Shown piece by piece: positions 1 to 64,000 of a stretch of 64,000 nt of DNA. The position numbers and the translations under genes were made by a program. This stretch comes from a virus. Lineage: Duplodnaviria > Caudoviricetes. Every line of letters starts with the position of its first letter. Position 1 is the first letter of the stretch. The stretch spans positions 32,001 through 96,000 of the IMG/VR virus record IMGVR_UViG_2871003000_000003; one strand, 5' to 3'. Under the pieces are notes generated by a model. That model was not told the DNA's origin, made no database searches, and was given only the letters and a program-made list of their open reading frames with translations.

Positions 1-291
1 ATTCAACTCTACTTTCATTGTTTCGTCATCGCCAGCTCCTTCGCCGGTTCTGTTGTCACCAGAATATACAATTGCTCCACTTGGATGACATGGCTGGTTA
101 TAGAAAATAAAGTCCTGTTCACCAGTTACTTTACCGTTTGCATCTGTTAAAAATGCAGATACGTCAAGATCAAATGGTGCATTCCCATCATATTTGTTCG
201 TATCCCATCCTAAACCAAATACAACATTTTTCAATCCGTCATTTCCTTTTGTTAAATCAACTTTCTGACCCTTTACTAAACTAATTGACAT
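1..291 (-). CDS. terD: TerD/TerE-family stress protein (runs off the window)
   Basis: Manual translation MSISLVKGQKVDLTKGNDGLKNVVFGLGWD...FDLDVSAFL...DFIFYNQ...SGDNRTGEGAGDDE, the typical TerD motifs; AGGAG RBS at 301-305. Confidence 0.9.
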   Translation of the reverse strand, partial: MSISLVKGQKVDLTKGNDGLKNVVFGLGWDTNKYDGNAPFDLDVSAFLTDANGKVTGEQDFIFYNQPCHPSGAIVYSGDNRTGEGAGDDETMKVELN

Positions 292-307
292 ATTCATGTT
301 CTCCTTT

Positions 308-2908
308 TTAATTATTTGTTTTTGTAACTGCTTTTCTTACTAAATCAACTGGTATTACCATAAACGCAAGAACTACAATAATTAACCAATGATTGAAATC
401 TAACGGTGTTACCTTAATCAATTCACCTGCAAAATTGCAAAGTATTACAGTAATCATAAAAATGCTAATTGCGATATATCCAAATAATTTATTTTTTCTA
501 ATTCCTTTTAATAGATTGAAACTATCTGTTCTAATATTAAATCCGTTAAACACTGCCATAAAACATAACAATGCGAATCTCGCAGTCATTGCCTCTACAT
601 CCGTTAAAAACATTTTAGAAATAGGACTAAGAATGATTACTCCATATAATGCAATAAAAGATATTGTACTAACTGCAATTCGTGTTTTGGCTCCCCTTAT
701 AAATAATCCGGAACCTTTTTTAATTGGCTCTTCATACATGTATTCTTCTTTTGGTGGCTCTCCTCCAAAAGAAAGTGAATTCAACGAATCCATAATAATA
801 TTTACAATAAGAATCTGTACCGATGCTAGTAATGATCCAACTGCTACAATCGGATACAACACACTCAAAATAAGTAAAGAAATGTTAATCGGTAACTGGA
901 ACTCTAAAAACATCATAATGTTGTGCATAAATGTTCTTCCTAGTTCTACCGCTTTTACAACTGAAGCAAAATTATCGTCTGTAAGCACAATGTCTGACGC
1001 TTCTTTTGCAACATCGCTTCCTGTTTGCATTCCAAATCCAACATCAGAACGTTTTAATGCTGGCGAGTCATTTACCCCGTCTCCTGTCATCGCAACAGAT
1101 CTACCAATCTCTTGAGCTAAAGTAACAAGTCTCAATTTTGTATTCGGAGAGCATCTTGAAATTACTCTCAATGATGGGATAATTTCTTTGACATCTTCAT
1201 CACTCATATTTTCGAATTCATCATTTGTGAGAGCTACATCACCATCTTTGTAAATTCCGCATTCTTTTGCTACCGCAATTGCAGTTTCAATACAATCTCC
1301 TGTAATCTCAATAACTTGAATACCAGCTTTATGTGCAATATTCACTGCGTCTGGAACCTCGTCCCTAACAGGATCAACGACTCCAATAATACCAAGTAAT
1401 GACATATCTTCCGGTAGTTTATTCTCTTCTAACTTTTCATTTTTAGAAGACAACGCAATACATCTCATAGATTTCGTTGTCATTTCTCTAAGTTTATTCT
1501 GAATCGCTTCTTTGTCCTTAGATGTAAAAGATTTTCTATTTCCTTCCTCATCAATCATAAATGAACACTTTTCAATAATTCTCTCAGGCGCTCCTTTATA
1601 ATATGTAAGGTTGTCCTTTGTAGTAAACGCTGAATATTTATTACTACTGCTAAACACTTGCTTGTCTAACATTTGAATATTCTTATTAATATTTTTGTAT
1701 TCATCTGAATTAACTAAGGACATCATGGCTCTATCAATTGAATTTCCACCAGTAATCATCCCATCTTTGTCAAATGTAGAACTGTTGTTCAAAACAATGT
1801 TGTTTTTCATTTCATTCCACAATTTTGAATTCATATCAATTTCTTTTGTATTTGAACCAATAATTATCTTTGGAGTCATAACACCTGTTGTTAATGTTCC
1901 TGTCTTATCAGTACAAATAATGTCAACATATGCTAATTCAGGAATTTTACCTGGATTCTTGGCAAGGATATTGAACTTCTCCATTGTTTTTACGTTCTGT
2001 TTGGTAACAAGTTTTACAATTAATGGAAGTCCTTCCGGAACTGCAGCAACAACAATGGTTAATGCAACTGAAAAATTCTGTGCAAATTTCTGAATTAAAT
2101 TGAAAATGTCATCCGAAAAATATTTTGAAACACCAACTTCCATAATTCCAGAAACGGTAAGAACAATAAACGTAATTGATGCTGCAATCGTTCCCCACTT
2201 AGAAATAAAGCCACTTAAATTATCTAACGCAATATCAAGAGCTGTTTTAGGAGCCTCTAGTGTTTGCATTTTTACCAATGTATCTCCATTGACTGTATTT
2301 ACACCAACATCTGTGACAACCATTTTTCCTTCGCCGGACATCACGGTTGTTCCTGCAAACAAACAATTCTGATTTGTATACGCATCTGTCGATGTTGTTT
2401 TCTTATGAATATATCCATCAATCGGCGTTTTCTTACACTCTTTTGTTTCTCCATTAATTGCAGCATTGTTAACTGAAATTTTACCTTCCATAAGATATCC
2501 ATCTGCAAAAATCTCTTGTCCCATTCCTACACAAACAACATCTCCCACAACCAATTCATCTTTATTGATTGTTTGCAATTGACCATTTCGTATTACATCA
2601 CAATACCTAATAGATGTTTTTGCTCTTAATTCTGCTGCTGATTTTTGTACACCCAACCCTGTCTTAACCGCGATACAAGTTACAATTGCAAGAACAAACA
2701 TAATCATAAGCGGTTCAGATAATTCCATTACACCTAAAAACCCCAACACCATTTGCAACATGGCAATTGCAATTAAAATCATAGTGATTTTTTCACATAG
2801 AGCATCTTTTGCAAAATGATACCATTTTTTTAATTTCGGCTCTGGTAATTTATTAGAACCGTACTTTTCTCTGTTTTCCACAACTTGTTCATTTGTTAAT
2901 CCGTTCAT
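308..2908 (-). CDS. P-type cation (Ca2+)-transporting ATPase
   Basis: VPEGLP, DKTGT phosphorylation motif, GDGVND, multiple TM helices; start MNGLT at 2908 chosen for its RBS (ORF track starts at 2947). Confidence 0.93.
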   Translation of the reverse strand: MNGLTNEQVVENREKYGSNKLPEPKLKKWYHFAKDALCEKITMILIAIAMLQMVLGFLGVMELSEPLMIMFVLAIVTCIAVKTGLGVQKSAAELRAKTSIRYCDVIRNGQLQTINKDELVVGDVVCVGMGQEIFADGYLMEGKISVNNAAINGETKECKKTPIDGYIHKKTTSTDAYTNQNCLFAGTTVMSGEGKMVVTDVGVNTVNGDTLVKMQTLEAPKTALDIALDNLSGFISKWGTIAASITFIVLTVSGIMEVGVSKYFSDDIFNLIQKFAQNFSVALTIVVAAVPEGLPLIVKLVTKQNVKTMEKFNILAKNPGKIPELAYVDIICTDKTGTLTTGVMTPKIIIGSNTKEIDMNSKLWNEMKNNIVLNNSSTFDKDGMITGGNSIDRAMMSLVNSDEYKNINKNIQMLDKQVFSSSNKYSAFTTKDNLTYYKGAPERIIEKCSFMIDEEGNRKSFTSKDKEAIQNKLREMTTKSMRCIALSSKNEKLEENKLPEDMSLLGIIGVVDPVRDEVPDAVNIAHKAGIQVIEITGDCIETAIAVAKECGIYKDGDVALTNDEFENMSDEDVKEIIPSLRVISRCSPNTKLRLVTLAQEIGRSVAMTGDGVNDSPALKRSDVGFGMQTGSDVAKEASDIVLTDDNFASVVKAVELGRTFMHNIMMFLEFQLPINISLLILSVLYPIVAVGSLLASVQILIVNIIMDSLNSLSFGGEPPKEEYMYEEPIKKGSGLFIRGAKTRIAVSTISFIALYGVIILSPISKMFLTDVEAMTARFALLCFMAVFNGFNIRTDSFNLLKGIRKNKLFGYIAISIFMITVILCNFAGELIKVTPLDFNHWLIIVVLAFMVIPVDLVRKAVTKTNN

Positions 2909-2909
2909 C

Positions 2910-3458
2910 TTACTCTCCTTTTTCATTTTCTTTATGTAAATCACCAATCTCTTTCATGGCGCGTACATACGCTTCTTTCTGAATATTAATTGCTCTTTCA
3001 CGTTTTTTCTTATCTCTTTTTACTTTTCGCTCATGAGCAAGTCTCTTTTTCATTGCTTCTTCATGTTTCTTATTCTCTTCTTCAACAAGTTTTCTATCAT
3101 GTTCTTTAATTGCCTTATCGACCATCTTTACATATTTCTTTTGGTAAGAAAGTTCTGTTGCCATATGCTCAATTCCTTCTAATGTATATTTGTCTTTATA
3201 CATTTTTTTTGATAAAGCAACAAATAAACCTCTCTGTAAATCAAACTTGTCCTTGTCATCACAAACAACTTTCTCCTGTGTGTTATCACTAAAATCAACT
3301 CTAATTACTTTATTTGGAAATAAAATTTCAAAACTAGAAATTTCAATGTTATTATTATCTTCGTATACAGATGATTTAGAAATTTCTAATCCAATTCCAC
3401 TGCACATCTCCTTACATAGATTATAAGTCGTCTTTACTTTATAAAAATCTTCCTTCAT
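2910..3458 (-). CDS. hypothetical phage protein
   Basis: 182-aa ORF in operon, RBS. Confidence 0.6.
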   Translation of the reverse strand: MKEDFYKVKTTYNLCKEMCSGIGLEISKSSVYEDNNNIEISSFEILFPNKVIRVDFSDNTQEKVVCDDKDKFDLQRGLFVALSKKMYKDKYTLEGIEHMATELSYQKKYVKMVDKAIKEHDRKLVEEENKKHEEAMKKRLAHERKVKRDKKKRERAINIQKEAYVRAMKEIGDLHKENEKGE

Positions 3459-3561
3459 TCTCTATTCTCCTTTTATCTATATGTTTTATAATATCTATAA
3501 CAAAAATTAGTCAAAAAATAATAAAGCTATATACATATTAAATTTATTTCATTTTATTTAA

Positions 3562-3975
3562 TCATAATTCCGAAAAATCAAAGTGCTCACCGCAGCTACA
3601 CTCAACCGTCCCAAACACTCCAATTGATGTTGGCGTAAAATGATATGTATAGCTTCCGCCAATTGCTCCACCATACCTAATCTTTTTAGAAGATTTTGTA
3701 ATTCCATGAACTTTTTCTTCGTGTTCATTCTTCCATTTCTTAATTCTCTCATTTTCAATCTCTGTAATTGGAAATCCGCGCAGAAGATCTTCTCTCATAT
3801 TATCTAACTGTTGATTCATCTTCTGAATTTCTTCATCTTTGTCGTATTCGTCTGTCAGTCTTTTATTCTCTTTTACAAGACGGTCAATGCGCATATCTTT
3901 GTTTTTACATTCATCCATAATAAAATCAACTGCGTCCTGAACTGTCCTACACGTTTTCTCTGATCTCACCAGCAT
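3562..3975 (-). CDS. hypothetical phage protein (coiled coil, C-terminal FTPTSIG..CxC)
   Basis: 137-aa ORF in operon. Confidence 0.6.
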   Translation of the reverse strand: MLVRSEKTCRTVQDAVDFIMDECKNKDMRIDRLVKENKRLTDEYDKDEEIQKMNQQLDNMREDLLRGFPITEIENERIKKWKNEHEEKVHGITKSSKKIRYGGAIGGSYTYHFTPTSIGVFGTVECSCGEHFDFSEL

Positions 3976-3977
3976 AA

Positions 3978-4283
3978 TTAGTCCTCTTTTTTCTTATTCT
4001 CTTCTTGATTCACTCCAACATTCGCTATTTTATAAAGAATATCGTATAACCATCCACGAAAACTACACTTTCGTGATTCAAATTTATCAGCTATGTAACA
4101 AAGTAATATAATTACAAATATAATTACAGGTGAAAACCATCCGCATAAACATATACATAATAAATCTCTTACATTAAAATAATCCTTTAAATCTTCTTTG
4201 TTATATTCACTTTTCCTTAAAGTACTAAGAAGCAAAAACAGCCATGAAAGAAAACCTACAAAAATCCACGATACAATAATCAC
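3978..4283 (-). CDS. small membrane protein
   Basis: Two hydrophobic segments; GGAGG RBS. Confidence 0.55.
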   Translation of the reverse strand: MIIVSWIFVGFLSWLFLLLSTLRKSEYNKEDLKDYFNVRDLLCICLCGWFSPVIIFVIILLCYIADKFESRKCSFRGWLYDILYKIANVGVNQEENKKKED

Positions 4284-4583
4284 TAAAATCCACCTCCGTT
4301 CTACTGCAGTATAAAACCAAGATTTAATTCATTTGACTTGTTCATTTGTTCTTCCTTACAATTCAATATAATTCCATCTTTTCTTATCTTCGTATTTCCA
4401 CTGGATCTGTCCCTGGTAAATTCTCGTCTCGATATTTACTACATTGTCCATACCTAGGATAAATTCTCTATAAGAATCAATATCTCTTTCTGACAAATCA
4501 TGAATCGTTTTAAAAATATCTAAATTCTTACAAATATGTTCTACTGACCACTCGTAATCTGTTAATGAAAGCTGTCTTTCAAA

Positions 4584-4865
4584 TTATTCTTGCACGATTA
4601 CATTATTATCTTTAGGATTATCTTTTACATGTAGTTCTGCATAAACTTCATAGACATCCGACTTAAAGAATGAGTTACTGTAAACAAGTCCATCTAATAA
4701 ATTCACCGCACAATTTTCTCCGATATCTGAAAGTTTCATATAGTAAGTTTCTCTGAAGCAAAATACATGTCCTGATTTAATGTTCATTACATTTGTCATC
4801 ATTTTCTTATTCGATACAATTTTCATATAATCAGTCATCCTTCCTATTTTTATAAATGACACCAT
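4584..4865 (-). CDS. hypothetical protein
   Basis: ORF track, co-oriented. Confidence 0.45.
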   Translation of the reverse strand: MVSFIKIGRMTDYMKIVSNKKMMTNVMNIKSGHVFCFRETYYMKLSDIGENCAVNLLDGLVYSNSFFKSDVYEVYAELHVKDNPKDNNVIVQE

Positions 4866-4994
4866 TTATTTACTAAGTCCGCCTGCTTTTCTGTGAGTTC
4901 TGTAAGAAGAATCTCATTTAATAAATCAAGTTGCAATTCAGCCATCTCTCTACAAATCTCTCCGCACTCTGGCTCCGGTTTTTCGCTACATTTT

Positions 4995-5297
4995 TTACAT
5001 GCTCCTGTACAAATCTTCATATTTAAATCGCTCCATTTCTTTCTTCTGTTTCTGAATCTTAATTGCCTGATCACAAATAATCTCGCGTAAAATTTCAATA
5101 TCTTGTTTATGCATATCAGTAGATGTATTAGCCATTGTATTTGTTTTTATCAATGAACAAATACACTCCATACATTCTGTCATATCATCAACAGTAATAT
5201 CTGATTGACATCCATTTTCTACCATTAAATATAATTCACTCAAATTCTTGTTATATTGTCTAATTGTATCTAAATTTTCTTCAGATAACTTTCTCAT
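4995..5297 (-). CDS. hypothetical protein
   Basis: Start overlaps the upstream stop (TAATG). Confidence 0.55.
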   Translation of the reverse strand: MRKLSEENLDTIRQYNKNLSELYLMVENGCQSDITVDDMTECMECICSLIKTNTMANTSTDMHKQDIEILREIICDQAIKIQKQKKEMERFKYEDLYRSM

Positions 5298-6223
5298 TAT
5301 TCACACCTCGCTTTATCACACTCATGAAATCTTAATAACATGTTATATTTTTCTTCGCCAAATATGTTTTTCCATTTATTTTTAGTTTTTTCCGTGTTCC
5401 AATTAAAAGGCATCATGTGATAATTAATTAAAAAACAACAATCTAACAAAAAAACATCGGTATTATATTCTTCAAATGGATTATACAATGTTGTTAAAAC
5501 ACAATACGATCCGACATTTTCATGTCCAAAATAATGAGCAATCCCATTTTCATCAATCGTCTGCGTGTACAATTTACCAAAATCATGTATTTTTGCACCA
5601 AGAAGAAAACCGCTTTTATATACATCATAAGGATGAGCCAAATCTGAAAACTTGTTATATGTAAAATCACAATGGTCTTCTAAATACATATTGTGGTGCG
5701 GATTTTTTTGATCAAATCCTGTCATTGATATCGTAACTGCATTTGGAAGGATTTTTCCAGCATATGTATATCCCACATCATGAATAACAATTTCACTAAA
5801 TCCTTCTTCTTTAAAAGGAATTTGAAATCTTCTTAACTGCTTTTCGAGTACATATTCTGGTACTGTATGTTCTCTATTCTTATTATCTTTAACACAATCT
5901 TTGTATTTCTTAGGTACAATATAACAAATCTTCTCAACATCCAATTTTTTCACGTGCTCAACAATCGCGCGTCGTGACTTTATCGTGATATTCGTTGCAT
6001 CTGCAATTACATTTTTATTCTTATTTAATGATTCTCTTATTCTCTTATTAAAAATATTAAACACTTTTTCATTATCAGATTGATTTTGGCATGATCCAAA
6101 CAATTCTTCTCTAATTGCATCTGAAGATACAATCTCTGCATTATATTTGACAGCTAAATCTTTTGCAATGCTGGACTTTCCACTTCCAGAAAGTCCACAC
6201 ATAATAAATAATTTGGGTTGCAT
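5297..6223 (-). CDS. polynucleotide kinase (AAA_33 P-loop) fused to HD phosphohydrolase
   Basis: GLSGSGKS Walker A, SSDAIR, DATN; C-terminal HH..HC, HDFGK, HENVG, YHM. Confidence 0.85.
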   Translation of the reverse strand: MQPKLFIMCGLSGSGKSSIAKDLAVKYNAEIVSSDAIREELFGSCQNQSDNEKVFNIFNKRIRESLNKNKNVIADATNITIKSRRAIVEHVKKLDVEKICYIVPKKYKDCVKDNKNREHTVPEYVLEKQLRRFQIPFKEEGFSEIVIHDVGYTYAGKILPNAVTISMTGFDQKNPHHNMYLEDHCDFTYNKFSDLAHPYDVYKSGFLLGAKIHDFGKLYTQTIDENGIAHYFGHENVGSYCVLTTLYNPFEEYNTDVFLLDCCFLINYHMMPFNWNTEKTKNKWKNIFGEEKYNMLLRFHECDKARCE

Positions 6224-7528
6224 TTACATTGCTTCCTCCATTAATTCTTCAGCCTCTTCCATATCCGGAACATCTGAAGTGTCTTTAATAATTGATTCAA
6301 TTACCTTAAACTCAAACACTTTGTCCTTATAAGCTGTAAATGATTCTCTATTATCAATACGTACAACCACACCTTCAGCAATATGTGTTCTTCCAATTTC
6401 ATCTGCCGGCATACCAGATAAATATTTATTTACTCTTTCCATTAGATCTTCTTTTGTTGTATAAATAAATTTTTCTAATTCTGGAACATATTTTACACCA
6501 AGTTTATCACACCAAATTTTAACCACTTCCCAAGGAACTTCCATTACTGTTCCATCACCGGTTGTCATAGTCATACGATAAACATACATCTCAGATTCTC
6601 CTGGCTGACAACCATAAGAAAATGTTGTCTCTTTCCCAAACTTCTTTGTAAACTCTTTATCTTTGACTTTTGAATTTGATGCAGAACCCATAATTGGTGT
6701 AGTCTCATTTACATATCCTACAATTTCGTAAAACACTTCACATCCTTCAGGTAATTTATCCTTTAATAAATCGTGATATTTTTTTCTGAATGCATTATCA
6801 GAATAATATCCATCTGTGCCATTCAAATCTTTAATTACAACTCTTCTACTTCCAGACACAACAGAAATTTCTTTTGTCTGTTTCTGTCTCATATGTAATA
6901 ATTCTCTCAACTTACTATTTTTCTTTGTAATTTTTAATGTCTTAGCAGTACGAGCAGATGTTCCATGAAGCTTACGTGTAATATAGACTGTATCACCAGG
7001 CTTAAAAGAATTTAAATTATATGCAAGCTGCGCAGTATCTTTATGTTCTTCAAAAAATGGATAGGAAATATTTTCTTTATACTTCTCTTTCTTTTTATTA
7101 GAGTTAATATTACTTCTTTTATTTCCTCTTGGAATATACTTTTTACAAATTTCATGTCCTCTAAGAACTGTAATTTGATCTCCATCTTTCAGTTTATTAA
7201 TATCAGTATATTTCGAAAGTGTATCAATTGGTAAAATCAGCCCTTCAGATTTTTCACCTCTTAATCTGATTGCAGTTACATTTCTCTTATTTGGATCCAT
7301 ATAACCACCAACGTTATTTCCGTTCTCGTCCTTTACTCTCACGAGTTTGTTGTCATTTGCATACTCTTCAGAAAGCTGTCCATCAGACGGAAAGAATACA
7401 ACCCTCTGTCCATCTTTATAACTCAAATCCACAATCACATTCTGTCCGAATACCTCTACACACTGTAAACGATCAGCATTGCTATGTTTTCTTAATCCTT
7501 TAAGTGTTGTAATATATCCACAATACAT
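6224..7528 (-). CDS. RNA ligase (DRB0094/Rnl2-like)
   Basis: N-terminal HSNADRLQ/OB-like region, KLHGTS adenylation motif, YEIVG, EGVVVR, YK. Confidence 0.82.
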   Translation of the reverse strand: MYCGYITTLKGLRKHSNADRLQCVEVFGQNVIVDLSYKDGQRVVFFPSDGQLSEEYANDNKLVRVKDENGNNVGGYMDPNKRNVTAIRLRGEKSEGLILPIDTLSKYTDINKLKDGDQITVLRGHEICKKYIPRGNKRSNINSNKKKEKYKENISYPFFEEHKDTAQLAYNLNSFKPGDTVYITRKLHGTSARTAKTLKITKKNSKLRELLHMRQKQTKEISVVSGSRRVVIKDLNGTDGYYSDNAFRKKYHDLLKDKLPEGCEVFYEIVGYVNETTPIMGSASNSKVKDKEFTKKFGKETTFSYGCQPGESEMYVYRMTMTTGDGTVMEVPWEVVKIWCDKLGVKYVPELEKFIYTTKEDLMERVNKYLSGMPADEIGRTHIAEGVVVRIDNRESFTAYKDKVFEFKVIESIIKDTSDVPDMEEAEELMEEAM

Positions 7529-7548
7529 AATATTTATCTCCTTCTATC

Positions 7549-8064
7549 TCAACATCTCGCATATTCGTCTACAAATTTCTTCATTACTCTCGAAACATGT
7601 GGCTGAGAACATCCAGCAATTTTCATTATTTCCACTTGTTTATATCCTTGTAAAAATAATGAGATGATAGGTTTATGTTTTTCTTTCATTTTATTAAATG
7701 CATTTCGAAGAGCAATTTTATGAATACAATCGTTCTCAACATTTTGATCTGATTGTATTTTGTCAATAAATTCTACCTTGTTTCCGGATTCGTTCTCATA
7801 CTCTGTGTTATAATATAGAATCTCATTTTTTGGAATTGTCCTTTGACGTAACTCTTTTTTCTTTTCGCTATACACTTCATTAAACATACATTTGAATGCA
7901 TATGTAGAAAATTTGGACGTTCCTTCATTAAATGTTTTCGCTGCTTTACACATTCCAATTGCAGCCAAATCATACCAATCTTCCATATTTAATTTTTCTT
8001 TCTGTAAAAATCTATAGATCAAATTATGATTGTCAGTTACTAACTGTTTTTGATAATCGGTCAA
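7549..8064 (-). CDS. sigma-70-family (ECF-like) phage sigma factor
   Basis: DWYDLAAIGMCKAAKTF..KFSTYA region 2 and C-terminal HTH (GYKQVEI..SQPHVSR). Confidence 0.8.
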   Translation of the reverse strand: MTDYQKQLVTDNHNLIYRFLQKEKLNMEDWYDLAAIGMCKAAKTFNEGTSKFSTYAFKCMFNEVYSEKKKELRQRTIPKNEILYYNTEYENESGNKVEFIDKIQSDQNVENDCIHKIALRNAFNKMKEKHKPIISLFLQGYKQVEIMKIAGCSQPHVSRVMKKFVDEYARC

Positions 8065-8175
8065 TTTGTCACCTCATTTATAACAAAATTTTTAAATACA
8101 AGATTTATCTCTTTTTATTCACTCATTTTCACTATACAATCTGTAATTTTTACAATAGTAAAAAGACATTTATTC

Positions 8176-8604
8176 TCATTGGTCAGAATTAATTAAATTA
8201 CATACAAGTTCGTTTAGTTCATTCTTTTTACTTTTTGGTATGTAACACACAAATTCTGTATACATATCTAAACCTTCCTTATATCTATTAATTTCATTTT
8301 CTTCTTTACAAAAATCAATATTGTGTTCATTGCATACCTTAACTAAAACGTCCCTTAAATGATACCCATCGCAACTATCCAATCCTGTTTTCTGAATATC
8401 AATATCTTTGCTTATAACATTATCAACTTCAATGTTCGTATAACAATTATTCCCTTTTCCGTCTAAATCAGTTATGCAAACCTTATTGTTAATTAGGTTA
8501 CACCATATCTTTTCGAACGTTTCACTCTTGACTAGTCTATTTTCTTCATACCTTGAAAAACTATAATATCCTACGGCTCTTACCCTTAAATTAACCAAAT
8601 TCAT
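8176..8604 (-). CDS. hypothetical protein
   Basis: ORF with AGGAGG RBS. Confidence 0.55.
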   Translation of the reverse strand: MNLVNLRVRAVGYYSFSRYEENRLVKSETFEKIWCNLINNKVCITDLDGKGNNCYTNIEVDNVISKDIDIQKTGLDSCDGYHLRDVLVKVCNEHNIDFCKEENEINRYKEGLDMYTEFVCYIPKSKKNELNELVCNLINSDQ

Positions 8605-8630
8605 AGTCTATATTCCTCCTATTATTGTTG

Positions 8631-8876
8631 TCAATCTACCACCACAGTTAATCCACTCTTTATATTCTCTTCTGGTTTACTCCACTCTTCATATTCCAAG
8701 ACTGTATCATCTTCTTCATAGGTGTCTCCATCCATGGAAATCAGTTTCCCATCCTTACTCGCAGCGCAACCGATGAATATGGATTTTCCGTAATATTTTT
8801 CTTTATCTTTTGGAATCTTTAATCTATATGAGATGTAATCGTAATCTTTATTTTTAATCAGATCTTTAACTGTCAA
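8631..8876 (-). CDS. hypothetical protein
   Basis: ORF track, coupled to neighbour. Confidence 0.5.
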   Translation of the reverse strand: MTVKDLIKNKDYDYISYRLKIPKDKEKYYGKSIFIGCAASKDGKLISMDGDTYEEDDTVLEYEEWSKPEENIKSGLTVVVD

Positions 8877-9207
8877 AATATTCTTTCACCTCATCGAATC
8901 CTTTATAAGTTATTCCTTCTTCAATTGGTTTTAAAAAATCGCATAAAAATTTTAAAATTTTCTTACAGTCATCAACTGTTTCCACCTTATCCAAATTCAA
9001 CTTTGGAGTATAATATGTTCTTGTATTGGACAAACCTTTTATATTCTCTTCCTCTATATCTTTGCTATGATCAAATGCTCTTAATTCTTCTTTTGATAAC
9101 CATTTAATCCATGCACCACAATCACTACAATACAATCCCGTATTGTTACCCTTTTGATCAGTATATAAATCTGTGCTGCCACATTTTTTACAACAATTTT
9201 GATACAT
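8866..9207 (-). CDS. zinc-ribbon protein
   Basis: CKKCG...CSDCGAWIKW. Confidence 0.6.
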   Translation of the reverse strand: MYQNCCKKCGSTDLYTDQKGNNTGLYCSDCGAWIKWLSKEELRAFDHSKDIEEENIKGLSNTRTYYTPKLNLDKVETVDDCKKILKFLCDFLKPIEEGITYKGFDEVKEYFDS

Positions 9208-9252
9208 TTATTTTCCTCTTTTTTTTATGAAACTATTCTTTCATTCATCTTA

Positions 9253-9567
9253 TTACAAAAAAATAATATCTTCGTATTCTCCTGTATAACATGGCATGAT
9301 TACTGTATTAAAAAACTTTTTATCAATCCTCTCATCACACCACATTTTCCCGGATCTAAATCCTATGAATGATTTTGATGCTTCCACCCAGATTAATTTT
9401 GTTCCGTCTGTAAATTCTGTTCGTAATTCATATTTACTATGAAATTTTTTAGAAACAATTTTACCACATGTTTTCTCAATTCCTGACATAATATCAATCG
9501 CTCTATAATAATCAAACCCAACAACAGCCCATTTTTTTATCAAACATTTTTTTAAATCCTGGTTCAT
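9253..9567 (-). CDS. hypothetical protein
   Basis: ORF in operon. Confidence 0.55.
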   Translation of the reverse strand: MNQDLKKCLIKKWAVVGFDYYRAIDIMSGIEKTCGKIVSKKFHSKYELRTEFTDGTKLIWVEASKSFIGFRSGKMWCDERIDKKFFNTVIMPCYTGEYEDIIFL

Positions 9568-9585
9568 TATCTTACTACATCTCCA

Positions 9586-9984
9586 TTACTTATTTTGGAA
9601 TATCTTTGTTCCAACTCCTTCGACTTCAACTTGACAAACTGCTTGTCTTACAAAAAATTTATCGCAGCACTTATTAAACCATTTCTCAATTTCATCAAAG
9701 TTTCCATAATCTCTCAAATCGCCAAATACTGACACAGTTGTTGAAGCCATACATGATTTATCAGGATTATGCCATATGCTCATCTCCAACGTTCCTTCTG
9801 ATCCCATTGGAAGATATTTATGTTTGTCTTTTACCTCATAATTCTCATCATATTCAATATTGCTCATACCTCTGTAATCAACTTGTTTTCCAAAGATATC
9901 AATAATTTCTTCATCTGGTATTTCGCCAATACTATTTAATCGGAAACTTGCATTCACATGTGTCCACTGACTCATAATTTTCAC
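9586..9984 (-). CDS. hypothetical phage protein (WTHV..GSEG motif; resembles 28099..28674)
   Basis: SQWTHV / LPMGSEG resembles SSWTYV / LPVVTGSER in the 28-kb ORF. Confidence 0.55.
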   Translation of the reverse strand: MKIMSQWTHVNASFRLNSIGEIPDEEIIDIFGKQVDYRGMSNIEYDENYEVKDKHKYLPMGSEGTLEMSIWHNPDKSCMASTTVSVFGDLRDYGNFDEIEKWFNKCCDKFFVRQAVCQVEVEGVGTKIFQNK

Positions 9985-10261
9985 CTCTTAAAATTAACCT
10001 TTCATATATTTGCTCAAACAACAAGTGTCTTTTCCAATATTTTTGTCATCATTCTGATATATAATTTTTTCCACCACGTAAGCTTTATACCCATATAATC
10101 TTCTACAAAATCTTCTGTTCTCATGTTTCTAAATTTCAATATTAGTGAAACTTTTTCATCATTTACATTCAATCTCAATTCACCATAGTAGCTGCGCAGC
10201 TTTACTCACATGTGAACGTTTGTCCTTCCTTTTGTTTTATAATTACTGTTTAAATATTCTC

Positions 10262-10549
10262 TTACAAATTAAAAAGTTTATAGTCTTCCCATTGGTATCC
10301 GCTTCCACACGGAACAATATTCGAATACAATTGAGAAATAGTCGTGTTATTCGCATCAATCCACGCTTTTCTCCATCTATATCCTCTTGCTCCGGCATTA
10401 GGATTAACTGTAATCCATTCTTCACCGTCACTGAATCTAATTTCTGATCTGATATAACATGATTTTGAGATGCCTTTAAATACCGTTTCAATTCCAGATT
10501 CGTTTTTATCCTTTTCGATTTCTAACAATTTATTTATCCCAACATCCAT
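10262..10549 (-). CDS. hypothetical protein
   Basis: ORF track. Confidence 0.45.
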   Translation of the reverse strand: MDVGINKLLEIEKDKNESGIETVFKGISKSCYIRSEIRFSDGEEWITVNPNAGARGYRWRKAWIDANNTTISQLYSNIVPCGSGYQWEDYKLFNL

Positions 10550-10612
10550 ATCACTCGTATAGATAATACATTTTACAATTTGATTACTACATGTTGATCA
10601 GCACATTATAAT

Positions 10613-10774
10613 ATGCCATTTTCAGAAAAATAAATAGTGCAGAAATAATACGGGGATCTTCCATCCCCGAACCCCTGGAATCCTTGTTATAACAGTAATA
10701 GAAAAAATTATTACCGTTATAACAAGGCTAAAAATGGGATGTTTTAATTTTCCGAATTCTGCAAATTATGGCAT
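10613..10774 (-). ncRNA. putative structured intergenic RNA or miniature element
   Basis: Nested inverted repeats 10613-19/10768-74, 10638-44/10757-63, 10651-57/10663-69 and a long hairpin 10682-10727. Confidence 0.4.
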
Positions 10775-10992
10775 CAAATAAAATGCGTTGTAACAACTAC
10801 ATGCTCCTTGCATTTAATTCCTTCTCCACTTCTTCCCATGTAAACTGTTCTGTAATAAGTTCATGAGTATATTTTTCCCAAATTGTTTTATAATCAACAC
10901 CCATTAGTTGGCTCATTTCGATTAAAGCATCGACAACTTTATTGATCTTAATTTCTACCATCTTCTTCTCCATTTGAAAGTGAATTTCTATT

Positions 10993-11388
10993 TTATTCTT
11001 TTTCTGTAAAACTAATCATTCTATTTCCATCTTTCGTTGCATATACAGTAATATATATATCTGCTTTTTCAATTTCCGTAATTAATTTATCTTCTAGTAT
11101 TTCTACTTTATAAGTTCCATCATCATTTTGATAAGCGTGAACTTCCCTTTTGCTGAACTTAGCCAATTTCTCTTTATCATCTACTTTCGTTGGTGATAAC
11201 CATTCAATATAACAATACGGAATAATTAAAATTTCTTCAGAATCTTTTAATTCAAAATAAAAATTATGCTCTAGTTTGCCTACAATTGATGCAGTAAAAT
11301 ACTGTTTAATTTTAGTTTTATATAATTCCTCCATCATATATCTTTCTTTAATCTTTACGTCATAAAATATTTTTTTACTTTCTTGCAT
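10993..11388 (-). CDS. hypothetical protein
   Basis: ORF with GAGG RBS. Confidence 0.55.
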   Translation of the reverse strand: MQESKKIFYDVKIKERYMMEELYKTKIKQYFTASIVGKLEHNFYFELKDSEEILIIPYCYIEWLSPTKVDDKEKLAKFSKREVHAYQNDDGTYKVEILEDKLITEIEKADIYITVYATKDGNRMISFTEKE

Positions 11389-11400
11389 TTAATCCACCTC

Positions 11401-11883
11401 TTATTTTATGAAATCCATTTCACCATTTTCACAGAGAAAATTATATTTATCTATCCACCCCTGTGCGGATAAATTGCCACATCTTTTCAATTGTTCTTTA
11501 TAGCTTCTATTAAAGACAAGTCGTGATATTCCAAATTTATACTCTGCAATTGTTTGTATCATTTTATATGTAAGAATAGCGTTTTTATTAGACAGTCGTC
11601 TGATTCTAGGATCTGAATATGTAAACGCCTCAGTATTGTCTTCTACTCTTCTTTCATCAGTCAATGATCTATCATATAGTTCTGTTGTTGCTATGTAATA
11701 ACATGTTAATTTAAAACATATATCCTCTATATCATCTCTGGATATTTGTTCTATATATTTAGTAGTTGGTTGCTCATCAATCGCTTCAACAATAAGATCT
11801 ACTGGAAATGTTTCGCGTCCATGATTCATACTTGCTCTTAACGAATCAACCAACTTATCTGCATCAATCAATCTTGTTTTCAT
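11401..11883 (-). CDS. hypothetical phage protein (RLIDAD..IDEQPT N-terminus)
   Basis: N-terminal motif common in Firmicute phage early genes. Confidence 0.6.
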   Translation of the reverse strand: MKTRLIDADKLVDSLRASMNHGRETFPVDLIVEAIDEQPTTKYIEQISRDDIEDICFKLTCYYIATTELYDRSLTDERRVEDNTEAFTYSDPRIRRLSNKNAILTYKMIQTIAEYKFGISRLVFNRSYKEQLKRCGNLSAQGWIDKYNFLCENGEMDFIK

Positions 11884-12111
11884 TTTATATCCCCCTTATG
11901 AAACGTGAGTTTCAATCAAATATCTCTGCAATATAATTATCTTTTTGAACTGTTGTTATTGTATTGCTACATCCGTCTGTCCTAAATGTATATTCTCTCA
12001 TATTGCATCTGCGCTCTTTTATTATTCCGGATTCGTATTCTTTTCGTATCTTCTTTGCATATTCTGTTCTTTGATATTTAAGACAGAAATATTCTTTCCC
12101 ACAAACAGATT

Positions 12112-13971
12112 TTACTCTGTCTGTGGATTTATAAAATTTCCGGAATTAATATCCTCATATAACCTATCAAGTGCAATCTCAAATGCGCCAACACCTGAGA
12201 AAAAACTACTCAATTTCAAATTATCAAACAAATAAGGCATAGCTTTATAAAGCTCTACATATATGTAATAAAGAACATCTACTACAATTGAATTACCTGC
12301 CTGTTTATATAATTGACTATTTGAAACTCCGGCTTTCTGTGCAGCATCAAAATTCTCATCAGAAAATCCCATGAGCCTAAAACACTCTTTTGGAGTTAGC
12401 TTACGGATTCTAATATCATCTGTAACTGGTAGAATTGCTGTTTTAAATCCTTCTGGTCTTGTTGTTAATGTAGGAGAATACCCGCTTTTATCTACATGTT
12501 TATTAAATGCATTAATTGTATCCCCCGAGTTGCAATCATTTTCATTTAAAGTTTCAAGTGCTTGTTTAAAAAATCTTTCTTTAGGTTCAATTCTACAAAT
12601 GCCTGTTTCTGTCGCAGTAATTGTTGGACATGTATTCCCATTATCCTGGACTCTACCTCTTCTCGTTTTGCTATCTGGATAAGACAAATCTGCAACACCA
12701 CCAATTTCACATTCGATATATCCCTGTTTTGTTGCTTGTTTGATTGCAACCTTACTTCCTTCTCCTTTATTCGTAGTTAATGTTGGAGACAATCCATTTT
12801 CCGAATAAACAGACCCATTCATACCATTACCAGATGGGTTGATATTCCCAATTTTTAGAACAGCAGTTCCTTCAGATTTTCTGTTGCTAATTCCTCTATC
12901 CTCTCTCGCTGCAATGCAATTTGCATATTCGATTAACTCTGGTTTATTATATGATTTATCAATTCCACATAATACATGTGGCTGTCTTCCACCACCTTGC
13001 ATAGTCGTTAAAGTAGGACTAATATGACTATCATCCCACACGCCTCCGGCATATCCTGTTCCGAAATCTTCTCGATTTACATTTCCAATAAATTTAGGTT
13101 GGTCAATTTCTACAACTCTTTTATCACCACATGAATCAATTGTTCTTAATGCACCACATACATCATTTTTATAAGTTCGAAGCCCCTCATCTTTTCTTTC
13201 TTCACACACAAATTTATCATTTTGACTTTTCTCATATTTACTTTCAATACTCGATATAAATTTTTGGGTTTTCTCATCAGAAATATAGAACTTCTCATCG
13301 ACTTCATCTTCCAATAAATCCTTCAATCTTAATCCATTATCAAAAGGTTCTGGAAATTCAAACTTACCATTATCCAAATCCTTTTTAATAAATAACAGAT
13401 ACACACGTTCTCTGTTCTGTGGAATTCCATAATTTTTAGCATTCAGAACCTTCCAATATACGTTATATCCATATTCTTCTAATTCATCAGTAAATAATTT
13501 AAATGTTGTGTCTTTAAACTGTTTTCCAACGATATTCTTTACATTTTCATAAATTCCAAAATTAGGTCTATTTGATCTAACTACTCGTAAATATTCAACA
13601 AGAAGAGATGATCTTGTCTTTTCAATATTTTTACTTCCACAATTCGGACAACAATCTCTTTTACTCCAATGAACTGTTAATGGATTATATTCAAAATGCT
13701 TTCCATTATCATCCACACAATCTTTACAAGTCCACACAGAGCCTTTTTGTTTACCAGCCACACTGAAATCCTGGCACGGTGATCCTCCACAAATCATATT
13801 AAAATTATCTAACTCAGTTTCATCAACCTTTGTAATATCGCCAAGATTTTTACTTTCATCAACATTATGAATAGCACAATAACTTTTTGTTGCATATTTA
13901 TCAAATTCACAAAAATTTACAAGTTCCCACTGTTTATCTGAATTATATTTTTTATCCTTATTTTCTACCAT
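12112..13971 (-). CDS. DNA (cytosine-5) methyltransferase, circularly permuted, long multi-TRD variable region
   Basis: GGSPCQDFS (IV), ENV (VI), PQNRERVY (VIII), RKLTPKECFRLMGF (IX), YKQAGNSI (X); motif I FSGVGA at the C-terminus. Confidence 0.92.
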   Translation of the reverse strand: MVENKDKKYNSDKQWELVNFCEFDKYATKSYCAIHNVDESKNLGDITKVDETELDNFNMICGGSPCQDFSVAGKQKGSVWTCKDCVDDNGKHFEYNPLTVHWSKRDCCPNCGSKNIEKTRSSLLVEYLRVVRSNRPNFGIYENVKNIVGKQFKDTTFKLFTDELEEYGYNVYWKVLNAKNYGIPQNRERVYLLFIKKDLDNGKFEFPEPFDNGLRLKDLLEDEVDEKFYISDEKTQKFISSIESKYEKSQNDKFVCEERKDEGLRTYKNDVCGALRTIDSCGDKRVVEIDQPKFIGNVNREDFGTGYAGGVWDDSHISPTLTTMQGGGRQPHVLCGIDKSYNKPELIEYANCIAAREDRGISNRKSEGTAVLKIGNINPSGNGMNGSVYSENGLSPTLTTNKGEGSKVAIKQATKQGYIECEIGGVADLSYPDSKTRRGRVQDNGNTCPTITATETGICRIEPKERFFKQALETLNENDCNSGDTINAFNKHVDKSGYSPTLTTRPEGFKTAILPVTDDIRIRKLTPKECFRLMGFSDENFDAAQKAGVSNSQLYKQAGNSIVVDVLYYIYVELYKAMPYLFDNLKLSSFFSGVGAFEIALDRLYEDINSGNFINPQTE

Positions 13972-14135
13972 TTACCTCTATATAAGAGGTGTGTACACAC
14001 ATTTTACCTAGGATTACTCATTTGTCCTTTCTTAAATATCTATGTAATAAGACCATTTGCAACTGATCTGATTCAAATGAAAAATATATTTTATTTGACG
14101 TTCATGACCGTCAATATTTTATTCTCTGTTACTAA

Positions 14136-14450
14136 TTAATACTTCCCTCCAAGCTCGTATAATAATAAATGTCTTGGAATAGTACATATCTTCGTTCCGT
14201 CCGGGAAACGCAAGAAATTTTCGTTGTTAATACTCCGCTCAATTTCTTCTTCTGACGCTTCCTTAATTTTAAAATATTTAAATTCTTTTAATTTACATTC
14301 TAAATCATCGTCCATACAATACCTAATAATCATTTTAATACTATTCTCAATATTCTCTTTTGTCGCAATAATATGAGTTTGGACGTATTTCCATTTACAC
14401 GACCCTTTATATTTATATTTCATACCCACATAATATAAATAATGTTTCAT
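14136..14450 (-). CDS. hypothetical protein
   Basis: ORF with RBS. Confidence 0.5.
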   Translation of the reverse strand: MKHYLYYVGMKYKYKGSCKWKYVQTHIIATKENIENSIKMIIRYCMDDDLECKLKEFKYFKIKEASEEEIERSINNENFLRFPDGTKICTIPRHLLLYELGGKY

Positions 14451-14511
14451 ATCTTATATCTCTCCATTCTTCTTGTTATTTATAACTTTTTGTTTTTACA
14501 GCTCGCAAAGT

Positions 14512-14703
14512 TTAAATTAATTTTCTCCCACATACTGGACAATAATTGATTTCAAGCTGCTTATTTCTCCATGGTTCCGGAATCATCCCCAATGGTCTTT
14601 CTATATCCAAAGCGTAATATTTCCTGTTATCCGTACCTTTGCATTCATACATGTTAATTTCCTTTAATTTTGTATTTATACGATTGCAAAACTCACAACA
14701 CAT
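14512..14703 (-). CDS. small Zn-finger protein
   Basis: CEFC...INYCPVCGRKL. Confidence 0.55.
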   Translation of the reverse strand: MCCEFCNRINTKLKEINMYECKGTDNRKYYALDIERPLGMIPEPWRNKQLEINYCPVCGRKLI

Positions 14704-14722
14704 TATTTACATCACCACATTT

Positions 14723-15401
14723 CTAAAATCCTGTCTGTTTTGTTTCAAAATTGATATTACCTCTTCCAACAACAATTACAGAATCATCTTCCCACTTTTC
14801 ACCTTTGCTATAAAATTCTGTATCGTTTTCATATACACCCTCTGTATGAATAATTTCAAAATCAATTTCTCCATCAAAATCTTTAATTAATGTTGTTGTC
14901 CATGGACGCTCAATATGGTAGTTAAAATCTGGAAACTTCATCTAGCAAAAATACTCCAACCATTCCAGAATCTGCACAGAACTCTCCAAGTTTTTCATGT
15001 GTATCTGAATTGTAAGTTGTGCAAGACCAATCACCATACAACGTATCTCTACAGATATAGTTTTCGATTCCTAGCACTTCCATATCTTCTCCATAGTTGC
15101 ATAGTTTCCAATCAGAAACATTATTTTTTCTATATTCCTGAAGTGCTGCTTCATATCTTTTATTCTCTTCTTCATACTGTTCAGATTTATGAATCCATTC
15201 TTCTAATAAAAACTCTTCTGGAAAACCAGTATCTTCTTCTAACGCTTTAATTTCGTTTTCATCCATTTTTCTGTAATCTGGATAATATTTCTCTCTACTA
15301 TGAGAAAAATAATCTTTTGCTTTAGGATATTCTCCTACCTCTTTCTTTTCTTTGCAGATATAACATGGATCTGTGATAATAATATTTCCTTTAAATCTCA
15401 T
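14723..15401 (-). pseudogene. hypothetical phage gene apparently split by a frameshift
   Basis: ORFs 14922..15401 (..ADSGMVGVFLLDEV) and 14723..14941 (PDFNYHIERPW..) overlap and read as one protein. Confidence 0.45.
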
Positions 15402-15676
15402 CTTCTCTCCTTCTCACACCATTCAAAAAAGTCATACATACCGTGATTTCTAATACCATCTGATTTTCTTTTCAAAAACGGTATTAACTCATGCATAAAA
15501 CTATTTACCCCACCAATATTCAATTCATAAACATAATTTGAGAGCGCATAAAAGATATACTCTGCAACATCTTTTCTACCGGCTGCTCTTGATTCCGCTT
15601 TCATTTCATCAAGTTCTTCTTCTGATAGCTCGTAAAACACCTTAGAACTAACAATATTTTTCTCTATCTTTTTCAA
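15398..15676 (-). CDS. hypothetical protein
   Basis: ORF in operon. Confidence 0.5.
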   Translation of the reverse strand: MKKIEKNIVSSKVFYELSEEELDEMKAESRAAGRKDVAEYIFYALSNYVYELNIGGVNSFMHELIPFLKRKSDGIRNHGMYDFFEWCEKERR

Positions 15677-15715
15677 AACAAAAATTACCTCAACATACTA
15701 TTTGAAAATTGTATT

Positions 15716-17161
15716 TTATATATACATTACTTTCCTTCCCTTATATAATTTATTCTCTCTAATTGCGTTTCCAACCGATCCGGCAGAAAATGTTTCCCCA
15801 AAATCGTTTTCACTTTTTTCTGATAAAATATGAACTGATGGGTATTCGATAAAAATATTTGAATTTGGGTATTTTTCTATTTTTAATGTTTTTGAATTTT
15901 TTATATTATGTATTCCTTTGCGAATTGGTATGTTACGTTTTAAATTATTATTTTTCAAAAAATTACACACGGTTGTTACAGAAATACCAACTGTTTCTGA
16001 AATTTTAGTAGCAGAATAACCTTCACTATTTAACTTATGAATTTCTTTATATATATTTTTTCTTGCTTCTTTGTTACAAATAGAAAAATCTACTTTATCA
16101 ATATTTATATATTTACATATATCAGATTGATATATTTGTTCTTTCATATATTTTAAATTTGATTCCAAGGCTTTTATTCTGATTATTTTATACCCGTTTT
16201 TAATTGCCAATTCATCCTTTTTTGAATCAATAAACAAATCTTTCTTTAACCTATTAGAAATGTACCCATGTCCATACCCGCCATCTATTTCTACAATTAT
16301 TTTTAAATCTGGAAGTAAAAAATCGTATCTTCCATAAGTTTCTTTTTTTGTATATGGATTATAAAACACACACCAATTTTGTTTTCTATCAAAAATATAT
16401 TTAACGCCTAGTTGCTCTAATAATGAAGTGAAAAATCCTTCTGGATAACTCCTATTTTTCATACATGAACAACCAAAATGATTTTTCTGCAAATTATTTA
16501 TTATTATATTACGATGTATCCTTCCACAACTAGGACATTGTATATCTATTCTTTTATTAGAATACGGCGTGTACATTGATGCATTTTTTATTTTTTCTTC
16601 AATTGTTTCCCCTATGAAATATTCAATAATTTCAGGAGTTATTGTTGCTAAATCGTTTATTCCAGGAACGACAATTGTGCTGCTACAACAAGGGCATAGT
16701 GTTTTACATCCGCTTTTGCTGTTTAAAGACATCCAGTATTCTTTTTTATATTTTTGTTTAACATAATGTTCCCCACATTCAAATCCGCATTTATAACAAA
16801 TAAATTTATACCCTTTTCCATCTTCTCTACTTATAATTGTCATATTGTTATATTCATCTTTAATATGATCTCCAATTTTATATTTCCATGCTCTTTTTTG
16901 ATTGGAATTATTTCTTTTTGCGCCGATTAGTAAACCAATATTAGATGTTCTTAATTGACTGGCATAAATCCAATTTTCTGTCTTATTAAATAAGATTTTT
17001 AATTTTGGTTTCTTATTATTCTTATTCTGATAATCAATTATTTTTAAATATCCTTTTATATCATCATATTCAAATTTAACATCTTCTCCAATGCATTCTC
17101 TCCATTTTATCGTCTTTCCTGATTGTGAATGAGGTAATTCTTCTAAAAATACTTTTCTCAA
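15716..17161 (-). CDS. Zn-ribbon + Vsr/DUF559 (EDxHD-like) free-standing homing-type endonuclease
   Basis: CxxC pairs, PGINDLAT zinc-ribbon motif, SYPE, YDF..IVEIDGGYGH, DSKKD..GYKIIRI, C-terminal HTH. Confidence 0.72.
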   Translation of the reverse strand: MRKVFLEELPHSQSGKTIKWRECIGEDVKFEYDDIKGYLKIIDYQNKNNKKPKLKILFNKTENWIYASQLRTSNIGLLIGAKRNNSNQKRAWKYKIGDHIKDEYNNMTIISREDGKGYKFICYKCGFECGEHYVKQKYKKEYWMSLNSKSGCKTLCPCCSSTIVVPGINDLATITPEIIEYFIGETIEEKIKNASMYTPYSNKRIDIQCPSCGRIHRNIIINNLQKNHFGCSCMKNRSYPEGFFTSLLEQLGVKYIFDRKQNWCVFYNPYTKKETYGRYDFLLPDLKIIVEIDGGYGHGYISNRLKKDLFIDSKKDELAIKNGYKIIRIKALESNLKYMKEQIYQSDICKYINIDKVDFSICNKEARKNIYKEIHKLNSEGYSATKISETVGISVTTVCNFLKNNNLKRNIPIRKGIHNIKNSKTLKIEKYPNSNIFIEYPSVHILSEKSENDFGETFSAGSVGNAIRENKLYKGRKVMYI

Positions 17162-17449
17162 TATGTAAAGGAGCTTTGCAAACTTAGGTCATGACACTCA
17201 TACTCCTTTCGTTATTTTGCGATCGTTAATATATTATTCTCTCTTTTATTTTCAACTTTACACAAATCAGACAATTCATTCTTTATACTTTTATCAAAAT
17301 TGCCATCCAATAAGGAAAGCAATTGTCACCTGAGATACCATAATAGCCACATGAGCATGATTTTAACTCATATCCATATTCTAAAAATGATCTCACTTTT
17401 CGTTCATAATCTTCTTGACAGTCCGTATTTATTGTTATAACATCCATAT

Positions 17450-18193
17450 CTATATTCCTATTCTTTCTTTCGCTATTTCAAAATACTTCTCATCTTTTTC
17501 AATGCCTATAAATCTTCTATTTAAATTCTTACAAGCTAATCCAGTTGTACCGGAACCAATACAACTATCCAAAACCAAATCTCCTTCATTAGTATAAGTT
17601 TTAATCAATTCTTCTATCAATGCCAATGGTTTTTGCGTTGGATGTAAAGCTGATTTTTGAACATCCTTTGCAAATTTCCATACAGATCTCGGATATCTTT
17701 CTGTGCTATCGTATGTAGTTAGTCCATGTTCTCCATAATCTGTTGTATTCTTACATCCAACCTTATGTTCTGCTTTACTCACTTTTCTAACATGTCCAGT
17801 TGTTTTTTGAGGATTGTATACAGGAGGTTTTTTATAAAAAATACAAATATCTTCATGACTTCTTAAAGGCATTTTCTTAGCATTTAGAAACCCTGTTGGT
17901 TGTGTCTTCTCCCAAATCAAATTGTATCTCCACATTTGTTTGTTACTCATCATCAGTTCTGCAGTAAACATGCCATTTGCAAATAAGATAATTGCAGCAT
18001 TGTCTTTTGCAATTCTTTTATACTGTTCCCACAATGGTTCAAATGGAATAATTACATCCCATTTGTTTCTGGAAGTTTGTTGGTATGGAAGATCTGTAAC
18101 AATGCAATCTACTGATTTATCAGAAATGTTATTCATTAGTTCAAGGCAATCTCCACATTGTAAACTAATGCTACTCATGGGAAACACCGCCAT
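17450..18193 (-). CDS. DNA N6-adenine/N4-cytosine methyltransferase (beta class)
   Basis: GDCLE, DLPY, HPTQKP, LDSCIGSGTT. Confidence 0.92.
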   Translation of the reverse strand: MAVFPMSSISLQCGDCLELMNNISDKSVDCIVTDLPYQQTSRNKWDVIIPFEPLWEQYKRIAKDNAAIILFANGMFTAELMMSNKQMWRYNLIWEKTQPTGFLNAKKMPLRSHEDICIFYKKPPVYNPQKTTGHVRKVSKAEHKVGCKNTTDYGEHGLTTYDSTERYPRSVWKFAKDVQKSALHPTQKPLALIEELIKTYTNEGDLVLDSCIGSGTTGLACKNLNRRFIGIEKDEKYFEIAKERIGI

Positions 18194-18917
18194 TCCATTT
18201 GAATAATTTTTCTGTGGCTTTAACTCTTTTGTTGTTATCTATCGTTCTATTAACTTCCTGTTCCCAAATACATTCAAAATCTTGCGGTGCGTTTTGTTCG
18301 CTGATAAGAACAATATTTTTCTTGCTTAATTTTCTACACCATTCCCAAAATTCATCATGATTAAAATTCTTGCTTATACCATACTGTTTTACATTTTGAT
18401 ATGGTGGATCGCAATAAAATAATCTATTTTCAAATCCTGTCCAATACTTATAATCACATTGGATAAATTCAATATCTTTAATATTGTTTGCTTGTGCCAA
18501 CAAATTTCTTTTCGCCTCATCATAATAATTTCTTGTGGCTCCTGATTTTGTATTAACCAGCCCTGCATATCCACCATCAAAAAATCTACCATTATAGCTT
18601 GCTAAGAATCCTATTGCCCCAATATACCAATCTTCAAGACAATTATTATTTTCATTAAAACATTCTCTTACTTCTGAATAATGTTCTTTTGTAATAAAAT
18701 CTGGAAGTGTGTATATTTTATCTATATTTTTAAACAATGCTATTAAGTATCTATGTATATCAGATGCAATTTTATATTCACATTTAACTTTGTCTATCAC
18801 ATTGAGTCCGCCGCAAAACGGTTCTATGTAACATTTAATATTGTTTTCATCTATATATCTCTGAATAATCTGAACAATATGTTTCGCTATTCGAGACTTA
18901 CTCCCCATATATTTCAA
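18171..18917 (-). CDS. Dam-like (D12 class) DNA adenine methyltransferase
   Basis: KYMGSK, EPFCGG, YCDPPY. Confidence 0.9.
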   Translation of the reverse strand: MKYMGSKSRIAKHIVQIIQRYIDENNIKCYIEPFCGGLNVIDKVKCEYKIASDIHRYLIALFKNIDKIYTLPDFITKEHYSEVRECFNENNNCLEDWYIGAIGFLASYNGRFFDGGYAGLVNTKSGATRNYYDEAKRNLLAQANNIKDIEFIQCDYKYWTGFENRLFYCDPPYQNVKQYGISKNFNHDEFWEWCRKLSKKNIVLISEQNAPQDFECIWEQEVNRTIDNNKRVKATEKLFKWNGGVSHE

Positions 18918-18986
18918 ATTTTTTCACCAGAAAGGTGACATGTCCTTAGTAGCTACCCTAACTTTTATCCTTTCTGATTTTCTTTA

Positions 18987-19439
18987 TTAACTATAATTTT
19001 CTTTGTCGATATATTTGAACATTTCTGTTTCACCATCAAAAACAATTTTCACCAAATAATTTATGCCGTCCGCATATAAGTATTTATAATGAAGAACATC
19101 GTTATTTTCTATTCTATATTTAATTCCAAAAGATTTTATCCATAGCTCCCATTTCCTTAAATCTGTCATGTTCTTAATATCAGTCAATGTTTCAAAATTT
19201 CTACAAAGTTTCATAACATTCCATCCGTCACTAAACTTTCTTAGTGTGTATTTTTCAGACAAATCATGATACTCAAGCCATTCTGAAACTGATTCTCTTA
19301 AACCATCTTCATTAATCTCATATGCTCCTCCGTTATCAGAACCATGTACAATAGCTTCTCGTATAATACTGTTAATCAATTCAATCTCTTTTTTTTCACT
19401 AAATTCAGTATTCATATAATCTTTATTCCTCCTCGTCAA
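18987..19439 (-). CDS. hypothetical protein
   Basis: ORF in operon. Confidence 0.5.
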   Translation of the reverse strand: MTRRNKDYMNTEFSEKKEIELINSIIREAIVHGSDNGGAYEINEDGLRESVSEWLEYHDLSEKYTLRKFSDGWNVMKLCRNFETLTDIKNMTDLRKWELWIKSFGIKYRIENNDVLHYKYLYADGINYLVKIVFDGETEMFKYIDKENYS

Positions 19440-19848
19440 TCATATAATGACATCTCTGTAAAAGATGTAAACACAAATCCATGTAATCATTTACTTGTGA
19501 TTCGCTTGGTAATCCATCTTCGTATTCGTTAATTGATAACAAAGTATCACAACCGCTGCACGAACCATAATAAGTATTCGTGTACACATAGTCTTCAACA
19601 CTCGGCTGATACTGATCCCTGTGTAATATAAATACCTGAGTTCCTTGATAATCACCATCATCGATAACTAAAATATTTTCTGTATCTAACCGGTAATGGT
19701 CACATTCTATAGATGGATTAATAACGATATCAAACAGCAATTTTACGAGATCTTCATAGTTACCATATTCTTCCTGTCTAGTCTTTCTAAAATACTCCTC
19801 AAGCTTGTCTTTATTTTTCTCCCATGCTAAACAAAATTCTTTAATCAT
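19423..19848 (-). CDS. hypothetical phage protein (GDYQG..YGSCSGCD)
   Basis: ORF with conserved-looking motif and RBS. Confidence 0.6.
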   Translation of the reverse strand: MIKEFCLAWEKNKDKLEEYFRKTRQEEYGNYEDLVKLLFDIVINPSIECDHYRLDTENILVIDDGDYQGTQVFILHRDQYQPSVEDYVYTNTYYGSCSGCDTLLSINEYEDGLPSESQVNDYMDLCLHLLQRCHYMIDEEE

Positions 19849-19851
19849 TTC

Positions 19852-20139
19852 TTATTCTCCTTCATACTTCTTCGGTAATTCCATCCAAGCAATTACCTTA
19901 CTCATAACTTTCATTTTCCTACCGCCTGTTCCATGTGAAAACCATTTAATTTCATATGACTTTCCTCCATAATAAAATCTTTTTTCGCAATGTGCGACAA
20001 ACATATCTCCGCATTTAGTCTGAATTAAAACATTTTTACTTTTATGCACATATTTATCAACTTCTTCTAATTCTGGTAATCCAACCTTTTTTATTGAAAT
20101 CCAGTTTTTATTTAATAAATCTCCTACATTTAATTCCAT
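19852..20139 (-). CDS. DUF551-like phage protein
   Basis: WIS..LPE ... VIAWMELP. Confidence 0.6.
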   Translation of the reverse strand: MELNVGDLLNKNWISIKKVGLPELEEVDKYVHKSKNVLIQTKCGDMFVAHCEKRFYYGGKSYEIKWFSHGTGGRKMKVMSKVIAWMELPKKYEGE

Positions 20140-20478
20140 TTATACTTCCTCTTTAGTTCTTTATATTTTTTCATTGCTAATTTAATTTGTTATATTTACA
20201 TAAAATACAATTATACTTCTCAATAAAATTCATTTTATTATTTCCTTTTTTATAACTCATCAAATTCTTTCTGATACTCAATCATCTTTTTCTCTAACCA
20301 CTCAATTAATTCTCTTTGGAATCTTGAAGAAAGAACTTCATCTTTTCTAAGTGGTGTTGAAATTGTAATCCATGTTTTGTCTTCTTTTGCTTTGCGTAAG
20401 TGATAATTAATCAACCAAATATCATCGTTTAGTTGCATTGCCTTTTTGTATGTTTCTTTTACCATATACTTATTCTCT

Positions 20479-20823
20479 TTATAATACTTCAGTAAGAATC
20501 CTAAAATCTTTAAATGTGTTATTTTCAATAGTTACTTCGACTGGTTTATTAAGTAGCTCAGATACATAATTGACTTTTGCATCTTCTAATATCCGGTCAA
20601 TGTATTCGATAGTTTTAGTGATCGCTGCTTCGCGGTTTAAATCTTTCCAGTTACATTCCGGACTAATATTGACTGTATATTTTCCGCCGTCACCAATTCC
20701 GCTACTTCCCATTTTAAAGCAGAGATGTAAACCTATTAGAAATGGATAATCTCTCATAGTTCCAAACTCTGCAAAAGTAATTTTACCTAATTCTTTTGTC
20801 ACCACATTATTCTCCTTTTCCAT
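20479..20823 (-). CDS. hypothetical phage protein
   Basis: ORF in operon. Confidence 0.55.
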   Translation of the reverse strand: MEKENNVVTKELGKITFAEFGTMRDYPFLIGLHLCFKMGSSGIGDGGKYTVNISPECNWKDLNREAAITKTIEYIDRILEDAKVNYVSELLNKPVEVTIENNTFKDFRILTEVL

Positions 20824-21331
20824 ATTCTCGAAGCCGAGTTCTTACATATTTGTAATAATCAATCTTTGTTTCATACTTTTCCTTATCTTCCCTATTCCAT
20901 AACACCGGTCTCATCTTAACGCCAGCATCTCGAAGTTTCTCCCAAATTTCCATAAATTGCTGACGGAATATGCGTAGTCTTTTGTTTCTAGGCGGCTCCG
21001 TAAAGTCGATCGGATTATCATACTGATCTTTGTCAAATAACATCTGAAGTACCTCGGCAGTTGTTCTTCCCATTTGTCTAAAACCTTGATGTAAAATATA
21101 ACTCTTCTGCCAAGCAAACAGACGAAAACCCAGAGCTTTTTCTATAGTGTTGAAATCTATAGAGTCATTATTTTCTTTAGGTGTATGGTAGATCCATTCC
21201 AAGTTTTCGGTTTTCTTTTTTTCGTTTTCATAATCATCCAAGATATACGAAATACAATGTTCCATTGGATAATTAATACCTTCACACCATCCAGAATATG
21301 ATGGACATCTGTTTTTGAATTTACAACCCAT
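20807..21331 (-). CDS. hypothetical phage protein
   Basis: ORF in operon. Confidence 0.55.
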   Translation of the reverse strand: MGCKFKNRCPSYSGWCEGINYPMEHCISYILDDYENEKKKTENLEWIYHTPKENNDSIDFNTIEKALGFRLFAWQKSYILHQGFRQMGRTTAEVLQMLFDKDQYDNPIDFTEPPRNKRLRIFRQQFMEIWEKLRDAGVKMRPVLWNREDKEKYETKIDYYKYVRTRLREYGKGE

Positions 21332-21334
21332 AAT

Positions 21335-21676
21335 TTATTCACTTTCGCACCATAATTCTTTTATCCATTTATATATTTCATCAAAAGTTTTTGTATTCTC
21401 ATATACTTCCACCAACCAATCAGCCAACTCTTCGTCAGACAACGCGCGAATCATATCACCATTTGTCATTGAATCCTCAAACATTTCGTCTGTCCAACAG
21501 AAATAACCTTCGTCTTCTTCCATAAGATAATATTCCCCTTCGGTATCTACTTCATTGATTGTTACAATCTGACCTCGCAAAGCATACATCTCATCTACAG
21601 CTTCACCCTCGCCATACTTAATATCTGTCCTTAAATCAGGACGAATTCTAACTCGATCTCTAACTTTATGTTTCAT
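21335..21676 (-). CDS. hypothetical phage protein
   Basis: ORF in operon. Confidence 0.55.
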   Translation of the reverse strand: MKHKVRDRVRIRPDLRTDIKYGEGEAVDEMYALRGQIVTINEVDTEGEYYLMEEDEGYFCWTDEMFEDSMTNGDMIRALSDEELADWLVEVYENTKTFDEIYKWIKELWCESE

Positions 21677-21687
21677 TTACTTCACAC

Positions 21688-22521
21688 CTATTCCTCAAAC
21701 TCTGTTTCATCTGTTACTGTTGAATTGTCGCAAATCGTCACGATTGTATTTTCATTTGGAATAATAGTCACTTCTTCGTCGTCTAATCCCCAAAATGAAA
21801 TCTGGTATCCTTCTCCATGCAGCAATTCACCATCCCACTCAAGAATTTTTGTTGATAATTTAACTTCCCCAGGAAGAAGTGTCATTAACTTTGCTCTCTT
21901 GCCTGTATAATCAATATTCTCTACCAATGACCTAATTTCCGGATAAATTTCACACACTCTTGTATACATATCAGGCATAAATCTTTTAAGTTGATCACAA
22001 AACTTTGGAACATATTCTTTCTGATAAGAAGATATTTCTCCGCCCATGAGTGCATATGGTCTATATTTAATAAGTTCCACAATAAATTCAGGTGTAAAAT
22101 CTTCTTTCTTAATCATGTCATTATCTACAAAGAAATCACTATTTCGAATCGGATTATTATATCCATTAAGATGTGGCAATCCAAGATAAACATAATCTCC
22201 AATTTCGCATACAAAATTTAATGGTTTTAACGCATATTCAACATCTCCGTATTTTCCCTTATATTCCATTATTAAATATCCACATTTCCGCGCTGCTTTT
22301 GTAAAACCTTCTTTCTTTTCAATTGTGCCGTAAGGACACTTATGCCACCATAATCCGTTCAGCATCACACAACATTTGCGCTTATAAGCATCGCAATTTT
22401 CGCAATTATTACACTTATAAACAGAAATACGTTCTCTGTCACTTTTCCCAGATTTAAAAATGCTGGTTCTCGGATCATAATATGTAAAATTAATTGGTTT
22501 GTACTCTCCGATAATAATCAC
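21688..22521 (-). CDS. hypothetical Cys-rich phage protein
   Basis: 277-aa ORF in operon. Confidence 0.6.
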   Translation of the reverse strand: MIIIGEYKPINFTYYDPRTSIFKSGKSDRERISVYKCNNCENCDAYKRKCCVMLNGLWWHKCPYGTIEKKEGFTKAARKCGYLIMEYKGKYGDVEYALKPLNFVCEIGDYVYLGLPHLNGYNNPIRNSDFFVDNDMIKKEDFTPEFIVELIKYRPYALMGGEISSYQKEYVPKFCDQLKRFMPDMYTRVCEIYPEIRSLVENIDYTGKRAKLMTLLPGEVKLSTKILEWDGELLHGEGYQISFWGLDDEEVTIIPNENTIVTICDNSTVTDETEFEE

Positions 22522-22682
22522 TCCAATTTCTATTTAATTTTGTAAATTTGGAATCCATGCTTGACTAAACATGTAAAGATATGTAATATATTAGTTGCGT
22601 TGGATTCCTAATTGTCCAATGTATTGTGTTTTCAGACACCCATCAAAGTTTGGTCGCGGAGATGTGTGTCTATTTTATTCAC

Positions 22683-22991
22683 TTATCTTTTATGCTTCAT
22701 TATGTATTTTCGTCTGGTTGTCTCTCTCAATACATACCCACCATGCAATCTTCTGTAATTATTTGTGGTTCCATATAATGCCTGAAAAAGTTCCTTCTTA
22801 TTTAAATATGTAAGTTCACATGTAAAATGTGCTGTTTTAGAAATATCCAGCTTACTAGTAGGTTCCTGCTTATTAATCTCCTTGCTTTCGCTCAATACTG
22901 GTGCTTCTGCATTTTTTATATTTATCTTCTTACCAGTTTTAAGGTCTACAAAGCTTACATTTTGAATTCCACGTATTTCAAAACCACTCAT
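22683..22991 (-). CDS. hypothetical protein
   Basis: ORF with RBS. Confidence 0.5.
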   Translation of the reverse strand: MSGFEIRGIQNVSFVDLKTGKKINIKNAEAPVLSESKEINKQEPTSKLDISKTAHFTCELTYLNKKELFQALYGTTNNYRRLHGGYVLRETTRRKYIMKHKR

Positions 22992-22996
22992 TAATT

Positions 22997-23338
22997 TTAC
23001 TCCTCGTAGATAATATCTAATCCGTAAGCAACTGCTGCATCATGCTCAATACGACAACCTCTGGCGTTTTCCCAGCCCTTGCAAAAATATACCGTATGAC
23101 ACAAACTCATATTCTCTAAAGATTTTGCGAGAAAACACAGCGGAATTTGTACGACTTCTCTCTCCTCCATTTTATCTTTCGAATACCATTCGTCTGTAAA
23201 CAAAGTATTCACAACTTCATATCCTCTATCTCTTAGATATTCAATTGCCTTTTCTCTTGTATTTACAATTTCTTCATCTGTTTTCCCCGCCATTGGCTGA
23301 CTTAACATTGCTCTCATAAATTTATTCTCCTTCATCAT
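22997..23338 (-). CDS. DUF4406 / nucleoside deoxyribosyltransferase-like protein
   Basis: LSQPM..., GWENARGCRIEH. Confidence 0.65.
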   Translation of the reverse strand: MMKENKFMRAMLSQPMAGKTDEEIVNTREKAIEYLRDRGYEVVNTLFTDEWYSKDKMEEREVVQIPLCFLAKSLENMSLCHTVYFCKGWENARGCRIEHDAAVAYGLDIIYEE

Positions 23339-23921
23339 TTAAAATTTCTTTCAATGTTACTGGTGTATAACTCCACAACATACACCCTACATTTTTTGCT
23401 ACACACTTAATTTCATATTCACTGTTTAGTTTTTTGATATACTCTTGATAATAATCTTCTTCCATAGAATTATGTACGTGTCCATATAAGTGAACAGACC
23501 ACACTCTATGCTCTTTCCCATCTCTTCTGTAATGGTGCTGATGATTCCAAAAAGCTAAAGGAAAGTGCGACATTACAATATGATGTTCTCTCCCGTCAAT
23601 ATTATCTTTTGATTCTTTATAATTCGTAACTTCTACAAATAACTGTCGGTATCTTTGATCTGTTACTTTATCGTGATTGCCTAATATTAGATGTTTATTA
23701 CCTCGTAATGTACTCACTAATTCAATCGCATCTTCATTTTCTTTCCATGCCAAATCTCCTAAAATATACACATGATCCGCATTTGTAACTTTTGAATTCC
23801 AATTTTTCTTAATAACATCATGCATTTCTTTCATTGTATTAAATGGTCTATTATCAAAATTTGATCCTTCATTCGTCACATTCTTATGAAATAAATGTAA
23901 GTCGCTAATATAATAATTCAA
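23322..23921 (-). CDS. calcineurin-like metallophosphoesterase
   Basis: SDLH, LGD, GNHD, SHFP, GHVH. Confidence 0.9.
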   Translation of the reverse strand: MNYYISDLHLFHKNVTNEGSNFDNRPFNTMKEMHDVIKKNWNSKVTNADHVYILGDLAWKENEDAIELVSTLRGNKHLILGNHDKVTDQRYRQLFVEVTNYKESKDNIDGREHHIVMSHFPLAFWNHQHHYRRDGKEHRVWSVHLYGHVHNSMEEDYYQEYIKKLNSEYEIKCVAKNVGCMLWSYTPVTLKEILNDEGE

Positions 23922-23931
23922 TTCTTTACCT

Positions 23932-24342
23932 CTATTCTTCCGGAAATATCAATGTTCTTCCGACAAATCGTTTCAGTTGCTCATTAATGTCTTTAGAAAA
24001 GCAGTTATTCTTCGACATAGTATCAGCGTCAATGCAACACTCTACAATTACATTTCTATCATCAAATTTAATACATCCAATTGTTGATCCTGGCATACGA
24101 ATTACAATTGTGTTGCCCCAAATGCTTCTTGAGTCATATATGTAACATAAAGAATATGGATGAACATCTCCAAAATTATATCTAACATTGTTGTTAAGAT
24201 ATTCTGTAATTTCGCATACACATTCTTCAGCAATTATGTTTGGTTTTCTTTTAGTTAAAATAATTTCATCACCGATGTTACCACCTCCAAAAATTGAAAT
24301 CACGGTTTCATATTTTAAACTTACGAATATCATGAATACCAT
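23932..24342 (-). CDS. hypothetical protein
   Basis: ORF track; true start likely downstream of the 24294 palindrome. Confidence 0.45.
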   Translation of the reverse strand: MVFMIFVSLKYETVISIFGGGNIGDEIILTKRKPNIIAEECVCEITEYLNNNVRYNFGDVHPYSLCYIYDSRSIWGNTIVIRMPGSTIGCIKFDDRNVIVECCIDADTMSKNNCFSKDINEQLKRFVGRTLIFPEE

Positions 24343-24845
24343 TTAGGAACTTCTCTGTATGCTTTTACAACATCTGCATATCCTAAATCAGATAATAATT
24401 TTAATAGTGTATTATCCGCGTGTTCCTGATATTTTATTGATCTACATTCTTTTAATATCTCCACATATTTGTCAGATAACTCCTGTACAAAAGTAGACTT
24501 TTTGTTTTTACTAAAATACCCTGTTTCATAATCAAAAATCCATTCCCCGATTTCGGTAATGTCATTGTATGAATAAAATCCTAAACAGTCTGCGGCATAT
24601 TGTAAATCAGATAACTCTTCTTCTGAATGAAGAATAATTTTTTCACAATTATTATATGTATCTTCATCCAAGAGATCTGTCATTTTTTCTCCGTCTTTAT
24701 TGTACGCTTCAATTGTTTGAAGATGTGGATATTTTAACTCAAATTCATGATGTTCGCATTCATACTCATCTTCAAACTGTTTTCCATCGTCTGCAATATA
24801 TACTGTTCTCATATTCCCTATTCTCCTTCTACCAATTCCAAGCAT
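24330..24845 (-). CDS. hypothetical phage protein
   Basis: YIADDGKQF..EC motif. Confidence 0.55.
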   Translation of the reverse strand: MLGIGRRRIGNMRTVYIADDGKQFEDEYECEHHEFELKYPHLQTIEAYNKDGEKMTDLLDEDTYNNCEKIILHSEEELSDLQYAADCLGFYSYNDITEIGEWIFDYETGYFSKNKKSTFVQELSDKYVEILKECRSIKYQEHADNTLLKLLSDLGYADVVKAYREVPKWYS

Positions 24846-25099
24846 TCTTTCAGAAAGTTTCTTACTCTATCACGCCCACTTTCGCAATATATACCTGTAT
24901 AACATACCGGCTTATTCCAGAACGCCATCCATGCTCTTTTAAATCTTCCAATAATTCCTTTAAAATCTCCACCGCTATATGAATCCTCAAAAGAGATTTC
25001 AAAATCAGTTGAATTTTCCGTTGTATATTTAGAAAACACAACTGCTTCTGCATTATCATCACATCTGATGGTGGCTGTTTTTACATTGTTTTTCTTCAT
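24818..25099 (-). CDS. hypothetical protein
   Basis: ORF in operon. Confidence 0.5.
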   Translation of the reverse strand: MKKNNVKTATIRCDDNAEAVVFSKYTTENSTDFEISFEDSYSGGDFKGIIGRFKRAWMAFWNKPVCYTGIYCESGRDRVRNFLKECLELVEGE

Positions 25100-25325
25100 A
25101 TATTAGCTCTCTCTTTCTCCGTTTGAATTTCTGCTTCCATTATTTAACTAAGTTATCAATATTTACAGAAAATCCATCAAACTTTCCTGTCGATAAATAT
25201 TTCTTTGTATCAAAAAACATTATTTTCTTTTCTGATAGCCCCATAGAAACACCATTATCTATCAATGATTTTCTCAATAAATCAAGAACAATTTGCAACT
25301 GCTGTTTTGTATCTTCTGACATTAT

Positions 25326-25856
25326 TTATCCCTCCTTGTATGGTTTTGGAAGTGGCTGCCATGCTACAACACTGTAATAATTTCTTTCTTCATCAAACCA
25401 ACTCCCATTTTTGTAATATAATGTCGTTGGTCTTGTTGCGTCTTCAATCATTACGACAAATTCCGCTGCATATTTATTTCTGCAATATGCTTCTTTAAAC
25501 TCTTCCTCATTCGGCAATCTCTCTTCTACCGGAATCCAACCACAACGTTTGCTATTCAGGTCATTTATGATTGTCCGCAAAAAATCTATATCCCGGTTGA
25601 ATGAAGCTATGTCCTCATCCTGCACATTTCTTGGTTTATCGTTCCACAACTCTCTTCCCGCTCTTTGTCCATAAAAGAAAGATAACTTTTCAAGGATATC
25701 GTTCGCCTGTTTCGCGATATCCGGGATATCTTCCATGCAACCATGGATAATATTCTGGCACTTGTTCACTGCCCTGTTCCATTCTAAATCTTCATTACTT
25801 TCCACACCCCTGTAAATATTGCTTGTCTCTTCCAAAATCTTCTCTAGTACGTTCAT
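25326..25856 (-). CDS. DUF551-domain phage protein
   Basis: GWIPVEERLP ... VVAWQPLPKPY. Confidence 0.7.
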   Translation of the reverse strand: MNVLEKILEETSNIYRGVESNEDLEWNRAVNKCQNIIHGCMEDIPDIAKQANDILEKLSFFYGQRAGRELWNDKPRNVQDEDIASFNRDIDFLRTIINDLNSKRCGWIPVEERLPNEEEFKEAYCRNKYAAEFVVMIEDATRPTTLYYKNGSWFDEERNYYSVVAWQPLPKPYKEG

Positions 25857-26235
25857 TCCGTATCCTCCTTATCCACATACTTCTCTACGACATCTACTGC
25901 GCAAGTCAACCCGTAAATATAGCTTTCCAGTTCTTCTGCTGTTTTGCTTGCTCCGTGTCTCCGCTTTTCTTCCTTCAAGGTTTCGTAGGCGTCATTTTTC
26001 ATGGATTCGATTTCTTCCACGATTTTCTCTAATACGTTCATACTTTATTTCTCGATTTCCAGCGCTTCTTTCAGCACTCTTTCCACTTCTTCCGTTTCTT
26101 TTCCCCATGATTCCGCACATCTTTTTACACCTTCCGCGTAAGCTGTAAGACTCATTACTAAGTGTTCTTCCGCACTTGCATTTGTCCAAGTTCTGCATTC
26201 TCCATTTTTGCGCAATATAGTTATCATTATTTTCA

Positions 26236-26609
26236 TCACTCTACCTCCAACAACTCTGGATTGTCAAAAATATTTCCCGCCACTTCCGTCTGGTAACTCC
26301 AATAGATATCAAAATTAACAGTTAATCCATCCCCATTCATAACAAATCTTGCGGCGTCTTCTTCCCATTTACATGTAAAATAACCTTCTTCATCCGGAAG
26401 TTCTACAATATCATTCTCCCAGATCTTCTTACCGTACTTGTCGGTAAGTCCTGTGTACTGGCATATGGTGTCTGAATCGCATCTATAACACTTTTCTCCA
26501 CGCACATCTACAATCCAGATTACATCATCATATTTCGTACGCTCTAAACCCCTTCCACCCATCCTCCGTTATCTATTCTCTTTGCTTTAAAAAGTATTTC
26601 TCTGTTCAT
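26236..26609 (-). pseudogene. YopX-family protein with a frameshift in a G-run
   Basis: MNREILFKAKRIDNGGWVEG (start 26609) hits TAG; other frame continues QYTGLTDKYGKKIWENDIV..GNIFDNPELLE. Confidence 0.75.
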
Positions 26610-27064
26610 AATTACTCTTTCTCCCATGACCAATTAACCTGTTCCATAACCATATCTCTCATAGTTTCTTCGATTTCCTCATCAGTTACATCATCACCAA
26701 ACTCTTCTTCAAATTCCATATTTGTTCCAGCAAAACCATAATTTGCTTTCGCTTTTACTTTTATCATCACTCTGCCTCCAACAATCCTGCTTTTATAAAT
26801 ACACCTTCCAATAACTCGCTCATTTTATTAGTATCAATGGTAATCAGCTCACATGGAAACTCTTCCTGATTTCCACAGCACGCATACAATTTTGCAATTA
26901 AAATATCATATTTTTTCATCACTCCACCTCCTCATATTCCGGACACTCCACACAATACTCATACATGTCCTCATCTGCACACTGTATATTACAAATATCG
27001 TTGTCCGGACATTCTATGCAGCAATAATCGTGTCCGCATATACTTGTTAATTTACATCTTCCCA

Positions 27065-27352
27065 TCATGATTCTTCCTCACTCCAATCCAATCTCTGACC
27101 GCAATGATTGCAGCAATCAAAATCCCAATAACGAAGCATTTTTATATCTGCCATATTTCCAAACAGCTTTTTGCATCCAGGACACGATGCTTGTCCATTC
27201 CAGTTTTCTACTTTCTTCGGCAACTGCTTTTCCAGTGCTTCGATTGCGATATCTAATGATTCTCGCAACATATAATATCCGCTTGTAGGATAATTCGCTT
27301 TTATTACTTCTATCGCTTCTCTAACTTTCTTCTCGTTCATATTTATAATCAC
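27065..27352 (-). CDS. phage Zn-finger protein
   Basis: ALEKQLPKK..CPGC..CNHCGQRLDW. Confidence 0.65.
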   Translation of the reverse strand: MIINMNEKKVREAIEVIKANYPTSGYYMLRESLDIAIEALEKQLPKKVENWNGQASCPGCKKLFGNMADIKMLRYWDFDCCNHCGQRLDWSEEES

Positions 27353-27544
27353 TCCAACAATTCTTCTCTAAATCTATTACTAACAATCCCAACCATTTTA
27401 TCTAATGAACTTTCATTTATATCACGAAATATCATATATGCATGTTTATTTGTATGATAATTGTTCAATCTTACTTCAAATTCGTCATTAAATGGATAAT
27501 ATCGTATTGAGACTATCACTGACGAATTATTTTTTTAAAATTGT

Positions 27545-27955
27545 TTAACTGTTCCGTCCATCTTCCATCACCAAAATTCCTTCATCAATCAAATAGTTTA
27601 CTGTTCCCAACAACCCTTCCTGTGTTTTTAAATCTAATTCATTTTCAATATCTTTCTCTTGATAAAATTTATCAAACTTATATGTACACATTCCACCAAA
27701 GCAATCACATCTTGTATGAACTCTTTTATTGTAATATGGCTTATCATAAATACCTATCCAAATATCGTTATTTGCTCCATACTTTACATCCCGATCTGTT
27801 CCAATAAACTTGCTAATACACCATGCATTGATAACATTATTTCTCCAAAACAGCGGTTCCTTAATCTTTGATTCATCTCCTACACTGAGCTTGTTAATCT
27901 TTTTCATGGTAAGATTGTATTTATTCTCAACTTTAGGTTTCCTCATTCTTTTCAC
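27545..27955 (-). CDS. hypothetical protein
   Basis: ORF in operon. Confidence 0.55.
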   Translation of the reverse strand: MKRMRKPKVENKYNLTMKKINKLSVGDESKIKEPLFWRNNVINAWCISKFIGTDRDVKYGANNDIWIGIYDKPYYNKRVHTRCDCFGGMCTYKFDKFYQEKDIENELDLKTQEGLLGTVNYLIDEGILVMEDGRNS

Positions 27956-28098
27956 TCTCTTTATTTTTAGTATTTTCAGTATCCATAAAACAATTTACAC
28001 ATGCATCGATCCATTCTCCACCTTCATCCACGTAATAATCATCACCATATATTCTACACTCGTCACAATAGTCATATAAATCATCTAAATAATCGTAA

Positions 28099-28674
28099 TT
28101 ACACATTTCTCTTTCCCGGCTTTCCACTTAATAAATTTCCATCTTCATCTCTGTCATATTTCCACATCAAATAATCGCACCAATTGTCTTTATCGAAATC
28201 ACTCATGTTGTAAAACGGATCAGAATCATCTATAACATATTGCTTGTCAAATCCTTTAATTTTCACATTCACATCATCTACAATAACTCTTTTTGATAAT
28301 CTACAAATCCATTTCATAAATTCCTGAAATGTATCTTCAAATTCTCTATCACGTAATGCACCATCAACAACAAGAATATATTCGTCTTGTGTATGTAACC
28401 AACCACGTTTATAACTTCTTCTTCCTCTTGAATCTCTTAAGTTATTTGTTCCCTCAAAAAATTCATCGCTACTGCTTGAGCTGTTATATCCTCTTTTTTG
28501 AATCACATATACTTCCATATCTCTTTCTGATCCAGTTACAACCGGAAGATGATCAAGAACAGTTTCAAGAATATACCTTTTCTCGTGTTGTGTTCTGCCT
28601 AATGGTGATACAACAATTGTTCCATGTACATATGTCCAGCTACTCATTTTTACACCTCTTTTAATATTAATCAC
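28099..28674 (-). CDS. hypothetical phage protein
   Basis: ORF in operon. Confidence 0.6.
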   Translation of the reverse strand: MINIKRGVKMSSWTYVHGTIVVSPLGRTQHEKRYILETVLDHLPVVTGSERDMEVYVIQKRGYNSSSSSDEFFEGTNNLRDSRGRRSYKRGWLHTQDEYILVVDGALRDREFEDTFQEFMKWICRLSKRVIVDDVNVKIKGFDKQYVIDDSDPFYNMSDFDKDNWCDYLMWKYDRDEDGNLLSGKPGKRNV

Positions 28675-28892
28675 ATCGGTATTTACGATCTTATATCACA
28701 TGCTGTTCACAAATATTTTCAAATAGCGACAAATGAAATAGTTTGTTGAATCAACGTTTACAGTTTCTAAATATTTGATTTACTGCAGGTGATATTTGAT
28801 TATAAACACCGATGAAAATCATATGCAGAACTTTATGTATCTTATTTTATTGAGGGTATGAAACATGTATAGAAATTTATTCCGCATATGAA

Positions 28893-28963
28893 TTGTGAAT
28901 AAAGGATTCGAACCTTTTCTAATGCTATATACCGCATCGTGCTACCATTTACACTAATCCACA
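28893..28963 (-). tRNA. tRNA-like element / pseudo-tRNA with non-canonical anticodon arm
   Basis: Acceptor TGTGGAT/ATTCACA, D arm GTGT-AAATGGTA-GCAC, T arm AAAGG-TTCGAAT-CCTTT; anticodon arm ATGC-GGTATATA-GCAT has an 8-nt loop. Confidence 0.6.
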
Positions 28964-28971
28964 ACTATCTT

Positions 28972-29154
28972 TTAATTAAAACTTCTATAGAAATCTCCTG
29001 TCTTATCAATACTTCTGCAAACCATGGAGTCAATTTCTCGTTTCATTTCTTCACCACATTCCGGACACATATGTCCTTCGCCTGTATACTCTTTCATCGA
29101 CATTGTAATAGTTTCTTTGTGCCCACATTTCGGACAATAGAATGGATATTTCAT
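28972..29154 (-). CDS. FmdB-like zinc-ribbon protein
   Basis: YPFYCPKCGH..CPECG. Confidence 0.65.
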   Translation of the reverse strand: MKYPFYCPKCGHKETITMSMKEYTGEGHMCPECGEEMKREIDSMVCRSIDKTGDFYRSFN

Positions 29155-29173
29155 ATTATTTATTTCTCTCCTT

Positions 29174-29548
29174 TTAGCCTTCTAACATTCTCAATTCCAT
29201 AACAAGAGCTGTAAGTTCTATCTCATTCTTTTTGATTAACGACTTAAGTTCATTGATTTTATCAATACGTTTTTTCTCTTCTTTTTTTCTCTTCATATAT
29301 GCATTCATATTAACAACGCCGACTACCTGAGCTGTAGGATTTTCGCCATATACACTCACAGGTAAAATTACTTTTACCTTTCCTAATACTCTCCTATCTT
29401 TGTTTCTTGCATTTACAACCACAAGTGTATTATTCAAATTTGCTGTTCTAAGTAATTCATATTCTTCCTTATATAATGCAAATCCATAATCTTTTTTGTT
29501 ATGGTCTTCTAGTAAGTTCACAATTGCTACTAAATCATATCCTGTCAT
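29174..29548 (-). CDS. hypothetical protein
   Basis: ORF with AGGAG RBS. Confidence 0.55.
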   Translation of the reverse strand: MTGYDLVAIVNLLEDHNKKDYGFALYKEEYELLRTANLNNTLVVVNARNKDRRVLGKVKVILPVSVYGENPTAQVVGVVNMNAYMKRKKEEKKRIDKINELKSLIKKNEIELTALVMELRMLEG

Positions 29549-29593
29549 AGTTTTATTCTCCTTTTTAATCTAATAATTCTTTATCGATAATCT

Positions 29594-29889
29594 GTTTCCA
29601 TCCTTATATTTGTATAAATTACATCTTTTTCTATTTTTTATAATGCAGCTTTCGATCGCATTTCAATCCTCATACTAATGTAAACTACATCTCCATTCCA
29701 TTCAGAAGTTCACAGGTGATATGCAATTTAAATCCTCATACTTATGTAAACTACATCATACAATGCCCCTGCTATGTTCTCATCTGTTTGCGATTTCAAT
29801 CCTCATACTTATGTAAACTACATCTTATTAAATCAGATGTTATTAAAACATACGGGTATTTCAATCCTCATACTTATGTAAACTACATC
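29594..29889 (-). CRISPR. CRISPR mini-array: 5 x 32-bp repeats (GATGTAGTTTACATAAGTATGAGGATTGAAAT), 4 spacers of 33-35 bp
   Basis: Repeats at 29858-29889, 29793-29824, 29726-29757 (1 mismatch), 29660-29691 (1 mismatch) and degenerate 29594-29625 (7 mismatches); unique spacers 33/35/34/34 bp; the ATTGAAAT 3' end and distal decay give minus orientation. Confidence 0.95.
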
Positions 29890-30096
29890 ATCAAAAATAC
29901 ACAAATATGACATATCTATTTTATGTAACTTACACAATTCTAAGGTTACAAAAGCGTTATCCGTTTTCGTATATGTAAATAAATGATTACTACTCACTGA
30001 TTTCTTTTATCTACTTTAGTGCGAATAAACCGTATAACTTATGTTCACTTCATATTCGCACATGGCGGCGTTGAACCTGCAACCATGTATATGTAT
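29890..30096 (-). promoter_or_regulatory. CRISPR leader with type I-C-like inverted-repeat motif
   Basis: AT-rich; minus-strand GTGCGAATA-TGAAGTGAACATAAGTTATACGGTT-TATTCGCAC at 30019-30061. Confidence 0.65.
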
Positions 30097-30396
30097 TTAA
30101 GCTATTTGCTTCTTATATTCTTTCTCTTTAGCCATATTCAAAATATTAATTGCAGCATTAATGTCTCTATCATGAATCGCTCCACATTCAGGACAAATCC
30201 AGCCTCTTATTTTTGTATCTTTTGTTTTTACGTTCACAAAACCACATTTACTGCATGTTTGTGTTGATTTTTTATATTGTCCAATTGCAACAACAGGTAC
30301 ACCATATTCTTCACCTTTTCTTTTTAATAAAGTAAGAATTTCTCCCATCGCCGCATCAGATAAATTATCATTTCTCACTCTTGTTTTTCTTGACAT
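30097..30396 (-). CDS. tnpB: TnpB/Cas12f-like nuclease, C-terminal part (Zn finger + RuvC-III)
   Basis: LSDAAMG, STQTCSKCG..WICPECG, HDRDINAAINI. Confidence 0.88.
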   Translation of the reverse strand: MSRKTRVRNDNLSDAAMGEILTLLKRKGEEYGVPVVAIGQYKKSTQTCSKCGFVNVKTKDTKIRGWICPECGAIHDRDINAAINILNMAKEKEYKKQIA

Positions 30397-31501
30397 ACAT
30401 ATCTTTAACCGACAAAGTTTCTATTCCAATAAAGTCTGATCTTTTTATAACTTCTAACACCATATTCTCCATATGATATTTTCTTTGTCGTGTTACCTTT
30501 CTTTCTAATTTTGCTTTTTTAACTTTTGTTTCTATGTATCTTTTAGAAGGCTTTAATTCAACATTTTCTTTTCTTAATTCACTTAACCTTTTCCTAAACT
30601 CAATATTGCTATACCCTTGCCTTCTGGATAATTGTCTATTTAACATCTCACGATGTTGACGAACACTTCCGTCTTTACCATTTTTGAATCTAGGATTATC
30701 ATATTTTGTTCCGTCTGATAAAGTCATCAAAGTTGAAATTCCAACATCAATTCCAATTTCTCTTTTCTCTTCTTCTACTTTCACAATCTTATAAATATCT
30801 TTCATACATAGCTGTAAAAAGTAATCACCACAATTATCTTTTTTTACAGTTGTTAATATTTGTTGTTTCTTATGTAAATTCACATATTCTTCAAAATTCA
30901 TCGTGCATGATGAATCAAACCAGATATTTTTTAGGCATCCTTTAATCCCCCTAATCTTTACCTTTCCGATTTTAGCTAAATTAAAATATGCTACATTTTT
31001 ATTCTCATCATTAAAGCTCATTTTTCTCAGAAATTCTTGATATGTATAACTTGTTCTCGGATGTTTCTTTGAATAATATGGAGGTTTACTGTTCTCAATC
31101 GGTCTTTTAACTCCCTTTCCGTTTGTTTTCTTATTAGAATTTTCTCCACTCACTTGAGCATCCAATCGCTTCGACAAATCACACAAGAAAACTCCATTCT
31201 CACCAGACAAAGCACCCGCTGGAATCAATTTAATGTCTTCTCTCCTACTTCTTAACACATCCAAATACTGTTTCTTTGCAATAGACTTTACATCCGGAAA
31301 ATGAACAGTTTGTCCTCCATTCTTTTTGTCTGGTCTTTCAATTGTATTAACTTTATTTTCAAACATATCATAAACAGCCATATTACATGCTTTATGTAAA
31401 GCTAAGATAATTCTATCTATTAATTCACTCTGTTCTTTATTTGGATACATTCTAAAATTGAAAGTATACACCGGTATTTTTATAACTTTTTCAACTAGCA
31501 T
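30368..31501 (-). CDS. tnpB: TnpB/Cas12f-like RNA-guided nuclease, N-terminal part (WED/REC, RuvC-I, RuvC-II); about 466 aa if the frameshift is repaired
   Basis: FRMYPNKEQ N-terminus, IGIDVG (RuvC-I D), LSDG..YDNP, RQLSRR, IGIETLSVKDM (RuvC-II E); AGGAGG RBS inside the RT 3' end. Confidence 0.88.
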   Translation of the reverse strand: MLVEKVIKIPVYTFNFRMYPNKEQSELIDRIILALHKACNMAVYDMFENKVNTIERPDKKNGGQTVHFPDVKSIAKKQYLDVLRSRREDIKLIPAGALSGENGVFLCDLSKRLDAQVSGENSNKKTNGKGVKRPIENSKPPYYSKKHPRTSYTYQEFLRKMSFNDENKNVAYFNLAKIGKVKIRGIKGCLKNIWFDSSCTMNFEEYVNLHKKQQILTTVKKDNCGDYFLQLCMKDIYKIVKVEEEKREIGIDVGISTLMTLSDGTKYDNPRFKNGKDGSVRQHREMLNRQLSRRQGYSNIEFRKRLSELRKENVELKPSKRYIETKVKKAKLERKVTRQRKYHMENMVLEVIKRSDFIGIETLSVKDMYVKKNKSEK

Positions 31502-32276
31502 TTAACCAGACCTCCTTTTGCGACATTTCATAATTTAGTGTGTTTACAAAATCTTCTATTGCACACAAACAATATTTTGCATATTGCTTTGATTCCACAA
31601 TTAAATAGAAATCATCCATGTATCTTCCATAATATTTGACACCCAACTCTCCAGTTATAAAATGATCAAAACCAGACAAATATAATAAAGCAAATACCTG
31701 ACTAACTTGATTTCCAAGAGGCAAGCCATTTCCGCTTGTGCTATCAATAAATTTTTCACATAACCAGTACGTATCTGGATTAGATATAAAATATGAAACA
31801 ATATCTTTCAGAATATTATGATCAATATTATAGAAAAATTTTTTAATATCACCTTTAATAATCCAACAATCATATCCGTATTTCTGATATGCTAAATACA
31901 TTTGATATTTCAGACAATCCAAACCAAACAATGTTCCTTTTCCTATTTGTCCGGCATAATTCGTATATATAAATTCATTACTTAAAATAGGAAGAAGCAC
32001 ATTATCACATAAACTGTGCTGCACAATTTTGTCTTTAAAACTTCCTGCTTCTATAATTCTCTCTTTCGGTTCATATACTTTAAATCTGTTATATCTATCT
32101 ACTTCATATTGCTTTGATTCTAAAAGTTTCTTAATTTGATAAATTCCATCAAGAGCAGATAATTCAAATTTAATTCTACTTTTCGTAAAACCTTTGCCAC
32201 TTTTTGAATCTCTGTATGCTTTATATAAATTTTCAAAATCAATAATCTTATCAAAAACTGTGCTATCTTTTATCAT
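31491..32276 (-). CDS. DGR reverse transcriptase, C-terminally truncated
   Basis: EPKER, DKIVQH, GKGT, KGDIKKFF, GLPLGNQVSQ (DGR-type GxxxSQ), RYMDD; ends about 40 aa after YMDD with no FLG/thumb. Confidence 0.92.
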   Translation of the reverse strand: MIKDSTVFDKIIDFENLYKAYRDSKSGKGFTKSRIKFELSALDGIYQIKKLLESKQYEVDRYNRFKVYEPKERIIEAGSFKDKIVQHSLCDNVLLPILSNEFIYTNYAGQIGKGTLFGLDCLKYQMYLAYQKYGYDCWIIKGDIKKFFYNIDHNILKDIVSYFISNPDTYWLCEKFIDSTSGNGLPLGNQVSQVFALLYLSGFDHFITGELGVKYYGRYMDDFYLIVESKQYAKYCLCAIEDFVNTLNYEMSQKEVWLNAS

Positions 32277-32395
32277 GATATATTTTACCTTTGTATTTAT
32301 CCTGTCTAGTAAAAGACAGGAAAGGTTGTTTGCTCTTTTGATATCGGGACTCTAATTTCAGCGTTTCTCTTACTTTATTTCGTCTTCCGACCCAG

Positions 32396-32477
32396 AACGG
32401 ACGAACTCCATAATCGTTCCAATTGCAATCGTTGTAGTTCACGTTACCATTACTGTTAACAATCTGAACATAGGAAG
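32396..32477 (-). ncRNA. DGR template repeat (TR)
   Basis: 82-bp AAC/AAT-rich segment between avd and RT; differs from two VRs almost only at its adenines. Confidence 0.95.
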
Positions 32478-32502
32478 TCATATAGCAAACAACCGTTAAG
32501 AA

Positions 32503-32856
32503 TCATCTTGTTTTATCTTTGTTTCTCCAGGCTATTGTCATATATTTAATATCACATATCTTCTTCTGCCAATGTTCAACTGTATCAGATCCTATAAGAT
32601 TTAGATTCATTGACAATTCAACATAACAAGATAATTTATCACATGAAGAAATAGATCTAGTTTGCAAATCTAATCTCTTCTGTTTTTCTGCATTTATTTG
32701 TATTCTATTTGCGCTCATCAGGAAATCATATATATTCATACATTCATTCTGAATTCTTTCTATAAGCGTTTTGTATTTTGCCGGATATCTCTTTTTATTC
32801 GCTGTCACGGAATATGTATATTGCATTAAGTCGATAGCTTTTGTAATAACTTCCAT
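32503..32856 (-). CDS. avd: DGR accessory variability determinant (Avd, four-helix bundle)
   Basis: Basic helical 117-aa protein (RYPAKYK..L.ERIQ..AN..KRL..Q..W...W) directly upstream of TR-RT; start MEVITK has a GGAG RBS. Confidence 0.85.
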   Translation of the reverse strand: MEVITKAIDLMQYTYSVTANKKRYPAKYKTLIERIQNECMNIYDFLMSANRIQINAEKQKRLDLQTRSISSCDKLSCYVELSMNLNLIGSDTVEHWQKKICDIKYMTIAWRNKDKTR

Positions 32857-32901
32857 ATAAATCACTCCAATCTTGCTGAGTTTTGCTCTTCGAATACTTA
32901 C

Positions 32902-32923
32902 GAACAACGCTTACGCATTGTTC
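32902..32923 (-). promoter_or_regulatory. hairpin downstream of VR1 (candidate DGR target-recognition element)
   Basis: GAACAATGC-GTAA-GCGTTGTTC, beginning 62 bp from the VR1 end. Confidence 0.5.
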
Positions 32924-32965
32924 TGTCTTCATCTCCACAAAACGTTATCGACAAGATAAACAGAT

Positions 32966-33730
32966 TTAAGATTCGGTGATAAAAAACGGACGAACCCCAC
33001 AAACGTCCCAAAGGCAACCGTCGCAGTTCACGTCACCATCACCGTCAACACGCCGAACATAGGAAGAATCTTTTCTTGATTTCGTCTGATTTGGAGTTGA
33101 CAGCCAGTGTGGATAATTGATTAGTGGAAGTTTTTCACCACATTTTCTGAATAAATCAAAAGTCGGAATAGACAATACATCATCTTTTACAACACCATAA
33201 TCATTAAATCCATCCATACTAAGCAAGTTATTTTCAACTGGAGTAATACTATTTCCATATTTACATTTAATGTCTTTTGCAAGCTTGCACTCTTTAAGAT
33301 ATTTTCTTACAGAAGATTCTGCGTAATTATTATTGCTGCCAAAACTCATCCTCGTAAGAACTCCATACATAAAATGATATATCTTTCCATCCATTCGAAT
33401 GTTTGTCCAATAATATCCAAATTCCTCTTTAAAGTGCTTGTTCATAAAATCTTTAACGGATTCTCTAAATTCATCTTCATATCTCTCTGGATCGTTACTA
33501 TACCATTCTGGTACAATATCCTGATCGACTTTATAAGTCCACTTTGAAATATCAGAAGTGATAACATATTTCTCTGGCGGAATTAATTCTGCTCTCACAA
33601 ATTTCTTAGAAGCATTAAATTCATTATCTTCTATATCCAATTTTTCAAGCAAACTTGAATGACTTTCATTCTCTAAGGGTGCAAGTTCCACCCTATTCTT
33701 AAAAATAATTCCACTTTTAAACTCACACAT
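32966..33730 (-). CDS. DGR target protein 1 (DUF6273 / C-type-lectin-fold-like)
   Basis: NNYAESSVRKYL, LLSMDG, WLSTP, C-terminal VR ending GVRPF. Confidence 0.88.
   Translation of the reverse strand: MCEFKSGIIFKNRVELAPLENESHSSLLEKLDIEDNEFNASKKFVRAELIPPEKYVITSDISKWTYKVDQDIVPEWYSNDPERYEDEFRESVKDFMNKHFKEEFGYYWTNIRMDGKIYHFMYGVLTRMSFGSNNNYAESSVRKYLKECKLAKDIKCKYGNSITPVENNLLSMDGFNDYGVVKDDVLSIPTFDLFRKCGEKLPLINYPHWLSTPNQTKSRKDSSYVRRVDGDGDVNCDGCLWDVCGVRPFFITES
32985..33066 (-). repeat. DGR variable repeat VR1
   Basis: 82-bp ungapped match to TR; 16 mismatches, 15 at TR adenines. Confidence 0.95.
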
Positions 33731-33753
33731 AATTTATTTCTCCTTTTCCTTAT

Positions 33754-34344
33754 TTAGACAATTTCAATTTCTTCTCCAATCAGTTCTTCTAACTTTTCGC
33801 GCATCTCTTCTACGGTCATTTTCTTTAGTTTTTTTCGCTCCCAGATGAGTTCGAGGTTGTCATCATGCATGATACTGCTAATTTTTTCCATGCATTTAAT
33901 CTTATATACCCTAACTATTTCTAAACCGCTTGCCACATTTTTTAAGTTTTCGTTATAGTCTCCCAAATCCGAATATCCATCTTCGCCAATCAAAAAGCCG
34001 CCTATAACAAGTCTTTTCCCGAAATAGTTATCATTATATTCGACCACCATTCCGCTTTTTAAATCTGACTTTGTAAATTCTTTCTGCATGTAATCACTCC
34101 ATTCCAGGATCTCGTATCCTTCGCTATTGTAGTACCGATACGATGAGAACATTCCGAATCTTATATAGCACGTTTCTCCTTTGTACTCTTCATAATTTGT
34201 CTTTTCCATGTAGCTTTTACCTGTGCACCACTTCATCCCATGCTCATGCATTCTCTTGCAAAAGTCTATTGCTTCTTCCTCGGTCTTGCAATGCACCGCA
34301 ATCTTATTGTCTTTATTTTTAAATTCGTCCCAGTTAAATCTCAT
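33754..34344 (-). CDS. hypothetical phage protein
   Basis: IAVHCKTEEEA / FTKSDLKSGMVVE motifs common in Clostridia phages. Confidence 0.6.
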   Translation of the reverse strand: MRFNWDEFKNKDNKIAVHCKTEEEAIDFCKRMHEHGMKWCTGKSYMEKTNYEEYKGETCYIRFGMFSSYRYYNSEGYEILEWSDYMQKEFTKSDLKSGMVVEYNDNYFGKRLVIGGFLIGEDGYSDLGDYNENLKNVASGLEIVRVYKIKCMEKISSIMHDDNLELIWERKKLKKMTVEEMREKLEELIGEEIEIV

Positions 34345-34535
34345 CTTTTTACCTCATTCTTCCTCTCCCATATATTTTGCAGCGAACATCAATGCTCCGA
34401 CACCGAGAATAAAACCATAGAAAAATGAATCTTCTCCAATTTCATATAATCTAACACCGGCTAAACACGATGTAATTAATCCACCGATTGACATTATGTT
34501 CCAAAATGTTTTATCCATATATTATTCACCTCCAT

Positions 34536-35999
34536 TTATCCAGCAAGTTCATATTTATGTCTCAAGAATTCACCAATATCATTTACCATGTATGTATAAT
34601 TTTCTTTTTGATCTTTAATATATGTAGAATTTCTGTTAAAGAAACTTACCATCCACTCCGGAATTTCTAAATCTATGTTTGTTTCAAAGCTGTACGCAAC
34701 AACAGCAAGTAAAGAATTCATGTTTTCAGGTTCAAGAAGTTTCGATGAGTTATCAACCTCTACTGTCCAGTCATCTAACTGAATTTTATATAATTCGATG
34801 TCTTCATCAATCACATCTTCTTTAACATTTTCTTTGATAAATTCAAGAGCGTTCTGGTCTGAAGAAGCATTATCTATTACATTATTCTCTCCCACTTCGA
34901 CAAGACATTCTTCATCTTCTTTAATATGTAAATACTCTTTCATGAGAGCAGTTAAGATGTTAATTTTCTCTTTTAAAATAGCCTTACCTTTTGTATGACG
35001 ATCCTCATTTAATTTGTCAAATGTTACTCCATTTACATCTTTTTTATATAAAGACTTTTCAAATTCTTCTACAAAATCCTTAAACTTAATATCATCTAAT
35101 CCAAATTTAGCAAACTCTTTAAACACAGGGATCCAAACAATAACATTTTTTGGCACAAACACTTCTGTGAAATTATCTTTGCACACAGATTCAATCCTGC
35201 TAAAATATTCATTTACAGTATCAAAGTGTTCTTCCGTTGCGTTCTCATTTAGATATTTGCTCATGTTCTTTATTGCACTTTTCCAGTTATCAAAGAAAAA
35301 CGTTGTCATGACAGATTCACATACAAGTCTTTCTCTAATACCTTTCGATTGCTGCTTACCGGAACAAGACATACAATTTTTAAAGAATTTATTTTTCTCA
35401 GATATTGTCCTTATTTTTCTTGCATGTAAATCAATATAAGTAAATGCTTTCTGAGATGTATTCATTCCCAAATGATTGTTGTATCTTCTCACCAATTTAC
35501 TAATCTGTGACATCGTACAATGCTGATGTATTGTAATGTCAATCTGATAATCATCAAACATTTTTTTCAATTCTGGCGGTAACATTTCATATGTTTTTCT
35601 TCTCAAATCATATTCAACAGATTCCCAAATAACTTTTCCGTATTCATCTTTACAGATTTTATTATTTTCATCTTTCTTTTTTCTCTGATATTGGATAATC
35701 GGATCTTCTAAAGTAGCTGTAATTTTATAGTTTTCATGCTTAAATTTAACCAACGCAGAACTTCTTTGCATTCCATCAACAATGTATTGCTGCACAACGT
35801 CTTCGTCCAAATCTTCTTCTCCTAAGATAATTGGTGGAATATAATCATCAGTTAATACAGTTTTGATTAACTCATTCACCATTCCATTTTCCCAACAAAA
35901 CAGTCTTTGAACGTCCTGGTTATCACTGATATCCTCTTCTACTATTTCCTCCAGGTATGATTCCAGAGATAAAGTCTTTTTTCTGATTTTCTTTGCCAT
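34536..35999 (-). CDS. DUF262 (ParB/GmrSD N-terminal-like) domain protein
   Basis: VQR..W, IPPIIL, IVDGMQR, RYNN. Confidence 0.75.
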   Translation of the reverse strand: MAKKIRKKTLSLESYLEEIVEEDISDNQDVQRLFCWENGMVNELIKTVLTDDYIPPIILGEEDLDEDVVQQYIVDGMQRSSALVKFKHENYKITATLEDPIIQYQRKKKDENNKICKDEYGKVIWESVEYDLRRKTYEMLPPELKKMFDDYQIDITIHQHCTMSQISKLVRRYNNHLGMNTSQKAFTYIDLHARKIRTISEKNKFFKNCMSCSGKQQSKGIRERLVCESVMTTFFFDNWKSAIKNMSKYLNENATEEHFDTVNEYFSRIESVCKDNFTEVFVPKNVIVWIPVFKEFAKFGLDDIKFKDFVEEFEKSLYKKDVNGVTFDKLNEDRHTKGKAILKEKINILTALMKEYLHIKEDEECLVEVGENNVIDNASSDQNALEFIKENVKEDVIDEDIELYKIQLDDWTVEVDNSSKLLEPENMNSLLAVVAYSFETNIDLEIPEWMVSFFNRNSTYIKDQKENYTYMVNDIGEFLRHKYELAG

Positions 36000-36019
36000 G
36001 ATTATATTCCTCCAATTTT

Positions 36020-36664
36020 TTACTTACGTAGCAATATTTTTACATTTTCATAACGCTGCATAGATCCGAGTATCTTATCTCTATATTCTCTCTCTGTCAT
36101 ATGCAATTCTTTAAGAATCTCCTCCTGAGAATATCCAGAACAAATAAGATCAACCGCTTTTTGTTGTTTGTAAGATAAATTACTCTTGTACATTTCAATC
36201 CTATCTGTAGTAGGACAAATATTATTCTCTACTTCATCCTCCAAATTAAACCCCGAAGAGATGCTTTCTTCCAATGTATAATCTTCATCTGGGTCAACTT
36301 TCATATGTATAGAAATGTCTGTAATAATTACAGGATTTCCTTTATTATCTCTTTTAATTTTCCCTTTTTTGTCTGTTTCAAGATTACACCGCTTAAACCT
36401 GAAATTATCTCTTTTCCACGTTTCTCTTCGTCTTATAAGGTTCCCATAATAATATGTATTGAATTTACACTTTTTTGATTTATCGTATGTTTTTATGCTC
36501 TCCACGAGAATTTCTACCGCTTTTCCATAGTAGTCATCCAAATACCCTTTTGGTATATTTGTACTAGAAAAAATCTTGTCACAAATTCTTCTGATTTCCT
36601 TCATGTTGTTTCCTACATAAAATCTACATATATCGTCTATTTCTTTTTCGTCCAGTCTACTCAT
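36020..36664 (-). CDS. sigma-factor-like regulator
   Basis: LDDYY..ESIKTYD..KFNTY and C-terminal LS.KQ..GYSQEEI HTH. Confidence 0.6.
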   Translation of the reverse strand: MSRLDEKEIDDICRFYVGNNMKEIRRICDKIFSSTNIPKGYLDDYYGKAVEILVESIKTYDKSKKCKFNTYYYGNLIRRRETWKRDNFRFKRCNLETDKKGKIKRDNKGNPVIITDISIHMKVDPDEDYTLEESISSGFNLEDEVENNICPTTDRIEMYKSNLSYKQQKAVDLICSGYSQEEILKELHMTEREYRDKILGSMQRYENVKILLRK

Positions 36665-37332
36665 TTTAATGTGCCTCCTTCAGATTGTAATTCATCAAAG
36701 AAATCATCGTCTTCCACAATTCTTACTTCAAACCGCCTAGTTCCTAGCCGATTGAATGTCTTTTCAATATTCTTAATTACAACAGAACATTTCGTGTTGT
36801 CCAGAACAGATTGAATGATTATCAACTCATCTTTAATCTGTCTTCTCTTTTCTAAGATTTCTTTTTCTCTCTTGTAAAGTTTGTATCCATCGCAACCAGA
36901 TTTCCATTTTTCTAGTTCTATCTGATGCATACAGTTTGACAATTCACGATCAATATTTGCCAATTTTTTATGTAATACTGTTCTTCTTCTCGTAGCCTCT
37001 TCCACAAATTCACTGCACTGTTTTGATTTTTCAATCCACTGTACAACCTCATCACAAGGAATGTATGAGTCTTTTTTTATGTACTTCTTCTGTTCTGTTT
37101 GTACACTATCTGAATCCGTTTTGTTCTGAATAACCTCCTGATCAGACTTTGAAATAGTTTTTACTCTAAAATGAAAATTCTTCAATACTTTTGGAAGATT
37201 TTTCTGTATGTTCTCAGCTTTATCTTTTTCAAAAACCTGAGCATTACTTTTAGAACAAGTAACAGGAGACCCTTCAGAGTTTAACCTGATGTACAATTTG
37301 TCGTTAGTCACGACACAATTCATTTTAATCAC
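36661..37332 (-). CDS. hypothetical coiled-coil phage protein
   Basis: ORF with AAAGG RBS. Confidence 0.6.
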   Translation of the reverse strand: MIKMNCVVTNDKLYIRLNSEGSPVTCSKSNAQVFEKDKAENIQKNLPKVLKNFHFRVKTISKSDQEVIQNKTDSDSVQTEQKKYIKKDSYIPCDEVVQWIEKSKQCSEFVEEATRRRTVLHKKLANIDRELSNCMHQIELEKWKSGCDGYKLYKREKEILEKRRQIKDELIIIQSVLDNTKCSVVIKNIEKTFNRLGTRRFEVRIVEDDDFFDELQSEGGTLK

Positions 37333-37662
37333 CCTTTCCTTTTTTTACTTTTCATTACGTTATTCTCTACATTTGACATGATTTTCTAAAAAATTGCATC
37401 AGAAATAAACGTTTAGAAACTTGTCCACACGAATAAAAAGTAAATTTCAATATTCAGTTTTCCAATATTTGGAATTTTTAGCTGATACGCTTGACTACTT
37501 TGAAAAAAATATGTATTATACTAGTAGGGATAGCGCAAGCTGTTCTTAGCACTCCCATTTTTGGGAAATGCGTTTTTTGGTTTTAGAAGAGCCGGAACCG
37601 GAGGTGTTGGCGCACCTGTGATGGTTTTCCGTCTCTTCTTTTTTATTATGTTTACAAAAAGT

Positions 37663-37713
37663 ATATTAACACGAACACTTGTTCTTGTCAATAGTTGACA
37701 GAACGTTTGTTCG
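37663..37713 (-). promoter_or_regulatory. sigmaA promoter with two LexA (DinR/Cheo) boxes
   Basis: TTGACA (37686-91)-17 bp-TAATAT; CGAACACTTGTTCT at 37672-85 lies in the spacer; AGAACGTTTGTTCG at 37700-13. Confidence 0.8.
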
Positions 37714-38022
37714 ATTTTTTGTTCTTTTCTGTTCTTCTGTATCCGGGAAAGGATCATGAACTAATATTGTACTCATAGTTCCGATAGGTTTTATGTTCAT
37801 CAAATCTAATTGTTTTTCAGAAAACACTCTTAGCTGGTTTAAAAAGTCATCACAAATTTTTGCTATTGTTTCAGATCGCTCGATAATATCCTTGCATTCC
37901 TGAAAAGTTTTTCTTTCAAAACCTACCACCTCATTATTTTCAAGGTCTTGTTCTGCAACTAAAACTTTTTTCCCTTTACAGTGCTTAACAGCTTCTTCAA
38001 TGTCCATCAATACATATCTCAT
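37666..38022 (-). CDS. hypothetical protein
   Basis: Coupled (ATGA) to mazF. Confidence 0.5.
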   Translation of the reverse strand: MRYVLMDIEEAVKHCKGKKVLVAEQDLENNEVVGFERKTFQECKDIIERSETIAKICDDFLNQLRVFSEKQLDLMNIKPIGTMSTILVHDPFPDTEEQKRTKNRTNVLSTIDKNKCSC

Positions 38023-38390
38023 GCCACATCATCTCCCCACATAAAATTTGCGTCACATGCAATCTTTATTGCACGTTTATCGTCCATAGATGTTATCTTT
38101 CCAAGGTATTTTTCTATTCTTAATTCTGAAATATTTCTTATGCATTCGCACAAAACAATAGAATCTTTTACCAACCCTGTACCTCTTCCCTTTTTGATAA
38201 GAGTATGCGTAGGTTGGTTTATCTTTTTTAATTTTGTACTAAATGGTATAACGATGGTTGTTGCAGCGAAATGATTTCCTATATCATTCTGTACAATAAT
38301 TGCTGGTCTTTTCCCGCCTTGTTCACTTCCTATAGTGTTATCTCCAAAGTCAACCATTACAATATCAAATTTTTCAAATTTAATTTTCAT
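38019..38390 (-). CDS. mazF: MazF/PemK-family endoribonuclease
   Basis: GSEQGGKRPAIIVQNDIGN..TTIVIP, GLVKDSIVLCE.IRNI. Confidence 0.9.
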   Translation of the reverse strand: MKIKFEKFDIVMVDFGDNTIGSEQGGKRPAIIVQNDIGNHFAATTIVIPFSTKLKKINQPTHTLIKKGRGTGLVKDSIVLCECIRNISELRIEKYLGKITSMDDKRAIKIACDANFMWGDDVA

Positions 38391-38563
38391 AATTACGCAT
38401 CCTCCTTTCTCCTAATCTATGTACTTCTCTCTTTCGATATCATAAGTATATACTCTTTACAGTATATTGTCAAGAGTATATTCAATAAAATATATTTATT
38501 TTTTAAAGAATATATGCTAAACTATATACTGTAAACAATATATAACGAACAGGTGGTGAATAC

Positions 38564-38830
38564 ATGCGCTTAGATATTAAAGATCTGGTAGATAAAAAAT
38601 TTCAGAATAAAAATCAATTTGCAAAAGCGATCGGGGTCGGGTATCCTGCGGCATGTAAACTTTACGATGGAGATACAAGCAAAATAAATTTTGACACACT
38701 AGAAAGAATATGTATCGCACTAGAATGTACTCCAACTGATTTATTCAAATCTGAGGATCCAGCGTTAAATAGACTTCTTTTATATTATTGCAAGTTACAT
38801 GAATCCAATGAAAAAGACGATACAGAATAA
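38564..38830 (+). CDS. Cro/CI-type HTH regulator (HTH_26)
   Basis: INFDTLERICIALECTPTDLF; divergent from mazF. Confidence 0.85.
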   Translation: MRLDIKDLVDKKFQNKNQFAKAIGVGYPAACKLYDGDTSKINFDTLERICIALECTPTDLFKSEDPALNRLLLYYCKLHESNEKDDTE

Positions 38831-38839
38831 GTATCGTCT
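38813..38839. terminator. hairpin between convergent genes
   Basis: AAGACGATAC-AGAATAA-GTATCGTCTT. Confidence 0.55.
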
Positions 38840-39255
38840 TACATATATTTATTACATCTTTATTATTTCTTTAGCTTTTCTAGCTGCTATATCCCAGTTT
38901 ACTTCTATCCCGGAATCAATGCTATACCATGTATCTTGGCTTTCACTGTACTGCAACACATTCCAACACCATAAGTTTGACTTTTCTTTGTGCGGTTCTA
39001 AAACTACTTTTCTCATAACATTTACACCTCCCAGATGAAAGTTAAATTCTATTTATATTTATATGTTGATAATTTCGACATCCTCCTTTGGAACGGTATG
39101 CCAATCGTCATAGAAGTAAATATATAATAAATCTGGATTAGGATGTACTCTATACGCAACATATTTATTTACTTCTAAAATCCCAAATCTTTTAAGTAAA
39201 CATTTCTTTACCATACAAAATCACCAACCTTTTTATATTTTTAAATAATTTTTAT

Positions 39256-39606
39256 CTAACATTCTTCCATATATGGATTATCTTTTAACCTATAATCACA
39301 TCCTTTTGCTAACAAAAATTGTTCCCATTTCAATTTATCTTCGCTTGTTAAAGAAAAATCCACTTCCAAACCACAATCATAAACTGTTGGCATCTTTAAA
39401 GTGATTATATCCTCTATCTCAAATTCTCCACCTTCGCCATCATCCCAACCACCAGTTGTCATTTCTACTGTGATTTTATTCCATTCTTTGTCTCTTTCAA
39501 TGTTTACAATCTTAGTAGGATTGAACATTTCAGTAAGAATAAATTTAATTTCTTCATCTGTTAAACTAAGAAATTCTCTGTATTGTAACATATAATTACA
39601 CCTCAC
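39256..39606 (-). CDS. hypothetical protein
   Basis: ORF in operon. Confidence 0.5.
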   Translation of the reverse strand: MRCNYMLQYREFLSLTDEEIKFILTEMFNPTKIVNIERDKEWNKITVEMTTGGWDDGEGGEFEIEDIITLKMPTVYDCGLEVDFSLTSEDKLKWEQFLLAKGCDYRLKDNPYMEEC

Positions 39607-39611
39607 GGATT

Positions 39612-40025
39612 TTAATCTTTTGAATAATATGGTTTATTTATAACATAAGAACCACATGGAACATATGTATTTTTGCAAACTTTACATACATTAACAGAGC
39701 ATTTACCGTTTTCGTCCATATAAGCACACTCATGACTAACTACTTCTTGTACAGCTCTTATAATATCTTTATCTTCTTCTTTTTCTCCCAAAGAATACCA
39801 ATCAATGCCGGAAATAGATTTTTTATCCAATTTCCATTCATTACCAATAAGTTCTACTGTCGCAGTATAAAAACCACAACCACAATCATTGTCTTCATAC
39901 TGTTCATTATCATAAAATCCAAACAATATAATTCTCTTTATGCTTGTATTCGGATATTTTAATACATCGTTGATATAATACCATTTACCATTCACTTTAA
40001 ATCCTGAACCATTAACCGATAACAA
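39612..40025 (-). CDS. hypothetical protein
   Basis: GGAGG RBS. Confidence 0.55.
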   Translation of the reverse strand: MLSVNGSGFKVNGKWYYINDVLKYPNTSIKRIILFGFYDNEQYEDNDCGCGFYTATVELIGNEWKLDKKSISGIDWYSLGEKEEDKDIIRAVQEVVSHECAYMDENGKCSVNVCKVCKNTYVPCGSYVINKPYYSKD

Positions 40026-41094
40026 TATATTACCTCCTCATTTGATATAAAACTTAGAATCTATCTAGAAAAATCTATTAAACTTCCACGATCTTTAATA
40101 GGTTCTCCATTAGCTGCTAAAACAGGCTCTATGCTATCTGCTAAATCAAGCCAACTGACGCTTACATGTTTCTGTTCTACATATCCATCTTCTTCCTCAA
40201 ATTCAACATCACACTCATCATCAGATTCCCACGCATAACCAATAAATTTCCCATACTGTTTTAAATTTCTATGATAAACTCTATCTCCTGTTTTAAATTT
40301 CTTTTCCATAATATCACCTCATATCATCTATTAAAACGCCTAATCTATCATATGCTTTAAAATATCTATGTGCAATTTCATTAAACATATCAGACTGACA
40401 TATTGCAATAGCAGCCTTTTCTCCAACTTCTGTTTCATATTCTATTGCTAACTCAGAAAATAGTTCCTTTTTCTCTTCTCGTTTGCATTGCACTCTTTTA
40501 TAACTTTCATAGCATTCCTTCAATTTATCGTTAGGAATGCCAATAAATAAATTTCTTCTCATAAAACGCTCCAATCTGACCAACTTTAGTCATTTAATTT
40601 GTCCCAATATTTATCAGAAGTTATGTCTTCATCAATCAATAACATATTTCCATTGTTATCAAAATGATTACACATTAATATATCATTTAATATATGAAGC
40701 ACACTAATTTCCCAATTTTTCCCGTTATCAAATTTATCAAGTTCTAATTTATGTGCGTATTGTTCAAATACTTCTTTTATATCTTTATCGGACATTTGTG
40801 ACAATTGATTTCCAATATGTTTATTTGTAGTATCCAATTATAACACCTCTCAATCCAAATAAAACCTACATTTCTTTTACTTTAATAAACATCTTTTTCG
40901 GGAGTATTTTATTACAGTTTATACACCTTCGTCTTCTACTACAAAATTCTGTAATATCTTCAGACGCTCCACATGGCTCATTATTGTAATTAAAAAACAA
41001 ATCTCTAATTACTCTTTCTGTTATATAGTATCCCTTTTCTGAACCACAAAACGGGCATATTTTTTGTTCCTTCATAATTCCCCTTCGCTTGAAA

Positions 41095-42189
41095 TCAATC
41101 ATTTATTCTCTTCAAAATTCCATACCGTTTCTTGAACATCCCAACATATTCTGGAAAATATTCAAACCAATCATAATTCACTTCTTTGATTTGATTCAAT
41201 CCAATTTTTCTTACAGCTTCTAATGCAGCGTCTTTCTGGTTGATTCTTTTCCCAAAGCAAGTCTGGCAATTAGAACCTTCTATTGTTTCATACGAGTTAA
41301 ATGTCTTATTGAAATCCATCAATGGATGAAGAGATACTGGTTTATTATTCACATTATTTACCAGAACTCCCCAGTTTCCCCAGTGACGATCAGTGTTTCC
41401 CACAAGGTAATCAATAATGTTCATCATGTAGTAATCATGCTTATCAAGTGCTAAAATATATTTTCGGATATTTCGGTCATGATTTTGCGAATACACTTCA
41501 AATGCTTCCATAGACACAATGGAAAAGTCCTTTGATGTGATATTTTCACTTATAGTTACCGGTTCTTCAGCAAATACACTTCTGTTGTATATGACCTGCT
41601 TTACATCAAAACACTGACAAATTTTACTTGATAGAAGTTCCTTCTCAACAACTTCTATTCCTCCGTCTTTCAACAGAGAAAATCCTTTTTCTGTCCGTTT
41701 CCAGGCTTTTGGGAAAACACCATTTGTAGACAAATCTTTTGCCAGATCTTCATTATTGACTGTATATTGTTTTCCACGTAGGGCAATATCAATAAATATG
41801 TTTTCCAAGTGGTTGTCATACAAATTCACTTCAGAAAATGTTATCTTTTCACCTTTATTTCTTACCCAGAAAACATCTGTCAATGATGTACACCTATATG
41901 ATAACGCCACTTTTGCTCTATCCTTGTCCGTTACAGCCTGATTCATTCCTATACTGTTCAAAATTTCTTTAGCGTATTTTCTATCCAATGTGAGAACTCT
42001 TGTTGCACACCAATAATTGAAATTTGTAATATTATTAACAAGAGTATCAACATCTTCTTCTTCTTCAAGATATAGGTTATACGGCATAAAACTTTTGTAA
42101 TACACCTTACATCTTCCAGAAGAATCAATTCTTGCAACTCTTCTATCTTTATGCATAATTTCAAAAATATCGCTGTTCATATTATACAT
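41095..42189 (-). CDS. HipA-like / CtkA-family kinase
   Basis: SLTDVFW, LSTNGVFPKAW, LLK, DYLVGNTDRHWGNWG, PLMDFN. Confidence 0.8.
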   Translation of the reverse strand: MYNMNSDIFEIMHKDRRVARIDSSGRCKVYYKSFMPYNLYLEEEEDVDTLVNNITNFNYWCATRVLTLDRKYAKEILNSIGMNQAVTDKDRAKVALSYRCTSLTDVFWVRNKGEKITFSEVNLYDNHLENIFIDIALRGKQYTVNNEDLAKDLSTNGVFPKAWKRTEKGFSLLKDGGIEVVEKELLSSKICQCFDVKQVIYNRSVFAEEPVTISENITSKDFSIVSMEAFEVYSQNHDRNIRKYILALDKHDYYMMNIIDYLVGNTDRHWGNWGVLVNNVNNKPVSLHPLMDFNKTFNSYETIEGSNCQTCFGKRINQKDAALEAVRKIGLNQIKEVNYDWFEYFPEYVGMFKKRYGILKRIND

Positions 42190-42579
42190 TCCTTTTCAAA
42201 ATTTCCGTTACCTGCTGCGTAGTAATTCCATATATTTTTGCAACTTTTTTCTTGTCTTTGTATTTTTCATATTCTTCTATAATGTCATTCTCTGTCCAGT
42301 TCTGGTGAACTACCCACGAGCTAAAGCTAATGGGATTGCGAGCCTAATTAATTCAACCGGCTCATTCATAAAGTTTTCCATCATGGTTTCTCCAATTTTC
42401 CAATTTTCCAAAATACTCTCTACGGAATCATACGGACAAAACAACTTCCCGCTTCTCAACATAATTACATCAACCTTTTTCTTATCTCTGTAGATTTTCG
42501 TAAGTTCTGTGCTTATCTCATATGTTTGTCCTGTGCGAAACCCCATACTTCCGTCTCTACCAATATATTTTCCTCTCAA
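42182..42579 (-). pseudogene. small ORF interrupted by a 47-bp IS200/IS605-type insertion
   Basis: Removing 42305-42351 restores ..EPVE|QNWTENDIIEEY..KRNV*. Confidence 0.7.
42305..42351 (-). mobile_element. 47-bp non-autonomous IS200/IS605-type element (PATE-like), copy 1
   Basis: Inserted 3' of TTGAA, no TSD, ends TTCAC, internal CCCA..AGC-TAAA-GCT..TGGG hairpin; 45 bp identical to copy 2. Confidence 0.8.
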
Positions 42580-42614
42580 TATCGTACCTCCATTACATAT
42601 TATTTTAACACATA

Positions 42615-43610
42615 TTACAAATCAAGTACAGCATCTGCTATAGTAGATTCATCCATGTGTACATAGTATCTTGCTGCTGTTTCCAAATTCTTGTGCCTTA
42701 ATTGTCTTTGAACAAGAACAATATCTTTTGTTTCTTCATACAATTTACTTCCAACCCAATGTCTTAACATATGTGGGTAAATTTCACCTTCCGAATATAA
42801 ATTAAAAAACCCTGTAATTGCACCTTTACTTAATCTGTTATTTTCATTTGATAAAAACAATGCATTATCTTTAATTTTTCTCTCTGTTACGAAAAAAGTT
42901 CTAATTTTCAAATACTCCTCAATATTCATTCTAGCCTGTTCAGACATATAAACTTTATCATATTCTTGTATATTTCCCTTTCCAAGAATCATCATATACG
43001 GTCTTTTTTCTTCGTGTAGATGTAAATCGGAAATATCCATATTTATTAGTTCTTCTGAACGAATACCACTTCCCTTTATAAGTTGAACGATGGCAATATT
43101 TCTAATAATATTAAATTCATTTTTATTTCCATCTGTGATATTTACTAAGAATTTTTCCACTTGCTCATCTGTTGGGATTTCTACTTCTTTATATCTTTTT
43201 TCAGATTTATATAGATTGCCAGGTATATGTGAAATCACATTATCATCGACATATTTATTTTGTCGTAAATAATTCCAAAAAGCACTGAATACATTCTTCT
43301 TTGTATTGATAGAATCCAGTGAATTTGTTCTTCCTAAAAATCCATTTTTTAATTCGTTAAGATATTTAATAAGATTATTACTAGTAATAATCTGTATATC
43401 TGTTTCATTGATTTCTGCTATGCTTTGTTTATTTATATATTTATTATTGATCATCCAATTAAGCATATCTCTAATATATATCCAATTAACTCTCTTTGTA
43501 GCCGCTGATTTATATCTATCAAAAAAATCTGATATAAAATCAGGAATATCTTTTAATTCTTTTGCAAGTTTTTGTTCTATTTTTCTTTGTTTTTCAATTT
43601 TATAACACAT
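42615..43610 (-). CDS. tyrosine recombinase/integrase-family protein
   Basis: SGIRSEEL, GKGN, HMLRH, QLRHKNLETAARYY. Confidence 0.9.
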   Translation of the reverse strand: MCYKIEKQRKIEQKLAKELKDIPDFISDFFDRYKSAATKRVNWIYIRDMLNWMINNKYINKQSIAEINETDIQIITSNNLIKYLNELKNGFLGRTNSLDSINTKKNVFSAFWNYLRQNKYVDDNVISHIPGNLYKSEKRYKEVEIPTDEQVEKFLVNITDGNKNEFNIIRNIAIVQLIKGSGIRSEELINMDISDLHLHEEKRPYMMILGKGNIQEYDKVYMSEQARMNIEEYLKIRTFFVTERKIKDNALFLSNENNRLSKGAITGFFNLYSEGEIYPHMLRHWVGSKLYEETKDIVLVQRQLRHKNLETAARYYVHMDESTIADAVLDL

Positions 43611-44086
43611 ATAATATTCTCCTAAAATCCCAATGCTTCTGCAATATCTATTTTCTTTTGTAAATATTCTAATGCAGACAATCGTTCTGCAAATTCTTTT
43701 GATTCTTTTCCATGAAAATAACTAATCTCCCACAATTCTCCATCATCTGTTCTATAATATTTCTGTTCTTGTGGCTTATTATTCCGAGTAAGGTATTCAT
43801 ATACATTTCGACAATACAATTTTTCATATTCTCCTAATAGAATATCTTCTCTTTTAATCTCCTTCACATTTAATACCTTCTTTCTTTAAAATCGTGTTCC
43901 ATGTAATAAACCTTCGGCTTTCATTTCTGTAGCGAATTCAAAATCAACGTTGCAAATGTTGTAACTGTTATACATGGAGTTCTCCATATTCTTTATTCCC
44001 CTTTTTACTCTTTTACTGTGTTCTTTGAACAAATATTCCATGCTATCCTTTTCTCTTCTCATAATATTCCTCCTGTTTTTGCAATA

Positions 44087-44116
44087 AAAAAACAATCAGA
44101 TATCCCCGATTGTTTT
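44087..44116 (-). terminator. intrinsic terminator
   Basis: AAACAATCGG-GGATAT-CTGATTGTTT followed by a U-run. Confidence 0.6.
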
Positions 44117-44452
44117 AATTGATTAGCTTTCTTTTCTTATATACACTACAAAAGTCACCAGGACAATTTCTGATGACTTCTAACTATACATACACTATCT
44201 TCCTTTTTTTGCTTTCTTCCATTCATATTCCCATCGTTCATCTTCTGACATTTTACTTGTCTTATGATCTTCCGCCAATGTAAACAAACCTCCAATAACA
44301 AGAACAATCAACCCAAAAATAATTCCACCCATAATGTTTACCTCCAAATATTTTTTACTTTAAACTATCACTGAGATTTTCCAAAAACGCACATAGCATC
44401 AATAAAAATATTCCTCCAATTAACGCTCCCATATGCATATCCCCACCCTTCA

Positions 44453-45004
44453 TTATCCATTATATATGTAAGCACACTTATGTGCAACACCACTCTGCGT
44501 TCTTCCTAACTCTTTTGCAACTTCTCTATAAGACATTCCTCTACGCAACATGGATTTTGCATAGTTTATTTCCATATCTGTCCAGTATTTTCCTTTGTTT
44601 GGTCTGTCATATGAGAATTTTTCACACCTTACCCACGCCGGTTCCAAAGCCAATGTCATACAATTATACCTAGACCAGTTGATAATATCCTTATGCTGTT
44701 CAGCCCATTTCCAAAAATTTTCAAGATCAATCATATATTTTGTGCAGCACGAACATTTAAATTTCCGACATGGAAGATCATATTGATTTATCCACTTCAT
44801 GACTACCTTATGAGTAACATTGAAACACTCAGCAAGTTTATTCACGCTTAAAACATCATGCACCTTGCTCAAGCCCATATCCAAAGCCTTTTTTACAACT
44901 GCACGTTCTGTTCTATTAAGTCTTTTTGCTGTAATTGACACAGCCTGATTCAAATATTTCGATTCCAAATACCTAATCTCTCTGTCTGTCCATCTTTGAG
45001 CCAT
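44453..45004 (-). CDS. DNA-binding protein with repeated W-T-x-x-E HTH modules
   Basis: WTDREIRYL..A.RLNRT and WTDMEI..AKELGRT. Confidence 0.65.
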   Translation of the reverse strand: MAQRWTDREIRYLESKYLNQAVSITAKRLNRTERAVVKKALDMGLSKVHDVLSVNKLAECFNVTHKVVMKWINQYDLPCRKFKCSCCTKYMIDLENFWKWAEQHKDIINWSRYNCMTLALEPAWVRCEKFSYDRPNKGKYWTDMEINYAKSMLRRGMSYREVAKELGRTQSGVAHKCAYIYNG

Positions 45005-45006
45005 AT

Positions 45007-45315
45007 TTACACAATCTCCCTAGGAATATAATCTGCAAGGTAATCTTCTTGTCTCTCTTTGAAACGTATTTTTAAATATCCAACATAGTGGAATTTAATT
45101 CCATTCTCTTCGAGCAATCCCTTAAAAATATCTCCAATAGGTTCACATACATCTGTACATGAATTAAACTTTCTAGTTGCTTCTCCGGCAAGATTCTCCA
45201 CCTCTCTCTGTCTATCTAATGGAATCTGATATACTTCTGGTCTTGCTCCGTAACCTTCTTTGTATTCATTGTTATAGGTTCCATCAAAATCCAATACAAA
45301 TAATGTCCACATCAT
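45007..45315 (-). CDS. hypothetical protein
   Basis: ORF with AGGAG RBS. Confidence 0.5.
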   Translation of the reverse strand: MMWTLFVLDFDGTYNNEYKEGYGARPEVYQIPLDRQREVENLAGEATRKFNSCTDVCEPIGDIFKGLLEENGIKFHYVGYLKIRFKERQEDYLADYIPREIV

Positions 45316-45899
45316 AATTTCTTACTCCTTTATTTCCTGCTGCCAATTCTTTTAATATTGTCATTTCTCTCTCAAAAGAAATGTGAATTTCATTACTACT
45401 CATTGTTCTTTTCTATCATGGGGAATATCCAGCCTGTTTTATTATTGGGAAACAAAACGTCATAATTGATTTTATGTAATTGAAACTCTGTTCCACATCT
45501 TTCACAGGCAAAAATTTTTCCGTCATACATTCCAATAATCCCACCACATTTGCAATTAATGTGACTATATCTTTTCATGTTTACCTCAATTATCATTCTG
45601 GGTCTATCCAATATTTACATACCACCATCCAGTATATCTATCCACTTCATTATTTCTTTCGTCTTCTTCCGGATCGTAATATCCTGTATTTATTTCGACT
45701 TCTTCACCTTGTGTTCTATATAATGTCGTAAGCATATCTGCAACTGTGTTTGCTGCACTCTCTGTTCTTACTAGAATTTCAGAACCTCCATCTGTCCAAA
45801 TTTCTCCTTCAGAATAATCTCTTAGTCTTTCTGTAATTAGATCAATCCAATTCAATTTATCCATACCTTCCCATCCTTTCCACACAAGAAATGCGACTT

Positions 45900-46253
45900 T
45901 CATTGTGTCATTCGTTTAATCTTTTGCCAATCAATCTGTTCAAATAATGTCTGATTGAACTCCGTCAATTCTTCTGCTCTTTCGCATTGCTCACAGTAAT
46001 CATCAATATTATCAAAATAATTATCTTCTGTTTCCAAATACCAATCTTCATAGTCTGCAATCTCTGGATTGTAAACTTGCAAACCACCAGTATTGCAATA
46101 ATCTGGTTTAATATTATTCTGCAACTGGAAAGCGTCATATGCAGCAAGAATATCCATTACTTTCTTTCCTTCTTCTACACTCTTTACCGGAATGTAAAAT
46201 GCGTCACTTAATCCTACTTGCGGAATCCACCACACTCTTAATTTTTCTTTCAT
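45900..46253 (-). CDS. P22 gp17-like (superinfection-exclusion-related) protein
   Basis: LRVWWIPQV..AAYDAFQL.NNIKPDYCNTGGL. Confidence 0.65.
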   Translation of the reverse strand: MKEKLRVWWIPQVGLSDAFYIPVKSVEEGKKVMDILAAYDAFQLQNNIKPDYCNTGGLQVYNPEIADYEDWYLETEDNYFDNIDDYCEQCERAEELTEFNQTLFEQIDWQKIKRMTQ

Positions 46254-46270
46254 AGTTTTTATTTCCTTTC

Positions 46271-46570
46271 CTACGCTTCATAATCAAATTCTTCAAACCC
46301 ACCATTATCTTCCACATAAACCTTGTACCCACTTATCCATGGGTCTTTACAATCTCTAAAATTGTTTGGATGATATGTGTTATTTTTATCATCTTCTATC
46401 TCACATTCATAGTGTGCAAATATCATATTAATAAGATTTTCCATTGATGTTTTTGGTTCATATCCATGTTCTCTGATCCACGCTGCCATTGTGTCATAAT
46501 CACACCATTTTTCTTCTGGATATGTAGAATAATCTTCTTCCTCATGCCATCTTCCATATGTATCTACCAT
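46271..46570 (-). CDS. hypothetical acidic protein
   Basis: ORF with RBS, bounded by a junction palindrome. Confidence 0.5.
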   Translation of the reverse strand: MVDTYGRWHEEEDYSTYPEEKWCDYDTMAAWIREHGYEPKTSMENLINMIFAHYECEIEDDKNNTYHPNNFRDCKDPWISGYKVYVEDNGGFEEFDYEA

Positions 46571-46819
46571 AGTTATTTACACCTCTTTCCATAAGAAATA
46601 CGAGTTTCAAAGAAAATCCATCAACTGATTTTCTAACATTTCTTCCAATTCATCATCTACACTACAATTATGGTCACATTCTGGATTGCAGCAAACACAC
46701 CGTACTTCTGGATAATGTTTGCATTGTCCTGTTTTATTAATATTCTTTCTATAACTTTTTCCATCTTTTTCGATTATTTGAAAAGCCATATTAAAACCAC
46801 CTTAGATAAATTTCCGATT

Positions 46820-47107
46820 CTATTCTTCTATAATCAATTTCTTTCCGCATATCGGACAAAATTTTACTTTATACATATCAATTCCAAAATCATATCCACA
46901 ACATGTAGCCACTCCATCAATCAAGTATGACTCATTTATTTCTTCTACTTCACACCATGAATCCGTACAATTATATGGTGACTCCCTACGTCCTTTCATA
47001 ATATCATCTTTTACAATTTCTTCCGCTTCTTCTTTACTATTTGCTTCTACTTCATATGTTTTGCCATATGTTTCATAATAATCTACAATATATTTTGCCA
47101 TAATCAT
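46820..47107 (-). CDS. hypothetical protein with C-terminal Zn ribbon
   Basis: EVEANSKEEA..FCPICGKK. Confidence 0.55.
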   Translation of the reverse strand: MIMAKYIVDYYETYGKTYEVEANSKEEAEEIVKDDIMKGRRESPYNCTDSWCEVEEINESYLIDGVATCCGYDFGIDMYKVKFCPICGKKLIIEE

Positions 47108-47113
47108 TTTCTC

Positions 47114-47509
47114 CTACAATCCCATCAAATCTTTTACAACACTTACACCATAACTTTCCTCAAACCAATCACAGATTGACGTTCTATGCCATCCTGCTGC
47201 GAATCCATTCCACTCTTCCTCAATACATTCTGTATTAGGGTTCATCGGAACATTGCCAAAATCTAACCATAAATCCTTAATATATTGTGCGCGTCTATAC
47301 TCATAACTATCATTCATACCACGATCAACAATACATGCTAAATCATCATCTGTGATCAAGAATTTCCGTTCTGTGCAATAGTCCATTATCGCATTGTATT
47401 CCTTGTCACAAAATTCTGTATCATCTTCAATTTGATCAATTTTCAGTTCTTTTAGATATTCTCTTAATGACATACTATTTTCCCTCTTTCCAATGTTCCA
47501 TATCTTCAT
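47114..47509 (-). CDS. hypothetical protein
   Basis: ORF in operon. Confidence 0.5.
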   Translation of the reverse strand: MKIWNIGKRENSMSLREYLKELKIDQIEDDTEFCDKEYNAIMDYCTERKFLITDDDLACIVDRGMNDSYEYRRAQYIKDLWLDFGNVPMNPNTECIEEEWNGFAAGWHRTSICDWFEESYGVSVVKDLMGL

Positions 47510-47726
47510 TTTTCAATGCGATCATTTCCAACATTTGCAGCGTACTGAAACATTCATTTTGTTTTAAAATTTCCAGTTCTTCTGTGATACACTTTACTTC
47601 TTCATCTTTGTATTCTAAAGAGTCCGCATAATCCATATCTAAAGACAGATTATATAATATTTTCGCAATTTTCTGTAAATCCATAATATACCATCCTTCC
47701 TCTTATGAAAGCATTCTTTCGTTCTG

Positions 47727-48023
47727 TTAAATAAATTCAATTTCCCATATAGCATTTTCACGAAAATACTGTTTGCAAAGTCCGTTTTCAAATTTCCAGT
47801 CGGATGCTTTTCCATATTTAATCCAACTTCCTTTCCCATTGTTGGCTAATGTAATTTTGCTATCTGGTTTTTCATCTTCGATACTGTAAAACCCGTTTGT
47901 CTGTACTACATTCGGCTTTCTAATCTGCCCCTCATATTCTGATCTGATATAGTGTTTTCTAATAATAAATTTACGTCCCTCTTTGATTACTCTTTTTAAC
48001 TGTGCTAAATTTTTAATTTCCAT
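47727..48023 (-). CDS. hypothetical protein
   Basis: GGAGG RBS. Confidence 0.55.
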   Translation of the reverse strand: MEIKNLAQLKRVIKEGRKFIIRKHYIRSEYEGQIRKPNVVQTNGFYSIEDEKPDSKITLANNGKGSWIKYGKASDWKFENGLCKQYFRENAIWEIEFI

Positions 48024-48278
48024 GTTTATTTCCTCCCAATAACTAATCCCTGTTACAATAATCTAAAAAAGCGCCTATTGTTTCTTCTGCTTCGCACCTA
48101 GTCAAATATCTTCGCTTTTTACTTTTCTTTCTATGTAATGGTAATCCACACATCTTGCGTTCATTATTTCTTAATAACATTTTGTCCGTTTTTTGTTTCT
48201 TCCTGGTATTTATGTTCATACTCATTTCACCTCTTAAAATCGTGCTTTCATATGCTCTCTATATAATAGATATATTAT

Positions 48279-48584
48279 TTATAAAATTTCAAAATGCATT
48301 CCCTCGAAAAGTAAAACACATCCATTTTCATCGTTTGTCATCCATGTTTTTGTTCTTCCATCTTTATTACTTACACCTGTGTACTGTTCTTTTTTCCACT
48401 CTTCTTTTCTGAAAATATAATACTTGTGAATTCCTGTTTCACATTCTGGGTATTTTCCCTCTAAATGTAAGGCAGCTTTTTTTGCTTCTATTTCTGTTTC
48501 ATGTATGGATTCTTCAATCCTTTTCCATCCACATTCTTTATCTTTCATACAGGCATATGCCTTAAATTTAATAATCATATTCAA
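48279..48584 (-). CDS. hypothetical protein
   Basis: GGAGG RBS after a junction palindrome. Confidence 0.55.
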   Translation of the reverse strand: MNMIIKFKAYACMKDKECGWKRIEESIHETEIEAKKAALHLEGKYPECETGIHKYYIFRKEEWKKEQYTGVSNKDGRTKTWMTNDENGCVLLFEGMHFEIL

Positions 48585-48615
48585 AACCTCCTCTTGAAAT
48601 TATCTTTTCATGTAA

Positions 48616-48870
48616 TTATTTTAAAGAAATTTTCCACCCTATTCCCTTTTCTTCAATCTTAAATCCATGTTTTTCAAAGATATTCTTGACATCACCACAA
48701 ATTGATACTGTGCTATGTGTAATATCTCTAATAATAGAGTTGTAACAATGTACTAATTCTTCTGCCGAATATGGTACGAGATTATATTTTTTTAATTTCC
48801 CATTGTCATAAACTTCTTCCAATATTCTTCTTATTTTTAATAATTTATTCTGTTCTGTTTTAGTAAACAT
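48616..48870 (-). CDS. hypothetical protein
   Basis: GGAGG RBS. Confidence 0.55.
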   Translation of the reverse strand: MFTKTEQNKLLKIRRILEEVYDNGKLKKYNLVPYSAEELVHCYNSIIRDITHSTVSICGDVKNIFEKHGFKIEEKGIGWKISLK

Positions 48871-48915
48871 AACTATTTCCTCCCGATAAAATCATTATTT
48901 GTTTCCATAACATAC

Positions 48916-48936
48916 GGAACAGCAAAAAGCTGTTCC
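48916..48936 (-). promoter_or_regulatory. hairpin downstream of VR2 (candidate DGR target-recognition element)
   Basis: GGAACAGC-TTTTT-GCTGTTCC perfect 8-bp stem, 62 bp from the VR2 end. Confidence 0.6.
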
Positions 48937-48957
48937 TGACTGTTCCAAAGTTCTACG

Positions 48958-49611
48958 TTATTCAACTGATACACAGATTGAAGAGTCTAAAGAGCAAAAC
49001 GGACGAACCCCATAAACGCCCCAACCGCAACCGCCGCAGCGCACGAAACCACGACTGCCAACAAACTGAACACAGGAAGCCGAGCATCCTTCATTTGTAC
49101 TGTCTGGTGTATCTAACCAAAACGGTTTTTCATTTTCTGTCCTAAACATACCATTCTTCCTGGCTTTTCTGTAATCATCAAAAGTTCCTAAATGCACCTT
49201 ACAATCACATGTTCCGTAAGTGTGCAACCCATCCATAGATAGTAAATCAACTGTATCAATCAATACATTTTCTTTTCCAAACCCTTTATAGATATCAGTC
49301 AGAATATCCCCATTTTCATCATTCAACACATTCTTGATTTCAGAAGTTCTAAAATCATTTAATTCACTGTCGAATCTATAAGTTTTTTCAAGAAGTTCTT
49401 TTTTCCAAACTTTGGTTCTATTGTTCTCAATATCCTGTTCCACCACATACCATTCATTTCCAATGTCGTCTACAATCACGTTTCCAACCTTGCATTCATA
49501 AAGTGGTTTGCTCTGTCTTATTCCTAAAGACTTCCTTAGTTCTTCTGTTAATTCGATCACCAGGTTATTTCCTTCTACTTTTACATTTGTCTTATTTACT
49601 TCGATATTCAT
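48958..49611 (-). CDS. DGR target protein 2 (remote; DUF6273/CLec-like)
   Basis: LLSMDG, FWLDTP, C-terminal VR ending GVRPF; paralog of target 1. Confidence 0.88.
   Translation of the reverse strand: MNIEVNKTNVKVEGNNLVIELTEELRKSLGIRQSKPLYECKVGNVIVDDIGNEWYVVEQDIENNRTKVWKKELLEKTYRFDSELNDFRTSEIKNVLNDENGDILTDIYKGFGKENVLIDTVDLLSMDGLHTYGTCDCKVHLGTFDDYRKARKNGMFRTENEKPFWLDTPDSTNEGCSASCVQFVGSRGFVRCGGCGWGVYGVRPFCSLDSSICVSVE
48998..49079 (-). repeat. DGR variable repeat VR2
   Basis: 82-bp ungapped match to TR; 20 mismatches, all at TR adenines. Confidence 0.95.
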
Positions 49612-49643
49612 AATATTTTCCTCTACTTTCTTTCTAATAATTC

Positions 49644-49892
49644 TTACTTACAAAATGGTTTCCAGTACACGATCAGCGCCACACCTAATACAGTAATATA
49701 TACTTTTGCATCCGTTTCTGTCATAAACAACGCGATAAGAAGAAAAATCAATCCAGAGAACTTTTGAAAGTTCAGTCTGCGCTTCCACCGTTTAAACTTC
49801 TGGCTCGTAGCAGCTATAACATATCCTTCTAACCATTCTTTATTATGTTTCTTCCATTCTTTTTCCGTCATAACTGTTTCAATCACATTCAT
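49644..49892 (-). CDS. small membrane protein
   Basis: Two C-terminal TM segments. Confidence 0.55.
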   Translation of the reverse strand: MNVIETVMTEKEWKKHNKEWLEGYVIAATSQKFKRWKRRLNFQKFSGLIFLLIALFMTETDAKVYITVLGVALIVYWKPFCK

Positions 49893-50132
49893 TTCTTATT
49901 TCCTCCATTCCTCATATATTGTTCACTACGTTGTTATACTCCCATTTTTCCACCACTGATACACCGCCTTTTGTTCTTACAGTGCAATACTTCTTTCCGC
50001 AAATTGTAAATTCGCTCAAAATCTCCATTGTATTATTCTCCTTTGTTGTTGTGTTTATTTGTTGTATTTTTTATTTCCCTGAAATCATTCTGCAAGCTGT
50101 GACACTCACAGAACGTAATATGTAAGTTTTTC

Positions 50133-51170
50133 TTATGCAGTCTTTGCTACTGCTTTTCTTGATGTTCTTTTTCGTGTTGTCTTAGACTCAATTCCCGGAA
50201 TATCAATATTCCTTTCGATCACACCGGAAAGGAAATCAAATAATGAATCTTGCCACTTCTCTGATAAATTATCATTAAAATATTTACTTCCTTTACAGTT
50301 ATTCAACAGAACCCTTTCCATGTCTGTCTCTCTTCCTGCATAATAAGAATATAATTTTCTAAATACTCTTAATACTTTCGCGCTAAATGCCTTTCCTTCT
50401 CTATAACTTTTCCCACCGTTCCATTGTAGTTTTACGATAAGTTGTAAAATTCTGTCTAATAAATCCGGACAAACTCTCGACATCTTTGCACCGTCAGAGA
50501 CAGAAGTTAAAATACCAATAGGATTTTTTACTGGGTTCCTGTCTCCCTTAACAGCAATGTGGTTTCTGTCACAGATAGATTTTAATGTAACATATTCTTC
50601 TTTTTTAGCTACAAGCGCCGCACTGTAGATATCGACAGGAGCCATGGTTTTTCGATCGTCTTGCTGTGACAAGAATAAGTCAACCGCTTCTGCTTCTGTA
50701 ATTCCGATCAATACTTCAACCTGAATCAATTTCATGTTTCCAAAATAAGCGCCAATGATTCTGTGCATACCGTCAACAACATAAAATTTATCATTCTTGC
50801 ACATAATCTTAGGCAAATCCCACTTATAAGAGCTAAATTCAGATCCGATTTTCTTTGCAATAGATACCCTTAATTCTCTTTGCCAATCTGGAACATGAAT
50901 AAGCAATGGATTAATGCTGATAATTGCCTTTTCTCTTCCATCATGTTTCGATCTTGCTTCTTCCATCTTGTCAGATACGATCATTCTTTCTCCAACTTCA
51001 ATGATATTGTTTAGCATTCTTGCTTCATTCATCATTGTTTCCACTTCCATAGGTTCAAGTTTTCCGTTTCTACTCATTTTTCTAATCTCCTTTAATATGT
51101 AAAGTTTTCTATAATAAAAAGCACCTGTATAATTACAAGTGCTTTCTATACGTATACATCTATGTTGCAT
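50133..51170 (-). CDS. ParB-like (DUF6551-type) protein
   Basis: WQREL, YVVDGMHRI, EAVDLF; likely start MSRNGK near 51077. Confidence 0.7.
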   Translation of the reverse strand: MQHRCIRIESTCNYTGAFYYRKLYILKEIRKMSRNGKLEPMEVETMMNEARMLNNIIEVGERMIVSDKMEEARSKHDGREKAIISINPLLIHVPDWQRELRVSIAKKIGSEFSSYKWDLPKIMCKNDKFYVVDGMHRIIGAYFGNMKLIQVEVLIGITEAEAVDLFLSQQDDRKTMAPVDIYSAALVAKKEEYVTLKSICDRNHIAVKGDRNPVKNPIGILTSVSDGAKMSRVCPDLLDRILQLIVKLQWNGGKSYREGKAFSAKVLRVFRKLYSYYAGRETDMERVLLNNCKGSKYFNDNLSEKWQDSLFDFLSGVIERNIDIPGIESKTTRKRTSRKAVAKTA

Positions 51171-51496
51171 TGTCGTTCTTCATTTTCGATATGAACATCT
51201 ATCCATGTTCTACCGCGTCTGTATGAACTGCTTCCCAAAATATCCAGTGTTACGAGAGGATTCTCACGAATCTGCTCACACTCTTCATTCGTTAGTATAT
51301 TCTTATCCAAGGCTTCCAATTCCTCAAACGTATAATCTGCTAAAGATTTTCCTACTGTTATCATAATCATGACTCCTTTCCTTTTGCTTCGTTCCACTTC
51401 TTTCAACCGAGATCAGCTCAATCTGGCGTTTCCTCTGTGTGATATTAATTAACTGTATCTGATGTTTGTTATAAAAATTTTCCATCATGTCTCTTC

Positions 51497-51874
51497 CTAT
51501 TCCATTCTTTCCGCTTTTGTATTTGTTGTATATGGTTCTTTGCTGATTACCCAATCACCTACAGATAGATATACTTTTTCATTATCGTTCCAGGTTTCCC
51601 AACCTTTTATATCATTTACATTGATATATCCGCTATCCGGTGTAACGTCTGTTTCGATATAATAGCCAGTTCCGTCCGAAAAATTTAACTCAAACCCCTC
51701 TGTTCCAATAGTAACGCTTTCGATTTCTTCTGTGTCAATATATGTTTCCGGCATTTCTGCGACTGTTTCCTGAGCTTGTTTCGGTGTGTTTTCAACCGAG
51801 TTTCTTCCTATTATAAATGTTGTAAAAGAAATAATTGCAACAGCACCGATATATAATATTTTCCGCTTCATCAT
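51497..51874 (-). CDS. secreted/membrane-anchored hypothetical protein
   Basis: N-terminal KRK + hydrophobic helix. Confidence 0.55.
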   Translation of the reverse strand: MMKRKILYIGAVAIISFTTFIIGRNSVENTPKQAQETVAEMPETYIDTEEIESVTIGTEGFELNFSDGTGYYIETDVTPDSGYINVNDIKGWETWNDNEKVYLSVGDWVISKEPYTTNTKAERME

Positions 51875-52076
51875 TCAAACCTCTTTCTATAAATCCCTTA
51901 CGTTTCCGACTACTTCCCAATCTGTTAAAGCATATGTTGTATTTAGCTTTTCCAGTGGTAAACGTTCAATATTTCCATTTCCTGTATTGTATATGTATCT
52001 GTGCATCTTTGTATCAACGATCGATTCAGTGATAACACGTTTTAAAAACTGTTTTGTCATGGTTTATTTCTCCTTA

Positions 52077-52709
52077 CTATGCGTAAATTTTACCATTTAC
52101 ACCTGTTTTATAATTCTTAAAGATAACAACTGGATTTTTAAAACAGTTCTCTAAATCATCAATATACCTACTGTCAAAGCAGCCATATTTTGATTTTGTA
52201 ATTTTTACATTTTTATTATCTTCAAGAGTTTCTTTTATTTCCTCTTCTTTTAAATCCTGCCAACCTTCAAAAATCATCATAGAACAGTTATAGAAGAGTT
52301 TTCTATATTGTGTTCTTTTTCGGTATGGTGTAAAAATCATTTCCATAACATCACTATACTGTGCATATGTTTTTGCTTTCATGGAATGGAAAGTAATTTT
52401 TTGAGCTACTGGAAAACCGAATTCGTTCAGATATACAAGTGTATATCTTTTTCCTTCCTGTAATTTGTTATAAAGTGCTTTCTGTAATGGTTCCGCGTAT
52501 TTCATAAACAGATCATCAAATACTTTGATAGCTTCGATTTCCGTTGTTGCAGTCTTACTTTCTAACTCCTCGCCATCTTCGTACATTGCCATAACTTCAA
52601 ATTCTCCGAAAATCTCACAGGCATCAATGATTATTTTCTTTCCCATTGTATAACCGCCTTTTAATTCTTCATGTCTTATTGTTCTTGCTAACATTGTATT
52701 TTCCTCCAT
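52077..52709 (-). CDS. hypothetical protein
   Basis: ORF in operon. Confidence 0.55.
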   Translation of the reverse strand: MEENTMLARTIRHEELKGGYTMGKKIIIDACEIFGEFEVMAMYEDGEELESKTATTEIEAIKVFDDLFMKYAEPLQKALYNKLQEGKRYTLVYLNEFGFPVAQKITFHSMKAKTYAQYSDVMEMIFTPYRKRTQYRKLFYNCSMMIFEGWQDLKEEEIKETLEDNKNVKITKSKYGCFDSRYIDDLENCFKNPVVIFKNYKTGVNGKIYA

Positions 52710-52715
52710 AATATA

Positions 52716-53105
52716 CTATAATTCAACGTACATATCTATGTTGTGATTGATTCTGAAAAACTGTTCAATATCTTTATAACGTTTCGCTTTGTAATTATCC
52801 GCAAGTATTTTCCCACATTGTACTGATTCATAAAAAATTTCCATCGAAAGCTCTTTATATTCATAACCTTCTTTTAAAGTTGCACATCCTGAACCGTTTC
52901 CCCTACTTGGGATATATTCAAATATCGTTTTGAGACCTTCCCCATATGTTGAATACTGAACATAAATAATATTTTTTCCGTCTGTCATAAGTCCATAAGC
53001 ATAATAATCAGATTTACTTATGAAAACTCTTAATCCATCCGATTTCAATTTATTTAATTCATTTCTCAATTTTTCTTTCTTCTCTGTTAATGTCATAATT
53101 TCCAC
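52716..53105 (-). CDS. hypothetical protein
   Basis: First ORF after the 53.4-kb promoter. Confidence 0.55.
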   Translation of the reverse strand: MEIMTLTEKKEKLRNELNKLKSDGLRVFISKSDYYAYGLMTDGKNIIYVQYSTYGEGLKTIFEYIPSRGNGSGCATLKEGYEYKELSMEIFYESVQCGKILADNYKAKRYKDIEQFFRINHNIDMYVEL

Positions 53106-53398
53106 CTTTTAACCTTTCTTTATATATGTTTTCTTATTCTCTTCTAGTTTCGCTCTTGCTCGTCAGTATCGGACTTATACCGATAGACTAGATCGCCGTT
53201 ATCGTTCCTGTGGCTTTCCGCTTTATTCGCTAAGTTCTTCCACGTTTTTCTTTCAAGTTTGCCCTTGTACCACTACGCACTCGTTATCTGGAGCAGATCT
53301 GAAATATCCTTCACGGCTTTTCATATGAAGTTATCAATGTGCTTTAAGATTAAGTTTATCCGTTTATATTGTAGGATTTCCTTCATCTTTGTGCTTTT

Positions 53399-53427
53399 AA
53401 TATAACACCTTCTAGCAAAGGTGTCAA
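53399..53427 (-). promoter_or_regulatory. strong leftward sigmaA promoter with palindromic operator
   Basis: TTGACA-17-TATATT; ACACCT..AGGTGT inverted repeat between the boxes; next to an HTH gene. Confidence 0.7.
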
Positions 53428-53495
53428 CAGCTTTTTCTATATTTTTGTAGGTTTTTCTACATTTTATTTCTAAAGAAAAAAGCAGATATATCTGC

Positions 53496-53717
53496 TTAAA
53501 TTTCTTTACCATCTTTAAATCGGAATACTGAAATATATTCCGCATCCAAAATAGAAGCAATTTTTTGAAGTTCTTCTTTCGTGAATTTACCCGTTTTTAG
53601 CCTTTGACCGAAAGCTGACGGAGTAACATTCATTTTTTCAGCAATTTCTTTTTTTGTAACGCTTCCAGAATATGCAATTGCCATTTCTATTTGTTGTTGT
53701 AATGTCACTTTAACCAC
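53496..53717 (-). CDS. XRE-family HTH regulator
   Basis: KKEIAEKMNVTPSAFGQRLK..ELQKIASIL. Confidence 0.85.
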   Translation of the reverse strand: MVKVTLQQQIEMAIAYSGSVTKKEIAEKMNVTPSAFGQRLKTGKFTKEELQKIASILDAEYISVFRFKDGKEI

Positions 53718-53761
53718 TTCCTTTCCTTATTATTATAAAGGATTTCCTGTTTTTAGACAAT

Positions 53762-53884
53762 AAAAAACATAGATATTTTTGGCTGGGCGGTGTATCCAGC
53801 ATCTCAGGTACTCTTTTCAGAGTGTGTCGGGAACCTTTTCCGACCTCAAAAACATCTATGTTACTACCAATTATATCAGTTTGT
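53762..53884 (-). ncRNA. putative multi-branch sRNA with its own promoter, downstream of the PBECR nuclease gene
   Basis: Promoter TTGACA(53914-19)-17-TATATT with extended -10; 16-bp closing stem 53766-81/53847-62 enclosing three hairpins; U-run. Confidence 0.6.
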
Positions 53885-53924
53885 ACATATAATATACCAT
53901 ATTACAAAAAATATGTCAATGTTT

Positions 53925-54320
53925 TTACAAAAAACTTTTTAATCTTCCACTATGTAAACGTCTATCTATTTTACTTTGATGTATGTCCATCATCGTAGAA
54001 ACATAAAGATAATTTTTTCTTTCATCATATTTAATCCCAATCATTACATTGTCTTTGTATACCTTTATCAGCTCTAATGATTTTCCTTCTTCATTCGGAT
54101 TAATCCCAACATAGTCAGGACTATTTATAATTTCAGATATATTGTTAATATATTTTAGCGCCTTGAAATGTTTTCTTTTTATCATGTGCGTTTTAAGTCC
54201 ATTTGATCTATATATTTCCAATTCAGGCAGATTGATTCCTAGAATATTATTAAATTTTGTATTGTATTTTCCAACGATTACAAGTTCATCCGTATCACTC
54301 AATGTTATATTCTCCTTCAA
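53925..54320 (-). CDS. PBECR2-type (Barnase/RelE/colicin-like fold) nuclease
   Basis: GLKTHMIKRKH, IINSPDYVGINP, LELIK, YVST, RLHSGRL. Confidence 0.6.
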   Translation of the reverse strand: MKENITLSDTDELVIVGKYNTKFNNILGINLPELEIYRSNGLKTHMIKRKHFKALKYINNISEIINSPDYVGINPNEEGKSLELIKVYKDNVMIGIKYDERKNYLYVSTMMDIHQSKIDRRLHSGRLKSFL

Positions 54321-56110
54321 TTTTAATAATTATAACATATTTGTTCTTATTCATCAAATACAATACATTAATTTTTCTTGACAGTGCCGGAAGGTGTCCG
54401 GCTTATTCAATTACTTCCTCTATCCTGTAAACTCTAACTACTTAAAAGTATACAATTCGTGGTATGCCATAGGTATTTTCATAATGTTCACTCTTTCTTA
54501 ATATCCAAAAGCCAACCAGTAACCAACCATTCCGACCGTAAAGACAATCGGCATTAACAGCGTTGTAACTTCGAGGATTTTTGTTTTCATGTTTCTTTTC
54601 TTACTTCTCATTTTGATTACCTCTCTCATTCTTATTTGATTGTTTATTCTCTCTTTTATTCTCAGCTACGCAAGCCATGTGTGAAAACATTAGAAGTAAA
54701 GTTGTTTCTACTACTCACTGCTACAAGTCTTACGCTTTTGCCCGAAACATATCTTTCTTTGCTTGTTTTCTATGCCTTGCATAGTCAAAATAAAAATGAG
54801 AGTTGCGCTTTCATCGGGTTAGTTGGCGCTCCCACTGCTCCGGCTCTCTCGTTCCGGCTTATTTGTTTTCAGTACTCTTTATAATACTTTAGGAAGTTAC
54901 CGGCTTTTTAACACTCCTTAAAGTGAACCGGTTTCGCTCATTATGTTTGCTCCCTGCCTGCATTTTCTACCCCGTTCTACGTAGACTGACGGCTTTTAAC
55001 TTTTTCGGTTGTTCTCATACCGTGTATAATCTGTTTTAAAAAAGGAGATATACAAGCTCCTTCATGTCAGCACAACTATGAGGCATTGCTGATCTTGAGC
55101 CTTTCGGAAGTATTAGCCGTTCCGATGCTTTTGCAATTCCTAGTTATTTTTGTGTGTACTCCTTGCCACCGGCACACGTCTTTCACATTGTTTTTCTTCC
55201 TGGAAAATCTTAATACGGAAGTATTGCACTTGATAGGACTTATTCTTGTCGTGCCTATACAAGGTTTTATTTTTTGTTATTCCGTATTATTATTTAAAGG
55301 ACTTGCCGACTTGACAAGTCCTGATTTACAAGTTACAATAATTTATGAGTTGTCGTGTATATATTCTTTTGCTTCTTGTTCCGTTGGACACTTTACAAGT
55401 TGCTTATGATCGGAATTGTACACGACTGTTTCATTGTCGTATGTTATATAGTACATACGTTTTCACCTCCTTTCTTTTGGAAGTGAAAAATTATTTTTTA
55501 ATTTGTTTATTTCTAAAGTCATTATGACTTTCTGCGGATGTATCACTTTCTTTCCATTATGTGATGTTTAAGCCGTTCCGCAGTACGCTGTTCCTTTGCT
55601 GGATTCTCTCAGCGGGGAGTATATAAACTGCACAATCAAACAATAATAAATTTTATTCCTGTCTGTATCTACAATATATACCCTTATCAACTACCCCAGC
55701 CACCTCTTTCTGGCAGGCAACCTTGAAACTAATCATATCTAAAATACTTTTGTTTAACCTATATTCTTTACTCGTAGTTACTCCCTACCCTCTTAGCTCA
55801 TGTCCTCGCTGTTCCGAAAATATCTATTGCAGAATATTTCAGAAAACAGTTACCCGAATTACTCTCAGGAGTCTTGCTTTCAATCTTATAAAATAATTTT
55901 TAAAAGGAATTTTTCACAAGAATTTGTGAAACACGACTTGAAAAGTGAATACTAAAATGTTAGAATATATATAATCACTTTGCAAGAAGTGTGTTTTGTT
56001 GAGCAGTTGTTTTGGTTGGTAGCCTTGTGACAACTGCTCTTTTGTTTTCCTTTTGTGATTATATAATATCATATGTTTTTATGTTTGTCAATCGTTTTTT
56101 GATTATTTTA

Positions 56111-56323
56111 TTAATCTTTTTCGATTATTATTTTTGCTTTATATCCTAATGGGTTTATGATGTCGTTTGTTTCGTCTAAAGATAAATTTTTTTTATTTAT
56201 TTTTCGATTCAAATTTTGATTTACAATACCCATTTTTTCAGCAAGCACTATTTTTTTTATGCCTGACTCTTTAATTAAATTATTGATTTTATTGGATAAC
56301 TCAGCATTATTATTTATATCCAC
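56111..56323 (-). CDS. HTH regulator
   Basis: GIKKIVLAEKMGIVNQNLNR. Confidence 0.75.
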   Translation of the reverse strand: MDINNNAELSNKINNLIKESGIKKIVLAEKMGIVNQNLNRKINKKNLSLDETNDIINPLGYKAKIIIEKD

Positions 56324-56361
56324 TATATCACCTCCTGTTAGGCTATATTATACAATATACT

Positions 56362-56991
56362 ATGATAAAAAACAAATGTTCTGAATGGTATATTTTGTCA
56401 ATTTATGTTACCATAAAAGAAAAAGGATTTTATATCATGGGCAATTATAGAATACAGACACAAGATTTTTATTTCGGCGCTTGTATGTTTTCTTTTTTTA
56501 AACATAATTCTGATACAACACCTTCTATAATAGAAAGTACCGATGAAATTCAGGTTATCAAAATGACAACTAATACAAGCGAAGGCTTTTATATTATAAT
56601 GAAATACACGAAAAACTGTCAAAATAGGAAAACCATTTATAAAAGTTGGACTTTCCCAATCACAGACAAAGACAGAGAAATGATAAAAAAATATCATGAT
56701 ATTTGTGAAAATATATATTTCTTTTTTGTCTGTGGTGAATCGTCAATTTCAGGCAAACCTAAAAAATTAGAAAACGGCGATTTTTATGTTGAAGAAATAA
56801 AATCCGGTGAAATTGCTATATATCGCTATTGCGACTACTTAAAAGTAAAAAATAAAACAAATATAACAATAAACATATATAAAAGCCGAGAACATTATTT
56901 TAGTTTACACACTGAAAAATCTCGTGACAACATTATAAAATCAAAACGTAATAACATCGAAAAGAAAATCTCAGACATTGTTATTATATGA
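56362..56991 (+). CDS. hypothetical protein
   Basis: Only long plus-strand ORF here; likely start MGNYRI near 56437. Confidence 0.55.
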   Translation: MIKNKCSEWYILSIYVTIKEKGFYIMGNYRIQTQDFYFGACMFSFFKHNSDTTPSIIESTDEIQVIKMTTNTSEGFYIIMKYTKNCQNRKTIYKSWTFPITDKDREMIKKYHDICENIYFFFVCGESSISGKPKKLENGDFYVEEIKSGEIAIYRYCDYLKVKNKTNITINIYKSREHYFSLHTEKSRDNIIKSKRNNIEKKISDIVII

Positions 56992-57384
56992 TCTAACATT
57001 TCACTATTCACTTTTCAAAGTGCAAATTCCTTTTGTAGTTGGGTATCGCTCAGCCAGAATTGACTTTGCTTTTCAGATATGCTACACTTTAGATGCTTAA
57101 ATTATTATGTATCGTGCAGTAAATCTGTACACCCTATGCAAGTTTTACGGCTGACACTTTGTTTGCAATCTCATTTGTTATCTGTGTATCTGTCGTTTAA
57201 CTTGATTATATCTTATCACTTTTATTTATGTTTGTAAATAGTTTTATTTATATATTTATTGTTTTAGTACATATTTATAATCAAACACGCTATTGTATTG
57301 CTTTATTTTAGTAAATATGTATAATTATATTTATAAACAAAATATGGTATAATAAAAGACTTTAAAAGAAATGAGGTATAATCC

Positions 57385-57594
57385 ATGTTAGAATATAAAA
57401 ATACAGAACAGTTTTTAAGTGATTATAGAAGTTATTTGATCGAAAAGGGAATCACTAATACTCACGTTGCGCGGAAAATAGGAATATCTCCTCAGCAATT
57501 ACAAAATGTTTTTAAAAAAAAGGAATTAACTGTCAGTGATGTAATAAAGCTATGTAATGCGATTGATTATAATTGTAAAATTATGATTGAGTAA
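57385..57594 (+). CDS. HTH regulator (paralog-like of 56111..56323)
   Basis: GITNTHVARKIGISPQQLQN. Confidence 0.8.
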   Translation: MLEYKNTEQFLSDYRSYLIEKGITNTHVARKIGISPQQLQNVFKKKELTVSDVIKLCNAIDYNCKIMIE

Positions 57595-57727
57595 GTAATG
57601 TTAGATGTATAAAGTTTTTTGACCGCATATAATAAGTAGTAACACGGTTTATGAGTGTGTAGCTTTTATTTGATTGTGATCTATGGTATAATTATCTGTA
57701 ATAATAAGTAAAGGATTTATAGATAGT

Positions 57728-57955
57728 ATGTTTAGATATAAAATAGATATATTAAAAGCACTCGCAGATCGTGGATATAATGCTACTAAAATACGCAAAG
57801 ATAAAATTATGAGTCAGGCTACTATGCAAAACATACGACAGGGTAAAGGTATTACTACTGATACAATCAATACGATCTGTCTTATTTTAAGATGTCAACC
57901 GTCGGATATAATCGAGATTGTACCGACGACAGAAGAAAAGATAAAATACTTTTGA
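57728..57955 (+). CDS. Cro/CI HTH_26 regulator
   Basis: SQATMQNIR..DTINTICLILRCQPSDIIE. Confidence 0.85.
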   Translation: MFRYKIDILKALADRGYNATKIRKDKIMSQATMQNIRQGKGITTDTINTICLILRCQPSDIIEIVPTTEEKIKYF

Positions 57956-58040
57956 CACTGATTTTAGTGCTTGACTTTGCACTGTTTTTAGTGTTATTAT
58001 AATTATAGTCAGTAATGGCAACAATATTGAGAAAGGATGA

Positions 58041-58358
58041 TTGTATTTGATTGATATCGAAGTTTTGAAAAGGTTAAATGTGCCTAATAAGATAGTTTTA
58101 ACAAGACATGCGAAAGAAAGACTAATAGAAAGAAATATTACTATCACGGACATTATAAATGGTATTGAGACAGGAGAAGTCATAAAACAGTATGAAGATG
58201 ACAAACCTTTGCCCAGTTGTTTGATACTAGGATTTTCGGTAAATAATAAATATATTCATATTGTGGTTAGTCACGATTGTGATTACATTTATTTGATAAC
58301 AGCATACTATCCTAATACAGATCAGTGGGAAAGTGATTTTAAGACCAGAAAGGTGTGA
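58041..58358 (+). CDS. DUF4258 (RelE/BrnT-like toxin fold) protein
   Basis: TRHAKERL.ERNI, YEDDKPLPSCLILG, IHIV, ITAYYP. Confidence 0.8.
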   Translation: MYLIDIEVLKRLNVPNKIVLTRHAKERLIERNITITDIINGIETGEVIKQYEDDKPLPSCLILGFSVNNKYIHIVVSHDCDYIYLITAYYPNTDQWESDFKTRKV

Positions 58359-58364
58359 TATTAT

Positions 58365-58601
58365 ATGTTATGTATTGAATGCGGCGCAGTCGCTGAAAAG
58401 GGATATACAACAGACGTTACGGATTTAGGAAACTGTCTTGTTATTATCAGAAATGTACCATGTTATAAATGTACAGAATGCAATGAGATTATTTATACCG
58501 GTGACGTTGTACAGGAAATAGAAAAGATTGTTAATATGGCTAAACAATGTTTACAAGAGGTGTCAATTATCGATTATAACAATTATAAACAAGTAGCATA
58601 A
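58365..58601 (+). CDS. YgiT/MqsA-type zinc-finger protein
   Basis: CIECG..IIRNVPCYKCTECNE. Confidence 0.8.
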   Translation: MLCIECGAVAEKGYTTDVTDLGNCLVIIRNVPCYKCTECNEIIYTGDVVQEIEKIVNMAKQCLQEVSIIDYNNYKQVA

Positions 58602-58606
58602 GTATG

Positions 58607-58638
58607 ATAGCGGTGCTGATATGGCGTCGCTATTTTTT
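58607..58638 (+). terminator. intrinsic terminator
   Basis: ATAGCG..CGCTAT stem followed by a T-run. Confidence 0.7.
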
Positions 58639-58863
58639 GTATGTTATCGTGTCAGTGTGTATGTTAGTGTATATTAACTTGTGTTATGACTGTATAGTTA
58701 TAGTATGTTATATGATACACATGTAATACTTGTGTAATAATAGTGAGTATAGTTGTGTGTTTGTGTGGACTGCATCACGTTGTTGTGTAGGATGTTTAGG
58801 TAAACTAGGAATTATTACTATTATTAGTGTAGTATTGTTTTGATGTATTTTTTTGATGTATAT

Positions 58864-59098
58864 TTATACACAAATTATTGCATAGTTATACACATGATGT
58901 GGATAAGTTTGATTTTAAAAAATGGTATAAAAGTGGTGATGTGGTACTCATTTGTAGGTTATTTTGGATTGCAAGTGGGGAATATGTGTTGGTTTTTGTT
59001 TAATTTTGTGTGTCTGGTGGGAAATTTTGTTTTGAGGTAAGTTTTAAGGCAAAAAGTTATCCACATATTATTTTGAGTTATCAACAGAATGTGGATAA
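58864..59098. promoter_or_regulatory. cluster of six DnaA boxes
   Basis: TTATACACA 58864 and 58886; TGTGGATAA 58898 and 59090; TTATCCACA 59057; TTATCAACA 59078. Confidence 0.7.
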
Positions 59099-59894
59099 CT
59101 TTTTATTATTAAAAATTTTCACCAAAAATCCGAACTTGTCCAGAAATCCATGAATTTGAGTCTAAAATCCCACCTGATGCAATGTTTCATTGCTACGTAA
59201 AAGACACACACAAAAATCAACAGATTGTCCATAAAATCTCTATATACCGCCCCCTGTTTTCAGATCTTTACAATCAAAACTTTTGCACTTTTCATCAATG
59301 TGCCAAAAGTCCCCAAAGCAACATAATAGTGTAGTATTATGCCACTCCATAATAGGGGCGGTATTAAACATTTTTGACGTATGTTATGCATCAAATATAG
59401 CAGGTATGGGTTCTATCCACACCTCACTACCAAAATTTCGACCTCCGATTTCAACACCAAAATTTTCATCTTCCACTTCAAAAATCCAAAAAATTACCTA
59501 AAAATACTTCGGGAACTCTCTCGACCAACAAAGCATAAACACTGCATTTCTACCATTCTAAACAGTCCAAAAATAACCAAAATCCACCACAATATCCATT
59601 CAAACCCCAAACAAACTCTTACCGTTACTGCATTTTCCCGAACTCAACTTATATTCCAAAAAATTACATATAAAACACACTATCAAAATCCAGAAAACCA
59701 CGTCACCTTACCCCTAAGTGTACCCACATAAATACTGGCATCCCCCGGTATAAAAACATCACACAAAATTACCTCTCTACCGAAGTACCTTATTTTCAAA
59801 ATTACTGACACAAAAAATAAGCAGCCAATTCCTAAGATAAGTCCTTAAGAACCAACTGCTATTATTTATAATCACCCTATAATCATCCAATACC

Positions 59895-59941
59895 GTGAAC
59901 TACCCACGAGCTAAAGCTAATGGGATTGCGAGCCTAATTTT
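59895..59941 (-). mobile_element. 47-bp IS200/IS605-type element, copy 2
   Basis: Inserted 3' of TTGAA (which contains the yolD stop); 45 bp identical to copy 1. Confidence 0.8.
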
Positions 59942-59942
59942 T

Positions 59943-60371
59943 TCAATAATATTTATTAAATATATCCCCATCTATATAACTAATATCATGAACCGGTACC
60001 TCAGTTCCATTTTCAAATATTACAACATTTCTGTATTCGTGTACCTTCTTCACTCTCCCACTCATTGTAATATACTTTCCACCATCTTTCTTTAAATCTT
60101 TTTCAAAATATGTGATTCTGATATCCGGATCAACATCACCGTCATCTAAGCATTTTCTTAAAATATTCAATCTCTCATTCAGCCTATCCAAAACATCCTC
60201 ATCAAATTCAATCCTTTTATCTGTCAATCTTGCAGTCTCTTTAATTTCTGCATCATAACCTGTCAATGCAGCAAATGGAGAAAATTGAGCAGCTCTATCT
60301 CGCATACTCATTTGAGGATATTTTTTAGAGACAAAATGTGGCAGATCAATAATATCATCGTATTTACCCAT
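59943..60371 (-). CDS. YolD-like accessory protein of Y-family polymerase
   Basis: YDDIIDLPH..MSMRDRAAQFSPFAALTGY; downstream of the polymerase. Confidence 0.85.
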   Translation of the reverse strand: MGKYDDIIDLPHFVSKKYPQMSMRDRAAQFSPFAALTGYDAEIKETARLTDKRIEFDEDVLDRLNERLNILRKCLDDGDVDPDIRITYFEKDLKKDGGKYITMSGRVKKVHEYRNVVIFENGTEVPVHDISYIDGDIFNKYY

Positions 60372-60380
60372 AACACACCC

Positions 60381-61904
60381 CTATGCTTTATGTCCACCAA
60401 TTTGATTATTCCTATCTATTGCAGTAGCTCCTTCTTGTAAACTCATACCTTTTAAAATTGCATTTTTCCCAAATTTTTTCTTGATATCCAAGATAGCTTT
60501 CTGAATATCTTTTTCTTTTTTAAGTTGTTCCTGGTCTACTGCATCTTCCTTTTCAGAAATCATATCAAATAAATTAAGCTGTTCATATCTATCCTGTTTC
60601 GCTTCCTTTTCGCTGATCACATGATTTGCAGACATATTGATTCTTCTGACAAGTAAATTTTCGTCTACAATTCTACTGAATAAATCAAGCACAGCTCTTA
60701 CAATCACGCTAGTAGAAGACGTATAACTATCTAAATTTACTGTTCCATGAGCATGTTTTGGAATTTTTCTCCCATATTGATCAAAAGAGAACTCTCCCTT
60801 ATACTTACTCATTCTGGAAGAATCTAATAGATTTTCTCTATCGTAGCCAATCGTTAATACAATCTGATCCGTTACAAGATTCTTACTAACCAAATCTAAG
60901 ACCAGCATCTCAGTCATTTCACGCACAATAATTTTCGTTTTATCAAAATCAGTTCCACAGTGTAAAACCTGTCCGCTTCCAATACTATTGCTCTCCGGCT
61001 TATATGCTTTTATATCTGAAATTGTAACCGGTTCATAACCCCATGCATGGTCAATCAAAAGCTCTGTATTTTTACCAAACATTCTACGCAGCAAGTCTTC
61101 ATTATAATAATCTGACTCTTTTCCAAGAGAACATCTTGCGATATCGCCCATTGTATATAGTCCTACAGATTCTAATTTTTTAATATACCCTCTACCTACT
61201 CGCCAAAAATCAGTCAATGGTTTATGTTCCCATAGCTTCTCTCGATATGACTTTTCATCCAATTCTGCAATTCTCACACCATTTTCATCTGCAGGTATAT
61301 GTTTGGCAACAATATCCATTGCTATTTTACAAAGATACAAATTAGTTCCTATTCCTGCGGTTGCAGTAATTCCAGTTGTATTCAAGACATCCAATATCAT
61401 CTTCTGTGCAAGTTCTTTTGCGGATAATCCATACGTATTCAAATAAGAAGTCACATCCATAAATACTTCATCAATAGAATATACATGGATATCTTCAGGA
61501 GCAACATATTTCAAATAGATATTATAAATCCTTGTGCTATATTTCATATAAAAAGCCATACGTGGTGGAGCCACAATATAATCAACTTTTAAATCCGGAT
61601 TTGTATCAAGAATTTTTTTACTATATGACTGTCCGGGAAACTCATTCTTTTTCAATCGATATAATCTTGTTGCATTAATTTCTTGCACCCGCTGCACAAC
61701 CTCAAATAATCTTGGTCTTCCAGATATACCATATGATTTCAAAGACGGCGTTACTGCAAGACAAATTGTTTTCTCTGTACGACTGTTGTCTGCAACAACT
61801 AAATTCGTATCCATTGGATCCAAGCCACGTTCTATACACTCCACTGACGCGTAAAAACTTTTTAGATCAATCGCAATATATGACTTATTATTCATGCAGC
61901 ACAC
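60381..61904 (-). CDS. Y-family (ImpB/MucB/UmuC-like) error-prone DNA polymerase
   Basis: IDLKSFYASVEC, PRMAFY, YSIDEVFMD, GIGTNLYL, DFWRVGRG, IGGHKA. Confidence 0.93.
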   Translation of the reverse strand: MCCMNNKSYIAIDLKSFYASVECIERGLDPMDTNLVVADNSRTEKTICLAVTPSLKSYGISGRPRLFEVVQRVQEINATRLYRLKKNEFPGQSYSKKILDTNPDLKVDYIVAPPRMAFYMKYSTRIYNIYLKYVAPEDIHVYSIDEVFMDVTSYLNTYGLSAKELAQKMILDVLNTTGITATAGIGTNLYLCKIAMDIVAKHIPADENGVRIAELDEKSYREKLWEHKPLTDFWRVGRGYIKKLESVGLYTMGDIARCSLGKESDYYNEDLLRRMFGKNTELLIDHAWGYEPVTISDIKAYKPESNSIGSGQVLHCGTDFDKTKIIVREMTEMLVLDLVSKNLVTDQIVLTIGYDRENLLDSSRMSKYKGEFSFDQYGRKIPKHAHGTVNLDSYTSSTSVIVRAVLDLFSRIVDENLLVRRINMSANHVISEKEAKQDRYEQLNLFDMISEKEDAVDQEQLKKEKDIQKAILDIKKKFGKNAILKGMSLQEGATAIDRNNQIGGHKA

Positions 61905-61955
61905 CTCCTACTATATGTATCATAACAAAAAATTTAAAATTTATCCATATAAAAT

Positions 61956-61969
61956 CGAAAGTATGTTTG
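61956..61969. promoter_or_regulatory. LexA box upstream of the Y-family polymerase
   Basis: CGAAAGTATGTTTG, near-consensus CGAAC-N4-GTTYG. Confidence 0.6.
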
Positions 61970-62221
61970 CTTTGTTATGTGTCTGTATCAAATAAAACAA
62001 AAAGAGCAGATTAGAATTCTAATGAACTCTTCTGCTCTTTCTGTTTTTAGCAACTATAAAATAAATTATAATTACTATTTATTACTACTCTAAAACACCT
62101 ACAATTTACAATTATAATACTATACTTTCATATTTTTATCAAGATATTTTTACATATTTCGACAAAATCCCCTTTTTTTCTAAAAACACATCAAATTAAT
62201 TAGAATGTACTACCGCTATAT

Positions 62222-62719
62222 TTAAAACTCAATTCTACAATGCAACATTATCTTTAATGGTTTATACATTTTTGAATGAAAAATTTGCGGATCAGGAAGA
62301 TCAAATTCTTGATCCACTCCTAAATCTGTTTCTCTAAGTACAGTCCCTACAACCTTCATTGACATTCCATTTTCTTCAGCTAATTTATTTATATGATGAA
62401 CATAGCCATCATAATATCCGATTCCTTCAAATTTAAATTGTACTTTTGTTTCTATCATTCTGTTTTCAGAAAATGACAAATCCTCTACAATAGGACGAGA
62501 AAATTTATTTAAATAACATTCCTCATAGAAAGAAATAATCCTTTTGCCATCTTCTGTAATATACTTACCCTCTTTTGCCTTTTCTTTTATATCGCTTTTA
62601 ACTTCCATGAAATCATATTCAGCAAACTTCATACCATATTGATAATCATCTTGATACTTTTCTGTAGCAGCTTCCTCCGGTGTTTTTGATATTTCATTTA
62701 ATTCATCCAAAAAACTCAT
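62222..62719 (-). CDS. hypothetical protein
   Basis: ORF with GGAG RBS. Confidence 0.55.
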   Translation of the reverse strand: MSFLDELNEISKTPEEAATEKYQDDYQYGMKFAEYDFMEVKSDIKEKAKEGKYITEDGKRIISFYEECYLNKFSRPIVEDLSFSENRMIETKVQFKFEGIGYYDGYVHHINKLAEENGMSMKVVGTVLRETDLGVDQEFDLPDPQIFHSKMYKPLKIMLHCRIEF

Positions 62720-63276
62720 AGTACTACTCTCCTATTCCTTTTGATATTTACATAGTAGCACAATACTATGAATTTTTATAGAAATTTTTAAATCGTTAAG
62801 AGAATTAAAGTATGAAACAAAGAAACCGTTCAAATATTTTTAATAATAAAGGGAGAAATGATATGAGCAAATTGTAAATAATGATTTAAGAAAATAAGGA
62901 TTTAATGAAGAAGCATAAAAGAAATTATAAAAAATTTTTCTATTTCAATTTAAATTGTATCTTTGCGTCAGCAAAGACTTTGCGAAGCAAAGTGAAACGG
63001 AGACACGAAGAAAGGGTCGCTTGCGGCTCTTTCTGAAGTGGATCCAACATTACCTAGATCTCTCTATATATAAGGAATTACGAATTTATATCAAAAAAAT
63101 TATTTATAAAGAGAGAATTATTAACTGGGGGAAGGAAGACCAAATTCATAAGTCTTACTACGCACCTTGTTCGCCAAGGCTCACAATCTGCTAGTGCGAC
63201 TAAATGAATTATGCTCTTTTTTGCACTTCCCCCAGACCCCCTTCGCGCACTATAAAATGGATAAAAAATTCAATTA

Positions 63277-63406
63277 AAATCTCTCTAAACCCTTATAAAC
63301 ACTGGGTTTTTGACGAAAAACATCCTTTAAAGTCTCCCTATATTATATATATATTAGGGAGAAATGAAAGGATGCGAAATCTCTCTAAACCCTTATAAAC
63401 ACTGGG
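63277..63406 (+). repeat. two 30-bp direct repeats 100 bp apart flanking an AT-rich palindrome (iteron-like)
   Basis: AAATCTCTCTAAACCCTTATAAACACTGGG at 63277 and 63377; TCTCCCTA-(AT-rich)-TAGGGAGA at 63333-63362. Confidence 0.75.
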
Positions 63407-63464
63407 AAAATTGGCATTTTAGGTGTGCAAAAAACGATAAAAAACTAATTTAAGGAGAAAACAC

Positions 63465-64000
63465 GTGAACAAATTAAATATCAAAAAAGGGAAAATTACA
63501 GAAAAAAAATTAGTAGAGCTATATGGGAGTGATGCGCAGAAAAAATCATATAAAGAAAATGGACGTTTTATAAGTAACTATAAAAAGACTTTACTTACAA
63601 AAATGTCTCGATATTGTAACATTGAAGATTTAGGTGGCAGAACATATAGAATCAAAAAAGTATATGACTATCCTCTTCCATCAAATTTCAATAAGATGAC
63701 AAAATCATTATATCAATATATTGTTCCTCTTCTACTTACTAACTTAATTAATGGTCACGACGAAAATAACAAAATAGATATAACAGTTGGAAAATGGGCG
63801 AGAGAAATTAATATGGTAAATAAAAATTATAATCTTGTTAAATACAACAGAGAAGATACGAGTAAAGAAACGCAGTGTTCTTTAGATACTATAAATGAAT
63901 TTTATGACAAAGCTGATGACATGATTGAATGGTACATAACAAATGCACTTGATTATTTAAAATCTGCAGGATTAGTTATCTGGAGAGAGGTTTATAGAGT
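63465..64000 (+). CDS. hypothetical protein, partial (candidate replication initiator)
   Basis: GTG start with AAGGAG RBS, open to the window end; function inferred only from adjacent repeats. Confidence 0.5.
   Translation, partial: MNKLNIKKGKITEKKLVELYGSDAQKKSYKENGRFISNYKKTLLTKMSRYCNIEDLGGRTYRIKKVYDYPLPSNFNKMTKSLYQYIVPLLLTNLINGHDENNKIDITVGKWAREINMVNKNYNLVKYNREDTSKETQCSLDTINEFYDKADDMIEWYITNALDYLKSAGLVIWREVYR

Follow-up and report, generated by a model that had tools for sequence, protein, structure and literature searches.

Positions 29567–31523 of the window, the 64,000-nt stretch of viral DNA analyzed here, very probably form a self-contained cassette of the TranC kind (a transposon-CRISPR intermediate, TnpB-derived and type V-like) that acts in conflict between viruses and that does not have the adjoining DGR as its partner. 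The record of roughly 165 kb to which the window belongs very probably comes from a phage or prophage of gut Clostridia. A sequence-only reading of this DNA had described a DGR target gene, avd, TR and RT followed by a nuclease and a five-repeat CRISPR array, all running in one direction as a presumed single operon, and each of these parts was confirmed on the minus strand at the positions listed below. The same reading knew of no described system with this layout; the lineage is in fact a known one, in that the effector is homologous to LaTranC and the TranC kind was published in 2025, LaTranC reportedly being described by Jin et al. in Cell that year. What look less ordinary here are the split effector and the type I-C-like leader and repeat end, while the co-occurrence of the DGR with the TranC cassette is an accident of layout.

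32966–33730, minus strand: DGR target gene, 254 aa (ORF call)
32985–33066, minus strand: variable region (VR) of the target gene (VR/TR pair; VR sequence varies between relatives)
32503–32907, minus strand: avd, DGR accessory gene, 134 aa (PHROG 3206 "Avd protein of DGR", E = 5e-18)
32396–32477, minus strand: template repeat (TR), 80% identical to the VR
31491–32276, minus strand: truncated DGR RT ORF, 261 aa (RVT_1 match)
29567–31523, minus strand: whole cassette, very probably TranC-type, comprising RBS, two-ORF effector, scaffold/leader and array (breakpoints against relatives L008–L011 at 31524 and 29566)
30368–31501, minus strand: effector ORF1, 377 aa, with WED/REC, RuvC-I (GIDVG) and RuvC-II (IETL) (PF01385; NCBIfam guided_TnpB)
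30097–30396, minus strand: effector ORF2, 99 aa, +1 frame with its own ATG, with zinc-finger TNB and RuvC-III (DRDINAA) (PF07282, E = 9e-21)
30063–30085, minus strand: scaffold helix 1, TGGTTGCAGGTTCAACGCCGCCA, directly 3′ of the ORF2 stop codon (kept in 12 loci)
30018–30062, minus strand: helix 2, inverted repeat GTGCGAAT..ATTCGCAC (consensus structure; comparison with type I-C leaders)
29925–29945, minus strand: anti-repeat CCTTAGAATTGTGTAAGTTAC, pairing with repeat positions 4–24 (covariation)
29594–29889, minus strand: CRISPR mini-array of five 32-nt repeats, the last degenerate, and four spacers (repeat search)
29858–29889, 29793–29824, 29726–29757, 29660–29691 and 29594–29625, minus strand: repeats
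29825–29857, 29758–29792, 29692–29725 and 29626–29659, minus strand: spacers, 33–35 nt

The DGR resembled known ones in having a target gene with a VR, an avd gene, a TR and an RT, and in the adenine specificity of its TR/VR differences, since 15 of the 16 mismatches fell at TR adenines; the TR/VR pair and Avd are thus as expected of a functional DGR. It differed from known ones in its RT, which is not full-length. The RT is 345 aa long in relatives L008–L012 (345–359 aa in 77 of 80 related RTs), and the 261-aa ORF of the window departs from its 345-aa relatives after aa 254, so that the C-terminal 91 residues, with motifs 6–7 and the thumb, are missing. Junction alignment placed the end of the RT-derived part at about position 31524 and identified the final seven codons as cassette sequence. 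The previously noted 11-bp overlap of the RT ORF with the nuclease ATG is real, but the RT 3′ end said to contain the nuclease RBS and ATG is itself cassette-derived in its last seven codons. In close relatives (95–99% identity) the 345-aa RT is followed by a 317-aa radical-SAM gene, and the 1.96-kb cassette stands in place of RT codons 255–345 plus this gene. Because the 3′ third of the RT gave way to the cassette, which inactivated the gene, we concluded that the DGR is recently disabled. The proposal that a CRISPR-associated TnpB had taken over the DGR transcription unit held up as regards the nature of the nuclease; what occurred at the DGR was replacement of the RT 3′ end and the next gene.

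LaTranC was the nearest solved relative of the effector. It was the best PDB sequence match of the fused relative P0018 (E = 1.9e-64) and was matched by ORF1 (E = 4e-39) and by ORF2 (E = 6e-22, to LaTranC residues 393–474), with 31% identity to a fused member of the clade. The closest fold to an AF2 model of P0018 (pLDDT 89) was likewise that of LaTranC 9jfq (TM 0.82/0.79). Because of this homology, in sequence and in modeled fold, we assign the locus to the TranC kind. In agreement with this assignment, the locus combines a TnpB-like RuvC effector with an adjoining array, a tracr-like anti-repeat scaffold and crRNA repeats, without cas1/cas2. A further criterion for TranC is that crRNA and reRNA can each guide cleavage of DNA, for which the four natural protospacers with a 5′-TTC PAM described below offer indirect support. 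The absence of cas1/cas2 and tnpA, observed earlier for the surroundings of the nuclease, extended to the whole 165-kb record, in which Cas1, Cas2 and Y1 TnpA gave no match. LaTranC (PDB 9jfo/9jfp/9jfq), which comes from a Lachnospiraceae bacterium, is the best-studied TranC (bioRxiv 10.1101/2025.09.28.678669; PMC13565253; bioRxiv 10.64898/2026.03.27.714800) and reportedly a programmable nuclease that uses a 5′-TTC PAM (bioRxiv 10.1101/2025.09.28.678669). Against NCBIfam IS200_TnpB, P0018 scored 171 bits (cut-off 425). Membership in Cas12f2 (34 bits, NCBIfam cut-off 450) and in C2c8 of type V-U (81 bits, NCBIfam cut-off 350) was rejected, as was an IS200/IS605 transposon, given that there is no Y1 TnpA, that the record holds one TnpB-like gene and that the cassette begins 22 nt 5′ of the effector ATG.

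The array begins 207 nt past the ORF2 stop. Helix 1 comprises 7 pairs (98% of cells paired), and helices 3–5, formed between anti-repeat and repeat, comprise 17 pairs, 11 of them with compensatory changes; 90–96% of the anti-repeat:repeat cells were paired, versus 30–46% when the two were slid. Over the 12 loci, 94% of cells in the whole consensus structure were paired and 16 of its 33 pairs showed compensatory changes, a level of covariation reached by none of 500 shuffles. A scaffold and an array of 2–6 repeats lay 3′ of the gene in every examined lineage with an intact downstream region, down to 43% identity.

The presence of five 32-nt repeats after a leader, as first read, was confirmed, and the recommended matching of spacers to phages was carried out. 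Spacers 1, 2 and 3 of the window and spacer 1 of the sister contig L006 matched the same viral contigs with 0–3 mismatches, so that four of the five distinct spacers, L006 included, match one family of 20–41-kb viral contigs; for spacer 4 no match was found. Every protospacer site bar one TTT variant was preceded by 5′-TTC, the PAM of LaTranC. The L006 array differs from that of the window in its leader-proximal spacer alone, and the L089/L090 and L199/L200 pairs likewise have trailer-side spacers in common and differ on the leader side. As judged from these comparisons of spacer content, the array is active and turns over at its leader end. Because the current spacers target another viral-contig family, we consider it highly probable, as part of the main reading, that they serve competition between phages (superinfection exclusion) against this rival 20–41-kb family.

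The array also bears a marked likeness to type I-C arrays, whose PAM is TTC (PMC8406640; bioRxiv 10.1101/137067). Clostridia arrays with 32-nt repeats ending in GTGGATTGAAAC lie 3–5 kb from Cas8c, and their leaders carry GCGAAY-N22–36-RTTCGC as far ahead of the first repeat as helix 2 is in the cassette. Of 210 Clostridia genomes, 16 contained the combined pattern, a single time each, while a control pattern occurred in none. Because leader motif, repeat length and 3′ end, spacer length and PAM all match, our analysis suggests that host type I-C machinery (Cas1-Cas2-Cas4) supplies the spacers. In the L199–L201 lineage the leader inverted repeat is gone, yet spacers differ between its contigs, so spacer gain may not depend on this motif. 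It is conceivable that helix 2 is a tracrRNA stem instead of a DNA-level leader signal.

All three RuvC acidic motifs previously recognized (GIDVG, IETL and DRDINAA) are present, but the nuclease does not need repair to a protein of about 466 aa, as had been supposed: it is encoded by two overlapping ORFs, a layout kept in relatives as distant as 47% identity. The split effector was found in at least nine diverged loci and in 37 of the 45 proteins of one clade. We consider it most likely that each ORF yields its own polypeptide and that the two assemble. The division lies in a flexible loop that separates RuvC-II from the zinc-finger/RuvC-III module, and it corresponds to residues 361–380 of the fused model, where pLDDT was 56–66 (second-lowest confidence, the 121–128 loop being lower). 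In the tree, fused forms have split forms as their close sisters, which fits tolerance of both states and also fits recoding into one polypeptide. Such recoding, by programmed +1/−1 frameshifting or transcriptional slippage, is unlikely, although shifting by +1 at the ORF1 stop (AAA TGA) would leave the linker one residue short of that in the fused relatives. Some lineages have ORF2 in the +1 frame, whereas others place it in the −1 frame with an ATGA overlap (a stop-start overlap seen in the L190 and L202 lineages), so opposite shifts would be required, and a slippery site common to the lineages is absent. Moreover, the ORF2 N-terminus Met-Ser-Arg/Lys is kept in the aligned +1 and −1 lineages, L205 deviating, and an AAGGAG-like or AAAGGA-like site precedes several ORF2s. 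A dead nuclease is very improbable, whether as a pseudogene caused by a frameshift or with ORF1 on its own serving as a TldR-like DNA binder free of nuclease activity; in that event the repair supposed earlier would bring back a defunct gene. ORF1 by itself does lack the zinc finger and RuvC-III, and the related lineage P0010 has truly lost catalytic residues, but ORF2 here retains both CxxC pairs and HDRDINAA. Both ORFs are under purifying selection (dN/dS ~0.07 in ORF1 and ~0.03 in ORF2, with dS ~0.8), and no stop codons or indels were seen in ORF2 across the at least nine diverged loci.

It had been proposed that RT/Avd and nuclease form a coupled system, serving either cDNA-linked handling of spacers or guides, or retrohoming assisted by the nuclease, and the two genes do adjoin in the same orientation with an 11-bp overlap, in a layout seen again in one sister contig. 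This is nonetheless extremely improbable: the RT, the only one in the 165-kb record, has lost everything beyond aa 254 of 345, and adjacency of RT and nuclease, which was to be checked for conservation, is confined to the window and the 97%-identical L006. An RT lies beside the nuclease in one of 25 homologous loci from elsewhere, namely L006, and in none of the other 24 array-bearing loci, the outcome named beforehand as refuting the coupling; conversely, the nuclease is absent next to the RT in 79 of 80 RT relatives, the exception again being the sister contig. Relatives L088, L091 and L092 keep the cassette and have lost avd, TR and RT, and the left edge of the cassette is identical in L088 despite a different upstream context. 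Because the cassette inserted in the RT and broke it, we concluded that DGR and nuclease do not cooperate. Also very improbable is a reading of the array as orphan type I-C, used with host Cascade-Cas3, and of the neighbouring TnpB-like gene as an IS relic with its own omega RNA. Such an array would account for the 32-nt repeat with its last 10 nt (GGATTGAAAY), the spacer length, the leader inverted repeat at fixed distance and the TTC PAM, but neither a G+C-rich hairpin nor adjacent cas genes (cas1/cas2 searched) were found, and the 5′ two-thirds of the repeat instead covary with an anti-repeat beside the nuclease gene. The order gene-scaffold-array is also stable over 43–100% identity in differing genomic contexts, and the homologue LaTranC is a reported programmable nuclease using the same PAM. 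Use of the array by both effectors, nuclease and host Cascade, is possible.

Taken as a TranC-type cassette, the locus would encode an RNA-guided RuvC nuclease whose two polypeptides, translated from overlapping ORFs, assemble. A scaffold/leader of about 200 nt would hold the tracrRNA-like anti-repeat, with predicted ends, and be followed by the five-repeat array, adaptation genes being absent from the cassette. Pairing of crRNA with the anti-repeat would direct the nuclease to cleave DNA bearing a 5′-TTC PAM, and the phage-borne spacers would thereby exclude superinfection by the other phage family. New spacers would probably be inserted at the leader end by the host type I-C Cas1-Cas2-Cas4 complex. 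For the clade as a whole, we tentatively propose, while holding it somewhat doubtful, a naturally split nuclease of two subunits, produced through translational coupling, with cas-less arrays that host type I-C Cas1-Cas2-Cas4 loads because their leader and repeat end mimic its own. If this were true, a large WED/REC/RuvC-I-II subunit and a zinc-finger/RuvC-III subunit of about 97 aa would be found throughout the clade, and the TTC PAM of the effector would be matched to the PAM chosen by the host type I-C adaptation machinery.

Among known systems, IS200/IS605 TnpB (ISDra2, PDB 8exa, 8h1j) shares with the effector PF01385 plus PF07282, a 5′ target motif of TAM/PAM type and, in its omega (reRNA), a guide scaffold starting at the 3′ end of the gene. 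The cassette differs in being single-copy without TnpA or a left end, and in having a repeat-spacer array where the TnpB guide is single and set by flanking DNA. Phage mini-CRISPR arrays and compact type V systems (Cas12j/CasPhi, Cas-lambda, CauTranC9; interviral conflict) similarly combine a phage array lacking adaptation genes with spacers against other phages, but they use another effector family, and the effector here is split. Clostridia type I-C arrays have in common with the cassette 32-nt repeats ending in GGATTGAAAY, 33–36-nt spacers, the TTC PAM and, some 170/135 nt ahead of the first repeat, the leader inverted repeat GCGAAY..RTTCGC; the cassette record differs in being without cas1/cas2, and where the 5′ part of the type I-C repeat is a G+C-rich hairpin, that of the cassette repeat is rich in A+T and forms pairs with the anti-repeat. 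With TranC, the locus shares a TnpB-sized RuvC effector, an anti-repeat tracr-like scaffold, a short array of 32–33-nt repeats, the lack of cas accessory genes, the 5′-TTC PAM and an occurrence in Clostridia-type gut elements and phages. In the secondary TranC literature searched, neither a split effector nor an I-C-like leader or repeat end was found. It is in these two respects that the locus differs from TranC as described there: its effector consists of two overlapping ORFs conserved through the clade, and its leader and repeat end mimic those of type I-C arrays.

All parts of the layout described by the sequence-only reading, a DGR, a nuclease and a CRISPR array, were found on the minus strand of the window, but the coupled system that it proposed as one of two readings does not hold. 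We assigned the features as follows:

33730..32966, minus strand: DGR target gene, 254 aa, ending in the variable region (VR)
32907..32503, minus strand: Avd (PHROG "Avd protein of DGR", 5e-18)
32477..32396, minus strand: template repeat (TR)
32276..31491, minus strand: RT ORF (RVT_1)
31501..30368, minus strand: effector ORF1, 377 aa (PF01385)
30396..30097, minus strand: effector ORF2, 99 aa, in the +1 frame (PF07282)
29945..29925, minus strand: predicted anti-repeat CCTTAGAATTGTGTAAGTTAC, pairing with repeat positions 4-24
after the 207-nt region downstream of ORF2, minus strand: CRISPR array of five 32-nt repeats with 33-35-nt spacers

Comparison with viral contigs that are 95-99% identical to the window on both flanks (L008-L011) revealed how these parts came to be adjacent. 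In these relatives, a 345-aa RT continues ...DFVNTLN-LELNGKTQIIPF... and is followed directly by a 317-aa radical-SAM-like gene with a CNASCPFC motif (L009:7148-8101, for example). The window instead carries 1,957 bp of unrelated DNA (29567-31523) where those contigs have the RT 3′ end and the radical-SAM-like gene, which is also missing from L012, another close phage relative. Junction alignment placed the break directly after RT codon 254, with the incoming DNA supplying the last seven "RT" codons, the ribosome-binding site AAAGGAGG and the ATG. Among the 80 best RT relatives, 77 were 345-359 aa long, and a truncated RT beside the nuclease was found, besides the window, only in its sister contig (L006/L007, ~97% identical). 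RT-nuclease-array synteny is thus limited to these two near-identical sequences, and homologous nucleases with arrays occurred at 24 other loci, none of which (0/24) had an RT, the outcome that the sequence-only reading had itself set as the refutation of cooperation between RT/Avd and nuclease. The coupled reading fails, and we conclude that the locus is a TranC-type ("transposon-CRISPR intermediate") mini-CRISPR that inserted into and disabled a DGR, the DGR-nuclease link being an accident of insertion. The DGR was functional until recently, since 15 of the 16 TR/VR mismatches fall at TR adenines.

In three homologue contigs (L088, L091 and L092), the cassette is kept behind the same DGR target gene, and avd, TR and RT have all been lost; a candidate 21-nt RT remnant in L088 was rejected by junction alignment. 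In two others (L089:4636-5823 and L090:4636-5823), the DGR target gene and the TranC cassette are separated by an unrelated TnpB of canonical type (395 aa), so this site has received TnpB-family genes twice. The record holding the window is a 165,772-bp IMG/VR "provirus" with phage-type genes (RNA ligase, methyltransferase, integrase and DNA polymerase), a single TnpB-like gene and a single RT, and no Cas1, Cas2 or Y1 TnpA was found in it. Just upstream of the DGR target lies a 196-aa gene (33754-34344) that resembles sequenced Ruminococcus (Mediterraneibacter) gnavus phages at the nucleotide level (77-86%), as nothing else in the region does; this gives a weak hint of host range. The next gene upstream encodes a 487-aa protein (34536-35999) that scored 28 bits against the GmrSD restriction endonuclease N-terminal domain, below the 33.2 cut-off.

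To place the array, we fetched homologue contexts ranging from 98% down to 43% identity (L088-L092, L190-L206, L216 and L217), which come from other phage contigs and a Blautia caecimuris prophage. Wherever the downstream sequence was intact and long enough, the gene was followed by the same scaffold, with ATGGTTGCAGGTTCAACGCCGCC, GTGCGAAT..ATTCGCAC, AAAGTAGATAAAAGAAAT and GCTTTTGTAACC in order, and then by a 2-6-repeat array of 32-33-nt repeats ending GGATTGAAAT. In a consensus fold from an alignment of 12 such regions, a stretch ~45 nt upstream of the first repeat paired with repeat positions 4-24, forming a duplex of 17 pairs, 11 of them with compensatory changes. Duplex columns were 90-96% paired, compared with 30-46% when the partner columns were slid, and 0 of 500 shuffles reached the observed covariation. 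The paired stretch resembles what a tracrRNA anti-repeat should look like; its covariation argues against the array being an unrelated neighbor and indicates that it belongs to the nuclease. The scaffold had no match in Rfam, a promoter and terminator scan returned fewer sites than in shuffled controls, and an exact search of genome contigs with the repeat gave no match; the 14-nt repeat end alone mostly retrieved repeat families of 36-37 nt from other phyla, giving no information on host.

Some of these homologue contigs showed rearranged arrays. L195 has, after its first repeat-spacer unit, a second complete scaffold and array module without an effector gene (L195:5760-6132) and with a different repeat variant, and the L194 and L196 arrays are chimeras of both repeat types, as if formed via deletion between tandem modules. 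In L202 (4828-4860) and L203 (4827-4860), the last repeat abuts a 3′ remnant of a DUF8224 gene that is intact in L190, so a deletion has taken out the trailer repeat together with most of the neighboring gene.

The spacers provided evidence of activity. Across scaffold and array, the window and L006 differ only at the leader-proximal spacer, a wholly different sequence in each; likewise, L089/L090 and L199/L200 have trailer-side spacers in common and differ on the leader side. The proposal that spacers be matched to phages was borne out for window spacers 1, 2 and 3, which, together with the unique L006 spacer, all hit a single family of 20-41-kb viral contigs, as well as related metagenome contigs (listed targets L207-L212, L214, L215, L231 and L232); spacer 4 had no match. 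The protospacers, with 0-3 mismatches, lie in function-unknown genes near a helicase gene, and each is preceded by 5′-TTC, save for TTT in one contig (chance expectation for four TTC motifs, ~(1/64)^4). The TTT contig and the sites with 1-3 mismatches could be escape variants. Since spacers and target genes have the same sense, the target would be DNA and not mRNA. We found no spacer target in the phage's own record, and the INPHARED phage collection held neither a protospacer for the window array nor a relative of the target contigs. Taken together, these matches indicate that the system is in use, and its role would most economically be read as phage-against-phage immunity. What remains of the locus is a natural TranC system whose use is visible directly in sequence, through known targets, a known PAM and spacer turnover between sister genomes; such evidence is seldom to be had for systems of this kind. 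Separately, a 518-bp stretch of the window (62918-63434) is 97-99% identical to one in targeted contigs (L207, L210, L212, L214 and L215), which means that phage and target either trade DNA or have a regulatory or origin-like element in common; the stretch has no convincing ORF and no tRNA, and contains 30-bp repeats 100 bp apart.

The effector is encoded by two ORFs, a layout (ORF1, ~375 aa; ORF2, ~97 aa) that we saw in every inspected member of one well-supported clade. By protein search, 37 of 45 clade members were ORF1-length proteins without the TNB domain, and the sister clade (27 proteins) was fused. Sequencing error was rejected as the cause because numerous assemblies share the split, with proteins up to 53% diverged, as was an alternative genetic code, given that ORF2 lies in another frame and that ORF1 stops are TGA, TAA and TAG across lineages. 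A dead gene is less favored than two subunits: with dN/dS of 0.07 for ORF1 and 0.03 for ORF2 at dS ~0.8, both ORFs are under strong purifying selection, and ORF2 retains both CxxC pairs and HDRDINAA. Recoding of the ORFs into one chain draws support from two fused relatives, P0018 and P0036, which adjoin split sisters in the tree, but we consider it unlikely.

We favor two translationally coupled subunits as the probable arrangement, because beyond its conservation and the selection on both ORFs, ORF2 has start signals of its own and the split falls in a loop. A conserved start peptide (Met-Ser-Arg/Lys..Asn-Leu-Ser-Asp) is present in 4 of 5 lineages and an AAGGAG-like site lies upstream of ORF2 in several; the window, L194 and L205 lineages have ORF2 in the +1 frame, and the L190 and L202 lineages have it in the -1 frame, with stop and start overlapping as ATGA. 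In the model of fused P0018, the split point corresponds to a low-confidence loop (residues 361-380, pLDDT 56-66) that links the RuvC-II strand to the helix after it. A literature search for a naturally split TnpB found nothing relevant. If the effector assembles from two polypeptides, it would offer a natural precedent for split miniature editors and a possible control point, since the small subunit would then be required for nuclease activity.

A sister lineage (L199:3001-4880, also L200 and L201) has a fused 448-aa effector, P0010, in which GVRIG replaces the RuvC-I GIDVG, HDKA replaces HDRD and the zinc finger has been deleted. This effector looks nuclease-dead and may have become a DNA binder comparable to Cas12m or TldR. 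The lineage has lost the leader inverted repeat and still has arrays of 3-6 repeats with spacers that vary from contig to contig.

The cassette shares with type I-C arrays its repeat length, the terminal 10 nt of its repeat, its spacer length and its PAM, TTC being the documented type I-C PAM (PMC8406640; bioRxiv 10.1101/137067). Across 210 sampled Clostridia genomes, arrays of which GTCGCTCCCCGTGCGGGAGCGTGGATTGAAAC is an example lay 3-5 kb from Cas8c. The leaders of these arrays contained an inverted repeat, GCGAAY-N22-36-RTTCGC, whose spacing to the first repeat equals that of helix 2 in the cassette scaffold. Sixteen of the 210 genomes had the combined pattern, each a single time, and none had the reversed control. 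We infer that a host type I-C Cas1-Cas2-Cas4 would load spacers into the array; counting against this, spacers still differ between contigs of the L199 lineage, where the leader motif is lost. The likeness of leader, repeat end and PAM offers a testable answer to how TranC arrays gain spacers without cas1/cas2, and suggests how TnpB could have captured a host array at the origin of type V-like systems.

As for the effector itself, P0018 (457 aa, 62% identical to ORF1) scored 198 bits against the NCBIfam "guided_TnpB" model and fell far under the NCBIfam cut-offs for IS200 TnpB, Cas12f2 and C2c8. The nearest solved structure by sequence was LaTranC, the best-studied TranC (Lachnospiraceae), with E values of 1.9e-64 for P0018, 4e-39 for ORF1 and 6e-22 for ORF2. 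An AlphaFold model of P0018 (pLDDT 89, pTM 0.77) likewise gave LaTranC as the best fold match (TM 0.82/0.79), followed by ISDra2 TnpB (0.58/0.71). Three reports describe TranC systems as TnpB descendants whose guide RNA is split into tracrRNA and CRISPR RNAs, with short arrays and without cas accessory genes, some being phage-borne (bioRxiv 10.1101/2025.09.28.678669; PMC13565253; bioRxiv 10.64898/2026.03.27.714800). The first of these gives 5′-TTC as the LaTranC PAM (bioRxiv 10.1101/2025.09.28.678669), with which our protospacers agree in side and sequence. This kind of system is already known; its conserved pair of effector ORFs and its mimicry of type I-C arrays set the present locus apart.
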